Shown here: positions 1-64,000 of the stretch, piece by piece
How positions within the stretch are numbered: position 1 is the first letter of the stretch
Layout: each line of letters starts with the position of its first letter
Sequence record: NC_054927.1
Length of the DNA stretch: 64,000 bases
Source: Escherichia phage vB_EcoM_Ozark
Strand: one strand, 5' to 3'
Program-made: the position numbers and the translations under genes
The notes under the pieces: model-generated
The model's database searches: none
Told to the model about the DNA's origin: nothing
What the model saw: the letters and a program-made list of their open reading frames with translations, nothing else

Positions 1-35
1 ATCCTTCTGAACCAAAATTAGTCTATGCTGCTAAT

Positions 36-536
36 ATGATGACAGTTTCTACGAAATACGCTAAACGCAACAATAAAACTTTCGGTTGGATTCGTCGTAA
101 ACTCTGGGAAATAGAAAAGAACAAAGAATTCTCCCAGGAGACACGAAAGAAAATGTCTGATGCAGTAGCTAATAAAGCAAGACTAACTTGTCCTCATTGC
201 GGTAAGTCTGGATTAAGCGGAAATATGAATCGTTGGCATTTTGATAACTGCCCAAATCACCCTAATCCTAAAGTTAGACCACCAATGTCTAAAGAACACA
301 GAAATAATATCTCAAACGGGCTTAAAGCAATCGTTCTTGAAGAAACATCCTGCGAATTCTGCGGAATGATAGGCAAGAAATGCGTTATCGCAGCGCATAG
401 AAATTTCTGCAAGAAAAATCCAAATGGACGCAAGAAAACTGAAAAGACTGGTACTTGCGTCCATTGCGGTAAAGTTACCACTTTCGGAAATTTATCAAGG
501 TGGCATAATGATAACTGTAAATATAAACCTAGCTAA
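36..536 (+). CDS. Cys/His-rich zinc-ribbon repeat protein; reading frame is open back to the window edge, so it may be the C-terminal part of a longer protein
   Basis: 166-aa plus-strand ORF with three Cys-rich modules (CPHCGK..NRWHFDNC, CEFCGM..HRNFC, CVHCGK..SRWHNDNC); no in-frame stop between position 3 and the ATG at 36; no catalytic motif recognised. Confidence 0.4.
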   Translation: MMTVSTKYAKRNNKTFGWIRRKLWEIEKNKEFSQETRKKMSDAVANKARLTCPHCGKSGLSGNMNRWHFDNCPNHPNPKVRPPMSKEHRNNISNGLKAIVLEETSCEFCGMIGKKCVIAAHRNFCKKNPNGRKKTEKTGTCVHCGKVTTFGNLSRWHNDNCKYKPS

Positions 537-2217
537 TCTTAGCTAAACTAAATCTACCAACTTTTTCCATTTGAATATGCTGACCATATTCTTGTGGGTC
601 ATGGTCTTTATGTGAAATTATGAAGAAGTTGGTATCCTTCAAACCATCTAAAATTTTAGCTACATTTTTAATACCTTCAGCATCAAATGCACCGTCATAC
701 ACTTCATCAAGAAATAAACAACTTATTTTAACACCTGAAACTTTTTCAGCAATATCACGCCAAGTAAATAAAAGAGCAATATCAATTCGTGCTTTTTCAC
801 CTTGACTAAATGAAGCATAACTAAAATCTTCACGACCACGAGATTTAATTGTCTCATTAAATTCTTCATCTAATGTAAACACATAATCCGCTTCCATTAT
901 TTTAAGATAATGGTTAATTTGCTTATTAAATAATGGAATGTACTTTTTAATAATAGCACCTTTAATACCAGAATCTTTGAGCATATCAGTCAAAATTCCT
1001 CGGTGGTATTTTTCCATTACTAAATTAGTTTTTGTCTTAACAATTTTATCAAGTTCTTCTTGAAGCAGTGCTATTTCATCAGCATGGTCAATAAACTCAG
1101 AAGATGCTTTTTCTATAGCTGCTTTAACTTTTTTGGCTTTATCTACCGTCGTGATTAGAGATTGCTTTTTATTGCGAATATCATTTGCCAACGACTGCTG
1201 AGTTTTAATATTATCTCGGTATTCATCAACAAGAACTTTTAAATTATCACGGTGTGTTGAAAGCTGTTCAAACGAATGCGTACATTCAGAAACTTTATCT
1301 TTAATTTTAGAAACAACTTTATCACCGGAACTTAATTGTGACAGGCAGGTTGGACATAATCCACCTTCGTGATACATATTAATGACTTTATTGTACGAGT
1401 CAATTTTTGATTTAATTAAAACTGCTTCTTGACCGATTTTATTAAATGCATCAGTCGGGTCTTCATCTAAAACAATATTAACTAATCTTTCATTAGCTTC
1501 TTCTATTTCCGATTTTAGCGTTCTAGCTTCTTTTGCCAAATCATCATACATATTTTGTAGACGAGTAAGGTTGTCACCAGTTAATTTTTTCTGGCGTTCA
1601 ACGTTATCATTATATATTTTAATTTGTTGGATAATACTATCTTTTTTAACATCAAGCACTTGGTTTTGTGAATTTAATTCACGTATTAGTGCTTTATTAA
1701 GCTTATCCATTTCAGCTAATGTTCCTACCTCAAGCAGGTCTTCCACAAGCTTTCTTCGCGCAGGGGTCGACAAACCCATGAAAGGGGTATACCCTGCTGT
1801 ACCAAGGACAACAATCTGCTTGAAACTGGCATATGACATTCCGATAAGCTGTTCAAATTCTGCTTGGAAATCTTTACTGCTGGCAGATTCATTAAGACGT
1901 GTACCGTTAACGGTGATTTCGAAAACGTTCGGTTTTTGTCCTCTTTTGATATAGTACTTTTTCTCATCATATTCCATCCACAGTTCAACTAAAAGTTCTT
2001 TCTTATTTGTGCTGTTTATTAATTGACCTTTCTTTACATCACGAAATGGCTTTCCAAAAAGCCCAAATGTGATGGCTTCTAACATAGTAGACTTACCACC
2101 GCCATTTCGTCCAGTGATAAGAGTTTTTTGAACCTTATCTAATTGAATGTCAATAGGATTTCCACCTACTGACATTATATTTTGATACCTAACTCGGTTT
2201 AGTTTAAAATTCTTCAC
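529..2217 (-). CDS. 46: Recombination endonuclease subunit gp46 (Rad50/SbcC-like ATPase)
   Basis: 562-aa ORF; N-terminal Walker A GRNGGGKST; long coiled-coil middle; C-terminal LFLDEVYDGAFD Walker B/D-loop region; size matches T4 gp46; first codon appears to be GTG. Confidence 0.9.
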   Translation of the reverse strand: MKNFKLNRVRYQNIMSVGGNPIDIQLDKVQKTLITGRNGGGKSTMLEAITFGLFGKPFRDVKKGQLINSTNKKELLVELWMEYDEKKYYIKRGQKPNVFEITVNGTRLNESASSKDFQAEFEQLIGMSYASFKQIVVLGTAGYTPFMGLSTPARRKLVEDLLEVGTLAEMDKLNKALIRELNSQNQVLDVKKDSIIQQIKIYNDNVERQKKLTGDNLTRLQNMYDDLAKEARTLKSEIEEANERLVNIVLDEDPTDAFNKIGQEAVLIKSKIDSYNKVINMYHEGGLCPTCLSQLSSGDKVVSKIKDKVSECTHSFEQLSTHRDNLKVLVDEYRDNIKTQQSLANDIRNKKQSLITTVDKAKKVKAAIEKASSEFIDHADEIALLQEELDKIVKTKTNLVMEKYHRGILTDMLKDSGIKGAIIKKYIPLFNKQINHYLKIMEADYVFTLDEEFNETIKSRGREDFSYASFSQGEKARIDIALLFTWRDIAEKVSGVKISCLFLDEVYDGAFDAEGIKNVAKILDGLKDTNFFIISHKDHDPQEYGQHIQMEKVGRFSLAKIS

Positions 2218-2477
2218 AAAAGATTCCTTTTAATGTATCTTTTAGACCATTCTATCATATCATCATAATCTAAAAAGTATTCATCAAATTCAGCCATGCA
2301 AATAACACCTTGTGCTGCTTTTGATGTGATATAAATTATTCCAACATATCTAGAATCTTCTTCGGTATAATCAATGTTTGCTATGAATTCATCATTAATG
2401 TCAAATGTCGAAAACTTCACAGTATGCATCCTTAATACAAGATACAGCCATATCTCGCAATGATTTAGGTGTGTCAT
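2214..2477 (-). CDS. Hypothetical small protein (position of T4 46.1)
   Basis: 87-aa ORF overlapping gene 46 start by 4 nt, operon orientation. Confidence 0.4.
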   Translation of the reverse strand: MTHLNHCEIWLYLVLRMHTVKFSTFDINDEFIANIDYTEEDSRYVGIIYITSKAAQGVICMAEFDEYFLDYDDMIEWSKRYIKRNLL

Positions 2478-2664
2478 TATCTAAAATGTTGAAGTTAAAA
2501 GATACAGCCCAATCTGTACAGACCGTAACTTTTTTAATACAATTATCTTCAACTTCTAGTGGTTCAAACCAGTATTCAATAATTTCTTTATGACCAATAT
2601 CATCTTTTACTTCACATTCAAAATGCTGACTCATCATAACATTTTTAAATTCATCAAAAGTCAT
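2401..2664 (-). CDS. Hypothetical small protein (position of T4 46.2)
   Basis: 87-aa ORF; stop overlaps gp47 start; 77-nt overlap with the downstream ORF so one start is probably internal. Confidence 0.4.
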   Translation of the reverse strand: MTFDEFKNVMMSQHFECEVKDDIGHKEIIEYWFEPLEVEDNCIKKVTVCTDWAVSFNFNILDNDTPKSLRDMAVSCIKDAYCEVFDI

Positions 2665-3680
2665 TGTGTTGCCTCTACATATAACTGATTTGCATATTGA
2701 ATAAGTGCTTCACGATCAGAATCAGTGATGTCTGGAATTGCATTAATATACTCTTCCATCAATGTCTGAAGCGATTGAACTTCAACTTCTTCACTGTCAT
2801 CTGACTCGACAGAGTTATCAATCTTTGACACAACTCGTAATGAATGCACAACTTTCTCTAGTTCAGATTCGAACTTCGTCAGATTTTTGTCTACTTCAGT
2901 TACTATAACACGTACTGATAGATTTGTAAAATCTTTATAGTCAATTTTTCCTTTGAATGGATAATGAATTCTACGATGCCAGGTAGTATTGTTTGGAATA
3001 AATTCCATTCGTTCTGTTTCTGTGTCAAACATCCAGAACCCACGAGGGTCATTCTCGTCACCTGCAGTTAGTGTCCATGGTGTCCCAATATATCTGACGT
3101 TTGCAGCCTCAGAAATAGTATGGAAGTGACCAGACCACACTTCTTTATAAGTCTTAAGGAAATCAGGTTCAAGACCATGAGATTTCATTCCTTTATAAAA
3201 ATAAAATCCGTTCAGTTCCCAGTGACCAACACAAAAAGAAGCAGATGAAGTTTTAATATGTTCAAGAATTTCACCAGTATTTTCTTCGCACATCCAAGGA
3301 ATTAAATCAATCAAACATCCGTCAAAATCTACTGTAGTAGGCTTATCATATACTTTAACATTAGGATATTTAGCCAAAAGCTCAGTAGAAGCATTTGGAG
3401 TTAAAGTATTTTTAAAGTGCATATCATGGTTTCCTACAATAGTATGTAGTGTAATACCAGCATCATCAAGCATTTGAACTATTTCACGAGCGAACTCCAT
3501 AGTTTTATGCGTGATTGCTTTTCGCACATCAAAAATATCGCCGTATTGAATCCATGTAGTAATTCCATTTTTCTTAGAATATTCTATTGCTTGTTTAATT
3601 CCATCCAACTGAATGGATTGAACCCACTCATCATCAGCTTTAACGCCTAAATGCCAATCACCTAAATTTAAAATTTTCAT
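2661..3680 (-). CDS. 47: Recombination nuclease subunit gp47 (Mre11/SbcD-like phosphoesterase)
   Basis: 339-aa ORF; calcineurin-like phosphoesterase motifs (LNLGDWHLG, QYGDIFD, GNHD, GHWE, GHFH); ATG start; adjacent to gene 46. Confidence 0.9.
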   Translation of the reverse strand: MKILNLGDWHLGVKADDEWVQSIQLDGIKQAIEYSKKNGITTWIQYGDIFDVRKAITHKTMEFAREIVQMLDDAGITLHTIVGNHDMHFKNTLTPNASTELLAKYPNVKVYDKPTTVDFDGCLIDLIPWMCEENTGEILEHIKTSSASFCVGHWELNGFYFYKGMKSHGLEPDFLKTYKEVWSGHFHTISEAANVRYIGTPWTLTAGDENDPRGFWMFDTETERMEFIPNNTTWHRRIHYPFKGKIDYKDFTNLSVRVIVTEVDKNLTKFESELEKVVHSLRVVSKIDNSVESDDSEEVEVQSLQTLMEEYINAIPDITDSDREALIQYANQLYVEATQ

Positions 3681-3856
3681 ATATCAAGAACCGTCATTGA
3701 AATGCAAAATAAAATTATTGAAATAAATCCATCTGGAGTGCTAAAGAACCCAATCCAACATGCTTTAGTGAATAGATAAAATGCAAGAAAAAGTATCACA
3801 TATTCAAGAAATATCATTATATCAAACTCCGTATAAAGCTAAAGGGCCGAAGCCCT

Positions 3857-5059
3857 TTATTTTGTAATAATGTCAAACTGTTCTTTAAAGCAGAAGCTTG
3901 AATCTTGATGCTGATACAAAAATTCATAAGCTTTTTCGCGTTCGCGGTCATAAAGAGTTCGGTCAGATGACAGTTCTTTAATACGTTCAAATGTTGATTC
4001 CATGTCATTTTCATCAAACCAAATGATACCGCTATCATGCGAGGTCAAAGGAGTATTATCAACACGGAATTTTAAATTTTCGCCAGTAGATTTCCAAAAT
4101 ACCGGAATTGTTCCACATGCACCAAGCTCGAGATGAGTATATTCTAAAGAACGTTGTAGATATTTTTTATCCAACTTACTCAACTGATAACCAAAACCGG
4201 ATTTACTCATACGTTCAAGCATTTCGCTATTTACATAACGGTCAAGAATTTGCGTTGGCAAATTAGGAGCAATTTTAATTTGGTCTACTTGATGAAGACG
4301 ATAATACTCGTATGGAATTCCTTTTTCTTTAATAGGAATGAACGCTGGAGAACGTTCCAGACCTTCCATAATAGTACTTAGTCCTGCAGGTTTAAGATGT
4401 TTTTCATGAAAATCAAACATCTGATAAAAACCTTTCCATGTAGTCGTACGACCAATCCAACGGTTGATATTCATGTTAATTTCAGAAACATCTTTCCAGT
4501 AGGTTGACCGAACCTTCGCAATATCCATAGGAGGCTGAAAGTTATATACTGTCGGTGCTTCTTCAATATCATCAAACAGAGAAACTGTTTCAGGATACCA
4601 TTCTTTCATCAGAACTTTATTAAAATCACCATTATCAGAATGGCTAAAAATAACATCAGCTCGACGAACAGTTTCTTCTAATCCCAAATTTCGGCGCAAA
4701 GAAAGAGAAGAATGGTCATGTTGATAAACTACAACACGAACAGAAGGTTTAATGTTATCAATAATTTTTTTATAGTTATTAATAGTGTCTTCTTCAACTG
4801 AAGTAGCAGGAACTGAATTTATAATTAGAATATCACAATCATTTACCAGTTTAAGTGTTTTATCGTATTCTTTTGCCAATAAAACCGGAATTGAAAATGA
4901 TTTATAATCATGTGCACAGTTACGAGTAAATGATTTATCTTTAGCATAAACCAAAGTTACTTCATGACCATTTTTAATAAACCAATCACGTTGCTCAAGA
5001 GAAAATTTAGTTACACCGCAACCTTCAAGACCTCGAGCCATAAAAATACATACTTTCAT
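3857..5059 (-). CDS. a-gt: DNA alpha-glucosyltransferase (glucosylation of hydroxymethylcytosine DNA)
   Basis: 400-aa ORF starting MKVCIFMARGLEGCGVTKF; size and position (after gene 47) match T4 a-gt. Confidence 0.8.
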   Translation of the reverse strand: MKVCIFMARGLEGCGVTKFSLEQRDWFIKNGHEVTLVYAKDKSFTRNCAHDYKSFSIPVLLAKEYDKTLKLVNDCDILIINSVPATSVEEDTINNYKKIIDNIKPSVRVVVYQHDHSSLSLRRNLGLEETVRRADVIFSHSDNGDFNKVLMKEWYPETVSLFDDIEEAPTVYNFQPPMDIAKVRSTYWKDVSEINMNINRWIGRTTTWKGFYQMFDFHEKHLKPAGLSTIMEGLERSPAFIPIKEKGIPYEYYRLHQVDQIKIAPNLPTQILDRYVNSEMLERMSKSGFGYQLSKLDKKYLQRSLEYTHLELGACGTIPVFWKSTGENLKFRVDNTPLTSHDSGIIWFDENDMESTFERIKELSSDRTLYDREREKAYEFLYQHQDSSFCFKEQFDIITK

Positions 5060-5474
5060 TTAATATCCTCTTTGTTTTGGTTTATTTTACCAAAAATTTA
5101 TAAAGCAATATAGGAGCCGAAGCTCCTATCCACATAATACGCCATACAGAGGCTCATTAGAACTTTTAAATTTTATGCGCTTATATGTTATAGTTCCTTC
5201 TGCTTTAGCTTTATCATGAGACTCTTTAAAGCGTCTCATCATTTCCTCTTTAGAGGAACGAATTTTATTATAATCTATTTCAGAAGTCTGGGTGTTCATC
5301 TTTCACATTTGCCACCATTTTTTGACTTGATAAGAATCAACCCACACTTTCATATTAGGGTCTGCTCTTACAATAGGAGGATTAACTTCTTTAATTGAAC
5401 TATCATGGTATTCTTTTTCAGAAATTTTCACGCAAAGATGACCATTCAAAGATTCAGTAAATCCTGCATTAATT

Positions 5475-5792
5475 TTAAGACGCTTGAATTTTACGTGTGT
5501 AAGCATCAATCATATCCTCAATTTGCGATCTAGTAGTCTTCCAAAGAATACTGATGAGTTCATCGTTATATGGCTGTTTTAGAATATCCCGACTTTTCTT
5601 GATAGCATATTCGTATTGAGCAAAATTATTATTTTCAGCTGCGATCTGAGCGTGCTTATAAAGACGATTCAGTTCGCGTTTGTTTTTAGACAATAACTTA
5701 TTTGCTTTTCTTTCTGCTTCAAGACGGTTCTTTTCTTCAATAGAAGAAATAAGCTTTTCCACTTCATCATTAATTTCGGGTTTATCAGTCAT
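5475..5792 (-). CDS. Hypothetical coiled-coil protein
   Basis: 105-aa ORF, charged helical sequence, between a-gt and gene 55. Confidence 0.4.
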   Translation of the reverse strand: MTDKPEINDEVEKLISSIEEKNRLEAERKANKLLSKNKRELNRLYKHAQIAAENNNFAQYEYAIKKSRDILKQPYNDELISILWKTTRSQIEDMIDAYTRKIQAS

Positions 5793-5793
5793 A

Positions 5794-6012
5794 TTATTTC
5801 TCTAATATAAAATAAAAATCATCATCTGTTAAATGATACCGATAGTTTAATTCTACACCATTAGATTTAAAAGCGGTATCATACGGATTTTCTGGATCAA
5901 TATCAATGTCAAGAGCTAAAACTTCCCTGAGATACATTTTAAGTAAATAGGGAATAGCTTCAACTTCAGGTATTTCTTCCAAGAATCCGGAGAGGTTAAT
6001 CGTTAGCCTCAT
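5794..6012 (-). CDS. Hypothetical small acidic protein
   Basis: 72-aa ORF immediately downstream of gene 55. Confidence 0.35.
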
Positions 6013-6553
6013 ATAAAAAATCCAAACTAGGAGAATCGTCTACAACACTTTTCTTTTCAGCCCCCGGTGTTCTATAGGTTGATTCTTCGTAATGCGTCAT
6101 TTTATCGTAGATGTCTTGAATAAAAGTTTCATCTACTAACGCAACCATATCGTCGTCACGACTGTCATAGACATTGTGAACGAAGTAACTATATTTCTTT
6201 GCAACTTCCTTACGTTCTTTTTTAATACGTTGGACGAATGCATTAAAACAAGCTTGAGTTATATATGCATGTGGGTTTTTATATTTCGTTTCATCAAAAT
6301 TATGAAGCCCCTTAATAGAAGCTTCTATACCATCTGCAATCATTTCTTGTTTCCAAGACTGGGTGTATCCTGAAAAGTTGAAACGTTTAGATAAGCCTTC
6401 TGCAATAAGCATAATGGCTAATCCGATAGTATCATTCTGACGAACTACTTTATTTGGGTCTTTATTATTTGCTAATTCTGTTTTCCAATCAATAATAGCT
6501 TGTAAAAGCTCTTTATTGTTTACGTAATTATATTTAGGCTTAGTTTCTGACAT
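5996..6553 (-). CDS. 55: Late-transcription sigma factor gp55
   Basis: ORF track starts at a GTG (6559); the ATG two codons later gives 185 aa beginning [23 protein letters not shown], preceded by a GAGG Shine-Dalgarno; matches T4 gp55. Confidence 0.85.
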
Positions 6554-6631
6554 TTTCACCTCTTAGCTCAATTCATAGATCTATTATATCATAATATTTG
6601 AAGATCTATCTTAAAGCATAGAGGATATCAG

Positions 6632-6901
6632 TTATCTAAGTAAACAGTATGCTTGGAACACTTTCTCCATCATCTTTTTAAATTCATGAATATCTATATA
6701 ATGACTAGTTAGATCAGCATGATATAAAAAGTCTAAAAACTTTTCATGTGTACTAACATATTCACTTTCATTTAATTCAGAAACATGGCTTTCCCAATAT
6801 CCAACACCAGTCTTATTTGGGAAAAATGAAATTTTCATGTATTGGTCAACATAGAAAATGCCATAATTTTCAATAGTAATAGAAATATTAATAAATTTCA
6901 T
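6632..6901 (-). CDS. Hypothetical protein
   Basis: 89-aa ORF in operon orientation. Confidence 0.4.
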   Translation of the reverse strand: MKFINISITIENYGIFYVDQYMKISFFPNKTGVGYWESHVSELNESEYVSTHEKFLDFLYHADLTSHYIDIHEFKKMMEKVFQAYCLLR

Positions 6902-7113
6902 ACATTCATCAACTTAGCCGCTTCAAGAGCTGCATCTAGTGAATCAAATTGGTCAACGTATTCAATCAATTCGCCATAATTGGCATATAACCACCATTGG
7001 CTAAATTCATACTCAAGGATGAATCCGTTTCCTTCAATTTGAGTTAAACCAATGCCATTTGTATTTACTTCATATCCAGCAAGACGCAAATCGTTAATAA
7101 GAGCTTCGTTCAT
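6898..7113 (-). CDS. Hypothetical protein
   Basis: 71-aa ORF, 4-nt overlap with neighbour. Confidence 0.4.
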   Translation of the reverse strand: MNEALINDLRLAGYEVNTNGIGLTQIEGNGFILEYEFSQWWLYANYGELIEYVDQFDSLDAALEAAKLMNV

Positions 7114-7115
7114 AA

Positions 7116-7442
7116 TTATACCTTAGTAATTTTCAGGTCTGCAAATTTTTTCTTGCGTTGATTTTTCATGCGACGAATAGTTTTATCGGAAATTTCATGT
7201 TTTTGATAAGCTTTAGATTCTACACCAAAAGCTTTAACATCAAATTCTGACAAGATATATTGAACCAACAATTCACGGACAGTGTTGCGTCCAATCTTCT
7301 GATCATTCTGTTTCATCATCTGATGAAGCTCTTTTTCCCATTTATCCAAAATTTGAGGAGTTACAATATCGCCTTTTTCTAGCAAAGAAACTACTTTATC
7401 ATATGCGTAAGAATTAATGGCGTTTTTAATTTGAATAGTCAT
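7116..7442 (-). CDS. Hypothetical basic protein
   Basis: 108-aa ORF with Lys/Arg-rich C-terminus. Confidence 0.4.
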   Translation of the reverse strand: MTIQIKNAINSYAYDKVVSLLEKGDIVTPQILDKWEKELHQMMKQNDQKIGRNTVRELLVQYILSEFDVKAFGVESKAYQKHEISDKTIRRMKNQRKKKFADLKITKV

Positions 7443-7476
7443 ACATTATCCTCAATTACGTTAAAATTTTATTATC

Positions 7477-7496
7477 CAAAAAAGGGCCGAAGCCCT
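7477..7496 (-). terminator. Rho-independent terminator
   Basis: Minus-strand hairpin GGGCTTCGGCCC followed by TTTTTT. Confidence 0.6.
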
Positions 7497-7696
7497 TAGC
7501 TAAACTTTTTGGCACCCTTCCAGCCTTCGTACATCATTGCGGCTGATATTAATATTGCTCCTGAGCAACTTGAATATTTGTGATTCCAAAACCAGTTTAG
7601 AAAAACTTCGTCATCAATACCCTGGGCTATCATATTTTCAAAGAACTGACGACGAGCTTCGGCAATTCGCTGCGATAATTTAGATTCAGGATTCAT
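7496..7696 (-). CDS. Hypothetical protein
   Basis: 66-aa ORF; stop overlaps a strong terminator hairpin. Confidence 0.35.
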   Translation of the reverse strand: MNPESKLSQRIAEARRQFFENMIAQGIDDEVFLNWFWNHKYSSCSGAILISAAMMYEGWKGAKKFS

Positions 7697-7912
7697 TTAA
7701 ATTTCCCAATTGCCATTTTCATCAATAAATTTAATCCAGTCATTTACTGACCACTTGGTCGTATCGCCTTTTGGAGTAACATTTAAAGTGTATAGTCCTT
7801 GCTTAAAAAGCATTCGTTTGATATTCATATTTTCCTCAGCTGTAACGATAACACTCGTTTGATTTACGTTTAGCAACTCGTTGAGAAGTATTATAATCAA
7901 AATCATCGTCAA
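7697..7912 (-). CDS. Hypothetical protein
   Basis: 71-aa ORF abutting the previous one. Confidence 0.3.
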   Translation of the reverse strand: MTMILIIILLNELLNVNQTSVIVTAEENMNIKRMLFKQGLYTLNVTPKGDTTKWSVNDWIKFIDENGNWEI

Positions 7913-8174
7913 TGTAAACTGATTTTTTCAACTTTCTTACTTCACCGCGTAATTGACGATTTAACTCATCTTTAACTTCTGAATCAATACCTTTCATTCT
8001 ACGCCATTTATCTGAGCGAAAAATGTTTTCAACCATATCTTTATGACTTACACCATCAGGAGCTTTACGCTTTCCAAAATAGTCATAATCACGCACTTTT
8101 AAGTCTTTACGACGATACGTTTTACCCATGGAGTTTAATTTCCTTAGCAACTGAACTAAATACAGCACGGTCAC
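7836..8174 (-). CDS. Hypothetical basic protein
   Basis: 112-aa Lys/Arg-rich ORF; overlaps the 7697-7912 ORF, so the true start of one of them is uncertain. Confidence 0.35.
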   Translation of the reverse strand: MTVLYLVQLLRKLNSMGKTYRRKDLKVRDYDYFGKRKAPDGVSHKDMVENIFRSDKWRRMKGIDSEVKDELNRQLRGEVRKLKKSVYIDDDFDYNTSQRVAKRKSNECYRYS

Positions 8175-8304
8175 AAATCATGCGTTTATGTAACTTGAGT
8201 ATAATATAGCAAACTTCAAAACTATTTACATGAGTAACACGAACAGCATTACCATTAATGAGATAATACTGTCCCTTTTTAATTTCTTTATCAACCACAA
8301 CCAT
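8122..8304 (-). CDS. Hypothetical small protein
   Basis: 60-aa ORF downstream of an early-promoter-like element at 8332-8366. Confidence 0.3.
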   Translation of the reverse strand: MVVVDKEIKKGQYYLINGNAVRVTHVNSFEVCYIILKLHKRMICDRAVFSSVAKEIKLHG

Positions 8305-8331
8305 ATCAAATCCTCAAAGGTAATTCATATG

Positions 8332-8366
8332 TTAATAATACCACGGTTTGAACTTGTTGTAAACAA
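8332..8366 (-). promoter_or_regulatory. Early promoter
   Basis: Minus strand GTTTAC-N15-TGG-TATTAT. Confidence 0.4.
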
Positions 8367-8434
8367 CTTTGTGAAAAATATTTTAGGGAATGATAAGAAG
8401 GGAACGATAGCTTAGAATGGTAATATACAGAATG

Positions 8435-8460
8435 TAAGAAAGAAAGGCCCAGAGGGCCCG
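8435..8460 (-). terminator. Rho-independent terminator after nrdH
   Basis: Hairpin GGCCCTCTGGGCC followed by TTTCTTTCTT on the minus strand. Confidence 0.55.
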
Positions 8461-8462
8461 TC

Positions 8463-8771
8463 TTAATCTTCTATGATATCTCTATCATATCCAAGTGAAA
8501 TGAGAGTTTCTTTGAAGTGTTTAATGTTCTTTTGTCTAGAATCATTAATGAAAATGACTGGATAACGAATGTTAAGAGATGTGAATCCAGCGCGTTTAGC
8601 AAGAGATACAATCAGCGGACGATCATACTCAATCTTACCATTATTTGTAAGAACTTTATAGAAAGTAAAAGGAGCATTGAGCTCCTTTAGAAGTTTTGTA
8701 ACTGATTGACATCCAGGACAACGACCTACTTCATCTGGAATTCCATAGACTTCAATCTTATTTTGTTTCAC
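8463..8771 (-). CDS. nrdH: Glutaredoxin-like protein NrdH
   Basis: 102-aa ORF with CPGC redox motif near the N-terminus; lies upstream of nrdG/nrdD; first codon appears to be GTG. Confidence 0.6.
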   Translation of the reverse strand: MKQNKIEVYGIPDEVGRCPGCQSVTKLLKELNAPFTFYKVLTNNGKIEYDRPLIVSLAKRAGFTSLNIRYPVIFINDSRQKNIKHFKETLISLGYDRDIIED

Positions 8772-8773
8772 AA

Positions 8774-8986
8774 CTATTCCTTACTAAGAGCAGCATTCAG
8801 CTTGTTAGTAATTTTATCCAGACGCTCATTAAACTCACTAGAAGATAAGCCCTTTTCTGGAGAAATTAAACTAATCACGAAAAATATAGCAATAAAAGGA
8901 ATAAGGAAAATAGCTCCAACTGCCATAAACAGAAAGAATGTTACAGTTGTAAGAAAATCAGCTAAACCTTTACGAAATTTATACAT
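8774..8986 (-). CDS. Small membrane protein
   Basis: 70-aa ORF with one long hydrophobic segment (TVTFFLFMAVGAIFLIPFIAIFFVISLI). Confidence 0.4.
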   Translation of the reverse strand: MYKFRKGLADFLTTVTFFLFMAVGAIFLIPFIAIFFVISLISPEKGLSSSEFNERLDKITNKLNAALSKE

Positions 8987-9101
8987 ATTTTACCCTTAAT
9001 TGATTAACCAAGCATTGATAAGCACTAAACTATATTGCGAATAAAATTCTGGACCAAAATGAAAAATCATATCATTTATAGTGTCCATAATATAATTCAA
9101 T

Positions 9102-9572
9102 TTAATCATGTTTCCACACCCCATCGGTATTTGACCAAAGTCGCTGATTATCTGATCCTCGCCACAGCTTTTTAGTCGGAAGATTTTTCTCATACTTCCC
9201 ATCAATAATAACATCAACATATTTAAGCATTTCTAGTTGTTTAATATCTTCAAACTTATATCCTGTCCACAACCAAATGCTTTTATTGGGATAAAGATTT
9301 TTTACTGTTTGAACTACAGAGTGAATCACGTCTCTGTTATCAGGATAAAGAGGGTCACCTCCGGTTATAGTTAATCCTTCTATATAATCATTATTCAAAC
9401 ATTCAATCAATTGTTCTAGTGTTTCACCAGTAAATGGAATACCATTTCTAGCATTCCATGTTGATTTATTATAACACCCTTCGCATTTATGCAAACAACC
9501 TGTAACGAAAAGAACGGTCCTGCAGCCAGGACCATTAACAAAGCAGCACGGGTATATTCTGTCATAATTCAT
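9102..9572 (-). CDS. nrdG: Anaerobic ribonucleotide reductase activating protein NrdG (radical SAM)
   Basis: 156-aa ORF; Cys-rich N-terminus (CCFVNGPGCRTVLFVTGCLHKCEGC) typical of glycyl-radical activases; directly follows nrdD. Confidence 0.85.
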   Translation of the reverse strand: MNYDRIYPCCFVNGPGCRTVLFVTGCLHKCEGCYNKSTWNARNGIPFTGETLEQLIECLNNDYIEGLTITGGDPLYPDNRDVIHSVVQTVKNLYPNKSIWLWTGYKFEDIKQLEMLKYVDVIIDGKYEKNLPTKKLWRGSDNQRLWSNTDGVWKHD

Positions 9573-10401
9573 TTATATATTTCCAATTATAGCCTTCAAC
9601 ACTTTTACGTTCGCCATTTAAACATTTTAAAATATTTCCTTTGCTAGAAATATTAAAATATTTTGCTGCGTCTGGTATATAATTAAATGTTTTTAAAAGA
9701 ACACCATCTTTATATGCGCCAAATAAATTAAGAGTATATTTTTCTCGAAGACGCTGATGTTTCCTTTTCATAACCTCAGGATTTGCATACGCCAACTTCA
9801 ATGAATTTCTGTGTTTTTCTTTTACTTCAGGTTTTTGCATTGCTAACTTAGTTAGCCTGGAAATTTTATTTCTAACTTCGTCAGTTTTCATTGCATTTGA
9901 CAAATTTAATAAAGTTTTATTTCTAACTTCAGGTTTTTGCATTGCTAACTTAGTTAGTTCTCTATGTCTTTTTCTAAAATCGTCATCCTTCCATATATTT
10001 TTCGATAATTTTGACATAGAGCGGTGAAATAATTCCTTTTCACTGGAATACAATTTAAAAATTTCATCCAATTCATCCGCATTAAATCTATCGGTATTCG
10101 AGTTTATCATTCTATGAAAGGCATAACACATTTTACTATTGCTTGTTTTAGCTAAATAGTAATGAGCTAACGCATGGTCATAATATGACAAATTAACAAT
10201 ATTCCATTTATCTGTTTTATATTCAGGAAATATAGATTTGGGAAGCACGTGATGTGCTTCCGTTTTTCCTTTTATTTTAGGATTATTATAATTTTTTGTT
10301 ATCAAATCAACATATGACAATAGTAAATCATTATTTTCTTCAAATATTAAAGCTAATTTATCATTCACAAAATCGCAAGGATAAAATCTATCATAATTCA
10401 T
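9562..10401 (-). CDS. HNH-family homing endonuclease inserted between nrdD and nrdG
   Basis: 279-aa ORF; HNH core (EAHHVLPKS...NIVNLSYYDHALAH); ATG overlaps the nrdD TGA stop and the 3' end overlaps the nrdG start by 11 nt. Confidence 0.7.
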   Translation of the reverse strand: MNYDRFYPCDFVNDKLALIFEENNDLLLSYVDLITKNYNNPKIKGKTEAHHVLPKSIFPEYKTDKWNIVNLSYYDHALAHYYLAKTSNSKMCYAFHRMINSNTDRFNADELDEIFKLYSSEKELFHRSMSKLSKNIWKDDDFRKRHRELTKLAMQKPEVRNKTLLNLSNAMKTDEVRNKISRLTKLAMQKPEVKEKHRNSLKLAYANPEVMKRKHQRLREKYTLNLFGAYKDGVLLKTFNYIPDAAKYFNISSKGNILKCLNGERKSVEGYNWKYINEL

Positions 10402-12215
10402 TGGTGTTTAACCCTATGCATGATTTCTTTATTTTTACCGAGATTAAATCCGCGTTCGTTCGGATTTCCCAAATAACCACATGTTCTTCTTATGGTATTC
10501 ATCTTTTTAGGATCAGTTTCTCCACAAATAGAACAAACAAATCCGTTTTCAGTAGGAGTCATTTCATGGGTGCTTCCGCATGTAAAACATTTATCTACTG
10601 GCATATTAACACCAAAATAATCTAAATGTTGTGCAGCATAATCCCAGACGGCCTCAAGTCCCTTTAAATTGTTTTTCATATCAGGAAGTTCAACATAAGA
10701 AATGTGACCACCTGTTGCAATGAAATGATATGGGGCTTCGCGAGAAATCTTTTCAAACGGAGTGATATTTTCTTCTACTGAAACATGGAAACTGTTAGTG
10801 TACCAGCCTTTATCAGTAACATCCTTTACACTTCCATATTTTTCAGTATCAAGTTTACAGAAGCGATAGCACAGGTTTTCAGCAGGAGTAGAATACAAGC
10901 TAAAAGCAAAACCGGTTCTTTCAGTCCACTGCTTAAGACGAGCATTCATTTTAGTTAAAATTTCCTGTCCAATATCACGACCGACAAGAATATTCAATTC
11001 GTGAATACCAATGTATCCTAGGGACACTGAACTTCTACCGTTTTTAAATAACTCAATTATGTCGTCATCAGGTTTAAGACGAACCCCGAATGCACCTTCT
11101 TGGTAAAGAATAGGAGCAACAGTCGCTTTAACTCCTTTTAAGGAACTAATTCTACACATCAAAGCTTCAAAACACAAATCCATTCGTTCATTGAATAATT
11201 CAACAAATTTCTGTTCATTGAACTGTGTTCCAATATAAGAATCTAACGCGATGCGAGGAAGATTCAGTGTTACAACACCAAGATTATTACGTCCATCAAG
11301 AATTTCATTACCAGTCGAATCTTTCCATACGCTCAAGAAACTACGGCAACCCATTGGAGAAACAGGAACAGATGAACCAGTGATAGCTTTATTGTTCTTA
11401 GCTGAAATAATATCAGGATACATCCTTTTGCTTGCACACTCTAGAGCAAGCTGCTTAATATCATAGTTCGGATCGTCTTTGTAAAGATTAACGCCTTCTT
11501 CGACGAACATAACAAGCTTAGGAAAAATAGGAGTTATCCCATCACGACCGAGACCTTTAATACGATTTTTCAGAATTGCTTTCTGAATCATTCGTTCAGT
11601 CCAGTCAGTTCCCGTACCAAATGTAATTGTTACAAAAGGAGTCTGTCCGTTTGAACTAAAGAGAGTATTTACTTCATATTCATAAGCTTGGAATGCATCG
11701 TATACGTCTTTTTCTGTTTTAGATTGAGCATAATTCAACGCATCAGCGATTTGCCATTTTTCTGCGTCCTCAATATGTTTTGCATAGGTGCGTTTAACAT
11801 AAGGAGAAAGTACTTTATCTACATTAGCAAAAGTCGTTCCGCCATATTGATGGGAAGCAACTTGCGCAGTAATTTGTGCCATAATTGCAGTAGCAACTCC
11901 AATTGATTTAGGAGTTTCAATCTGCGCATTACCAAGCTTAAATCCATTCTCAAGCATTCCTTTTAAATCTACTAAACAACAATTAGTAAATGGAAGAGCA
12001 GGGGAATAATCAATATCGTGGAAATGAATAATTCCGCTTTCATGCGCTTTCATAATAAAAGACGGGACCATATTTTTGGCAATGTGTTTAGACACAATAC
12101 CAGCCATAAGGTCCCGTTGAGTTGGAAAAACACGAGAATCTTTATTAGCATTCTCGTTTAAAAGGTCTTTATTAGTTTTATGAATCAATCCTTCAATTTC
12201 TTTTTCAATTGTCAT
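10398..12215 (-). CDS. nrdD: Anaerobic ribonucleoside-triphosphate reductase NrdD (glycyl-radical enzyme), uninterrupted
   Basis: 605-aa continuous ORF; C-terminal glycyl-radical motif RRTCGYLG and CxxC zinc ribbon (CFTCGS...CSICG); no intron visible. Confidence 0.9.
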   Translation of the reverse strand: MTIEKEIEGLIHKTNKDLLNENANKDSRVFPTQRDLMAGIVSKHIAKNMVPSFIMKAHESGIIHFHDIDYSPALPFTNCCLVDLKGMLENGFKLGNAQIETPKSIGVATAIMAQITAQVASHQYGGTTFANVDKVLSPYVKRTYAKHIEDAEKWQIADALNYAQSKTEKDVYDAFQAYEYEVNTLFSSNGQTPFVTITFGTGTDWTERMIQKAILKNRIKGLGRDGITPIFPKLVMFVEEGVNLYKDDPNYDIKQLALECASKRMYPDIISAKNNKAITGSSVPVSPMGCRSFLSVWKDSTGNEILDGRNNLGVVTLNLPRIALDSYIGTQFNEQKFVELFNERMDLCFEALMCRISSLKGVKATVAPILYQEGAFGVRLKPDDDIIELFKNGRSSVSLGYIGIHELNILVGRDIGQEILTKMNARLKQWTERTGFAFSLYSTPAENLCYRFCKLDTEKYGSVKDVTDKGWYTNSFHVSVEENITPFEKISREAPYHFIATGGHISYVELPDMKNNLKGLEAVWDYAAQHLDYFGVNMPVDKCFTCGSTHEMTPTENGFVCSICGETDPKKMNTIRRTCGYLGNPNERGFNLGKNKEIMHRVKHQ

Positions 12216-12685
12216 TTTAAACTCTTTCTAAGCTGCTTCTTAAATGAAGCTATTAACTGTGTTTTGGTGTCAGATTCATTATATTCAAATCCTCTTTGAA
12301 GCATCTCGGCCATCATTTCCTCTTTTCCTAAACGAGAAAATTCCTTTGATTTATCTCCAACAAAGTTAGGGTGAATATTATTTTGGGTGTAATCGGATTT
12401 TAAATAAGTAAGTAAATTTTCTAACCATTCAAGATAATCAACACCTTGTCCCTTTAAGCCAGAACGATTAAATTTGTGCTTCATTTGACCTTCTGCAGCA
12501 TTGCAGAGATTACAAAGCAATCCACGTACCTTTCCTGCTTTTGGTCCATTTAATTCATGGTCATGATCGAGGTGATTAGCTTGAACATCAGGATTTAGTT
12601 CTCGTTGGCAAATTAAGCATTTACCGTTTTGCGCATCATAAAATTTCTGTTTTTCTTCTTTATATAATTTGCCAGTCAATAACAT
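12212..12685 (-). CDS. 49: Endonuclease VII (Holliday-junction resolvase)
   Basis: 157-aa ORF; CLICQ...HLDHDHE...CNLCN zinc-binding/catalytic signature characteristic of T4 gp49. Confidence 0.85.
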   Translation of the reverse strand: MLLTGKLYKEEKQKFYDAQNGKCLICQRELNPDVQANHLDHDHELNGPKAGKVRGLLCNLCNAAEGQMKHKFNRSGLKGQGVDYLEWLENLLTYLKSDYTQNNIHPNFVGDKSKEFSRLGKEEMMAEMLQRGFEYNESDTKTQLIASFKKQLRKSLK

Positions 12686-12726
12686 AATAAACCCTTACCT
12701 TAAATAGATAAGGGTATTTATTATTT

Positions 12727-13230
12727 TCAAGTATTGTAAAACATTTGATTCAATCGCTTATATTGCCGAATCTTTTGGTCAGAAAAAGAAATTTGGGTTT
12801 CAAGCCATTCAATATATTCTGCCGCAGCTTGCATCAAATTTCCTTCATAGCCATCGTTATTTTCTTGTGCAGCTAATTTAGCTAATGCGTATGAAATACG
12901 TTCACCTTGAAAATCGGCTTTAGGCTTCTGAACAACTTGATTAGTTCGCTCTACAACTTCTTCAATTTCGCCATTTTCAACGGATTCAGTATTCCATAAG
13001 CACCAATACGTAATTGGCTTATCATAGATATTAATAATCTTTCCGTCGGAAAGTTCAATTTCAATAATTCCAGTATCAGGCTCTATATCATCTTCGCATT
13101 CTTTTGCAAGTTCACGAACTTTAAAGACAGTACCTGCACTAAGTTCCGGCCAGTAATTACACAGCCCTGTATCAGCACGATTAATTCTAAACCACTTATC
13201 TACTGTAATCATGTCCCATCTCCATATCAA
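12727..13230 (-). CDS. Hypothetical protein (position corresponds to T4 pin region)
   Basis: 167-aa ORF downstream of gene 49; identity not verifiable without a search. Confidence 0.35.
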   Translation of the reverse strand: MIWRWDMITVDKWFRINRADTGLCNYWPELSAGTVFKVRELAKECEDDIEPDTGIIEIELSDGKIINIYDKPITYWCLWNTESVENGEIEEVVERTNQVVQKPKADFQGERISYALAKLAAQENNDGYEGNLMQAAAEYIEWLETQISFSDQKIRQYKRLNQMFYNT

Positions 13231-13335
13231 TTAAGTCATTTATCGTTGGTTCATTATATACTGTTTCTTCATCAGTGTAAACCGGTTCTTCCGGCTCTGG
13301 CTCTACAGTTTCCCATCTAGCCGCCCACCAAGGTT

Positions 13336-13656
13336 TTATAGCGTAATCCATTCTCGTACTATCTGAGTTACTACACGTTCACGGGGCTCGACTAGTTCAA
13401 CAGTCGGAACTGCATAATACCAGTCAGAATGATAAGAACCTGACCGAGATTCATTTACCGCTACATGTACATTATGTTTTGGACTAAAGTAAACACACTG
13501 ACGATATTGGCATTTACCATCTTGCACCCAGTCTTCTATTTCGATAGGTTTAAGATAATCGGAAAAATCGAAATCATAGTTTTCCGAAAATGCATCATGG
13601 TCTTCAATGATTTCGCTCAGAACTGCATCAACATCTAATTTATTTTCAATAGTCAT
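13336..13656 (-). CDS. Hypothetical acidic protein
   Basis: 106-aa ORF. Confidence 0.4.
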   Translation of the reverse strand: MTIENKLDVDAVLSEIIEDHDAFSENYDFDFSDYLKPIEIEDWVQDGKCQYRQCVYFSPKHNVHVAVNESRSGSYHSDWYYAVPTVELVEPRERVVTQIVREWITL

Positions 13657-13666
13657 TTTTCACCAA

Positions 13667-13876
13667 TTAATTTCGCAATTTATTAAGTTCTTCATCATCA
13701 ATCCAGGATTCTAGTCCTGATGGCAGGTCACATTCAATTTCCCAAAGAAGTTCTTCAATTTTATGAAGACGATCTAGTTCTTCAGCAGGAATAGTAACCA
13801 TTGACGGAGCTCTTGCTACATTAATATCGTAAATCATATTTACCCCAGTTTGACCATACAATCGCCGTATTTCCAC
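13667..13876 (-). CDS. Hypothetical protein
   Basis: 69-aa ORF. Confidence 0.35.
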   Translation of the reverse strand: MEIRRLYGQTGVNMIYDINVARAPSMVTIPAEELDRLHKIEELLWEIECDLPSGLESWIDDEELNKLRN

Positions 13877-14055
13877 TTAGAAATAGACTTTTCACCATTA
13901 GAATAATAAACTTCAAGTTTAGCACGATTATTTTTAATTTGAATAACCTTGGCTGTCATCAAAGTTCCATACCCATAATAAACTGCAACTTCATCACCTA
14001 CATATACCGCGCTTCCGCGGTAATCATGAATATAGTCAGTTCCTTCGAGCATCAT
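13840..14055 (-). CDS. Hypothetical protein
   Basis: 71-aa ORF overlapping neighbours at both ends. Confidence 0.35.
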   Translation of the reverse strand: MMLEGTDYIHDYRGSAVYVGDEVAVYYGYGTLMTAKVIQIKNNRAKLEVYYSNGEKSISKWKYGDCMVKLG

Positions 14056-14315
14056 TTAAAATATTCTCGCAGTTGGTCAAATCCACCAATATGACTTCCA
14101 TCAGGAGCAAATACCTGAGGCATTGTCAAGCCGATTTGAGTATCACGACCTAGTTTCGTCAGAAGCTCAGCAATTTTCTCATCATCAAAAACACCTTTTT
14201 CCGGCATAATGTTGATAAATTCAAACGGCTGTTTCTTCACAGTCAAAAGACGTTTTGCATTATCGCAATACACACATTTATGGATGTTGCTATCATAACC
14301 ATATACTTTAAACAT
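14052..14315 (-). CDS. nrdC: Thioredoxin/glutaredoxin NrdC
   Basis: 87-aa ORF; MFKVYGYDSNIHKCVYCDNAKRLL with CVYC active site, matching the T4 thioredoxin fold. Confidence 0.85.
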   Translation of the reverse strand: MFKVYGYDSNIHKCVYCDNAKRLLTVKKQPFEFINIMPEKGVFDDEKIAELLTKLGRDTQIGLTMPQVFAPDGSHIGGFDQLREYFK

Positions 14316-14316
14316 A

Positions 14317-14559
14317 TTATTCCTTAATTCCTAGTACTTGTTTAAAAGTCTCGTCGTAATCAAGACTTTGGCCCGTTTGTTCTTTATGTTTGTATATAAT
14401 ATCACTTACTTCTGATAGCATATTTTTGTATGAACGAGTTACAGCAGATTTAAGCACGCTGTATCTATCAGGAAATTTACCATGTTCATTATAATAAGCT
14501 ATTGCTAATTCACGGACTGCCTTTTCAGCAGTCTCCATATATTCTTTACGCTTGGTCAT
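14317..14559 (-). CDS. Hypothetical protein
   Basis: 80-aa ORF abutting nrdC. Confidence 0.4.
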
Positions 14560-14561
14560 TT

Positions 14562-14951
14562 TTAATCCAAAATATTATTAGGCATTGGTTGAACACTCAC
14601 AAGTTCTTTAAAGAACTCAGTAGAGTCAGGCAATTTAACCATTTCCGGAGCATGCTTATTAAATTTATGTTTACAATGACGGCATTTATATTCAAGCTCT
14701 GGTTTACGCCAGTTAATCAATTGAACTTGTTCAGTACCGCATTCAGGGCAATTAGGAACGTTTTTAGAAGCTCTTTCACGTCGTTCAACCATAGCCATAA
14801 TAGCATCCCATGCTGGAGGTTTAAAATCTAAATCGTCGCAGCCGTGAATCTTTCCACGCATTTCCATATCATCTTCCTCACCAGCCATAATAATTTTAAT
14901 TAAACTGGAATTACTTGAAGCTGCAATGTCTTCTAATAAACGCTTTTTCAT
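14562..14951 (-). CDS. Hypothetical zinc-ribbon protein
   Basis: 129-aa ORF with CPECG...CRHCKHK four-Cys motif. Confidence 0.4.
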
Positions 14952-15877
14952 TTCAATACCTCAATAGCATTACGTAAACCATTTGCTTTTGCATTAAGAG
15001 CTTTTAACAATTTGGTGTGTTCTGCAATTTGGGCTTCAACTTCAATCAAACGGGCATTGAGATATTCGCGTTCTTCACTCAGATTATCAACCTTTTCTAC
15101 TTTAGGCTCTTTTACAACTGTCTTATATGTATTAGGGTTCTTCAGTTTAATTAGAATGCGTGAACTGTATAACATTGAACCATTATCTTCGGTTTCGTCA
15201 TACATTTCCACTACGTCCATAATTTTTAACATCATGCGGAGTTTATAAGACAACGAACGAATAGTTTTGTTGTGCTTATTAATTTCTTTAGCTGTCATGG
15301 TGCCAAGATTACGTGAGTAATAATAAGGAACCTGGATATTAATTAATACTGATGAACCACCTGGCTTGTGTGTTACTTCATCAGCAATAACCCAGTCCTT
15401 AACATGAACTGTATTTGTACGATCATCGCCCGCGGTGAACAGTTTGCGAGCATGCTTAAAAAGCATATTCACTTGGTCATTGAATTGGCAAGCAAATTTA
15501 TCAGCAAATTTGGTTTCAGGAATGGTAGAAAACCAATTAGCCAAATGAGTCTTTTTAACATCATTAACAATAGTAAATTCAACCAAATCGGTTATAGATG
15601 TCTCAGATTTAATAAAGCTCGGCTTCATAAAGTTTTTAATGTTATCGTGAGCTACAGTAGAAGATAACATACGAGAACGTTTAAACCATTCAAGCAAATT
15701 GCCTAACGAATGAGAATAAGCGTTTTGAGTATCTTTACAGATATGATTTTCCTGGCCAACATATTGAAGGAAATCACGAAGAATATTATTGATTACTGCT
15801 CTGTGTCCTATCTGATAATTACGATGTTTAGTAATAAGACTGTCAAAATAATCAATATAATGTTTACGAGTTTTCAT
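14948..15877 (-). CDS. Hypothetical protein with C-terminal coiled-coil tail
   Basis: 309-aa ORF; last ~50 aa heptad-like ([44 protein letters not shown]). Confidence 0.45.
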   Translation of the reverse strand: MKTRKHYIDYFDSLITKHRNYQIGHRAVINNILRDFLQYVGQENHICKDTQNAYSHSLGNLLEWFKRSRMLSSTVAHDNIKNFMKPSFIKSETSITDLVEFTIVNDVKKTHLANWFSTIPETKFADKFACQFNDQVNMLFKHARKLFTAGDDRTNTVHVKDWVIADEVTHKPGGSSVLINIQVPYYYSRNLGTMTAKEINKHNKTIRSLSYKLRMMLKIMDVVEMYDETEDNGSMLYSSRILIKLKNPNTYKTVVKEPKVEKVDNLSEEREYLNARLIEVEAQIAEHTKLLKALNAKANGLRNAIEVLK

Positions 15878-15929
15878 GTTCTTCTCACTTGGTTAATGAT
15901 TTATGCTCCGAGCCATCCTTGGCTTTAAA

Positions 15930-16961
15930 TTACTTAATTAACTGTAAAGCTTGTTCAAGACGATCCAAGCGATTGACAGATTCTTCCCAAATCTTTTTAG
16001 CCTGCTCATATTCTTTCTGCGCTTTATTAGAAATTTCTAGAACTTCTTTATAAGCTTTTTCTAATGCAATAACTTCTGGACGAATTTCTGCCGGTTCAGG
16101 CGAATCATCAAGATTATCCATTAGTTCCTCAAGGGTAGTTTCTTCTTTAGAAGTATTCACAATTTCCTCACATTTTTGTTGATAAATTTCTTTATCAGTA
16201 GGTGAATAAGCACATTTCACTTCACGAAGACTAATTACAATTTTATATCCTTCCCATCCGCATATATTCTTAAAAGGATATGTATGAATATTTTCTACTG
16301 TTTCCATACAAAGTAATGCAGTCTCTAACTGACGAGTTATAGTGCTAGCAATTGAGAAAAATTTATTAATATTCTTTTGGTTAGCGTTTGGTGTAAAAAA
16401 TCCATAATTCACAAAAATAGCTACTTTATTTTCATCAAGCTCATATTCTTTTACGATAATCATATCAGAAGCCAAAGGATGAATTTGACGATAATCGCCA
16501 TAACATAATTTAGAAGCTGATTTTAGAATTTGTCCTTTGAAAAGTCTGAAATTACTAATCCAACGACGAGTAAAAATATTCTCAGGGTCTTCTTTATTAT
16601 TAAGATGATAAGAATTAACATCACCGAACCAATTATATCCTACTACATCTTTGGTTCGTTTAATTTCTTTCCCAAAATTACCAAGAATATCCCGATTAAC
16701 CAAATATGAAAGAAGACGAGACTCTTTAAAAGTTTTTTTGATAACATCTTTATCTACACGGCTAGAAATTTTACGAATTTCATGAATAAATTTAGTAGAA
16801 GAAACAATACTTGCATCAACACTATTGAGCCATTGATTGATAATAGAAAGAACGATATTTTGACCAAACATCGGTATAGCTTTATCATCAATAACGCTGT
16901 TGAACGATTTAATATATTCGTTGCGAGTCATATTAATCTCCTCAGTAGAAAGTAAGAACAT
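15930..16961 (-). CDS. Hypothetical protein with C-terminal coiled-coil tail
   Basis: 343-aa ORF; Pro-rich linker (SPEPAEIRPEV) followed by a ~50-aa helical tail. Confidence 0.45.
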   Translation of the reverse strand: MFLLSTEEINMTRNEYIKSFNSVIDDKAIPMFGQNIVLSIINQWLNSVDASIVSSTKFIHEIRKISSRVDKDVIKKTFKESRLLSYLVNRDILGNFGKEIKRTKDVVGYNWFGDVNSYHLNNKEDPENIFTRRWISNFRLFKGQILKSASKLCYGDYRQIHPLASDMIIVKEYELDENKVAIFVNYGFFTPNANQKNINKFFSIASTITRQLETALLCMETVENIHTYPFKNICGWEGYKIVISLREVKCAYSPTDKEIYQQKCEEIVNTSKEETTLEELMDNLDDSPEPAEIRPEVIALEKAYKEVLEISNKAQKEYEQAKKIWEESVNRLDRLEQALQLIK

Positions 16962-16988
16962 TATACCACATCCTTGTGGCGAAGTAAA

Positions 16989-18008
16989 CTAGTTTAGTGC
17001 ATTTAGTGCGTTGTTCAGTTTAGAACGTTGCTTCGTGAGATTTTTGACTTTTTCTTGTGCTTTTTCTAGCATCTTTTCAGCTTCTAACACTTCATTGGTC
17101 GCTTTAACGAGTTCATCATCTACTGCCTTAAGAGACTTCTCAATCGCATCCGCGTGCCATTTTTCAACAGGTTTAAGACTCGGATTTTCAATAGGAAGAA
17201 AATTCGCTTTATTAAATTTCCATGCATCTTTATTACCTGAGCTATACATCCAAAATTTAGGATCGTTTGATGAGCAATTAGATAAATTTAAGTTATCTTG
17301 CACTTCCTGCTTTTTCTCTTGCGTGACTTCGTCTTTTCTCAAAAAATCATATTTAAATGAAACGATCATATCAAGTTCATATGTTGTTGTATGTTCCCAA
17401 TTTCGCTCAAAACGAGGTAAAATCTTAGACTGAACAGCGGCAACAACATCCATATACTTAAATGCTTCTGTCAACTGTGATTTAAGGCATTCACAAATTG
17501 AAAGAGAATTTTTTGTATTAGGTTTAAAGCTAATTCGTGCAGTTCTATTATTTTCTTTTAACGGTCTTACTTCCATCTGAAGAGTATAACCATCAAATTT
17601 CAGATTCTTTAAGTTAATATCAGAGCCTTTTAATCGACTAGCAGTAGACAAAATTTGCTTTAATTGTTTACGAAATAGAGCAATAAATCTCCATTCAATA
17701 CGATAATGATTTGGATTAAAAAATCCTGTTGATAAATCAACCTTACTCTGACCAACGCCTTGAACAAATAGAGGATTTTTATAATCAATAGTTTTACAGA
17801 AATCGGTGAGCTGCTCACGAGCAGTCATTTGTGTAATATATCCCGCTTTACTAAAATGACGTAACCATTCACTGCTATTCATATACTTAAAGTGAATATC
17901 ACGATTAACTTTATCAGGGTCTAAATTATTTTGGCACAAAAATGTCATAACATTACGTGTATAGCTGGCATTACGAACCATATCTTCAATTTGAGAACGA
18001 GTTTTCAT
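16989..18008 (-). CDS. Hypothetical protein with C-terminal coiled-coil tail
   Basis: 339-aa ORF; linker (PSLKPVEKW) followed by helical tail ending ...LNNALNALN. Confidence 0.45.
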   Translation of the reverse strand: MKTRSQIEDMVRNASYTRNVMTFLCQNNLDPDKVNRDIHFKYMNSSEWLRHFSKAGYITQMTAREQLTDFCKTIDYKNPLFVQGVGQSKVDLSTGFFNPNHYRIEWRFIALFRKQLKQILSTASRLKGSDINLKNLKFDGYTLQMEVRPLKENNRTARISFKPNTKNSLSICECLKSQLTEAFKYMDVVAAVQSKILPRFERNWEHTTTYELDMIVSFKYDFLRKDEVTQEKKQEVQDNLNLSNCSSNDPKFWMYSSGNKDAWKFNKANFLPIENPSLKPVEKWHADAIEKSLKAVDDELVKATNEVLEAEKMLEKAQEKVKNLTKQRSKLNNALNALN

Positions 18009-18016
18009 GGTGTTCC

Positions 18017-18925
18017 TTAAGATTTAAGTAAATCAACAATTTTAATTAATTTTTCACGCTCAGATTTAGCTTTACTACTCAATCCAGATAGTCTGAAAAT
18101 TTCATCGTCATACTGTTGAATAGAAATATTCAGCTCTTCAATTTGCTTATTAAAATAATCAATTTGCTCAGAATGTTTTTCATTACTGCGAACTGGTACA
18201 GGTTTTGTAGGCAATTTAGTTAAACTGGATTCATCCGGGCGATAAATTAAAATACAACTTGAACCAATCGGGCATTTAGCACCAGACACATATTCTAATG
18301 TTCCGGCTTCTTTTAAAACTTCAAAAGCTAAACAGAGATGATGCCCCATATTAACATAATCTGTAGAGCGAGCTCTGACGTAATAATCATCGCCGCGAAT
18401 ACTAAATTTAAAGCATTTAAGGTCTTCTGTATTATTGGTCTTAAAAATCATTTGTTTATCTAGACCTTTAGCTAATCGAGCGCCTAATGCTAATAATCGT
18501 CGTTGATTTTCCCACAAATCCGCAATCATTTGATCGAATGATAATTTCGGCATTAGTCGACCATAAAGGTCATATCCTTTATTATAATTGCGAAGGATTT
18601 CACTCGCGTTAATACGAGACAACGCTCCAATTTTATTAAGGGCTTTCATGATGCGATTAGATAAACCCATTCCAGACCCGTTTGTTCGTTGTAAATGTTT
18701 ATCTAATCCAAACCCAATATCAACTTTAAATTTATCTAAAATTTCAGCATGAACATCTCTGTCAATAACATTCAAATCCAAAGTTGGGTTAAATCTATGA
18801 AAAAATTTATCTGGCTCTCCACGACGAAGTATAGTCCATTCATTCAATTTTTTATTAACTAAAGATTTAATTACTGCATTGACATTATTAATTACTACTG
18901 ACATATTTTCCTCACTCAATTTCAA
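18017..18925 (-). CDS. Hypothetical protein with C-terminal coiled-coil tail
   Basis: 302-aa ORF; linker (PTKPVPV) followed by helical tail. Confidence 0.45.
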   Translation of the reverse strand: MKLSEENMSVVINNVNAVIKSLVNKKLNEWTILRRGEPDKFFHRFNPTLDLNVIDRDVHAEILDKFKVDIGFGLDKHLQRTNGSGMGLSNRIMKALNKIGALSRINASEILRNYNKGYDLYGRLMPKLSFDQMIADLWENQRRLLALGARLAKGLDKQMIFKTNNTEDLKCFKFSIRGDDYYVRARSTDYVNMGHHLCLAFEVLKEAGTLEYVSGAKCPIGSSCILIYRPDESSLTKLPTKPVPVRSNEKHSEQIDYFNKQIEELNISIQQYDDEIFRLSGLSSKAKSEREKLIKIVDLLKS

Positions 18926-19319
18926 TTTTACTAAATATACAGAATAAGATGGAACAGACTATATAAGCACCACACACAGATTGAACTAATACCATTCCAA
19001 AGAACCAAACAATATTATCAAACAATGTCTGTTTTACGTCGAAAGGACGTAAACTTACAGTAATATTATCGCCTTTTTCTATTGATGAATACATCTCTGG
19101 TGAAATATATTCGCTAAATCTATAACCGTCTTTGAGTTCATATACAGCAATAAACGATAAACTAGACCCCTTTCCTTGAGTTCCTGTAAAGGTATTAACT
19201 ACAGTAACATCATAATCTTTATAATGCATATAATCATTAATTGCGTAATAACTATATGCAACTACTACGCACAAACAACATATCAATAAATTCAATCTTT
19301 TAATTATCAACTGTTTCAT
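18912..19319 (-). CDS. Membrane protein
   Basis: 135-aa ORF with N-terminal and C-terminal hydrophobic helices. Confidence 0.4.
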   Translation of the reverse strand: MKQLIIKRLNLLICCLCVVVAYSYYAINDYMHYKDYDVTVVNTFTGTQGKGSSLSFIAVYELKDGYRFSEYISPEMYSSIEKGDNITVSLRPFDVKQTLFDNIVWFFGMVLVQSVCGAYIVCSILFCIFSKIEIE

Positions 19320-19374
19320 AATAATCTCAATTAAAAGGGCTTAGAACCATTATACCATCCTTGGTATAAAGCGG

Positions 19375-19902
19375 TTATGCGAGTACCGTCTTTAACCGTT
19401 CTTCAAACTTCCGAAGAGTATTTTGGCGTTCAGCTCTTTGCTTTTTGTAAGTTTCAATACGCTCTGAAATGAGAGTGTATCGTTCATTTACTGATTCTTT
19501 CATAAAATCAGGAATTTCACGAGAAGCTTTAATCTCATCAAATTTATCAATAACAGCTTGCTCTTCAGCAATTAAGTTATCATACATCAAAATATCTTTC
19601 TTGATGAACTCAATATCTTCTTGAGTTACACGAGATAATTTAGATGCTTTATCCTTTTTGTACTGTTCGTTAGTATCACGAGACCAGTGTAATGTACGAT
19701 TTTTATTCGTATTCTTGTAAATTTCTACAATACCAATCTCATCGATAATAACGATCCAATTCCAACGAGATTTGTAAATTTGTCCTCCGTCAACCGTGAT
19801 TTCACCTCCGATTGAGATGTCATTAAAGAACTTGCTTTGTGCTTCTGATTTAAATTTACCATCGTTGTAATTTACCAGGTTGAAAATATCTTTAGCGTTC
19901 AT
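19375..19902 (-). CDS. Hypothetical protein with helical C-terminus
   Basis: 175-aa ORF directly downstream of an early-promoter element and GGAGG ribosome-binding site. Confidence 0.45.
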   Translation of the reverse strand: MNAKDIFNLVNYNDGKFKSEAQSKFFNDISIGGEITVDGGQIYKSRWNWIVIIDEIGIVEIYKNTNKNRTLHWSRDTNEQYKKDKASKLSRVTQEDIEFIKKDILMYDNLIAEEQAVIDKFDEIKASREIPDFMKESVNERYTLISERIETYKKQRAERQNTLRKFEERLKTVLA

Positions 19903-19924
19903 TTTGTGTTCCTCCGTAGTTGAT

Positions 19925-19960
19925 AGTTGTATAGTACCACAAAGGAACAGTCTTGTAAAC
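19925..19960 (-). promoter_or_regulatory. Early promoter with conserved leader
   Basis: Minus strand GTTTAC-N15-TGG-TACTAT followed by CTATCAACTAC leader and GGAGG. Confidence 0.5.
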
Positions 19961-19962
19961 CG

Positions 19963-20277
19963 CTAAAAGAAACTTCTTTCACAATTTTTTCCACTGAACC
20001 ACGCGCTCACCGCTTTCTTAGTCTCAGGAGCAGTGTTATCCATAAACCATTCAAAAGCAGCCTTTTTATGATTCTGGAGGGCTTCTCGGGCTTTAATCTG
20101 CTCACGGTCTATTAACACTAACATATGAGCCTTTCTTGTCACCATGGGCTTCTTATGATTTTTTGAATACTCCCAATCATTTGTCCATCGCATCGTTGTT
20201 GCGAACTGAAATACTGCTTCTTTAATTTTAGTTTCGTAAATCTCACGAGCCTTTGAGTATAACATCACTACCTCCAT
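19963..20277 (-). CDS. Hypothetical protein
   Basis: 104-aa ORF. Confidence 0.35.
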   Translation of the reverse strand: MEVVMLYSKAREIYETKIKEAVFQFATTMRWTNDWEYSKNHKKPMVTRKAHMLVLIDREQIKAREALQNHKKAAFEWFMDNTAPETKKAVSAWFSGKNCERSFF

Positions 20278-20366
20278 TTACCAGTTTAATTCTAATCATC
20301 TTTTTGATGGCAGTCCATATAATCTATTTCTGAACTGCCTTTTTGTCATAGAAGGCCTCTTATGAA

Positions 20367-21335
20367 TTATTTCAGAAGAGTAACCTCAGCAATTTCTTCC
20401 CAACCGTTTTTGTCGGTCATAATAAAGTCAGCAAGATAAAGTGCAGTACGCAGTGAAACATTGCGTAAACGATTAACATTGACTTTCATCCATGATAATG
20501 CTTTATAAGTTTCTTCATCAGAAAGACCGCGTTTTTGCATCATGTCAGTTGAAAGAATAACATCTTCAACCCTGACCATAATTTCTTCATTAGTGTGAAC
20601 ACCCAAATCTAAATAAACTGAGCGGGAAACTAATGCTTGTAAATGTGGAGCAAGTTTAGTACCACGATCTAATTCGCGGTCAATATCAACGTTTGTGATA
20701 AAAACAATCGTTCCTTTAAATTCAAACTCACGCTCAATGCCTTTTTCTTCTAAGTAAGAAGATGCAGTGCTCCAGCAGACTTTACGGGTCTCTCCAGTGT
20801 CCAGAGCAGCTTTTAGAAGATTAAGAATGTCCATATCAGAGAAAACATCCACATCATCAATCAAAAGGACAGAATTCTCTTCACGATTATTCCAAAGCTG
20901 TTCATAAAGACCGATACCGGAGATTTTACCGTTAATGCTTTTATATTCAATGTATCCAATATCATTTGCTTTATTTAAAGCTTTATCTAAAGAATACGTT
21001 TTACCAATACCTGCCGCACCAGAGATAATTAATGAACGAATGTTTCCGTTAATAATACCATTCGTCATCATTCCCATAACATTAAATCTTTTATTAATGC
21101 GGGTTTTCATATCTTCATACGATTCTTTAACTTCTTCAACTTTTACACCATCATATGAAATGTCTGATTTGTAAACCCAAACACCGCGACGCTTACCGTC
21201 AATTTCAACAAAAACTTTACCATCTCCTTGTGCATCTACCGGAGCATTATCTGGGAACCATTCACCTAAGAGCTCAAAAGTTCCAGAGATTTCTTTACCG
21301 AAGTAGATACCCTTATTGATAGTTACAGTTTTCAT
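20367..21335 (-). CDS. P-loop ATPase (AAA-like)
   Basis: 322-aa ORF; Walker A GAAGIGKT and Walker B-like LLIDDVD; ~100-aa N-terminal domain precedes the ATPase core. Confidence 0.5.
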   Translation of the reverse strand: MKTVTINKGIYFGKEISGTFELLGEWFPDNAPVDAQGDGKVFVEIDGKRRGVWVYKSDISYDGVKVEEVKESYEDMKTRINKRFNVMGMMTNGIINGNIRSLIISGAAGIGKTYSLDKALNKANDIGYIEYKSINGKISGIGLYEQLWNNREENSVLLIDDVDVFSDMDILNLLKAALDTGETRKVCWSTASSYLEEKGIEREFEFKGTIVFITNVDIDRELDRGTKLAPHLQALVSRSVYLDLGVHTNEEIMVRVEDVILSTDMMQKRGLSDEETYKALSWMKVNVNRLRNVSLRTALYLADFIMTDKNGWEEIAEVTLLK

Positions 21336-21392
21336 TTTATTCTCCTTTGATTTGATAGGACTACTATAACATAGTCCTATCAGTTTGTATAC

Positions 21393-21593
21393 TTATTTTG
21401 ACATTTCTTCGATGTCACGACGATACCCGTCACGAACTTCACGAAGAGCTTCAAGGCCACACATAGGCTCGATACCTGTAATGTGAACTTGATTAATCTG
21501 ATACTCTACATCTTCTAACTGAGCGAAAACATAACGACGTTCAGCTGCACAACCAGATTTAGCTTTACCGAAACGTTTATTCAAAGTAGTCAT
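21393..21593 (-). CDS. Hypothetical small protein
   Basis: 66-aa ORF preceded by an early-promoter-like element. Confidence 0.3.
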   Translation of the reverse strand: MTTLNKRFGKAKSGCAAERRYVFAQLEDVEYQINQVHITGIEPMCGLEALREVRDGYRRDIEEMSK

Positions 21594-21628
21594 TTTGTAT
21601 CTCCAATTTACTCATTTGTTTTGATAGG

Positions 21629-21663
21629 TCTATAGTATCAACAACTACAGACCATGTAAACCG
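21629..21663 (-). promoter_or_regulatory. Early promoter
   Basis: Minus strand GTTTAC-N15-TGA-TACTATA. Confidence 0.45.
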
Positions 21664-21683
21664 TTTTGTGAAAAATTTTTGAA

Positions 21684-21710
21684 ATAAAAAAAGGGAGCCC
21701 GAAGGCTCCC
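21684..21710 (-). terminator. Rho-independent terminator after the nucleotidyltransferase-like gene
   Basis: Hairpin GGGAGCCTTCGGGCTCCC followed by TTTTTTT on the minus strand. Confidence 0.65.
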
Positions 21711-21712
21711 TA

Positions 21713-22726
21713 TCATTTATAATAACTTCGGTGGTTTTCAAGATAGACCTTCTCAAGGAAGTCATCCCAGAAACTCATGTCTACTGTTTTAGGCATACCG
21801 TTCTTAGAAGCTTCAGTAGATGCTGCTTCTACTTGATCGACCACATCTTCCAAAAACTCTTGAACTGTTTTAAATGGATGTTTACCCAACTTCACGTCGA
21901 GAATAAATGGAGCATCTTGAAGTGGATAGACTAAGTCACCAGTTTTGTAAATTTCCAATAGTTGGAGTCCACCACGACAAGCATGACTCAAAGCTTTCCA
22001 GTCAATACCTTCATTGGCTTCAGCCTTACGAGCACGTTCACCGTATTCAGCATCTAATTTGTTCAGTGACTGCTTAAGCTCAATAAGAGAAAGCGTTGTC
22101 TGATATTTACGACCCAACACTGTGTAAAACGTCTGTGGGCCTGTTTTCTCATGATTATGGAACACCCATTCACAGAATTCGTTTTCTGGAAGACGATGCT
22201 TAATATCTTCAACTTTAGTACGACGCTGCTTAATGGAACCGTCTTCTTGGTAATCAACCCATTGCTCAGGGATTTGATTAACTACTTTCAATACATCGCG
22301 TAATGCAGCCAAACGAGAACCCTTGACACCGTATTTAGAAGCTTGCTTGCGGACATATCCTAAATAGGATTTCATGTTAGTCGTATAAAAACGAGAACGG
22401 TTGTCTTGAATAAACTTCCACACATCAGGCAAATCAGATTTAACCACTAGTTCAGGTGGAGTGTGAAGCATATCCAATGCTACAGTTTCACCATCTGCTG
22501 CTAATTTAAAGAAATATTTAAGACTGTATAGTTCATGGTCAATATCATCTTTAGTGTTTTTAGATGATGTATTGTTAGTGTTTTTACTCATGTGCTCTTT
22601 GACATTTCCGATAAGAATATCGCGAGCAGGAGGAACAAAGATTTCTTTAAAATCTACATCAGATTCTGGGGTAGAAGTTCCATAAAGATGACTACCAAAA
22701 TAGCTTTTCATTACTGTTTTCATCAT
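21713..22726 (-). CDS. Predicted nucleotidyltransferase-fold protein (Pol-beta-like GS...DVD motif)
   Basis: 337-aa ORF; N-terminal GSHLYGTSTPESDVDFKEIF resembles the minimal nucleotidyltransferase motif; followed by a largely helical C-terminal region; strong terminator just downstream. Confidence 0.45.
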   Translation of the reverse strand: MMKTVMKSYFGSHLYGTSTPESDVDFKEIFVPPARDILIGNVKEHMSKNTNNTSSKNTKDDIDHELYSLKYFFKLAADGETVALDMLHTPPELVVKSDLPDVWKFIQDNRSRFYTTNMKSYLGYVRKQASKYGVKGSRLAALRDVLKVVNQIPEQWVDYQEDGSIKQRRTKVEDIKHRLPENEFCEWVFHNHEKTGPQTFYTVLGRKYQTTLSLIELKQSLNKLDAEYGERARKAEANEGIDWKALSHACRGGLQLLEIYKTGDLVYPLQDAPFILDVKLGKHPFKTVQEFLEDVVDQVEAASTEASKNGMPKTVDMSFWDDFLEKVYLENHRSYYK

Positions 22727-23184
22727 TCAGCCTTATATTCAATAACAGGACATACTTTAGCTTTACGAGCTTTTAAAAATTCGACGATAATCGATTTCTT
22801 AGGTTGAATAGGAGGTAAACCTTTATACGCCCTATCAATATTTTCTACGTGTAAAGCATAATCCTTTTTCCATTTATAATCTTTATATTTTTCACGCAAA
22901 TGTGCAGGAATAACAAATGAACCGATAATAAGTAAAACAACCAAAAGCGCAAGTATAAATGCTGATGGAAGCAAAGTCCATAAACTACCAAAAATAAGCC
23001 AACGTTGTAGGCTTTCTGCACAAATAATTGTTAGCCCTACGAGTATAGCACATCCAAAAATAGAAACGAAAAATGTAGGAATGGCAATAGACCAAAAATA
23101 TGCGCATAGTGTCTTAGGTCGTTGCCATTCATCGTTAAACAATTTGAATAATTTATAGTGCCAAGAGTTTTCATTAATAATCAT
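22723..23184 (-). CDS. Membrane protein
   Basis: 153-aa ORF with two or three hydrophobic transmembrane segments. Confidence 0.4.
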   Translation of the reverse strand: MIINENSWHYKLFKLFNDEWQRPKTLCAYFWSIAIPTFFVSIFGCAILVGLTIICAESLQRWLIFGSLWTLLPSAFILALLVVLLIIGSFVIPAHLREKYKDYKWKKDYALHVENIDRAYKGLPPIQPKKSIIVEFLKARKAKVCPVIEYKAE

Positions 23185-23186
23185 AA

Positions 23187-23708
23187 TTATCCTTTCATTG
23201 AAGGCGTAACAGTTGTTAAATACTTAATCATAGCTTCAGCTTCTGATTTTGATAATGAAATTTCTCCATTGTTTTGACGAATAGAAATAAAATCCGGATG
23301 ACGGTCACCACCAGCTTTTAAAACACACATATAAGTATCAACTTCATCTTCAATATTTGAAATGATTGAAGCAGTTCCACATGAATGCGGTTTTTGATAA
23401 ATCAATGCAGCTTTTCTTCCGCCATTTGACTGTTCATAAACTTTTAATACATCAAACAAATCACTTCTTTTATCAATAGCTAAAATGTTATTTTCATCTT
23501 CAATGTTAAATCCTTCGGATACTTCATAAAGTGTCACCCATAAATCGCCAATATCAATAACAGCGTTCACTTTTCCATGACTTTCAAGAGCATGACAAAT
23601 TTTCTTGATTTCGTCATAACTCATTTTAATAATATCATCTCCTTGAATAAGAAAGATGTCATTTTTAAATTCAACACGAATTAAACCACTTCCACTTGAA
23701 ATAAACAT
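23187..23708 (-). CDS. Hypothetical protein, paralog of the adjacent gene
   Basis: 173-aa ORF; shares EGFNIE core and C-terminal ...EAEAMIKYLTTVTPSM with the 23715-24260 product (PGFNIE, ...EAIALKTYLDSVIPTM). Confidence 0.4.
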   Translation of the reverse strand: MFISSGSGLIRVEFKNDIFLIQGDDIIKMSYDEIKKICHALESHGKVNAVIDIGDLWVTLYEVSEGFNIEDENNILAIDKRSDLFDVLKVYEQSNGGRKAALIYQKPHSCGTASIISNIEDEVDTYMCVLKAGGDRHPDFISIRQNNGEISLSKSEAEAMIKYLTTVTPSMKG

Positions 23709-23714
23709 ATTTCC

Positions 23715-24260
23715 TCACTTTGAAATCATAGTTGGAATAACAGAATCAAGATAAGTCTTTAGTGCAATAGCTTCGTCTTTGGTAAATGTGACAATATGTG
23801 CTCGAAAATCATCAATTTGACGAATAGTTAAGACATCTCCATCTTCATAACATTTTGATACGTTTAAAACAGTTTCATCATTCTGATTGCAAGCGTTAGT
23901 AATAATAGCATTGCAATTTTTAAACCATTTTAAACTATGTTTTCTTTCATTAGAATAATAAAAATATTTAATCTTATCTATAAAACTATCCCAATGGATA
24001 ACTGATAAGCATATTGACTCGCTTTCAATATTAAATCCTGGGCATGAAGAATAAAAATGAATTTTATGCTCATCATTAATGCTTACAATTTTATCAGTAT
24101 AAGGATTTTCAATTTTGGTTAAATGAATGATTTCACTAGGCGTAAAATACAGCATATCGTCTTCTTGTGTCAAACGATACATATTATTTACTTTTTCTAT
24201 AGCTAATTCACCAAAAAGTGAACTAACTTCTAATACTAATCGTTTCGCCGCTACCGTCAT
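23715..24260 (-). CDS. Hypothetical protein, paralog of the adjacent gene
   Basis: 181-aa ORF; see 23187-23708. Confidence 0.4.
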   Translation of the reverse strand: MTVAAKRLVLEVSSLFGELAIEKVNNMYRLTQEDDMLYFTPSEIIHLTKIENPYTDKIVSINDEHKIHFYSSCPGFNIESESICLSVIHWDSFIDKIKYFYYSNERKHSLKWFKNCNAIITNACNQNDETVLNVSKCYEDGDVLTIRQIDDFRAHIVTFTKDEAIALKTYLDSVIPTMISK

Positions 24261-24587
24261 TACATACTCCTCTGAATCATATCAATAATGTTGTTCACCA
24301 GATTATAAGTAAACATTGGGTAATTATATTGAATCATTACATACACAACAAACAAAACTTTCATTCTCTTCTCCTTGGCAGTTGACAAGATTACTATACC
24401 ATAACCTTGCCAACTTGTAAACCATTAAATGACGTTTTCAATAAAATTCTGAAGCTTTGTGTGAGCATCAACCATGATTTTCATTTCTTCTTTTGCGAAA
24501 GCTGTACCTCTTTCCCGAGCAGAATACTCATAGTCAGAAACTGCATTAGCATATTCTTCAATTAGCTTCATTAAAAACATCTGCTTT

Positions 24588-24782
24588 TCAGTTTTCATTA
24601 TTCCACCTAATCATTTCAAGATATTGAACTAACTTAGCTTTGGATTTATCCAAATCTCTTTTAGCTGCTTCTATACCGTCGTATGAATATCCTTCACAAT
24701 GCTCAACTGCTAATTGATATGAATCTATTTCAATATCACGTGCTAATTTAATGATTTTTTCAAACTGTTCACGTGTTAGCAT
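24588..24782 (-). CDS. Hypothetical small protein
   Basis: 64-aa ORF. Confidence 0.3.
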   Translation of the reverse strand: MLTREQFEKIIKLARDIEIDSYQLAVEHCEGYSYDGIEAAKRDLDKSKAKLVQYLEMIRWNNEN

Positions 24783-24784
24783 AA

Positions 24785-25024
24785 TTAAACTCTCGTATTA
24801 TGATCGATAATTTCATCAAGAAACATATCTAACGCTTCTAAAGCATTATCAACTTTAGCTTCAAGTTCTTCAATACCTTTATTTGCAATGCCTGACGAAA
24901 ACCAAGCAAAGTCACTAAATTCCTCATCTGCTTTGCGAATTAAAGCTACCAATTCCTTAATTTTATCCGCTTGTTCGATACTAATCATTATTCCACCACA
25001 TATGAAAGAGAGAATATTGCACAC
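24785..25024 (-). CDS. Hypothetical small acidic protein
   Basis: 79-aa ORF. Confidence 0.3.
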
Positions 25025-25221
25025 GCCATGTGAGTTGCAACTTCATCACACATATTATAACGTTTCTTAAGAAGTTCTACAAGTTCTTCACTAGTAACTT
25101 CATCCATGTCGACGAAAAAATCACCATTAATGATGACGTAGATATTTCCTTCTTGATTGAGTGCTTCAATTTTCATGATGTTCTCCTCTTTATCTGATAG
25201 TTGTATAGTACCACAGCTCAA
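24988..25221 (-). CDS. Hypothetical small protein
   Basis: 77-aa ORF directly downstream of an early-promoter element. Confidence 0.35.
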
Positions 25222-25236
25222 ACGGAAAGTAAACCG
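25203..25236 (-). promoter_or_regulatory. Early promoter with conserved leader
   Basis: Minus strand GTTTAC...TGG-TACTATAC-AACTATCA, near-identical to the 19925 and 35963 copies. Confidence 0.5.
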
Positions 25237-25244
25237 GTAAAATG

Positions 25245-25266
25245 AAAAAAGTCTCCCGAAGGAGAC
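25245..25266 (-). terminator. Rho-independent terminator after the rI operon
   Basis: Hairpin GTCTCCTTCGGGAGAC followed by TTTTTT on the minus strand. Confidence 0.6.
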
Positions 25267-25271
25267 TAATG

Positions 25272-25658
25272 TTATTCGAGGGAAAGAAGATACTTACTCT
25301 GATAAAACATTCCAGTAATATCATCTATCGTGCTTTGGATGGCTGGAGGCATTTCTTTATAAATGCTGTTAGATTGGTCTAGTATGCGATCAATCATTTT
25401 AATTGTGTCGGTAGGAAGTTTACTGGCATCTGGAATTGAAGGTGTGTATTTTCTACCAGAATACCCCAAATATTGCTCACCAAATTTATCAATCAAATCT
25501 GGCAACTCGGAGAAAATAAAATCGTATGCTTTGTGTCTAGCATAATTTTTAGTTTCAAAATGTGCAGAATGAAAATAAGCTTGTGCAGCCATTAATAAAC
25601 CTAAGTATTCATCTGCCTTTGAAGGTTTTCCACTTTGTGAAAAGTCGCTGAATTTCAT
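25272..25658 (-). CDS. Hypothetical protein (rI.-1 position)
   Basis: 128-aa ORF; 4-nt overlap with rI; terminator hairpin immediately downstream. Confidence 0.45.
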
Positions 25659-25948
25659 TCAGTCTCCAATTTAATGTTCATAATTCTAGCGTATGATTGT
25701 GCCATCTCCGCGCCTCGTTCTATACATTCAAAATCAGAAGAGCACGGGTCATTTTTATAGGTCGTTCGCATAAAACTATAGAACTGTTCAGATGATTCTA
25801 CGCTTTTATTTTCAAAAAGCATATAAACATGTCTAATGCCAGATTCCATAAATTTATCAAAATGAGGATCGACATTTGCTTCAATCGGTGGAGATAAAGC
25901 AAACGCTAATCCTAGCATGGCAAATAGTGCCGTTGCTTTTAAGGCCAT
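25655..25948 (-). CDS. rI: Lysis-inhibition regulator rI (signal-anchored periplasmic protein)
   Basis: 97-aa ORF; MALKATALFAMLGLAFALSPPIEA signal anchor; two Cys (CSSDFEC); size and sequence match T4 rI. Confidence 0.85.
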   Translation of the reverse strand: MALKATALFAMLGLAFALSPPIEANVDPHFDKFMESGIRHVYMLFENKSVESSEQFYSFMRTTYKNDPCSSDFECIERGAEMAQSYARIMNIKLETE

Positions 25949-25960
25949 AAAGGCCTCCTA

Positions 25961-26173
25961 TCATTTTTGTCCTGTATTTACTTTATGCCGATGCACGGCC
26001 TTAACTTTATCAAGGTATTTTTCAAAATTTCGCAATCTAGTATAGTCTGCCGGAGATTGGTTGAGTGATACTTCTCGACGCAAAGCTGAAATGATATTTC
26101 CAACTTCCCTACGAATTTCATCTAATTGAAGAACAGTAAGATTGCGAAGTTGCTTTTCAGTTAATTGTAGCAT
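25961..26173 (-). CDS. Hypothetical protein (rI.1 position)
   Basis: 70-aa ORF. Confidence 0.4.
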
Positions 26174-26215
26174 ATATACCCCTTTAGTTAGATAAACCTA
26201 TTTATAACTTTTGCA

Positions 26216-26797
26216 CTAACCGAGCTTTTTAGTTAATCCATTCCAATGTTTTCTGCACAAAGAAACATAAATTTCATCACCAATACAGATTTGATTACCT
26301 TCTTTAACTGGTGTTCCATCTTCCATTAATCGAGCTGTCATAATAGCTTTTTTACCACAATGACAAACTGCTTTTAGTTCAATAAGTTTATCTGCAATCG
26401 CCAAAAGTTCTTTAGAACCTTCAAATAATTTTCCAGCGAAATCAGTCCTTAGCCCATAAGCCATAACAGGAACATTATATGTATCAACAATTCGGCTTAA
26501 TTGATGCACCTGTTCAGTTTTTAAAAACTGAGCTTCATCTACAAATACACAATGAATATCTTTTTGTGCTTCAGCCCATTTATAGAATTCAAAAATATCC
26601 ATATCATCCGTAATAATATTCGCTTCCTGTTTAATTCCAATGCGAGAAACGACTTCACAGACAGAATCGCGAGTATCAATAGCAGGCTTAAGAACTAATA
26701 CACCCATTCCGCGTTCTTTATAATTATGCGCAGCAGTCAAAAGAGAAGCAGATTTTCCAGCATTCATTGCTGCATAAGTAAAAATTAAACTCGCCAT
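26216..26797 (-). CDS. tk: Thymidine kinase
   Basis: 193-aa ORF; P-loop MNAGKSASLL; C-terminal Cys cluster (CHCGKKA...CRKH) typical of type II thymidine kinases. Confidence 0.9.
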   Translation of the reverse strand: MASLIFTYAAMNAGKSASLLTAAHNYKERGMGVLVLKPAIDTRDSVCEVVSRIGIKQEANIITDDMDIFEFYKWAEAQKDIHCVFVDEAQFLKTEQVHQLSRIVDTYNVPVMAYGLRTDFAGKLFEGSKELLAIADKLIELKAVCHCGKKAIMTARLMEDGTPVKEGNQICIGDEIYVSLCRKHWNGLTKKLG

Positions 26798-26806
26798 ATC
26801 ACCTTC

Positions 26807-26992
26807 TTAAAGCGTATTCACATAAGCTATTAATTCGTTTTCTTTCTTATCAAACCGATCAGCAAATTCTTCCTGTTGTTCGGGAGATAGCGGGCCGTAT
26901 TCATCATAAAAGGTGTTTGCTTCTGTATGCTCATCTAGAAGTTCATGGATAAGCTCAAACAATTTATCTTTTTGTTCTTTACTCAGACTCAT
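26807..26992 (-). CDS. Hypothetical small acidic protein
   Basis: 61-aa ORF; its ATG overlaps the stop of the next ORF (ATGA). Confidence 0.35.
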   Translation of the reverse strand: MSLSKEQKDKLFELIHELLDEHTEANTFYDEYGPLSPEQQEEFADRFDKKENELIAYVNTL

Positions 26993-27162
26993 ATATTAAT
27001 TTCCAGGAGTTTTAAAATAATTCGCTTTTGCTTAAATATTTCCATGGTTAAATGACCAGTATCTTTTTGACCGATTCCAATGGCAAAACCTTTATTGACA
27101 GCGAGTTCAATTAAATTATCAAGCTCACGTAACACTTCATATTGTAACTCAAAACTATTCAT
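26989..27162 (-). CDS. Hypothetical small protein (57 aa, below the ORF-track cutoff)
   Basis: Hand-translated ORF MNSFELQYEVLRELDNLIEL...; ATGA start/stop overlaps on both sides suggest translational coupling. Confidence 0.3.
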   Translation of the reverse strand: MNSFELQYEVLRELDNLIELAVNKGFAIGIGQKDTGHLTMEIFKQKRIILKLLEINI

Positions 27163-27386
27163 TTTGGTTTACCTTCTTTAACGAAATCAGGATAAGGATA
27201 AAATCCTGAATAAAATCCTTCACCTTTATGATTGATGCATCCTTTATTAGAACAATAGCACCAATAATCGAAATCACAAGCCATTTCATCATTACATAAA
27301 GCAAAAACAACCGGCCATTCACACTTTTCGCAGTGGGCATTTTTAAGAATACTTGTTTGGCTCATAACCATGTAACCTTTAAGCAA
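27159..27386 (-). CDS. Hypothetical Cys-rich protein
   Basis: 75-aa ORF with nine Cys (CEKCEWP...CNDEMACDFDYWCYCSNKGC). Confidence 0.35.
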   Translation of the reverse strand: MLKGYMVMSQTSILKNAHCEKCEWPVVFALCNDEMACDFDYWCYCSNKGCINHKGEGFYSGFYPYPDFVKEGKPK

Positions 27387-27574
27387 TATTCTTCTACGTG
27401 CTGTTTACGACCTTTCTTATCAATAAAGGTATATTCAACGAATGTTCCAATATAGTCTTTATCTACATCATGCGGACTATTAATTGGACATTTAGTACGG
27501 CAAATGCGTTCCCATTGACGAATAATTTCCACTTTGTTTTTAGGATCAAACGGATGCGGGTAATGTACTTTCAT
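27362..27574 (-). CDS. Hypothetical protein
   Basis: 70-aa ORF. Confidence 0.35.
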   Translation of the reverse strand: MKVHYPHPFDPKNKVEIIRQWERICRTKCPINSPHDVDKDYIGTFVEYTFIDKKGRKQHVEEYCLKVTWL

Positions 27575-28025
27575 AATCCACCACTATTAAATCAATATCA
27601 GGAGTAAACATGTCGATTAATTTAGAAACCTTATCCCAATCGCCGCCAGCAATACCGCAACCTATGCGTGGAATGTAAATTACTGGTTTAAACAAAAGGG
27701 TTTCTGCCTGTAGATTTAATTCTATCATGCAGTTTACTAAAGCACCATAATCAAGATTAGGACCCGGTTCATATTGCGTATACAGGTTATAGCATATACC
27801 AAATCCTGTAGGATTATGTTTAAAAACAATAGACATATCGCCTAATTTATCACGAGAACCGTACTCGGTAGTGGTTTTATCTATTTCCAAAATTTTAGGA
27901 TAGGCTCTTGCTAATTGACCTGCTACGCCGGAGCCCATTGTATGGAAGCAATTGCACCCGTGTGCAATAATATTACCTTGAAGAAATAGGGCGACAATAT
28001 CGCCCTTGATATATTTTACAATCAT
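27546..28025 (-). CDS. Macro-domain protein (predicted ADP-ribose binding/hydrolysing)
   Basis: 159-aa ORF; N-terminal GNIIAHGCNCFHTMGSGVAGQLA and later IPRIGCGIAGG resemble macro-domain glycine-rich motifs. Confidence 0.55.
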   Translation of the reverse strand: MIVKYIKGDIVALFLQGNIIAHGCNCFHTMGSGVAGQLARAYPKILEIDKTTTEYGSRDKLGDMSIVFKHNPTGFGICYNLYTQYEPGPNLDYGALVNCMIELNLQAETLLFKPVIYIPRIGCGIAGGDWDKVSKLIDMFTPDIDLIVVDYESTLPASV

Positions 28026-28369
28026 CTAGTACTCAATCCTCGATTATAAGAATCTACTAAACGGTCAACCATTGAATGACAAGCGGCTTTATCTTTCTCC
28101 TCCGCAACTGAACATTCTAAGGTATTCCACTTTTTAGCATATCGTTTTAACAATGTATCATTTTTGTATCTGCTTGATTTATCTCTTTCTCCGTCTTTAT
28201 ATGCATATATTAATTTCTGCGCAAATTCAGCTTGGCATGCTTTATTTTTCCCACAATAATCCGCGGCAGTACGGTTTACATACTCTCTAATTTCAGTATA
28301 TGATGTATCTGCTGATGCAGAAGCAGAAAATGAAATTAATCCTATACATAAAACCAAAATTTTAGTCAT
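28022..28369 (-). CDS. Secreted small protein with cleavable signal peptide (vs position)
   Basis: 115-aa ORF; MTKILVLCIGLISFSASASA signal peptide; four Cys in the mature part. Confidence 0.4.
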   Translation of the reverse strand: MTKILVLCIGLISFSASASADTSYTEIREYVNRTAADYCGKNKACQAEFAQKLIYAYKDGERDKSSRYKNDTLLKRYAKKWNTLECSVAEEKDKAACHSMVDRLVDSYNRGLSTR

Positions 28370-28907
28370 TTACTATTTCCAAAAGTTTATTATTTTTAAG
28401 GTAATTAGCCTTTTCTAGGACTTCAGAAGCATATTTAGAACCAGCTTTAACATTCCATCCCGAATTATAAGAGGATATTGCTTTTCTTATATCGCCCTTA
28501 TGTATATTTAACCAATAAGAAAGTTCAATGTACGCCCATGAAGCTGAATTGGATCGTTTATTCAACATTCTTTTTATTTCAGCATCGGTCATATTATAAC
28601 CAAGTTCCTTAACTCTTGCTCGCATAGTAGGCAAATAATTTTGGAACATTCCATAGGCGTGATGCTTTGGTTTAGATTTTAAATTAACTCCGCCAGAGCT
28701 TTCTTGCCATAAAATGGCTGCCATTATATGACCTAATCCGCTCTTGTGGATATTTTTATGTGTTTTATATTTTCCATCCTTAGAAAATTGTTCCCCGAAT
28801 TGATACGCGTAACGCATGTTATCGAGTTGGACATTACTGAAAGTATGCTCGGAGCTATGTGCCATCATTGAAATGGCCAATAGACCAGCGAGTAGTGCTT
28901 TTCTCAT
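28362..28907 (-). CDS. Periplasmic lytic transglycosylase-like protein
   Basis: 181-aa ORF; signal peptide MRKALLAGLLAISMMAHS; SLT-domain motifs in order: ES (ILWQESSGG), GMFQ, SYNSGWN. Confidence 0.55.
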   Translation of the reverse strand: MRKALLAGLLAISMMAHSSEHTFSNVQLDNMRYAYQFGEQFSKDGKYKTHKNIHKSGLGHIMAAILWQESSGGVNLKSKPKHHAYGMFQNYLPTMRARVKELGYNMTDAEIKRMLNKRSNSASWAYIELSYWLNIHKGDIRKAISSYNSGWNVKAGSKYASEVLEKANYLKNNKLLEIVND

Positions 28908-28914
28908 GCTTACC

Positions 28915-29376
28915 TCATTGAGTTTTAATTACTGCTTTAGAAGCCTTTCCTGGTAAACGACGACTGTTAATAATTGCCATCCTACATTGAAGTGACGGGT
29001 CTTTGAACTTCTCATTAGGTTTACAAACTGTAAATCCAAGCCAAAGATTTCCATCTGTGATTTCTAAACGTCCAGGACGATATTCAACCCCATCAATAAA
29101 ATCCTCGTCAATGTCAGGACGCGGAGGCATACTCAGGAATTCATTAACTTCTAAAACATGGTCTTTTATTTTATGGAATAATTCAAAAACATATGTCTCA
29201 TCAATCTCCCGCTGAATTGCGCGATCAAGAAGATGCTGAGAATATTTTAGATGAAACGATGAGACCCCTGCTGCTTTTGATGCCTCACGAATCTCATTGT
29301 TAATTTGACGAAACTCCGACTCAAAGTGACGACGAAGCTTATTTCGACGGATAAAAACTTCTGTATTGATAGTCAT
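28915..29376 (-). CDS. regB: Endoribonuclease RegB
   Basis: 153-aa ORF MTINTEVFIRRNKLRRHFESEF...; size/sequence match T4 RegB; early promoter GTTTAC-N18-TATAAT immediately upstream. Confidence 0.85.
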   Translation of the reverse strand: MTINTEVFIRRNKLRRHFESEFRQINNEIREASKAAGVSSFHLKYSQHLLDRAIQREIDETYVFELFHKIKDHVLEVNEFLSMPPRPDIDEDFIDGVEYRPGRLEITDGNLWLGFTVCKPNEKFKDPSLQCRMAIINSRRLPGKASKAVIKTQ

Positions 29377-29402
29377 GTTGTTCTCCTCTTAACTGATAGA
29401 AA

Positions 29403-29435
29403 AATTATACCACAGTCAAGAGGAAAAGTAAACAG
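29403..29435 (-). promoter_or_regulatory. Early promoter upstream of regB
   Basis: Minus strand reads GTTTAC-N15-TGG-TATAAT, the T4 early-promoter architecture. Confidence 0.6.
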
Positions 29436-29714
29436 TTATTCTTTAAATCTGATCAATTTATTCATAGACTTTGAAACTTCTGCACGAACCTCATGTAGAT
29501 TTTTGAGCTGTTCAAGACGCTGCGTATAGTAAGCAATTTCATCTTCTTCGAGACAGTCCTGTGAATCTTCTTTAAGATAACGTGCATAGTCCTGAAAAGC
29601 GTTACGAACTACTTCCTGAAAATCATCAAGACTTTGAATTTTCTTAGGAGCAGCAAATACACGACGAGGGGCAGTATAATACTCATAACCAAACCCTGCG
29701 CTTAATTGAGCCAT
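29436..29714 (-). CDS. Hypothetical protein (vs.3 position)
   Basis: ORF track begins at a GTG; first ATG gives a 92-aa protein [13 protein letters not shown]...; TAATG overlap with the upstream gene. Confidence 0.4.
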
Positions 29715-29980
29715 TAGTATTTTTCCTCTGGTTGGAACACTGCACGACAAGCCCACATACTGGCTTCTTTGAGTTTCGTTTTAGCAATAGTTAACTGATC
29801 GAGGCTTTCGGTGTAATTCTTCGCGAGTTCATCATCTTCACAGCTATCAAATGCTTCCCAAAATTCATCGTATAAAGCATCAAAGATAAGTCCTAAACGA
29901 ACTTCAGCGTCTTTAATAGCATTTACTTTACCGATTTTTTCGTCGGTATGTGGCTTATAACCTTTAATATCTTCAATCAT
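29714..29980 (-). CDS. Hypothetical protein (vs.4 position; candidate Acb2-like cyclic-nucleotide sponge by position only)
   Basis: ORF track begins at TTG; first ATG (29980) has a strong AGGA ribosome-binding site and gives 88 aa [15 protein letters not shown]...; assignment is positional, not verified. Confidence 0.35.
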
Positions 29981-30194
29981 ATTTGACTTCCTCACCAGTA
30001 CATAAATCGTATTCAACTAAACGAATAGGTTCATGAATGCCATATCCATGAACAGAAATTTCTGTAGTAGGATAAATTCCATTAATATCACCCATGTTCC
30101 ATGCTTCGTTAAATTGCTGTTCGCCTGAATTACTAAACCACTCGGCGAAAGCATTTAGCACATCTTCAGAACCTTCAATAATTATCTTTGCCAT
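29973..30194 (-). CDS. Hypothetical small acidic protein
   Basis: 73-aa ORF. Confidence 0.35.
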   Translation of the reverse strand: MAKIIIEGSEDVLNAFAEWFSNSGEQQFNEAWNMGDINGIYPTTEISVHGYGIHEPIRLVEYDLCTGEEVKYD

Positions 30195-30556
30195 TACAAA
30201 CTCTCGGTAAAGGTACGAGCGATAACATCGCGCTGCTGTTCCGGAGTCAGAGAGTTAAAGCGAACTGCATAACCGGATACACGGATGGTCAGCTGCGGAT
30301 ATTTTTCCGGATGCTTAACTGCATCTTCCAGAGTTTCGCGACGCAGAACGTTTACGTTCAGGTGCTGACCACCTTCAATTTTAACTGTAGGCTGTTGCTC
30401 AATTTCAATTTCACGGGCATGCAAACCGTAGAAAATTTCTGGGTCTACAAAAGAGTCCTCTTTAAAGGTTTTAGAGACAATAATTCGTGCTTGAATACCA
30501 TCTTCAAAATAAATAGTGCCTTTGTGTGTGCCTTCAAGAATTTGATATGCTTTCAT
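30194..30556 (-). CDS. Autonomous glycyl-radical cofactor (GrcA/YfiD-like; T4 Y06I-like)
   Basis: 120-aa ORF ending in the glycyl-radical signature [26 protein letters not shown] typical of pyruvate formate-lyase C-termini. Confidence 0.8.
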
Positions 30557-30563
30557 ATAAACC

Positions 30564-30893
30564 TCAATTAGAAAATAAATTTATCCAAGATTGTTCTTTA
30601 ATTAAAAATGGCTCAGAATCATATGCCATTAAACTTTGGGTAATTAATCCTTTAAAAGGTCCATCAATAAATTCCATGGTAAAATATGGAATTTTATTCA
30701 TTAGCCGCGCATTAGGAGCAGTGCACAAAACTCTGCATCCTTTGAATACGCCTTTTTGTAATTTGTATTGCTTGGGATAAAATTCGCTCAAAATGTTGTT
30801 ATTTGCCAAAATTTCAAAATGATTCACCAATTTATTTTTAATAGTTTTTGGCGAAAAATAAAGATATTCGAAAAGCTGAGTGTCTGTCATCAT
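30564..30893 (-). CDS. Hypothetical protein
   Basis: ORF track gives 126 aa from 30944; the ATG at 30893 forms an ATGA overlap with the upstream stop and gives 109 aa ([10 protein letters not shown]...). Confidence 0.35.
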
Positions 30894-31429
30894 TGCATTC
30901 CGATTACGAAAAACTGTGGACGAGTAATACCACCAATGCAACATTTAATATTACAGCAGCAGTGTACAGTGTCAATATGGACACTATAAATCTTATCCAT
31001 ATCAGGAGATTTGACAGGCTCATCAATTATATATAAAATTCGCGAAAGCTTTAAACCTCTGAACTTGCTTCCTTTATTACCGATAAAACTGCGCACAGAA
31101 TCAGTAAATAAACGAAAACGTATATCATCATTAGAATAACGCGAAAATTCCTTTTTAATGTTATTTGCAGAAATTTTAGCGTAAGCTGAAGTATTAGAAA
31201 GAACAATAACTGTTCCGCCATCATACAACCAATTAGCAGCAAAGTTAGTCACAGCAATTGATTTACCGGATTGACGTCCACCGTCTAGTCGAAGTGTGCA
31301 ATACTGTTTAAGTAATTCTTCAAATGGCGGGATATATTCGTTTTTACAAATTTCTTCTACTCTAGCATCAGAATGGTGTGTAAAAGCATTCATCAGGGAT
31401 AGATAAGGACCAGTTAAAAATGTTCTCAT
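30890..31429 (-). CDS. Small P-loop NTPase-like protein
   Basis: 179-aa ORF; Walker A GGRQSGKS and Walker B-like LYIIDEP; C-terminal Cys cluster (HCCCNIKCC). Confidence 0.45.
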   Translation of the reverse strand: MRTFLTGPYLSLMNAFTHHSDARVEEICKNEYIPPFEELLKQYCTLRLDGGRQSGKSIAVTNFAANWLYDGGTVIVLSNTSAYAKISANNIKKEFSRYSNDDIRFRLFTDSVRSFIGNKGSKFRGLKLSRILYIIDEPVKSPDMDKIYSVHIDTVHCCCNIKCCIGGITRPQFFVIGMQ

Positions 31430-31569
31430 TTCTTCTCTCTAAATTTGGGCCATTCCGTGGCGCATGAATTGTCCATTTCTGTATTTACCCATTACCGCAC
31501 TTGGGCTCGACCTTATTACAGGTTGGCGGGAATCCCTCACAGAATCATGAGGTCCAGGTTGTTCCCATA

Positions 31570-32043
31570 TTATTTGAACGATTTAACGTACTGAATAGAA
31601 CCTTTACTATTCACGAAAGCGATTTTACCATTTTTATTATACATGGTAGCAGTACGCTGATAGCCATAAGTTTGCTTACCAGATTGATAACCAACTAATG
31701 CAAAATTATCTTCACCCATTTTATTCTGTTTAGCGCGAATGCGTTCATGACCATGTGCCATAAGAACCTTAGCATCACCAGTTGCAATGGATCGACGAGT
31801 TTTTTCATCTTCAACTGTATTAACAAAGTCGTCAAATGAATCAAATTTAGCATGAGATTTATTATACAGTTTTCCATCTACTGCATAATTATATCCCTGT
31901 ACATCCATCTCAACTTCTGTACCATCATCCAATACAGCAGTGATTTTCTGTCCTTTTTTAAATTTCAAAAGATCAGTAAAAGATTCAGCAATAATTTGAG
32001 AATTAATAGCTGCTTCAGTAATAAATTCTTGATATGTTTTCAT
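31570..32043 (-). CDS. Internal-protein-like packaged protein with capsid-targeting sequence
   Basis: 157-aa ORF beginning MKTYQEFITEA, i.e. the T4 internal-protein capsid-targeting sequence with a protease-type L/I-x-E cleavage motif. Confidence 0.6.
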   Translation of the reverse strand: MKTYQEFITEAAINSQIIAESFTDLLKFKKGQKITAVLDDGTEVEMDVQGYNYAVDGKLYNKSHAKFDSFDDFVNTVEDEKTRRSIATGDAKVLMAHGHERIRAKQNKMGEDNFALVGYQSGKQTYGYQRTATMYNKNGKIAFVNSKGSIQYVKSFK

Positions 32044-32059
32044 GTGTATCCTTTAATTT

Positions 32060-32377
32060 TTATTCTTTAGGGAAGTTTTTAGAATATGCATCATAAAGCT
32101 TATTTCCAATACGGCGGAAAACTCTAGCCGCAAAACGATTTTCTGGGTTTTTAATCATGATTTGCATCATATAAGTACCCGCGTCAGAAAGAGCTTCTTC
32201 ATAGTACCCGTTAATTTCTTTAAGAGTCCTACGTTTACCACCAGGACCATCAACAGTGATTTTCCATTTACCTGTAGAAGTGCGACTTGGCGGCTCAACT
32301 TGTTCAATCCAGATATAACCGCCTTCTACACGTTGTCCTTGGGCAGATTCTGCAATAAATTCTTTAAACGTTTTCAT
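32060..32377 (-). CDS. Internal-protein-like packaged protein with capsid-targeting sequence
   Basis: 105-aa ORF beginning MKTFKEFIAES; early-promoter element immediately upstream. Confidence 0.6.
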   Translation of the reverse strand: MKTFKEFIAESAQGQRVEGGYIWIEQVEPPSRTSTGKWKITVDGPGGKRRTLKEINGYYEEALSDAGTYMMQIMIKNPENRFAARVFRRIGNKLYDAYSKNFPKE

Positions 32378-32411
32378 ATGGTTCCTTTAAATATTTTAAT
32401 TAGTAACTATG

Positions 32412-32446
32412 AATATACTATCACAGTTCTAGGAGAAAGTAAACAA
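32412..32446 (-). promoter_or_regulatory. Early promoter upstream of an internal-protein gene
   Basis: Minus strand GTTTAC-N15-TGA-TAGTAT. Confidence 0.45.
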
Positions 32447-32448
32447 CT

Positions 32449-33417
<969 letters not shown>

Positions 33418-33421
<4 letters not shown>

Positions 33422-33780
33422 TTTAATTTCCTGCAATCACTCACAAACTCTTTCATTGATTCATTTTCAATATAAGACATGTAGTTATTATATTCTTTTA
33501 ATTGTATTTTGTAATCTTTTTTTCTTTGCCAATTTATTTTAAAATTATCATAATGAAAATATAACATGGTACCAAAGAATGAAAATAATGAAATAATTTT
33601 AGTATAGTGAAGTTCACTCCAAACTTCTATTATATTTACTGTGCCGTCAATGTTTAAAATAAGACAGTCAATTAACAATCCAAAAAGACTACCCGCAAGA
33701 GCTGCAGCCAACGCCACAGCAAAAATTAAAAATGACTCAGGAAACGAATATTTGACTTTATTTAGTTTTGGCTTTTGCAT
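33418..33780 (-). CDS. Membrane protein
   Basis: 120-aa ORF with two hydrophobic segments. Confidence 0.4.
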
Positions 33781-34175
33781 CGTGATTCCTTAACAAATTT
33801 CATAATTTCATCAAATTCATACACAGCAAGTTTAAGCTGGTGTTCCTTTTTAATCTTTTTACACTGTGCTTTCCAATCACGTACGCGTTTACGATAATGC
33901 CTTCCTTGATACCAGTATCCTACCCAATTTACAGGTACTAATAAAAGTGGAACTATTAATGGAAGAATTAGCATTAACACAAGTATTTCGCCAGAATCAA
34001 TATCAGTCATAACATCTAAAACACCTCCAATAATCAATAGAATTACAAATGATATGAGTATAACAGGACCTATTAATACATCAGTAGGAATTAGCTGGCG
34101 CTTTAATTCATACTTCAAAGGTTTACTTGGAAGGTATAGTGATGGCTTTGACATATTCTCTGCATTCCTTAACAA
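33762..34175 (-). CDS. Membrane protein
   Basis: 137-aa ORF with two or three transmembrane segments. Confidence 0.4.
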   Translation of the reverse strand: MLRNAENMSKPSLYLPSKPLKYELKRQLIPTDVLIGPVILISFVILLIIGGVLDVMTDIDSGEILVLMLILPLIVPLLLVPVNWVGYWYQGRHYRKRVRDWKAQCKKIKKEHQLKLAVYEFDEIMKFVKESRCKSQN

Positions 34176-34734
34176 ATTTTTCTAGTAATAAATCACTTTC
34201 AAAATTAGGATTTTCCACTAATTTATCAAAAAGATCATCAACAATATTCAAGATATTCTTTTTACTAAGAATACGTTTATTTTCATGCTTCGTTTCAGAA
34301 TCAACTATAAGAGTAAAGAAATATTTCTTTCCCTGAAATTTTACTGTAGTATCAATATAGAATAAATTTGACTTTTGTAAGTTACGTTTAAACCATGCGT
34401 CACTTAAACTATAAACACCGAGATAATCAAAATCGTCGTTTAAATAACAAACTGTCCATTCAGGAGAAATGAAATCAGTAAATTCAACATCAAAATCACA
34501 TGTTAATGAATGAATTGATTCAATACTGTTAATAAGTATTCCAGGGCGTATTAAAGACTTTTTACCTCTAGAAAATCTTCCAGAAAGACTTTCATCAGTT
34601 TCATATGAAGAACCCCAATAATAATTACGTCCTTCTGCCATACGTTTAAGAGCATTTAATAATTGGTCTGGAACATCAACTTGTCTTTGGAATTCTTCAA
34701 ACATTGAATTGAAATCAATTTGCATTCTTCTCAT
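34123..34734 (-). CDS. Hypothetical protein
   Basis: 203-aa ORF. Confidence 0.4.
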   Translation of the reverse strand: MRRMQIDFNSMFEEFQRQVDVPDQLLNALKRMAEGRNYYWGSSYETDESLSGRFSRGKKSLIRPGILINSIESIHSLTCDFDVEFTDFISPEWTVCYLNDDFDYLGVYSLSDAWFKRNLQKSNLFYIDTTVKFQGKKYFFTLIVDSETKHENKRILSKKNILNIVDDLFDKLVENPNFESDLLLEKFVKECREYVKAITIPSK

Positions 34735-34775
34735 TCCTATTTACTCCAAGTAATAGGGGCCGAAGCCCCTTATCA

Positions 34776-35369
34776 TTATTTCAGAGAATTAATGTATTCC
34801 TGTACATCGGCAGAGGTAGTTTCAACCCCAGAAATATTACCATTAAAGGTTTCAACTCGAGCGAGAGTGTCTTCAATATCAACCTTAGTCAGTGCTGCAA
34901 TTTCAACTACATCATCGGCAGTACTAATTCCAAGTGCATTCGCCGCTCGAGTTTCACGGATATATTCCAATTTAACTGCAAGTTCTTGGCGAGCATCATC
35001 CAATTCAACTACTTTCTTGGCGATTTCAATTCGCATTTCAGCATACCCATCAGCTTTAGTAGTTAACTGTTCAGCTGTTCGACGATATAGTAAGCCGAGT
35101 TTAGCATGCATTGTTACATCTTGACCTTCGGAAAGAAGCTTGCGAATTTCACGCTCTTTTGATTCAGCCTGCTTATTCTTTTCGACAATAAGTTCACGAA
35201 TACGCTTTTCTTCATTAATAGATTTAACAGAAGCAGTTTTTAGATCTTTAATCTTATCAAGTAGTTTTGCTGCCGCAGCAGTATACTGTTCTTCAACAGA
35301 TAGATTTTTAGCCATAGCAGAACCAAGTTTAGTGCGAATAAACTCAACAATTTTCTTCAGTGTGTTCAT
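34776..35369 (-). CDS. Coiled-coil protein (weak PspA/IM30-like character)
   Basis: 197-aa ORF, almost entirely charged heptad-like helix (…[27 protein letters not shown]…); resemblance to PspA is impressionistic only. Confidence 0.4.
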
Positions 35370-35412
35370 AGTATTTCCTTAGGTTAATTAAGATTTAAAA
35401 TCCATGAGAGTA

Positions 35413-35589
35413 TTATACTCCGGATAGTTTGTAAACTATTTCAACATCGCCTTTTGCTGCTTTATAACCTTCAGCCCAAGATACAACCGAGTTTTTATCT
35501 GAAGATTCAAATTCTGGCATTGGGCTTTCGCCAATGTTCACGCAGTATGTTTCTTCATTTTCGTCGAACCAAATAATTAAAGTAGTCAT
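35413..35589 (-). CDS. Hypothetical small protein (58 aa, below the ORF-track cutoff)
   Basis: Hand-translated MTTLIIWFDENEETYCVNIGESP...; GGAG ribosome-binding site 7 nt upstream; promoter-like element at ~35600-35640. Confidence 0.3.
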   Translation of the reverse strand: MTTLIIWFDENEETYCVNIGESPMPEFESSDKNSVVSWAEGYKAAKGDVEIVYKLSGV

Positions 35590-35657
35590 TTATTTCTCCG
35601 TTTCTGTATTTGTTTTGATAAGTCTATAATAACACCGTCCTTGGTGTTTGTACACAA

Positions 35658-35984
35658 TTATTTCATATTATTGAAATGTTCTTCTGCAATTTCGTCGTTA
35701 TCATGGTAAACTTTAGAAGACAGTTTAACATAACCTTCAGCAGTGAACATGTTAATCACAACCTTTACAGTATACCACTGACCATCTTCATTACCCATTA
35801 CTGCATAGGTTTCAAACATCGGATGATCAGGACCGATAACTTTAATATCATTCACTGTACGACCAAAATCTTCTGAAACACATTTCATAAAGAAGTTGAA
35901 CAGTTCGCCGTAATTATCCATTTCATTCTCCAAGTTGTTTTCTGTATCAGTAGTTGATAGTTGTATAGTACCATGGAAGGACAA
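35658..35984 (-). CDS. Hypothetical acidic protein
   Basis: 108-aa ORF directly downstream of an early promoter and conserved leader. Confidence 0.4.
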   Translation of the reverse strand: MSFHGTIQLSTTDTENNLENEMDNYGELFNFFMKCVSEDFGRTVNDIKVIGPDHPMFETYAVMGNEDGQWYTVKVVINMFTAEGYVKLSSKVYHDNDEIAEEHFNNMK

Positions 35985-35996
35985 GGATGTAAACAG
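35963..35996 (-). promoter_or_regulatory. Early promoter with conserved leader
   Basis: Minus strand GTTTAC...TGG-TACTATAC-AACTATCAACTAC. Confidence 0.5.
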
Positions 35997-36125
35997 TTTT
36001 GTGAAAAAATTTTTAAAAAGTTTTAGGGAATTCTAGGGTCAGGAGGGGCAATTAAAAGGTAGGATAATATATTATAAAGGGTATAAACTAAATGATGCCT
36101 AGAGAGGCCCGGAAAGGCCTAGATA

Positions 36126-36155
36126 CCAAAAAGCCCCAACCTTTCGGTCGGGGCT
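36126..36155 (-). terminator. Terminator hairpin downstream of the 36163-36636 gene
   Basis: GCCCCGACCGAAAGGTTGGGGC hairpin with G-U pair followed by a short T-run; near-identical to the 36685 copy. Confidence 0.5.
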
Positions 36156-36162
36156 AAGAATG

Positions 36163-36636
36163 TTATTTGATTTGTTTAGCAGACCAAATGCGGTCTTTAA
36201 TAATTTTTTGGATGTCTTCAACATACTCAAGAGAGTGAGCATGTGGGTTATCTTTAAAACTATAAGCACGAGCTAACTTTTGACCTTCAGTTTTGATTAC
36301 TAAAAGCTCTTTAAGGATAGCTTCATATCTGGAGATAATTCCTTTAACAATATTTTTTTCTTGTGTAGCTTTAGGATCTGCTTTAGGAGCAGGTTTACCC
36401 GAAGCCTTTGCAAAAGCAGCGCCAGTAGCAACTAAACTTTTCCAGGCCATACTAACTGCATTCCCTGTAAATCCTTCGGCTTTCATATCACGAGCAAATT
36501 GGAATCGTGATTCATCGGAAGCATCTTTATAGGAATATTTACCCGCGGCAATGGCTGCTTTTGCGACAGCTTGAATTTCGGTGCTAGACGCTTCATTTAA
36601 CACCGCTTCATTTAAAAATTGAGTATATGATTTCAT
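36163..36636 (-). CDS. Putative packaged protein with capsid-targeting-like N-terminus
   Basis: 157-aa ORF beginning MKSYTQFLNEA (compare MKTYQEFIAEA); Ala/Lys-rich; flanked on both sides by near-identical terminator hairpins. Confidence 0.45.
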   Translation of the reverse strand: MKSYTQFLNEAVLNEASSTEIQAVAKAAIAAGKYSYKDASDESRFQFARDMKAEGFTGNAVSMAWKSLVATGAAFAKASGKPAPKADPKATQEKNIVKGIISRYEAILKELLVIKTEGQKLARAYSFKDNPHAHSLEYVEDIQKIIKDRIWSAKQIK

Positions 36637-36684
36637 CTTATTTCCTGTTTTAATTCGTGAATTTAATATACTAATATTTATACT

Positions 36685-36712
36685 AAAAAAGCCCCAACCT
36701 TTTGGCTGGGGC
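36685..36712 (-). terminator. Terminator hairpin at the distal end of the tRNA/stable-RNA operon
   Basis: GCCCCAGCCAAAAGGTTGGGGC hairpin followed by TTTTTT on the minus strand. Confidence 0.55.
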
Positions 36713-36764
36713 TAAGCCTTGCGGCAACCTTGTCGGGGTTCCACCTGCTAAGGCAAGTGTTTGT

Positions 36765-36856
36765 ACGAAACGCCGGGATTCGAACCCGGTTATTAAGTAG
36801 TTGACGCTACTCAATATTTTTAAAAGGCCATATCTCAACCATATCCGAACGTTCCG
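36765..36856 (-). ncRNA. tRNA-like stable RNA (acceptor and T-arm present, no canonical anticodon arm found)
   Basis: T-arm CCGGG-TTCGAAT-CCCGG and a 7-bp acceptor pairing found by hand; ~92 nt; anticodon stem-loop could not be folded canonically; position corresponds to where T4 carries small stable RNAs downstream of tRNA-Arg. Confidence 0.3.
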
Positions 36857-37029
36857 TCAAAAACGCTACTCGGCTTACGGCAAAGATATTTCCTCGAATC
36901 GATAATTCGGTGCGCCGTTTCTGCTGTGATATAAGGGGGCATTAACAAAACATAAAGATTTATTAATGCCAGTCCTTAAACAGGGAACATCAGTCCGACG
37001 ACTTGCCGGTAGCGACCCGGCTTCTTGTC

Positions 37030-37105
37030 TGGTCGAGGCAGTAGGGATCGAACCTACGACCCAGGACTTAGAAGGTCCTTGCTCTTCCTTCTGAGCTATG
37101 CCCCG
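37030..37105 (-). tRNA. tRNA-Arg (anticodon UCU)
   Basis: Hand-folded cloverleaf: acceptor CGGGGCA/TGCCTCG, D-stem GCTC, anticodon loop CTTCTAA, T-loop TTCGATC, CCA encoded. Confidence 0.8.
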
Positions 37106-37109
37106 TAAT

Positions 37110-37185
37110 TGGGGTGACCGATGGGAGTCGAACCCATGACTACGAGAATCACAATCTCGAGTTCTACCAACTGAACTACGGCCAC
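37110..37185 (-). tRNA. tRNA-His (anticodon GUG)
   Basis: Hand-folded: acceptor 7 bp, anticodon stem CGAGA/TCTCG with loop TTGTGAT, T-loop TTCGACT, discriminator C, CCA encoded. Confidence 0.7.
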
Positions 37186-37299
37186 ATTAATACCTACTCC
37201 AATAATCAAGATGTCTTCACACGAAATTAAGAGAAGAGTGATCAGTTCAACCCCTATAATCGCGTCAAGTAGATATTAATGTGACAGTTGTCACAAATT

Positions 37300-37374
37300 T
37301 GGCGGACGTGATAGGATTCGAACCTATAACCAATCGCTTAACAGGCGATCGCTCTGCCATTGAGCTACACATCC
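37300..37374 (-). tRNA. tRNA-Asn (anticodon GUU)
   Basis: Hand-folded: anticodon stem ATCGC/GCGAT, loop CTGTTAA, T-loop TTCGAAT, CCA encoded. Confidence 0.75.
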
Positions 37375-37378
37375 AAAT

Positions 37379-37465
37379 TGGTGGGGAGTGGTGGAGTCGA
37401 ACCACCCGAGTCGCAATGACAATGGATTTACAGTCCACACCGCTACCTCTACGGGATAACTCCCC
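37379..37465 (-). tRNA. tRNA-Tyr (anticodon GUA), long variable arm
   Basis: Hand-folded: exact 7-bp acceptor GGGGAGT/ACTCCCC, anticodon loop CTGTAAA, ~15-nt variable arm, T-loop TTCGACT, CCA encoded. Confidence 0.7.
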
Positions 37466-37478
37466 TTAATTCTTAATT

Positions 37479-37553
37479 TGGTGGCCCTGGGTGGAATTGA
37501 ACCACCATCTGGCGATTATGAGTCGCTTGCTTGAACCTTCCAGCTACAGGGCC
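37479..37553 (-). tRNA. tRNA with anticodon CAU (elongator Met or Ile with modified C34)
   Basis: Hand-folded: exact acceptor GGCCCTG/CAGGGCC, anticodon loop CTCATAA, T-loop TTCAATT, CCA encoded. Confidence 0.7.
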
Positions 37554-37554
37554 T

Positions 37555-37630
37555 TGGTGCTGATTGACGGAATCGAACCGCCGACCTTCTCATTACAAGT
37601 GAGTTGCTCTACCTACTGAGCTAAATCAGC
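37555..37630 (-). tRNA. tRNA-Thr (anticodon UGU)
   Basis: Hand-folded: exact acceptor GCTGATT/AATCAGC, anticodon loop CTTGTAA, T-loop TTCGATT, CCA encoded. Confidence 0.75.
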
Positions 37631-37635
37631 AAAAC

Positions 37636-37725
37636 TGGCGGAGGCGATAGGATTTGAACCTATGAGTCGCCGGAGCGACTGCCGGTTTTCAAGACCGGTG
37701 CATTAAACCACTCTGCCACGCCTCC
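37636..37725 (-). tRNA. tRNA-Ser (anticodon UGA), long variable arm
   Basis: Hand-folded: exact acceptor GGAGGCG/CGCCTCC, anticodon stem CCGGT/ACCGG with loop CTTGAAA, variable-arm hairpin GTCGC/GCGAC, CCA encoded. Confidence 0.8.
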
Positions 37726-37727
37726 AG

Positions 37728-37801
37728 TCTCCATACAAGGATTTGAACCTTGGACCTCCTGATCCCAAATCAGGCGCTCTACCAAACTGAGCTACACGGA
37801 G
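37728..37801 (-). tRNA. tRNA-Pro (anticodon UGG)
   Basis: Hand-folded: anticodon stem CCTGA/TCAGG, loop TTTGGGA, T-loop TTCAAAT; CCA not encoded. Confidence 0.75.
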
Positions 37802-37811
37802 TAAATTAAAT

Positions 37812-37885
<74 letters not shown>

Positions 37886-37890
37886 AAATT

Positions 37891-37977
37891 TGGTGCGAGA
37901 AGTGGGACTCGAACCCACAAGGAAATCATTCCGCAGCATTTTAAGTGCTGTGCCTTTACCAATTTGACCATTCTCGC
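37891..37977 (-). tRNA. tRNA-Leu (anticodon UAA), long variable arm
   Basis: Hand-folded: exact acceptor GCGAGAA/TTCTCGC, anticodon stem CAGCA/TGCTG with loop CTTAAAA, T-loop TTCGAGT, CCA encoded. Confidence 0.8.
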
Positions 37978-37983
37978 GTTATA

Positions 37984-38592
37984 TTATTTATTACGTGAAA
38001 AAGACTGTTCTATCAATTCTGGACACTTTCGTTCTATCCATTTTCTAGCTTTTTGTGGGCTTATACCTATTATTTTAGCAGCTTTACTAACCCATCCAAA
38101 TTTAGAATAATCGATTTTAACTAATTCTTCGTAAATTTCATCAGTTAAAATCTTTTCATTAATATTTACCAGTAAATGATATAATTTGTTATCATTAGCA
38201 ATTTTAATGAATCTTTTATAGTTTCCGCCTTTACTTAAACCTAATGAAGTAATTGCAGATGATATAGTAGCCGAATTTAATAATGCGTTTAAAATTTCTT
38301 CATCACTAACATTATAACGCTTTTTATTATTTTTAATATTTTTACCAGCAAAAGTATCAGTTTGCGAATGACAGTTTGGACATAATAATCTTAAATTTGA
38401 TTTAAGATGATTTTTGTTATTTCCATCAATATGGTCTAATTGCAGAACAATATGCTTATTTTGCCATTTTGAAATTTTACAAATTGCACACTCATATGGA
38501 AAAATATTTTCTTTTATTATTTTGTCTTTCAGCTTTCCTGTACTAAAATTTGGATGTTTTCCTTCAAAAATTTCAGCTAATTTAGTATCCAT
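37984..38592 (-). CDS. HNH-family homing endonuclease abutting the tRNA cluster
   Basis: HNH/zinc motif LQLDHIDGNNKNHLKSNLRLLCPNCH plus CAIC; ORF track begins at TTG (38616), first ATG at 38592 gives 202 aa; stop lies 6 nt from the tRNA-Leu 5' end. Confidence 0.65.
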   Translation of the reverse strand: MDTKLAEIFEGKHPNFSTGKLKDKIIKENIFPYECAICKISKWQNKHIVLQLDHIDGNNKNHLKSNLRLLCPNCHSQTDTFAGKNIKNNKKRYNVSDEEILNALLNSATISSAITSLGLSKGGNYKRFIKIANDNKLYHLLVNINEKILTDEIYEELVKIDYSKFGWVSKAAKIIGISPQKARKWIERKCPELIEQSFSRNK

Positions 38593-38702
38593 AATATGAT
38601 TCCCAATTATTAACAAAGGCTCTCAAGCAAGAACCCTTGATGATAGAGGGTATTAATCAGTGCGATATGAGTTAATAATAACAAATAATTCTTAAAGCAT
38701 AT

Positions 38703-38990
38703 TTACCATTTATGATAATACATATTTACGATGCATTCAAGACCCAAAGGATTCTTGAAAATATCATATTCAAGAGGACCTTTTTCCGTTTCAATAAAGA
38801 AATCAAAATTTACTGTATTAAATTTACGGTCTTCCTTCACTAATTTAACCTGAGAAGATGAACGGTCAATGTAAACCTTTTCAACTTCAAAACATGTTAA
38901 AATGCCATAATCATCAATCAAGGCTTTAGCTGCTTCTTGATCATATTTATATCCATTTTCAACGGATGATACTTTCGCATAAAGAATCAT
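38703..38990 (-). CDS. Hypothetical protein
   Basis: 95-aa ORF. Confidence 0.4.
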   Translation of the reverse strand: MILYAKVSSVENGYKYDQEAAKALIDDYGILTCFEVEKVYIDRSSSQVKLVKEDRKFNTVNFDFFIETEKGPLEYDIFKNPLGLECIVNMYYHKW

Positions 38991-38992
38991 TA

Positions 38993-39415
38993 TCAGCCTT
39001 CATCAACAATAGTATGAGTATGGGCATTTACGATTTGCCACCAATCAAAGCGATTAGAACCATACATCGGTTTGTTTTCATTTTCTTTGATAATATCACG
39101 GAGTTCATCTTCGGTAGCGGCTTTCGCGATTAAATCAGCATATCCACCACGAGGATAATAATTATCACCTGCAAAAAGTAAAAAATTTGGTGTAATATTA
39201 TTGAACTCTTCAAGAGTAATAACTGTTCCTGATGGTAATTGAACAATCTCTACATAGTTATATCCTAATTTTTGAGCAGCATCTACTGCTTCAAGCAGAG
39301 TATCATGAGCCCGTCCTATTTGGCAATTTGGCTTTTTAGATGGATTAGCCTGATAATCCGCGTACACTTTATACATTCTATTCACCTTTAGAAATTTTAT
39401 CCATAACGATAGCAA
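38993..39415 (-). CDS. Hypothetical protein
   Basis: 140-aa ORF; true start may be the internal Met (MYKVYADYQ...). Confidence 0.4.
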   Translation of the reverse strand: MLSLWIKFLKVNRMYKVYADYQANPSKKPNCQIGRAHDTLLEAVDAAQKLGYNYVEIVQLPSGTVITLEEFNNITPNFLLFAGDNYYPRGGYADLIAKAATEDELRDIIKENENKPMYGSNRFDWWQIVNAHTHTIVDEG

Positions 39416-39563
39416 TTAAACCAATTACAAATGCTACTACAAGTGAAAACACATTTTCTGCTGTAGTTAATAATCCGCATATAAATCCAACAAACATTGA
39501 AAAACTAAAAGCGGAAGCAGAAATTGCAATAGCAACATTTCGAATTAATTCACAGCGTTTCAT
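39378..39563 (-). CDS. Small membrane protein
   Basis: 61-aa ORF, two hydrophobic helices; directly downstream of a promoter/stem-loop cassette. Confidence 0.3.
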   Translation of the reverse strand: MKRCELIRNVAIAISASAFSFSMFVGFICGLLTTAENVFSLVVAFVIGLIAIVMDKISKGE

Positions 39564-39580
39564 TTTATTCTCCTCAGTAG

Positions 39581-39623
39581 TTGATAGGGTAATAGTATCA
39601 CTACCCTATCTAAAAGTAAACTT
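39581..39623 (-). promoter_or_regulatory. Early promoter / stem-loop cassette
   Basis: -10 element TGATACTAT embedded in the loop of a gataggg/ccctatc inverted repeat; GTTTAC -35 at 39616-39621. Confidence 0.45.
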
Positions 39624-39855
39624 ATTTTTTACGAAAAATTGATTTATTTTCTGCTGCCCATTTTTCAATAACTGCAGCAGGACCAGTAACAACAATTTTA
39701 TCACCGTAATCTTCTGCAGCGAGTTGACCGAAATTATCTAATGCATCACGAAGAACTCCATGAGGCATTTCGCCCATTTTATCCTTCTTGCCAATGTAAA
39801 TAAACTCAACTTTTACATCAACAGCTTCAGCAATAAATTCTTGATATGTTTTCAT
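39622..39855 (-). CDS. Internal-protein-like packaged protein with capsid-targeting sequence
   Basis: ORF track begins at GTG (39873); the ATG at 39855 gives a 77-aa protein starting MKTYQEFIAEA, the canonical internal-protein capsid-targeting sequence; early promoter upstream. Confidence 0.55.
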   Translation of the reverse strand: MKTYQEFIAEAVDVKVEFIYIGKKDKMGEMPHGVLRDALDNFGQLAAEDYGDKIVVTGPAAVIEKWAAENKSIFRKK

Positions 39856-39888
39856 TTTATTCTCCAATTTCACATTTGTTTTGATAGG

Positions 39889-39923
39889 GTAATAGTATCA
39901 CTACTAAAACCCCGTGTAAACAA
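39889..39923 (-). promoter_or_regulatory. Early promoter upstream of the MKTYQEFIAEA internal-protein gene
   Basis: Minus strand GTTTAC-N15-TGA-TACTAT; shares extended flank (ttgatagggtaatagtatcactac) with the 39581 copy. Confidence 0.5.
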
Positions 39924-39940
39924 CTTTGTGAAATTGTTTA

Positions 39941-40231
39941 TTACAAAAGATTTTTAGCAATAATCTTGAGATGTGCTGCAGAAATGTGTTTAGCTTTAAA
40001 CAACGCAGTTTCTTCGGCAGGAGAGATAACGATTGTAGCACCATCCTTTTTAGCAGACCACCCATCACCTAGGTAAACAGTACCTTTGATTTCTTCGCCA
40101 TCAACCAGACTAATCATTGGTTTACCTTCTCGTCCTTTATTTGCTTTAATAACTTCAGAAGTAAGAGTAGCTTCGGTAATGGTAGAAACCGGGGTAGTTG
40201 TAGTAGAAGTAAATTCTTTAAATGTTTTCAT
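39941..40231 (-). CDS. Putative packaged protein with capsid-targeting-like N-terminus
   Basis: 96-aa ORF starting MKTFKEF followed by a Thr-rich segment and ITE-A protease-type site; promoter/stem-loop cassette upstream. Confidence 0.45.
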   Translation of the reverse strand: MKTFKEFTSTTTTPVSTITEATLTSEVIKANKGREGKPMISLVDGEEIKGTVYLGDGWSAKKDGATIVISPAEETALFKAKHISAAHLKIIAKNLL

Positions 40232-40251
40232 TTTTATTTTCCTAATTAATT

Positions 40252-40294
40252 TTGATGAGGTAATAGTATCACTACCTCATCAGTATGTAAACAA
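40252..40294 (-). promoter_or_regulatory. Early promoter / stem-loop cassette
   Basis: -10 element within the gatgagg/cctcatc inverted repeat; GTTTAC -35 at 40287-40292. Confidence 0.45.
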
Positions 40295-40304
40295 CTTTGT
40301 GAAA

Positions 40305-41001
<697 letters not shown>

Positions 41002-41002
<1 letters not shown>

Positions 41003-41715
41003 TATAGTACCTTTAGTGTATTTTTTAATTTTAGAAAAAGTTCTTCAAGAGAACCATCGTTTGTAATTACTAAATCGCCATCACGAATTGGCAATCCAGC
41101 TTCTGTAATATGTGTATCATTGGATTTTTGACCAGGACGAACTACATGAATTACTGTAGCACCCATCGCCCTAGCCGCATCCATTTCATGATCTTGACGA
41201 GTATCAGGAACGATATAATAATCATAACCTGAGTTAAATTTATCAAGATAATCTAAAGCAAATAATTTTACCCAATACATGCGGTCGAAGTTATTAACAA
41301 TCAAATCCGTACCTAGGGCTTGCATCAGACGACGGACTGACCATTGATCTTCAATATTATTTATAACGTCAGCAATCTTGTTAAATGCTACGAAATTAAC
41401 TGCGTCATCAAAAACAAACACGCCTTTAATTGGGCTTTTACTATTAAGATAGCAAAATGCTTGTTCCATAATCGTAATTACTTCTAATTTAGTCAGATTT
41501 AAATTAGTCTCGCGATCATAGTCAATTCCTTCAAACTCTTTACGAGTTAAACAAGGATAGTCAGTGTTTGCTGCAAATACGCCCCATGCATAAGCCAATG
41601 CATCTTTAATAGGACCAGCAAGTTGATATTTAACTGCAGAATAATTATTCATAATAAAATCTGCAGTAGTATCTTTTCCACTACGCTTTACACCGCTTAA
41701 AAAGATTAGTTTCAT
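41002..41715 (-). CDS. 1: Deoxynucleoside monophosphate kinase gp1
   Basis: ORF track begins at TTG (41754); the ATG at 41715 with GGAG ribosome-binding site gives a 237-aa protein MKLIFLSGVKRSGKDT (P-loop). Confidence 0.85.
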
Positions 41716-41764
41716 ATGTTTCTCCTCAAATTTAGTTAAGATTATAACACACAAAACTGAAGCA

Positions 41765-42295
41765 TTAAACTTCTGCTATAATTTTTCCATCTTTTTCTAC
41801 TTGAAAATACGTATAAGGAATCGTTGCTGTGCATACTAAAGCTGGGTCTGAATCTTCCGTGTAGCTAAATTCTACTTCAGACAGGTCAGAAACCCAAGGC
41901 TTATAAAAATTTATTGACATCACGATTTCAGTTTTACTATTATCTAAAATGTAAAGCGTAATGTATTCAGGACCTGTTTTTTGGGCAGTATTTTCGCCTG
42001 TAAGATAGTTACTAGTTCCTAGCATCCATTCATACATTCCTATCCACGACTTAAGTTCTTCATCAACTATAAATCTCACAATGAGTGGATCATACTCAAA
42101 TGTAACACCTGGACGTTGTGCTCGGCCCAGTCCAAACGGCCCAGTCACGGTATCAGTAACAGGTATTCTAATTCCTGGAATAGGAACTGACTGAGCATTT
42201 AAAGTAAAAGCAGATGTAGTATTACTATGTGGTATTGATACTACAAAGTTAGTTGTATTTGCTTGGTTAAAAATTTGTTGCAGAGCTTGCGACAT
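41765..42295 (-). CDS. 3: Tail completion / sheath stabiliser gp3
   Basis: ORF track begins at TTG (42376); the ATG at 42295 with GAGGA ribosome-binding site gives 176 aa (MSQALQQIFNQ...), the T4 gp3 size. Confidence 0.8.
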   Translation of the reverse strand: MSQALQQIFNQANTTNFVVSIPHSNTTSAFTLNAQSVPIPGIRIPVTDTVTGPFGLGRAQRPGVTFEYDPLIVRFIVDEELKSWIGMYEWMLGTSNYLTGENTAQKTGPEYITLYILDNSKTEIVMSINFYKPWVSDLSEVEFSYTEDSDPALVCTATIPYTYFQVEKDGKIIAEV

Positions 42296-42401
42296 ATATT
42301 CCTCATAATGCTTTATAACTGTTGGTGGTATAATGGGTCTAAGTCCCTTCCATTCAATTCCATTTAGAACAAACAACAGAAAAGAATGGAAGATAATAGA
42401 A

Positions 42402-43226
42402 TTAAATATTTGACCAGACTTTGTTTGCAGAGAAACGTTTTCCTTTTGAAACGAACTGCTGAAGTGGCATTAACACAACGTTCGCCCAGTCTTTCGGGGC
42501 GATTTCAACAAGGCTACCCATAATATTACCGGGTATATATGCCTTAATCATTTGGTCTGCACCCCTAAATCCTTTCACTTGACTCCAATCAATTTTTAAT
42601 TTCGTTTTATTAGTAATAGTAGGTGTATTTGCATATTGCTTTAAAAGCTCTTCTAGAAATTGCTGACGAGCTTTAGGTGGAATATAGTGCAAGTTCAATC
42701 CGTACATTAAATTATGCTTACCTAAACCAAGGTAAATTATCAAAGGAAATTTATCCCAGTAAGGAAGAGTTTCCTTGTGTTTAGCATCATAAGCAAAAGC
42801 ATATATTCGTCCCGGCTGCGGGCGAACAACTTTATGTCCTTTTACTTGCTTAATAGTTTCAGCAAACCACTTTCTGGTTTTATTATTAATTGCTGCACCT
42901 TCATTACGAATTTTATCACGCAATGTTTGTCTGAATGAATTTATCATAAGCAGTTGTCTTTCTTGCTTATTGAGTTTATTCATTGGTTTTGATTCAAGCT
43001 TTTGAATCTTTTCAGCTGTTTTAATTCCTGAAGCATATTTTGACATTGCTGAAGTAAACGTAGAGTATTTGATTCCTCTTTCTTCAGCAAATTGCTTTCC
43101 TGTCATTCCTTTTGCTTTGGCCTTTTTATATTCAAGACCTATTTGAATCCATTTCTTTTCGTTTAATGATTGCTTAACCTTTGGAACTTGGGGAGTGCTT
43201 TCATTAATTATTTGAAAAATAGCCAT
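42402..43226 (-). CDS. 2: DNA end-protector protein gp2
   Basis: 274-aa ORF, size and order (between gp3 and gp4) as in T4. Confidence 0.85.
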
Positions 43227-43678
43227 TATGCCCCCTTAAAGCCAAGAGCTCGTAATCCATCTTCTGTTAGAATTCTAAATTTTATTCCACGCTTTTCAGC
43301 TAAAGCTTGCGCTGCTTTCCATTTGTCGGTATTAACAGAATATGTATAAATTTCATTCATAAATCTTTTCTTCGCTGCGGTTGTTAGATGTGCTGGTTTA
43401 ACTGGTGGTTGTGTTTCTTTTTTAGGTTTTATTTCAATAAAAAATTCTTGTCCAGAAGAATCTTTCATCCAAATATCCATGAAGTATCTACGTTTTTTCC
43501 CTTCTGCATTACAAAAATAAGGAATTACTGCTGTTTCACTACCCCATGCAATAATTTCTGGATTTTTATCTAACCATTCAAAAAAGAATTTTTCCCAATT
43601 TGATCTATACGTAATTTTTTTAGGGTCACCTCTATACTTTGATATATTTTTAGGAACCCATTTTCCAGAATATGCCAT
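43226..43678 (-). CDS. 4: Head completion protein gp4
   Basis: 150-aa ORF; 1-nt overlap with gp2 start; late promoter TATAAATA on the minus strand just upstream. Confidence 0.85.
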
Positions 43679-43689
43679 TGGATTCTCCT

Positions 43690-43697
43690 TATAAATA
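43690..43697 (+). promoter_or_regulatory. Late promoter (TATAAATA) for gene 53
   Basis: Exact TATAAATA ~28 nt upstream of the gp53 ATG. Confidence 0.6.
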
Positions 43698-43704
43698 GAT
43701 AATA

Positions 43705-43712
43705 TATTTATA
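43705..43712 (-). promoter_or_regulatory. Late promoter (TATAAATA on minus strand) for genes 4-2-3
   Basis: Exact TATAAATA on the minus strand ~27 nt upstream of the gp4 ATG; divergent from the gp53 promoter. Confidence 0.55.
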
Positions 43713-43725
43713 AACAGGAGGGCCC

Positions 43726-44316
43726 ATGCTCTTTACATTTTTTGATCCGATTGAATATGCGGCCAAAACGGTGAATAAAAACGCGCCGACTATTCCTATG
43801 ACAGATATTTTTAGAAACTATAAAGACTATTTTAAACGCGCTCTTGCGGGATACCGCTTACGTACTTACTATATTAAAGGTTCACCACGCCCGGAAGAAT
43901 TAGCAAATGCTATATATGGAAATCCGCAGTTGTATTGGGTTTTATTGATGTGTAATGATAATTATGATCCGTATTATGGATGGATTACTTCGCAAGAAGC
44001 TGCTTATCAAGCATCTATACAAAAATACAAAAATGTGGGTGGAGACCAAATAGTATATCATGTGAATGAGAATGGTGAAAAATTTTATAATTTAATATCA
44101 TACGATGATGATCCATATGTTTGGTATGACAAAGGCGATAAAGCTAGAAAATATCCTCAATATGAAGGAGCACTTGCTGCGGTCGATACGTATGAAGCGG
44201 CTGTTCTTGAAAATGAAAAACTTCGTCAAATAAAAATAATAGCAAAATCAGACATCAATTCATTTATGAACGACCTTATACGTATAATGGAGAAATCTTA
44301 TGGAAATGATAAGTAA
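43726..44316 (+). CDS. 53: Baseplate wedge protein gp53
   Basis: 196-aa ORF, first gene after the strand switch; late promoter TATAAATA at 43690-43697. Confidence 0.85.
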   Translation: MLFTFFDPIEYAAKTVNKNAPTIPMTDIFRNYKDYFKRALAGYRLRTYYIKGSPRPEELANAIYGNPQLYWVLLMCNDNYDPYYGWITSQEAAYQASIQKYKNVGGDQIVYHVNENGEKFYNLISYDDDPYVWYDKGDKARKYPQYEGALAAVDTYEAAVLENEKLRQIKIIAKSDINSFMNDLIRIMEKSYGNDK

Positions 44317-46027
44317 TAACCTTAATTGGTTTGTTGGTGTTGTTGAAGATAGAATGGACCCATTAAAATTAGGTCGTGTTCGTGTTCGTGTGGTTGGTTT
44401 GCATCCACCCCAAAGAGCACAAGGTGATGTAATGGGTATTCCAACTGAAAAATTACCATGGATGTCAGTTATTCAACCTATAACTTCTGCAGCGATGTCA
44501 GGAATTGGAGGTTCTGTTACAGGGCCAGTAGAAGGAACTAGAGTTTATGGTCATTTTTTAGACAAATGGAAAACTAACGGAATTGTCCTTGGCACATATG
44601 GTGGAATAGTTCGCGAAAAACCGAATAGACTTGAAGGATTTTCTGACCCAACTGGGCAGTATCCTAGACGTTTAGGAAATGATACGAACGTACTAAACCA
44701 AGGCGGAGAAGTAGGATATGATTCGTCTTCTAACATTATCCAAGATAGTAACTTAGACACCGCAATAAATCCCGATGATAGACCACTATCAGAAATTCCA
44801 ACCGATGATAATCCAAATATGTCAATGGCTGAAATGCTTCGCCGTGATGAAGGATTAAGACTAAAAGTTTATTGGGATACCGAAGGATATCCGACAATTG
44901 GTATTGGTCATCTTATCATGAAGCAGCCAGTTCGTGATATGGCTCAAATTAATAAAGTTTTATCAAAACAAGTTGGTCGTGAAATTACAGGAAATCCAGG
45001 TTCTATTACAATGGAAGAAGCGACAGCTTTATTTGAGCGTGATTTGGCTGATATGCAACGTGACATTAAATCACATTCTAAAGTAGGACCAGTCTGGCAA
45101 GCTGTCAACCGTTCTCGTCAAATGGCATTAGAAAATATGGCATTTCAGATGGGTGTTGGTGGTGTAGCTAAATTTAACACAATGTTAACTGCTATGTTAG
45201 CCGGAGATTGGGAAAAAGCATATAAAGCTGGTCGTGATTCATTGTGGTATCAACAAACAAAAGGCCGTGCATCCCGTGTTACCATGATTATTCTTACGGG
45301 GAATTTGGAATCATATGGCGTTGAAGTGAAAACCCCAGCTAGGTCTCTATCAGCAATGGCTGCTACTGTAGCTAAATCTTCTGACCCTGCTGACCCTCCT
45401 ATTCCAAATGACTCGAGAATTTTATTCAAAGAACCAGTTTCTTCATATAAAGGTGAATATCCTTATGTGCATACGATGGAAACTGAAAGCGGACATATTC
45501 AGGAATTTGATGATACCCCTGGGCAAGAACGATATAGATTAGTTCATCCAACTGGAACTTATGAAGAAGTATCACCGTCAGGAAGAAGAACAAGAAAAAC
45601 TGTTGATAATTTGTATGATATAACCAACGCTGATGGTAATTTTTTGGTAGCCGGTGATAAAAAGACTAACGTCGGTGGATCAGAAATTTATTACAACATG
45701 GATAATCGTCTTCACCAGATAGATGGAAGCAATACAATATTTGTGCGTGGAGATGAAACTAAGACGGTTGAAGGTAATGGAACTATCCTAGTCAAAGGTA
45801 ATGTTACTATTGTAGTTGAAGGCAATGCTGACATTACAGTTAAAGGAGATGCTACCACTTTAGTTGAAGGTAATCAAACTAATACAGTAAATGGAAATCT
45901 TTCTTGGAAAGTTGCTGGGACAGTTGATTGGGACGTTGGCGGTGATTGGACAGAAAAAATGGCATCTATGAGTTCTATTTCATCTGGTCAATACACAATT
46001 GATGGATCGAGGATTGACATTGGCTAA
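44300..46027 (+). CDS. 5: Baseplate hub / cell-puncturing protein gp5 with lysozyme domain
   Basis: 575-aa ORF; internal lysozyme domain (MAEMLRRDEGLRLKVYWDTEGYPTIGIGHLI, paralogous to gene e); C-terminal VxGxxxxx beta-helix repeats. Confidence 0.9.
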   Translation: MEMISNNLNWFVGVVEDRMDPLKLGRVRVRVVGLHPPQRAQGDVMGIPTEKLPWMSVIQPITSAAMSGIGGSVTGPVEGTRVYGHFLDKWKTNGIVLGTYGGIVREKPNRLEGFSDPTGQYPRRLGNDTNVLNQGGEVGYDSSSNIIQDSNLDTAINPDDRPLSEIPTDDNPNMSMAEMLRRDEGLRLKVYWDTEGYPTIGIGHLIMKQPVRDMAQINKVLSKQVGREITGNPGSITMEEATALFERDLADMQRDIKSHSKVGPVWQAVNRSRQMALENMAFQMGVGGVAKFNTMLTAMLAGDWEKAYKAGRDSLWYQQTKGRASRVTMIILTGNLESYGVEVKTPARSLSAMAATVAKSSDPADPPIPNDSRILFKEPVSSYKGEYPYVHTMETESGHIQEFDDTPGQERYRLVHPTGTYEEVSPSGRRTRKTVDNLYDITNADGNFLVAGDKKTNVGGSEIYYNMDNRLHQIDGSNTIFVRGDETKTVEGNGTILVKGNVTIVVEGNADITVKGDATTLVEGNQTNTVNGNLSWKVAGTVDWDVGGDWTEKMASMSSISSGQYTIDGSRIDIG

Positions 46028-46037
46028 TATACTTCCA

Positions 46038-46556
46038 ATGAGCGCTGATTTAGGAGAATCCATGGAAGGTTCTTCTATCGACGTCACCTTTACCGCTCAA
46101 TTAGAAACAGGTGAAACGTTAGTATCTATAAATATAACTAGTTACGAAGAAACTCCTGGGGTTTTAGTAGAAGAAAATCGCTTATATGGAACATATGAAT
46201 CTGTGTTTGGATTTGGAAATGACGCGTTGAAATATCGTTTAGGCGATGAATTTAAAACTGCTGCTTCATGGGAAGAACTTCCTACTGATTCTGATACTCA
46301 GTTGTATTTGTGGAAAGCTCCTCAAAACCTCCAGAAGACCTTCACTTACGAAGTAACATTAATATATGACTACCAAGAACAAAGTGAATCTGGAGGTTCT
46401 GGCAGTAATTCTAGGTCATCTTCTGATACTACTGAACCGACAGATCCTCCTGCTCCAGTAAGAAAAACTCTCGTTAAAAATTACACAAAAACTATAGTTG
46501 GAAATTGGAGTCGTTGGGCTAATAAACTGAGAAGCTATGTATATGAGAGGTCATAA
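46038..46556 (+). CDS. 5.1: gp5.1-like protein
   Basis: ORF track gives 45999-46556; the ATG at 46038 lies just after the gp5 stop; start is uncertain. Confidence 0.5.
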
Positions 46557-46850
46557 ATGTCAGGATTAAGTTATGATAAGTGTGTTACTGCTGGCCATGA
46601 AGCGTGGCCTCCAACAGTTGTGAATGCTACGCAAAGTAAAGTATTCACTGGAGGAATTGCTGTTCTCGTAGCAGGCGATCCAATTACAGAACATACAGAA
46701 ATTAAAAAGCCATATGAAACACATGGCGGAGTGACACAACCTAGAACTTCTAAGGTATATGTCACTGGAAAGAAAGCTGTTCAAATGGCTGATCCAATAT
46801 CATGCGGTGATACTGTGGCTCAGGCATCATCTAAAGTATTCATTAAATAG
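46557..46850 (+). CDS. 5.4: PAAR-repeat spike-tip protein gp5.4
   Basis: 97-aa ORF between gp5.1 and gp6, size as in T4 gp5.4. Confidence 0.75.
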
Positions 46851-46858
46851 GATTTAAA

Positions 46859-48841
46859 ATGGCAAATACCCCTGTAAATTATCAATTAACAAGAACAGCA
46901 AATGCTATTCCCGAGATATTCGTCGGGGGTACGTTTGCTGAAATAAAACAAAACCTCATTGAATGGCTTAATGGCCAAAATGAATTTTTGGATTATGATT
47001 TTGAAGGCTCAAGATTAAACGTTCTGTGTGACCTTTTGGCTTATAATACGCTGTACATTCAACAGTTTGGTAATGCTGCTGTGTATGAAAGCTTTATGCG
47101 TACTGCTAACTTACGAAGTTCAGTTGTTCAAGCTGCACAAGATAACGGATATTTACCTACTTCAAAATCCGCTGCACAGACCGAAATTATGTTAACATGC
47201 ACCGACGCATTGAATAGGAATTACATTACAATTCCTCGCGGAACTCGCTTTTTAGCATATGCAAAAGATACTTCTGTTAATCCATATAACTTCGTTTCTA
47301 CCGAAGACGTTATTGCTATTCGTGATAAAAATAACCAATATTTTCCGCGTTTAAAATTGGCCCAGGGACGTATAGTAAGAACTGAAATCATTTATGATAA
47401 ATTAACACCTATTATCATTTATGATAAAAATATTGATAGAAACCAGGTTAAATTATATGTTGATGGAGCGGAATGGATTAACTGGACGAGAAAGTCAATG
47501 GTTCATGCTGGTTCAACATCAACGATTTACTATATGCGTGAAACTATTGATGGAAACACTGAATTCTATTTTGGCGAAGGTGAAATTTCTGTTAATGCTT
47601 CTGAAGGAGCTTTGACCGCTAATTATATCGGAGGTCTTAAACCTACCCAGAACTCTACGATTGTTATTGAGTACATCAGTACTAACGGTGCAGATGCGAA
47701 TGGCGCAGTCGGATTTTCATATGCAGATACATTAACAAATATAACTGTCATCAATATTAATGAAAATCCAAACGACGACCCAGATTTTGTCGGAGCAGAT
47801 GGCGGCGGTGATCCAGAAGATATTGAACGTATTCGTGAATTGGGTACTATTAAGCGTGAAACTCAGCAGCGATGTGTAACTGCGACAGATTATGATACAT
47901 TTGTCTCAGAAAGATTTGGTTCTATTATTCAAGCCGTTCAGACTTTCACTGATTCTACTAAACCTGGTTATGCATTTATTGCTGCTAAACCTAAATCAGG
48001 ATTGTATTTAACTACTGTGCAGCGTGAAGATATTAAAAATTATCTCAAAGATTATAATTTAGCACCTATTACGCCATCAATTATTTCTCCTAATTATCTT
48101 TTCATTAAGACTAATTTAAAAGTCACATATGCTTTAAATAAACTGCAAGAATCCGAGCAGTGGCTTGAAGGTCAAATAATTGATAAAATTGATCGCTATT
48201 ATACCGAAGATGTAGAAATTTTTAACTCATCTTTCGCTAAATCTAAGATGTTGACATATGTAGATGATGCAGATCATTCTGTCATCGGTTCATCAGCGAC
48301 TATTCAAATGGTTCGTGAAGTACAAAACTTCTATAAAACGCCTGAAGCGGGTATTAAATACAATAATCAAATAAAAGATCGTTCTATGGAATCTAATACG
48401 TTTTCATTTAATTCTGGACGAAAGGTTGTAAATCCTGATACTGGTTTAGAAGAAGATGTATTATATGACGTTCGTATAGTATCAACAGACCGAGATTCTA
48501 AAGGAATTGGTAAAGTTATTATTGGTCCATTTGCTTCTGGCGATGTTACAGAAAATGAAAACATTCAGCCGTATACAGGCAACGATTTTAACAAATTAGC
48601 AAATTCTGATGGACGCGACAAATACTATGTTATCGGTGAAATAAATTATCCGGCTGACATGATTTATTGGAATATCGCTAAAATTAATTTAACATCTGAA
48701 AAATTTGAAGTTCAGACTATTGAATTATATTCTGACCCAACCGATGATGTTATCTTTACTCGCGATGGTTCACTGATTGTATTTGAAAATGACTTACGTC
48801 CACAATACTTAACTATCGATTTGGAGCCTATATCACAATGA
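46859..48841 (+). CDS. 6: Baseplate wedge protein gp6
   Basis: 660-aa ORF, size and order as T4. Confidence 0.9.
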   Translation: MANTPVNYQLTRTANAIPEIFVGGTFAEIKQNLIEWLNGQNEFLDYDFEGSRLNVLCDLLAYNTLYIQQFGNAAVYESFMRTANLRSSVVQAAQDNGYLPTSKSAAQTEIMLTCTDALNRNYITIPRGTRFLAYAKDTSVNPYNFVSTEDVIAIRDKNNQYFPRLKLAQGRIVRTEIIYDKLTPIIIYDKNIDRNQVKLYVDGAEWINWTRKSMVHAGSTSTIYYMRETIDGNTEFYFGEGEISVNASEGALTANYIGGLKPTQNSTIVIEYISTNGADANGAVGFSYADTLTNITVININENPNDDPDFVGADGGGDPEDIERIRELGTIKRETQQRCVTATDYDTFVSERFGSIIQAVQTFTDSTKPGYAFIAAKPKSGLYLTTVQREDIKNYLKDYNLAPITPSIISPNYLFIKTNLKVTYALNKLQESEQWLEGQIIDKIDRYYTEDVEIFNSSFAKSKMLTYVDDADHSVIGSSATIQMVREVQNFYKTPEAGIKYNNQIKDRSMESNTFSFNSGRKVVNPDTGLEEDVLYDVRIVSTDRDSKGIGKVIIGPFASGDVTENENIQPYTGNDFNKLANSDGRDKYYVIGEINYPADMIYWNIAKINLTSEKFEVQTIELYSDPTDDVIFTRDGSLIVFENDLRPQYLTIDLEPISQ

Positions 48842-51800
48842 CAGTAAAAGCACCTTCAGTCACTAGTCTCAGAATTTCCAAGTTATCCGCAAATCAGGTG
48901 CAAGTACGCTGGGATGACGTTGGTGCTAATTTCTACTATTTTGTAGAAATCGCTGAGACAAAAACAAACTCGGGGGAAAATCTCCCGAGTAATCAATACA
49001 GATGGATTAACTTAGGATATACATCAAATAATAGTTTCTTTTTTGATGATGCTGATCCATTAACAACATACATTATTAGAGTAGCTACAGCTGCGCAAGA
49101 TTTTGAGCAGTCTGATTGGATTTATACCGAAGAGTTTGAAACTTTTGCTACAAATGCTTATACATTTCAAAACATGATTGAAATGCAATTAGCCAATAAA
49201 TTCATTCAGGAAAAATTTACTCTTAATAATTCTGATTATGTTAATTTTAATAATGATACTATAATGGCTGCATTGATGAATGAATCGTTCCAATTCAGCC
49301 CATCATATGTTGATGTTTCATCAATAAGTAATTTTATTATTGGTGAAAATGAGTATCATGAAATACAAGGTTCCATTCAGCAAGTATGTAAGGATATTAA
49401 TCGAGTTTATTTGATGGAATCAGAAGGGATTCTATATCTTTTTGAGCGCTATCAGCCTGTAGTTAAAGTATCCAATGATAAAGGACAAACCTGGAAAGCT
49501 GTAAAGCTCTTCAATGATCGTGTAGGATATCCTTTATCTAAGACAGTATATTACCAATCTGCGAACACAACATACGTTCTAGGATACGACAAGATTTTCT
49601 ACGGCCGTAAATCTACTGATGTTAGATGGTCAGCTGATGATGTCAGATTTAGTTCGCAGGATATAACATTTGCTAAACTTGGTGACCAATTGCATCTAGG
49701 ATTTGATGTAGAAATTTTTGCCACTTATGCGACTTTACCAGCGAATGTATACCGCATTGCAGAAGCTATTACTTGTACAGATGATTACATTTACGTTGTC
49801 GCCAGAGACAAAGTTAGATACATAAAAACGAGTAATGCACCTATAGATTCTGATCCATTATCTCCAACATATTCGGAAAGACTTTTTGAACCTGATACTA
49901 TGACTATAACTGGAAATCCTAAAGCAGTATGTTATAAAATGGATTCTATCGGTGATAAAGTTTTTGCTCTTATTATTGGTGAAGTTGAAACATTAAATGC
50001 CAATCCGAGGACTTCAAAAATAATTGATTCCGCTGATAAAGGAATATATGTTTTAAATCATGACGAAAAGACATGGAAAAGAGTTTTCGGTAATACCGAA
50101 GAAGAAAGAAGACGTATTCAACCAGGATATGCGAATATGTCAACTGACGGTAAATTAGTTTCTCTGTCTTCGAGTAATTTTAAATTTTTAAGTGATAATG
50201 TTGTTAATGACCCTGAAACTGCAGCAAAATATCAGTTAATTGGTGCTGTCAAATATGAATTTCCTCGTGAATGGTTAGCTGATAAACATTATCATATGAT
50301 GGCATTTATAGCAGATGAAAAATCTGATTGGGAGACTTTTACTCCTCAACCAATGAAATACTACGCAGAACCATTCTTTAACTGGTCTAAAAAATCTAAC
50401 ACACGTTGTTGGATAAACAACTCCGATAGGGTTGTAGTAGTTTATGCTGATTTAAAATACACCAAAGTTATAGAAAATATTCCGGAAACATCACCAGATA
50501 GATTAGTTCATGAATACTGGGATGATGGTGATTGCACGATAGTAATGCCAAATGTTAAATTCACGGGATTTAAAAAATATGCGTCTGGGATGCTTTTTTA
50601 TAAATCTTCTGGTGAAATAATTTCTTACTATGATTTTAACTATCGAGTGAGAGACACAGTTGAAATAATTTGGAAGCCAACTGAAGTATTTTTAAAAGCA
50701 TTTTTACAAAACCAAGAGCATGAAACTCCTTGGTCACCAGAAGAAGAGCGTGGACTAGCTGACCCCGATTTAACACCATTAATTGGCACAATGATGCCTG
50801 ATTCTTATTTGTTACAGGATTCGAATTTTGAGGCATTTTGCGAAGCATATATTCAATATCTTTCTGATGGATATGGAACTCAGTATAACAATTTACGAAA
50901 TTTAATTCGTAACAAATATCCACGAGAAGAGCATGCATGGGAATATTTGTGGTCAGAGATATATAAAAGAAACATCTATTTAAATGCTGACAAACGTGAC
51001 GCTGTTGCAAGATTTTTCGAATCACGTAGCTATGATTTTTATTCTACTAAAGGAATTGAAGCATCATACAAGTTTCTTTTTAAAGTTCTTTATAATGAAG
51101 AAGTTGAAATTGAAATTGAATCTGGGGCTGGTACTGAATATGATATAATCGTTCAATCTGATTCTTTGACTGAAGACTTAGTAGGACAAACGATTTATAC
51201 GGCAACAGGAAGATGTAATGTTACTTATATAGAAAGAAGCTATTCTAACGGTAAATTGCAATGGACCGTAACTATTCATAATCTTTTAGGACGATTAATT
51301 GCTGGTCAAGAAGTTAAAGCAGAAAGACTCCCTAGTTTTGAAGGCGAAATTATTCGTGGGGTTAAAGGAAAGGATTTGCTTCAAAACAATATAGACTATA
51401 TTAATAGAAGTAGATCATACTATGTAATGAAAATTAAATCCAATTTACCTTCTTCTCGTTGGAAATCTGACGTTATTCGTTTTGTTCATCCAGTAGGATT
51501 TGGATTTATAGCAATTACCCTTTTAACAATGTTTATTAATGTTGGTTTAACTCTTAAACATACAGAGACTATAATTAATAAATACAAAAACTATAAATGG
51601 GATTCTGGATTGCCTACTGAATATGCCGATAGAATAGCTAAATTAACTCCAACCGGTGAAATTGAGCATGATTCAGTAACAGGCGAAGCAATTTATGAAC
51701 CTGGCCCAATGGCTGGCGTAAAATATCCTCTTCCTGATGACTATAATGCTGAAAATAATAATTCAATATTTCAAGGTCAATTGCCGTCTGAACGACGTAA

Positions 51801-51936
51801 ATTAATGAGTCCTTTATTTGATGCATCTGGAACAACATTTGCACAATTTAGGGATTTAGTTAATAAACGTCTAAAAGACAATATAGGAAATCCAAGAGAC
51901 CCTGAAAATCCAACACAGGTTAAAATAGATGAATGA
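48838..51936 (+). CDS. 7: Baseplate wedge protein gp7
   Basis: 1032-aa ORF, size and order as T4. Confidence 0.9.
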   Translation: MTVKAPSVTSLRISKLSANQVQVRWDDVGANFYYFVEIAETKTNSGENLPSNQYRWINLGYTSNNSFFFDDADPLTTYIIRVATAAQDFEQSDWIYTEEFETFATNAYTFQNMIEMQLANKFIQEKFTLNNSDYVNFNNDTIMAALMNESFQFSPSYVDVSSISNFIIGENEYHEIQGSIQQVCKDINRVYLMESEGILYLFERYQPVVKVSNDKGQTWKAVKLFNDRVGYPLSKTVYYQSANTTYVLGYDKIFYGRKSTDVRWSADDVRFSSQDITFAKLGDQLHLGFDVEIFATYATLPANVYRIAEAITCTDDYIYVVARDKVRYIKTSNAPIDSDPLSPTYSERLFEPDTMTITGNPKAVCYKMDSIGDKVFALIIGEVETLNANPRTSKIIDSADKGIYVLNHDEKTWKRVFGNTEEERRRIQPGYANMSTDGKLVSLSSSNFKFLSDNVVNDPETAAKYQLIGAVKYEFPREWLADKHYHMMAFIADEKSDWETFTPQPMKYYAEPFFNWSKKSNTRCWINNSDRVVVVYADLKYTKVIENIPETSPDRLVHEYWDDGDCTIVMPNVKFTGFKKYASGMLFYKSSGEIISYYDFNYRVRDTVEIIWKPTEVFLKAFLQNQEHETPWSPEEERGLADPDLTPLIGTMMPDSYLLQDSNFEAFCEAYIQYLSDGYGTQYNNLRNLIRNKYPREEHAWEYLWSEIYKRNIYLNADKRDAVARFFESRSYDFYSTKGIEASYKFLFKVLYNEEVEIEIESGAGTEYDIIVQSDSLTEDLVGQTIYTATGRCNVTYIERSYSNGKLQWTVTIHNLLGRLIAGQEVKAERLPSFEGEIIRGVKGKDLLQNNIDYINRSRSYYVMKIKSNLPSSRWKSDVIRFVHPVGFGFIAITLLTMFINVGLTLKHTETIINKYKNYKWDSGLPTEYADRIAKLTPTGEIEHDSVTGEAIYEPGPMAGVKYPLPDDYNAENNNSIFQGQLPSERRKLMSPLFDASGTTFAQFRDLVNKRLKDNIGNPRDPENPTQVKIDE

Positions 51937-52933
51937 TTCAAGTGTTATCTATCGTGCGATAGTTACTTCAAAATTTAGAACAGAAAAAATGTTGAATTTT
52001 TATAATTCAATTGGAAGTGGTCCGGATAAAAACACTATCTTTATCACATTTGGAAGATCAGAACCGTGGTCATCAAATGAAAATGAGGTGGGCTTTGCCC
52101 CACCTTATCCAACCGATTCTGTATTAGGCGTAACTGACATGTGGACTCATATGATGGGAACTGTAAAGGTTCTTCCATCTATGCTTGATGCAGTTATTCC
52201 TCGTAGAGATTGGGGAGATACTAGATATCCGGATCCATACACATTTAGAATTAACGATATTGTAGTATGTAACTCAGCTCCTTACAATGCTACCGAATCA
52301 GGCGCAGGCTGGTTAGTATATCGTTGTTTAGATGTTCCTGATACCGGAATGTGTTCAATAGCATCTTTAACTGATAAAGATGAATGCCTTAAGTTAGGTG
52401 GAAAATGGACTCCTTCTGCTAGGTCAATGACTCCTCCTGAAGGTCGAGGAGATGCGGAAGGAACAATCGAACCTGGAGACGGATATGTTTGGGAATATCT
52501 TTTTGAGATTCCGCCTGATGTATCTATAAATAGATGCACGAATGAATATATCGTGGTTCCTTGGCCTGAGGAATTAAAAGAAGACCCGACTAGATGGGGA
52601 TATGAAGATAATCTCACATGGCAACAAGATGATTTTGGATTAATTTATCGGGTTAAGGCAAATACTATCCGTTTTAAAGCATATTTAGATTCAGTTTATT
52701 TTCCTGAAGCTGCATTGCCGGGAAATAAAGGATTTAGACAAATATCAATAATCACGAATCCTCTTGAAGCTAAAGCTCATCCAAATGACCCAAACGTTAA
52801 AGCTGAAAAGGATTATTATGATCCGGAAGATTTAATGAGGCATTCGGGCGAAATGATTTATATGGAAAATAGGCCACCTATTATCATGGCAATGGATCAA
52901 ACAGAAGAAATCAATATTCTGTTTACATTTTAA
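51929..52933 (+). CDS. 8: Baseplate wedge protein gp8
   Basis: 334-aa ORF; terminator hairpin follows. Confidence 0.9.
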   Translation: MNDSSVIYRAIVTSKFRTEKMLNFYNSIGSGPDKNTIFITFGRSEPWSSNENEVGFAPPYPTDSVLGVTDMWTHMMGTVKVLPSMLDAVIPRRDWGDTRYPDPYTFRINDIVVCNSAPYNATESGAGWLVYRCLDVPDTGMCSIASLTDKDECLKLGGKWTPSARSMTPPEGRGDAEGTIEPGDGYVWEYLFEIPPDVSINRCTNEYIVVPWPEELKEDPTRWGYEDNLTWQQDDFGLIYRVKANTIRFKAYLDSVYFPEAALPGNKGFRQISIITNPLEAKAHPNDPNVKAEKDYYDPEDLMRHSGEMIYMENRPPIIMAMDQTEEINILFTF

Positions 52934-52938
52934 CTTAA

Positions 52939-52965
52939 GGGAGCCCATGGGCTCCCTTTTTCTTT
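52939..52965 (+). terminator. Rho-independent terminator after gene 8
   Basis: GGGAGCCCATGGGCTCCC hairpin followed by TTTTTCTTT. Confidence 0.65.
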
Positions 52966-52972
52966 ATAAATA
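52965..52972 (+). promoter_or_regulatory. Late promoter (TATAAATA) for gene 9
   Basis: Exact TATAAATA ~25 nt upstream of the gp9 ATG, directly after the gp8 terminator. Confidence 0.6.
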
Positions 52973-52996
52973 CTATAAACTCATAAGGAAACCGCT

Positions 52997-53863
52997 ATGT
53001 TCATTCAAGAACCAAAGAAATTGATTGATACCGGCGAAATTGGTAACGCTTCTACTGGTGATATCTTATTCGACGGTGGTAATAAAATTAATAGTGATTT
53101 TAACGCAATTTATAATGCGTTTGGCGATCAACGTAAAATGGCAGTAGCAAATGGCACTGGAGCAGATGGTCAAATTATCCATGCTACTGGATATTATCAA
53201 AAACACTCTATCGCAGAGTACGCAACTCCAGTAAAAGTTGGCACTAGGCATGATATTGATACCTCTACTGTAGGTGTTAAAGTTATCATTGAAAGAGGCG
53301 AACTCGGCGACTGCGTTGAATTTATTAACTCAAATGGATCAATATCAGTTACTAATCCTTTAACAATTCAAGCCATTGATTCAATTAAAGGTGTTTCAGG
53401 TAATTTAGTAGTAACTAGCCCATATAGTAAAGTAACTTTACGTTGTATTTCATCTGATAATTCTACATCGGTGTGGAATTATTCTATTGAAAGTATGTTT
53501 GGTCAAAAGGAATCACCAGCTGAAGGTACATGGAATATTTCTACATCCGGATCAGTTGATATTCCACTATTTCATCGTACTGAATATAACATGGCTAAAT
53601 TGTTAGTTACATGCCAATCAGTAGATGGAAGAAAAATTAAAACGGCAGAAATAAATATTCTTGTGGATACTGTTAATTCAGCGGTCATTTCTTCTGAATA
53701 TGCTGTCATGCGAGTTGGGAATGAAACCGAAGAAGACGAAATCGCTAATATTGCATTTAGTATTAAAGAAAATTATGTAACGGCGACTATAAGTTCTCCA
53801 ACTGTCGGTATGAGAGCAGCAGTTAAAGTTATCGCTACGCAGAAAATCGGGGTGGCTCAATAA
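52997..53863 (+). CDS. 9: Baseplate wedge / long-tail-fibre socket protein gp9
   Basis: 288-aa ORF; late promoter TATAAATA at 52965-52972. Confidence 0.9.
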   Translation: MFIQEPKKLIDTGEIGNASTGDILFDGGNKINSDFNAIYNAFGDQRKMAVANGTGADGQIIHATGYYQKHSIAEYATPVKVGTRHDIDTSTVGVKVIIERGELGDCVEFINSNGSISVTNPLTIQAIDSIKGVSGNLVVTSPYSKVTLRCISSDNSTSVWNYSIESMFGQKESPAEGTWNISTSGSVDIPLFHRTEYNMAKLLVTCQSVDGRKIKTAEINILVDTVNSAVISSEYAVMRVGNETEEDEIANIAFSIKENYVTATISSPTVGMRAAVKVIATQKIGVAQ

Positions 53864-55671
53864 TGAAACAAAATATTAATATCGGTAATGTTGTTGATGA
53901 TGGTACCGGTGACTACCTGCGTAAAGGTGGTATAAAAATAAATGAAAACTTTGATGAGCTTTATTATGAGCTTGGTGATGGAGATGTTCCATATTCAGCC
54001 GGTGCCTGGAAAACTTATGATGCTTCATCTGGCCAAACACTAAAAGCTGAGTGGGGAAAATCATACGCTATTAATACATCTTCTGGAAGAGTAACTATAA
54101 ATCTTCCAAAAGGAACTGTCAATGATTACAACAAGGTAATTAGAGCTAGAGACGTATTTGCTACATGGAACGTCAACCCAGTTACATTAGTAGCTGCTTC
54201 CGGCGATACGATTAAAGGGTCTGCAGTACCAGTTGAAATTAATGTTCAATTCAGCGATTTGGAATTAGTGTATTGCGCCCCAGGACGTTGGGAATATGTC
54301 AAAAATAAGCAAATTGACAAAATTACCAGTTCAGACATCAGTAATGTAGCTCGTAAAGAATTTTTAGTCGAAGTCCAAGGGCAAACAGACTTTTTAGATG
54401 TTTTCCGTGGAACTAGTTATAATGTAAATAACATCAGAGTAAAACATCGTGGTAACGAATTGTATTACGGCGATGTGTTTAGCGAAAACAGCGATTTTGG
54501 CTCTCCGGGCGAAAATGAAGGAGAACTAGTTCCTCTTGATGGATTTAATATTCGATTAAGACAGCCTTGTAATATTGGTGACACCGTTCAAATTGAAACA
54601 TTTATGGATGGTGTATCGCAGTGGAGAAGTTCATATACAAGACGTCAAATTAGATTGTTAGATTCAAAATTAACGTCAAAAACTTCTTTAGAAGGAAGTA
54701 TTTACGTTACTGATTTATCAACAATGAAATCAATTCCATTTTCTGCTTTTGGATTAATTCCAGGAGAACCTATTAATCCTAACTCTCTTGAGGTTCGTTT
54801 TAACGGGATTTTGCAGGAATTGGCTGGCACAGTTGGAATGCCATTATTTCATTGTGTTGGTGCCGATTCAGACGATGAAGTAGAATGCTCTGTTTTAGGT
54901 GGAACTTGGGAACAATCTCATACCGATTATTCAATTGAAACTGATGAAAACGGCATACCGGAAATTTTACATTTCGATAGAGTATTTGAGCATGGTGACA
55001 TTATCAATATCACCTGGTTTAATAATGATTTGGGTACATTATTAACAAAAGACGAGATTATTGATGAAACTGATAATCTCTATGTATCGCAAGGACCAGG
55101 GGTAGATATTTCCGGTGATGTAAATTTAACAGACTTCGATAAAATTGGTTGGCCAAATGTAGAAGCAGTTCAATCTTATCAACGCGAATTTAATGCTGTT
55201 TCAAATATCTTTGATACGATTTATCCTATTGGAACTATATATGAAAACGCTGTTAATCCAAATAACCCTGTTACATATATGGGATTCGGCTCATGGAAAT
55301 TATTCGGGCAAGGAAAAGTTTTAGTTGGATGGAATGAAGATATTTCGGACCCTAACTTTGCTCTAAATAACAACGATTTAGATTCGGGTGGAAATCCTTC
55401 GCATACTGCAGGTGGAACAGGTGGTTCTACTTCTGTTACATTGGAAAATGCTAATCTTCCTGCAACTGAGACAGATGAAGAAGTTCTAATAGTTGATGAA
55501 AATGGATCAGTCATTGTTGGTGGGTGTCAATACGATCCAGATGAGTCTGGTCCGGTTTACACGAAATACCGTGAAGCTAAAGCATCTACTAACTCTACTC
55601 ACACTCCGCCAACATCAATAACTAACATTCAACCATATATTACAGTTTATCGTTGGATAAGGATTGCATAA
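53863..55671 (+). CDS. 10: Baseplate wedge protein gp10
   Basis: 602-aa ORF, size and order as T4. Confidence 0.9.
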
Positions 55672-56330
55672 TGAGTTTACTTAATAATAAAGCGGGAGTT
55701 ATTTCCCGCTTAGCCGATTTTCTTGGTTTTAGACCTAAAGCTGGTAATATAGATGTAATGAATCGTCAATCAGTTGGGTCAGTGACAATTTCTCAATTAG
55801 CGAAAGGATTTTATGAACCAAACGTAGAATCAGCTATTAATGACGTTCATAATTTTTCTATAAAAGACGTTGGTACAATTATTACTAATAAAACTGGTGT
55901 TTCTCCTGAGGGTGTTTCTCAAACTGATTATTGGGCATTTTCTGGAACTGTAACAGACGATTCTCTTCCTCCGGGTTCTCCTGTTACAGTATTAGTATTC
56001 GGTCTTCCAGTTTCAGCAACAACCGGAATGACAGCTATTGAGTTTGTCGCCAAAGTTCGTGTTGCTCTACAAGAAGCTATTGCGTCATTTACTGCTATCA
56101 ATTCATATAAAGACCATCCAACTGACGGTAGTAAATTAGAAGTTACTTATTTAGATAATCAAAAACATGTATTAAGCACATATTCTACATATGGAATAAC
56201 TATTTCCCAAGAAATTATTTCCGAATCTAAGCCTGGATATGGCACATGGAATTTGCTTGGTGCACAAACTGTAACTTTAGATAATCAGCAAACTCCAATA
56301 GTACTTTATCATTTTGAGAGAACAGCATGA
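55671..56330 (+). CDS. 11: Baseplate wedge / short-fibre attachment protein gp11
   Basis: ORF track begins at TTG (55653); the ATG at 55671 (TAATG overlap with gp10) gives 219 aa, the T4 gp11 size. Confidence 0.85.
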
Positions 56331-57910
56331 GTAATAATACATACCAACACGTTTCTAATGAATCTCGTTATGTAAAATTTGATCCTACCGATACGAATTT
56401 TCCACCAGAGATTACTGATGTTCAGGCTGCTATAGCAGCCATTTCTCCTGCTGGTGTAAATGGAGTTCCTGATGCATCATCAACAACAAAAGGAATTTTA
56501 TTTCTTGCCACTGAACAGGAAGTTATCGACGGAACTGATAATACCAAAGCAGTTACACCAGCAACGTTGGCAACAAGATTATCATATCCAAACGCAACTG
56601 AAACTGTTTACGGATTAACAAGATATTCAACCAATGATGAAGCCATTGCCGGAGTTAATAATGAATCTTCTATAACTCCAGCTAAATTTACTGTTGCCCT
56701 TAATAATGCCTTTGAAACACGAGTTTCAACTGAATCCTCGAATGGTGTTATTAAAATTTCATCTCTACCACAAGCATTAGCTGGTGCAGATGATACTACT
56801 GCAATGACTCCATTAAAAACACAACAGTTAGCTATTAAATTAATTGCGCAAATTGCTCCTTCTGAAACCACAGCTACAGAGTCTGACCAGGGTGTTGTTC
56901 AATTAGCAACAGTAGCTCAAGTTCGTCAGGGAACTTTAAGAGAAGGCTATGCAATTTCTCCTTATACGTTTATGAATTCTACTGCTACTGAAGAGTATAA
57001 AGGTGTAATTAAATTAGGAACACAGTCAGAAGTTAACTCGAATAATGCTTCAGTAGCAGTTACTGGCGCAACTCTTAATGGTCGTGGTTCTACAACGTCA
57101 ATGAGAGGCGTAGTTAGATTAACAACAACCGCTGGTTCACAAAGCGGAGGTGATGCTTCATCAGCATTAGCTTGGAATGCTGACGTTATCCACCAAAGAG
57201 GTGGTCAAACGATTAATGGAACACTCCGCATTAATAACACGCTCACGATAGCTTCAGGCGGAGCAAATATTACCGGCACAGTTAACATGACCGGTGGTTA
57301 TATTCAAGGTAAGCGTGTCGTAACACAAAATGAAATTGATAGAACTATTCCTGTCGGAGCTATTATGATGTGGGCCGCTGATAGTCTTCCTAGTGATGCT
57401 TGGCGTTTTTGCCACGGTGGAACTGTTTCAGCTTCAGATTGTCCATTATATGCTTCTAGAATTGGAACAAGATATGGCGGAAGCTCATCAAATCCTGGAT
57501 TGCCTGACATGCGTGGTCTTTTTGTTCGTGGCTCTGGACGTGGCTCTCACTTAACGAATCCAAATGTTAATGGTAATGACCAATTTGGTAAGCCTAGATT
57601 AGGTGTAGGTTGTACCGGTGGATATGTCGGTGAAGTACAAAAACAACAGATGTCTTATCATAAACATGCGGGCGGATTTGGTGAATGGGATGATTCTGGG
57701 GCATTCGGTAATACCCGTAGATCAAATTTTGTTGGTACACGTAAAGGACTTGACTGGGATAACCGTTCATACTTCACCAATGATGGATATGAAATTGACC
57801 CAGCATCACAACGAAATTCCAGATATACATTAAATCGTCCCGAATTAATTGGAAATGAAACACGTCCATGGAACATTTCTTTAAACTACATAATTAAGGT
57901 AAAAGAATGA
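56327..57910 (+). CDS. 12: Short tail fibre protein gp12
   Basis: 527-aa ORF with repetitive N-terminal region; size and order as T4. Confidence 0.9.
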
Positions 57911-59370
57911 CAGATATTGTACTGAATGACTTACCATTCGTTGACGGCCCTCCTGCAGAGGGCCAGAGCCGCATTTCCTGGATTAAAAACGGCGAAGAAA
58001 TATTAGGAGCTGACACACAATATGGAAGTGAAGGCTCAATGAATAGGCCCACAGTTTCTGTATTAAGAAATGTTGAAGTTCTCGATAAAAACATCGGAAT
58101 ACTTAAAACATCTTTAGAAACCGCAAATAGTGATATTAAAACAATTCAGGGCATCTTAGATGTATCTGGTGATATTGAAGCTTTGGCCCAAATAGGTATC
58201 AATAAAAAGGATATTTCTGACCTCAAAACGCTAACCAGTGAACACACAGAAATATTAAATGGAACTAATAGTACGGTTGACAGCATTCTTGCAGATATTG
58301 GTCCATTTAACTCCGAGGCCAACTCTGTATACAGAACAATCAGAAATGATTTACTGTGGATAAAGCGTGAACTTGGACAATACACAGGTCAAGATATTAA
58401 TGGTCTTCCTGTTGTAGGAAATCCTAGTAGTGGAATGAAGCATCGCATTATTAATAATACTGATGTCATTACTTCACAGGGAATACGTTTAAGCGAATTA
58501 GAAACAAAATTTATTGAATCTGATGTAGGTTCTTTGACTATTGAAGTTGGCAATCTTCGTGAAGAGCTTGGACCGAAACCGCCGTCATTTTCCCAAACTG
58601 TTTATAGTCGTTTAAATGAAATTGACACTAAACAGACAACAGTTGAGTCTGACATTAGTGCTATTAAGACCTCAATAGGATATCCGGGAAATAATTCGAT
58701 TATTACGAGTGTTAATACAAACACTGATAATATTGCATCTATTAATTTAGAGCTAAATCAAAGTGGAGGTATTAAACAGCGTTTAACCGCTATAGAAACT
58801 TCTATCGGTTCAGATGATATTCCTTCGAGTATTAAAGGACAAATTAAAGATAATACAACTTCAATCGAAGCTCTAAACGGAATTGTAGGTGAAAACACTT
58901 CATCTGGTTTAAGAGCGAATGTTTCATGGTTAAACCAAATTGTTGGAACTGATTCTAGCGGTGGACAACCGTCTCCTCCTGGGTCTCTTTTAAACCGAGT
59001 TTCTACAATTGAAACTTCTGTTTCAGGCTTGAATAACGATGTTCAAAACCTACAAGTAGAGATTGGGAATAACAGCACAGGAATTAAAGGGCAAGTTGTA
59101 GCGTTAAATACTTTAGTAAATGGAACTAATCCAAATGGTTCAACTGTCGAAGAACGCGGATTAACCAATTCAATAAAAGCTAACGAAACCAACATTGCAT
59201 CAGTTACACAAGAAGTGAATACAGCTAAAGGCAATATATCTTCTTTACAAGACGATGTTCAAGCTCTTCAAGAAGCAGGTTATATTCCTGAAGCTCCAAA
59301 AGATGGCCAAGCTTACGTTCGTAAAGACGGCGAATGGGTATTACTTTCTACCTTTTTATCACCAGCATAA
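57907..59370 (+). CDS. wac: Fibritin (whisker) Wac
   Basis: 487-aa coiled-coil ORF ending in a foldon-like C-terminus ([27 protein letters not shown]). Confidence 0.9.
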
Positions 59371-59373
59371 CAT

Positions 59374-59400
59374 GGGGCCGCAAGGCCCCAAAGGATTTTT
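59374..59400 (+). terminator. Hairpin after wac (weak terminator or RNA-stabilising element)
   Basis: GGGGCCGCAAGGCCCC hairpin; T-run is displaced (aaaggattttt), so termination efficiency is uncertain. Confidence 0.4.
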
Positions 59401-59402
59401 AA

Positions 59403-61104
<1,702 letters not shown>

Positions 61105-61145
61105 TAAATATTATAAACTAATTAAAGCCCAGATTAGGAGAAATC

Positions 61146-64000
<2,855 letters not shown>

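Follow-up and report, generated by a model that had tools for sequence, protein, structure and literature searches.

The ipI locus of this phage most probably consists of two independent modules, i.e., the classical ipI gene and an accessory gene for an internal protein of the "Ip6" type, whose products would both be packaged by means of an N-terminal tag and act against host defences; we assign this reading a probability of about 85%. Each module would comprise a T4-type early promoter with its -10 element enclosed in a hairpin, followed by a short leader and by a small ORF with the tag at its start. In the window (i.e., the whole 64-kb stretch of DNA analyzed), the two ORFs are present where an earlier note on this DNA had placed them, at 39941-40231 (96 aa) and 39622-39855 (77 aa), both on the minus strand. 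The locus is already known; our analyses confirm the observation made in the earlier note and support its interpretation in part, and no new principle emerges from them.

Over positions 38600-40400, the window shares 99.1% identity with Escherichia phage ECML-134, in which the counterparts of both the 96-aa and the 77-aa ORF are annotated as "internal virion protein", and 692 phage records match this region. The source of the window is a Tequatrovirus, and the region is the ipI hypervariable locus between 57B/acb1 and trna.4. The minus strand carries all genes here, with transcription running from high to low coordinates through 57B/Acb1, the 96-aa ORF, the 77-aa ORF and homologues of T4 trna.4, trna.3 and trna.2; the T4 gene order is identical except that the 77-aa ORF is absent. 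The upstream boundary of the variable slot is formed, in agreement with T4 gene order, by 57B/Acb1 (40305-40760, minus strand; Pfam PF23474 Acb1, 2.6e-60), a member of the anti-CBASS phosphodiesterase family, and the downstream boundary by the trna.4 homologue (39378-39563, minus strand), which encodes a hydrophobic, untagged protein of 61 aa.

Judged by its sequence, the 96-aa ORF is the classical T4 IPI. Its residues 21-96 align with the complete Pfam profile PF11634 IPI_T4 (positions 1-76 of 76; 180.1 bits against a cut-off of 25; E = 7.5e-54) and match residues 1-76 of PDB 2JUB_A, the solved structure of IPI* (E = 1.2e-44). T4 ipI, which occupies the same position between 57B and trna.4 behind the same promoter cassette, is 99% identical and encodes an identical 76-residue mature sequence; it differs in that its propeptide is one Thr shorter (95 vs. 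96 aa), which at the DNA level corresponds to one Thr codon, and in two synonymous substitutions. The 20-residue propeptide of the ORF (MKTFKEFTSTTTTPVSTITE, followed by A) ends in ITE, and its sole [LIV]xE site ends at residue 20, as the L/I-x-E site of the prohead protease gp21 requires; the mature IPI* has 76 aa, 8.0 kDa and a pI of 9.0. While the earlier note had counted this ORF as an addition to the classical set, the Pfam, T4 and PDB matches identify it as IPI and thus as one of the three classical internal proteins rather than an extra one. By its sequence identity to T4 IPI*, it would be expected to inhibit GmrSD-type restriction of glucosyl-hmC DNA (PMC3012670, PMC12373910).

The 77-aa ORF, which is translated from an ATG at 39855, represents an accessory internal-protein gene of the "Ip6" type (PHROG 8111 "internal virion protein", full-length match, 3.6e-51). 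It was found in 244 phage records, including T6, as compared to the 692 records matching the locus, and its family carries the annotations "ip6", "internal (core) protein" or "internal virion protein" in several public records. The suggestion that this ORF is an additional internal protein thus holds in that the protein is tagged and of the internal-protein type, although it had already been annotated as such. The putative internal head proteins named "Ip6" (VR7 E5FII6, fFiEco06 ip6 and T6 EcT6_00137, all PHROG 8111) are 74-100% identical to the 77-aa protein over the full length, share its length, its tag and its slot directly upstream of trna.4, and show no difference of note. Members of this narrow family occur in T4-like phages only. 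Neither Pfam nor NCBIfam contains a model that matches the ORF, and an exhaustive profile search with the mature 67 residues retrieved only two real relatives; a match to P0013, a repeat protein aligned in 5 stretches, was judged spurious from its sequence. In a distant T4-like phage, an untagged homologue (P0012-type) occurs as an ordinary early gene, and the 77-aa domain can thus work without packaging. Searches of the literature on "ip6" and on virion proteomics of this family found nothing relevant.

An AlphaFold model of the 77-aa protein (pLDDT 81.7) predicts a beta-alpha-beta-beta-alpha-beta domain preceded by a tag that is disordered or helical. The best structural match in BFVD was the "Ip6" of vB_EcoM_VR7 (TM 0.97), while a PDB search returned only generic ferredoxin-like matches, with IPI* not among the matches listed. 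As modelled, the fold is of the generic ferredoxin-like sandwich type, lacks an informative relative and does not resemble IPI*. The predicted mature product (67 aa, 7.4 kDa) is near neutral, with a pI of 6.8 and a net charge of zero (11 K+R and 11 D+E), whereas the predicted mature forms of the other four tagged ORFs in the window are basic (pI 9.0-9.6).

In T4, the first 10 residues of IPIII are sufficient for uptake into the head; within the tag, residues 4 and 7 govern targeting and residues 8 and 10 processing, and gp21 cuts after L/I-x-E (PMC9026906). The 10-residue tag MKTYQEFIAE of the 77-aa ORF is identical to that of T4 IPII and IPIII, as are its first 11 residues overall; the ORF has both the targeting positions (4 and 7) and the processing positions (8 and 10), and the gp21 motif (I8-A9-E10, with cleavage before A11) is kept in 10 of 10 aligned family members. 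Its gene is located at a variable IP locus, one of two, between ipI and trna.4 and downstream of 57B. A start of the form MK[TS][YF]x[EQ]F is found in exactly five of the 233 ATG ORFs with at least 40 aa in the window (0.001 expected), the same five that the earlier note had listed, and the five proteins are unrelated to each other beyond the tag. Compared to the T4 capsid-targeting tag, IPI here has the longer form of 19-20 residues, while the remaining tagged ORFs have variants that keep residues 4, 7, 8 and 10, a more diverged one being MKSYTQFLNE of the ORF at 36163, with a second L-x-E five residues further on.

One could argue that the shared N-terminus is an initiation or ribosome-binding context carried along with the cassette, and that the 77-aa product stays in the cytoplasm like any other early protein. 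The promoter directly upstream of the 77-aa gene is of the early type only, the nearest minus-strand late promoter upstream (TATAAATA, 41358-41365) lies inside gene 1, and neither ipI nor the 77-aa gene has a late promoter of its own; furthermore, the untagged homologue is an ordinary early gene, and the 77-aa gene shares the start context GGAGAATAAAATGAAA with the untagged trna.4 homologue. However, that same start context is found in trna.4 without the tag, and the ribosome-binding regions differ among the five tagged genes of the window. Among 45 distinct tag sequences from 31 related loci (codons 2-10), variation was concentrated in third codon positions (1.06 bits, as compared to 0.60 and 0.47 bits for the first and second positions, respectively), while K2, T/S3, Y/F4, E6, F7, I/L8 and E10 were retained; the 15 nt upstream of the tags were far more variable (1.48 bits). 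The third-position variation, the retained residues, the variable upstream sequence and the untagged trna.4 together indicate that the constraint acts on the peptide. As the tag is also identical to the 10 residues that were shown experimentally to suffice for packaging (PMC9026906), an initiation context as the source of the N-terminal similarity, which the earlier note had itself considered, finds no support in the codon analysis and appears highly improbable. Another explanation accepts packaging of the 77-aa protein but holds that it serves the capsid and not anti-defence, e.g., in a role of the kind proposed for IPIII (assembly of the core, or condensation of DNA and balance of charge). 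In IPIII mutants, head assembly is slower and polyheads form, and internal proteins use lysines to contact the phosphates of DNA (PMC9026906, PMC3012670). A capsid role is difficult to reconcile with the zero net charge of the mature 77-aa protein, with the presence of its gene in only 244 of the 692 locus-matching records, with the interchangeable and unrelated nature of the slot occupants and with the existence of an untagged version, and all three T4 internal proteins have anti-GmrSD roles (PMC12373910). We thus consider a purely structural function very unlikely, albeit somewhat less so than an initiation context.

The promoters of the locus belong to a family of 41-nt direct repeats with three members (39581-39621, 39881-39921 and 40252-40292; spacings of 300 and 371 nt). 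A 17-nt exact core, GTAGTGATACTATTACC, is confined to these three copies within the 64 kb (0.10 expected), and a variable-gap search for GTTTAC-N-GATACTAT gave 4 matches in the window (0.01 expected). A hairpin encloses the -10 element in each of the three repeats (-16.4, -20.7 and -17.4 kcal/mol; z = -3.0, -4.1 and -3.2, respectively). Cassette 3 (40252-40292, minus strand) represents the T4-type early promoter of ipI, with a -35 element TTTACA at 40291-40286, a TG-extended -10 element TACTAT at 40268-40263 and an overlapping 13-bp hairpin at 40282-40253; its sequence is identical to that upstream of ipI in T4. Cassette 2 (39881-39935, minus strand) represents the early promoter of the 77-aa gene (-35 TTTACA at 39920-39915 and -10 TACTAT at 39897-39892); its hairpin, at 39913-39886, is interrupted, can be extended to 39931-39870 and has a pairing register different from that of the other two. 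Cassette 1 (39581-39621, minus strand) represents the early promoter of the trna.4 homologue, with a 12-bp hairpin at 39610-39583, and its GTTTAC (39621-39616) directly adjoins the TAA stop codon of the 77-aa gene. The cassettes are mosaic, as a 21-nt upstream block (AATTTCACAAAGTTGTTTACA, 40286-40306 at cassette 3) is common to 2 and 3 and a 24-nt downstream block to 1 and 2. Two of the three were promoter-like in a generic sigma-70 scan; the third contains GTTTAC but scores lower as a sigma-70 promoter. The early promoters in inverted repeats that the earlier note had described are thus present in all three elements, with a separate cassette before each of the two ORFs, but their order relative to the genes needs correction: 39581-39621 lies downstream of the 77-aa gene and is not its cassette, the genes served being ipI (40252-40292), the 77-aa gene (39881-39921) and the trna.4 homologue (39581-39621).

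Enclosure of the -10 element in a hairpin is frequent at this locus; hairpins with z < -2 were present in 37 of 49 distinct promoter elements at the ipI locus across 31 related loci (76%), as compared to 4 of 16 GTTTAC-type elements elsewhere in the window (25%), one of these four being the promoter of the other IP locus. Across relatives, the ipI-locus hairpins are built from many different stem sequences, and two compensatory pair changes distinguish the stem of cassette 1 from that of cassette 3. Retention of the hairpin with varied stems, together with the compensatory changes, points to selection on pairing. Intrinsic termination was considered as a role for the hairpins and rejected, as the three stems have no U-tracts; a terminator scan, which is a pattern test only, found 0 terminator-like sites in 38500-40900, and no Rfam family matches the cassettes. 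A transcript that starts approx. 7 nt past each -10 would begin inside the 3' arm and would lack the hairpin, which would thus be present only in read-through RNA or in single-stranded DNA.

The 77-aa gene is contained in a 300-bp module (39605-39904) that is present here and absent from T4, and that consists of the 3' half of a promoter, the 77-aa gene and the 5' half of a promoter. Exact direct repeats of 24 nt within the cassettes (39581-39604 and 39881-39904) bound the module, whose register is arbitrary within the repeat and whose removal in silico restores the T4 junction with 470 of 485 columns identical to T4. Ordinary homologous recombination across 24 nt is all that this indel junction needs, without any hairpin-specific mechanism. 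In T6, three cassettes are arranged in the same way and slot 2 encodes the same 77-aa protein, but slot 1 holds a different tagged protein of 85 aa, which begins with MKTFKEFATKTTITE. In a survey of 36 loci anchored on 57B, trna.4 was located in 31; among these 31 loci, the interval from 57B to trna.4 contained 0, 1, 2, 3 and 4 tagged ORFs in 1, 12, 12, 5 and 1 loci, respectively, and the tagged ORFs at the surveyed loci belong to at least 14 unrelated families. Two tagged ORFs in this interval are thus normal, and the combination present in the window, i.e., a T4-type IPI with a T6-type second slot, is common.

These data also bear on whether the cassettes are more than ordinary T4 early promoters with a functionless inverted repeat, in which case gain and loss of modules would represent plain recombination without PeSL-like shuffling. 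The 24-nt exact repeat at the indel junction suffices for recombination in T4, neither a U-tract nor a terminator was found, and the promoter's own transcript would have no hairpin; in addition, some relatives have IP genes without a GTTTAC element, and at the second IP locus the ORF at 31570 lies only 16 nt after that at 32060. On the other hand, the excess of -10 hairpins at the locus (76% vs. 25%), the many stem sequences that keep pairing and the two compensatory changes between cassettes 1 and 3 speak against a functionless repeat. We regard this simpler account as rather unlikely, but as a considerably stronger competitor than either alternative for the 77-aa protein discussed above.

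The window contains three further ORFs with the tag, all on the minus strand. Two of them constitute the second classical IP locus (31570-32377), which adjoins the lysozyme gene e, where they take the place of T4 IPII and IPIII, i.e., a 105-aa ORF (32060-32377; PHROG 3966) and a 157-aa ORF (31570-32043; DUF7412/PHROG 3155). As these two ORFs, 16 nt apart, have one common promoter/hairpin at about 32444, a rule of one cassette per gene fails at the second IP locus. The fifth tagged ORF (36163-36636; 157 aa) lies outside both classical loci and starts with MKSYTQFLNE and AVLNE, each followed by a predicted cleavage site before A; it is flanked by terminator hairpins, has a late promoter of its own (TATAAATA, 36682-36675) and would mark a third internal-protein locus. 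Its product is listed only as "hypothetical protein" in every record inspected. The earlier note's count of five candidate packaged proteins is thus correct as a count of tagged ORFs, but not in its assumed composition; T4 IPII and IPIII are absent, with unrelated tagged proteins at their locus, and IPI is among the five, so that the window does not hold the three classical proteins plus two. Similarly, five tagged ORFs do exceed three internal proteins, although this is not unusual given that at least 10 to more than 30 variants of T-even internal proteins have been reported (PMC12373910, PMC2839356).

In T4, precursors that carry the tag enter the scaffolding core and lose the tag to gp21, and the mature proteins are then injected with the DNA; IPI* acts as an inhibitor of a GmrSD type IV enzyme, as do Ip2 and Ip3 for other GmrSD variants (PMC9026906, PMC3012670, PMC12373910). 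By analogy, under the two-module reading the N-terminal tag would bind each precursor to the scaffolding core of the assembling prohead, gp21 would cut after L/I-x-E (Glu20 in IPI, Glu10 in the 77-aa protein), and the mature proteins would remain in the head and enter the host with the DNA, which would allow them to act before any phage gene expression. IPI* would then block the GmrSD-type type IV restriction enzyme that cuts glucosyl-hmC DNA. Tag-directed packaging, gp21 cleavage, injection and nuclease inhibition have been demonstrated for IPI and are predicted, by analogy, for the 77-aa protein. Several observations weigh against this reading, namely that neither gene has its own late promoter, that the mature 77-aa protein is near neutral and that an untagged homologue exists. 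Expression of both genes during prohead assembly is an assumption, and since the intervening hairpins have no U-tracts, late read-through is plausible; late-time expression and any function of the hairpins are in this sense presumptive. The cassettes would act as promoters and contribute hairpins to read-through RNA, while their cores may provide the homology for gain, loss or swap of whole modules between related phages.

As to its target, the 67-residue mature Ip6-type protein would, by analogy, most likely be a stoichiometric inhibitor of another host defence protein. Ip1, Ip2 and Ip3 each inhibit a different GmrSD (PMC12373910), and, according to a 2025 screen paper, these three are the only ones with an assigned target. 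It is tempting to speculate that mature "Ip6" is an injected inhibitor of a host defence other than the GmrSD variants countered by Ip1 to Ip3, its tag having been grafted by cassette recombination onto an untagged early gene of the P0012 type; we put this forward as a tentative idea that has perhaps one chance in a handful or slightly better. If true, tagging would represent a general route by which T4-like phages turn cytoplasmic counter-defence proteins into pre-delivered ones. Internal proteins reach the host before gene expression starts, and it depends on them whether a T4-like phage can withstand the type IV restriction of wild hosts; the set carried by each phage thus shapes its host range and its value for therapy. 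The practical value of the present analysis is that it points to the 77-aa family and to the other tagged proteins not found in T4, the best side lead being the tagged ORF at 36163-36636 with its own late promoter.

Both the shuffling of IP genes and the promoter/stem-loop elements at IP loci have been described by authors citing Repoila et al. 1994 (PMC2839356, PMC4122927). According to Arbiol et al. 2010 (PMC2839356), Repoila et al. described PeSL-like sequences at two highly variable T-even IP loci; more than three internal proteins and flanking promoter/stem-loop elements are likewise attributed to Repoila et al. in the discussions by Arbiol et al. 2010 (PMC2839356) and Comeau et al. 2014 (PMC4122927). 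Arbiol et al. 2010 characterized the T-even IP elements, which combine T4 early promoters with AT-rich stem-loops, as analogues of PeSLs, and more than 30 IP variants are known (PMC2839356); Comeau et al. 2014 repeated this point and reported five IP differences between phage PST and T4 (PMC4122927). Given these prior descriptions, our finding rediscovers a documented system. Like the promoter/stem-loops of IP loci and the PeSLs of RB49 and phi1, the cassettes in the window combine an early promoter with a hairpin and flank small accessory genes, and, like PeSLs, they are located at indel or replacement boundaries between close relatives (the 300-bp module as compared to T4 and the slot-1 replacement as compared to T6). 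Conversely, the PeSLs of RB49 and phi1 are sigma-70-like with GC-rich polyG/polyC stems, whereas the window cassettes are of the GTTTAC T4 early type with AT-rich stems (GATAGGGTA/TACCCTATC); likewise, the terminator character of PeSLs is not shared by these stems, which have neither a U-tract nor, by the pattern test, a terminator-like site around them. These differences parallel the distinction drawn by Arbiol et al. (PMC2839356), in which T-even IP elements are analogues of PeSLs and not homologues. Overall, the window represents one common combination within this known shuffling system.

A 157-aa ORF on the minus strand (36163-36636; flanks inspected over 36100-36720) is located between e.8 and rnaC, i.e., outside both classical internal protein (IP) loci, at a site where T4 carries no gene. 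Its N-terminus, MKSYTQFLNE|AVLNE|A (vertical bars denote predicted gp21 cleavage points), resembles the capsid-targeting sequence, or tag, of T4-type IPs, and diverged homologues retain canonical variants of this tag (MKTYNEFLNE... and MKFKEFLAE|A). The ORF represents a late unit of its own (minus strand), in which a terminator hairpin is followed by the late promoter TATAAATA (36682-36675, minus strand), the ORF itself and a second terminator hairpin. The family to which it belongs (PHROG 2280, unknown function) is present in 510 phage records, and 30 of 30 records among the matches listed label the ORF "hypothetical protein". Overall, this ORF likely encodes a packaged protein that has escaped annotation and is located at a third locus. 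In the close relative ECML-134, the copy of the same family is adjoined by a further tagged ORF (187 aa, MKTYAEFLTE|A...; L001, 6047-6610, minus strand), which is not found in the window; the content of the third locus is therefore also variable.

At the IP locus beside lysozyme e (31570-32460, minus strand), two unrelated tagged proteins, one of 105 aa (PHROG 3966, "unknown function") and one of 157 aa (DUF7412), take the place of T4 IPII and IPIII, whereas ECML-134 retains an IPIII orthologue at this locus. Both genes are encoded on the minus strand with a spacing of 16 nt, without a promoter/hairpin cassette between them, and have in common a single GTTTAC promoter with a hairpin (at about 32444; folding z-score of -4.1). 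Strong hairpins around the -10 element were also observed at other GTTTAC-type early promoters of the window (minus strand, at about 29433, 24422 and 21661), with z-scores of about -5.2 to -5.3 and folding energies of -14 to -19 kcal/mol; the element at 21661 is similar to the IP-locus cassettes of relatives (...GGTCTATAG...). IP loci are therefore not the only sites at which promoter/hairpin cassettes occur.

The mature part of the 77-aa accessory internal protein (39622-39855, minus strand) has a homologue of 63 aa, P0012, with 61% identity, which is encoded on the plus strand of a metagenomic T4-like contig (L005, 3001-3192). P0012 carries no capsid-targeting tag, and in-frame stops are located upstream of its start. 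Its gene has its own GTTTAC early promoter, its stop codon is overlapped by the next promoter, and its genomic context, near a weak MotA-like match and baseplate genes, differs from that of the 77-aa gene. This untagged homologue suggests that the early gene existed first and that the tag, as a portable element, was added to it.

57B (40305-40760, minus strand), the immediate upstream neighbour of ipI, shows a match to Acb1, a family of anti-CBASS nucleases (2.6e-60), and the IP slot thus adjoins another counter-defence gene; both RefSeq and PHROGs still label 57B as "RNA ligase". GGAG, at which the T4 endoribonuclease RegB cuts early mRNAs according to the abstract of PMC1702504, is present in the ribosome-binding regions (all minus strand) of the 77-aa gene (TTGGAGAATAAAATG; 39856-39870) and trna.4 (GAGGAGAATAAAATG; 39564-39580) but not in that of ipI (TTAGGAAAATAAAAATG; 40232-40250), which hints that early shut-off may differ between the neighbouring ipI and 77-aa genes.

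Relative to T4, the tRNA region differs over 628 bp (37978-38605), whose flanks match T4 as far as tRNA-Leu on one side (37891-37977, 100%) and starting at 38606 on the other (97%). These 628 bp encode a 210-aa ORF (37984-38616, minus strand) with a weak, sub-threshold match to HNH endonucleases, which is annotated as "homing endonuclease" in ECML-134. The tRNA-Gln of T4 is missing here, and T4 segB and tRNA-Ile, used as queries, gave no match in the window. ARAGORN identified 10 tRNAs in the scanned stretch (36600-38700); these include His, Asn, Tyr and Met, none of which is represented in the T4 cluster.
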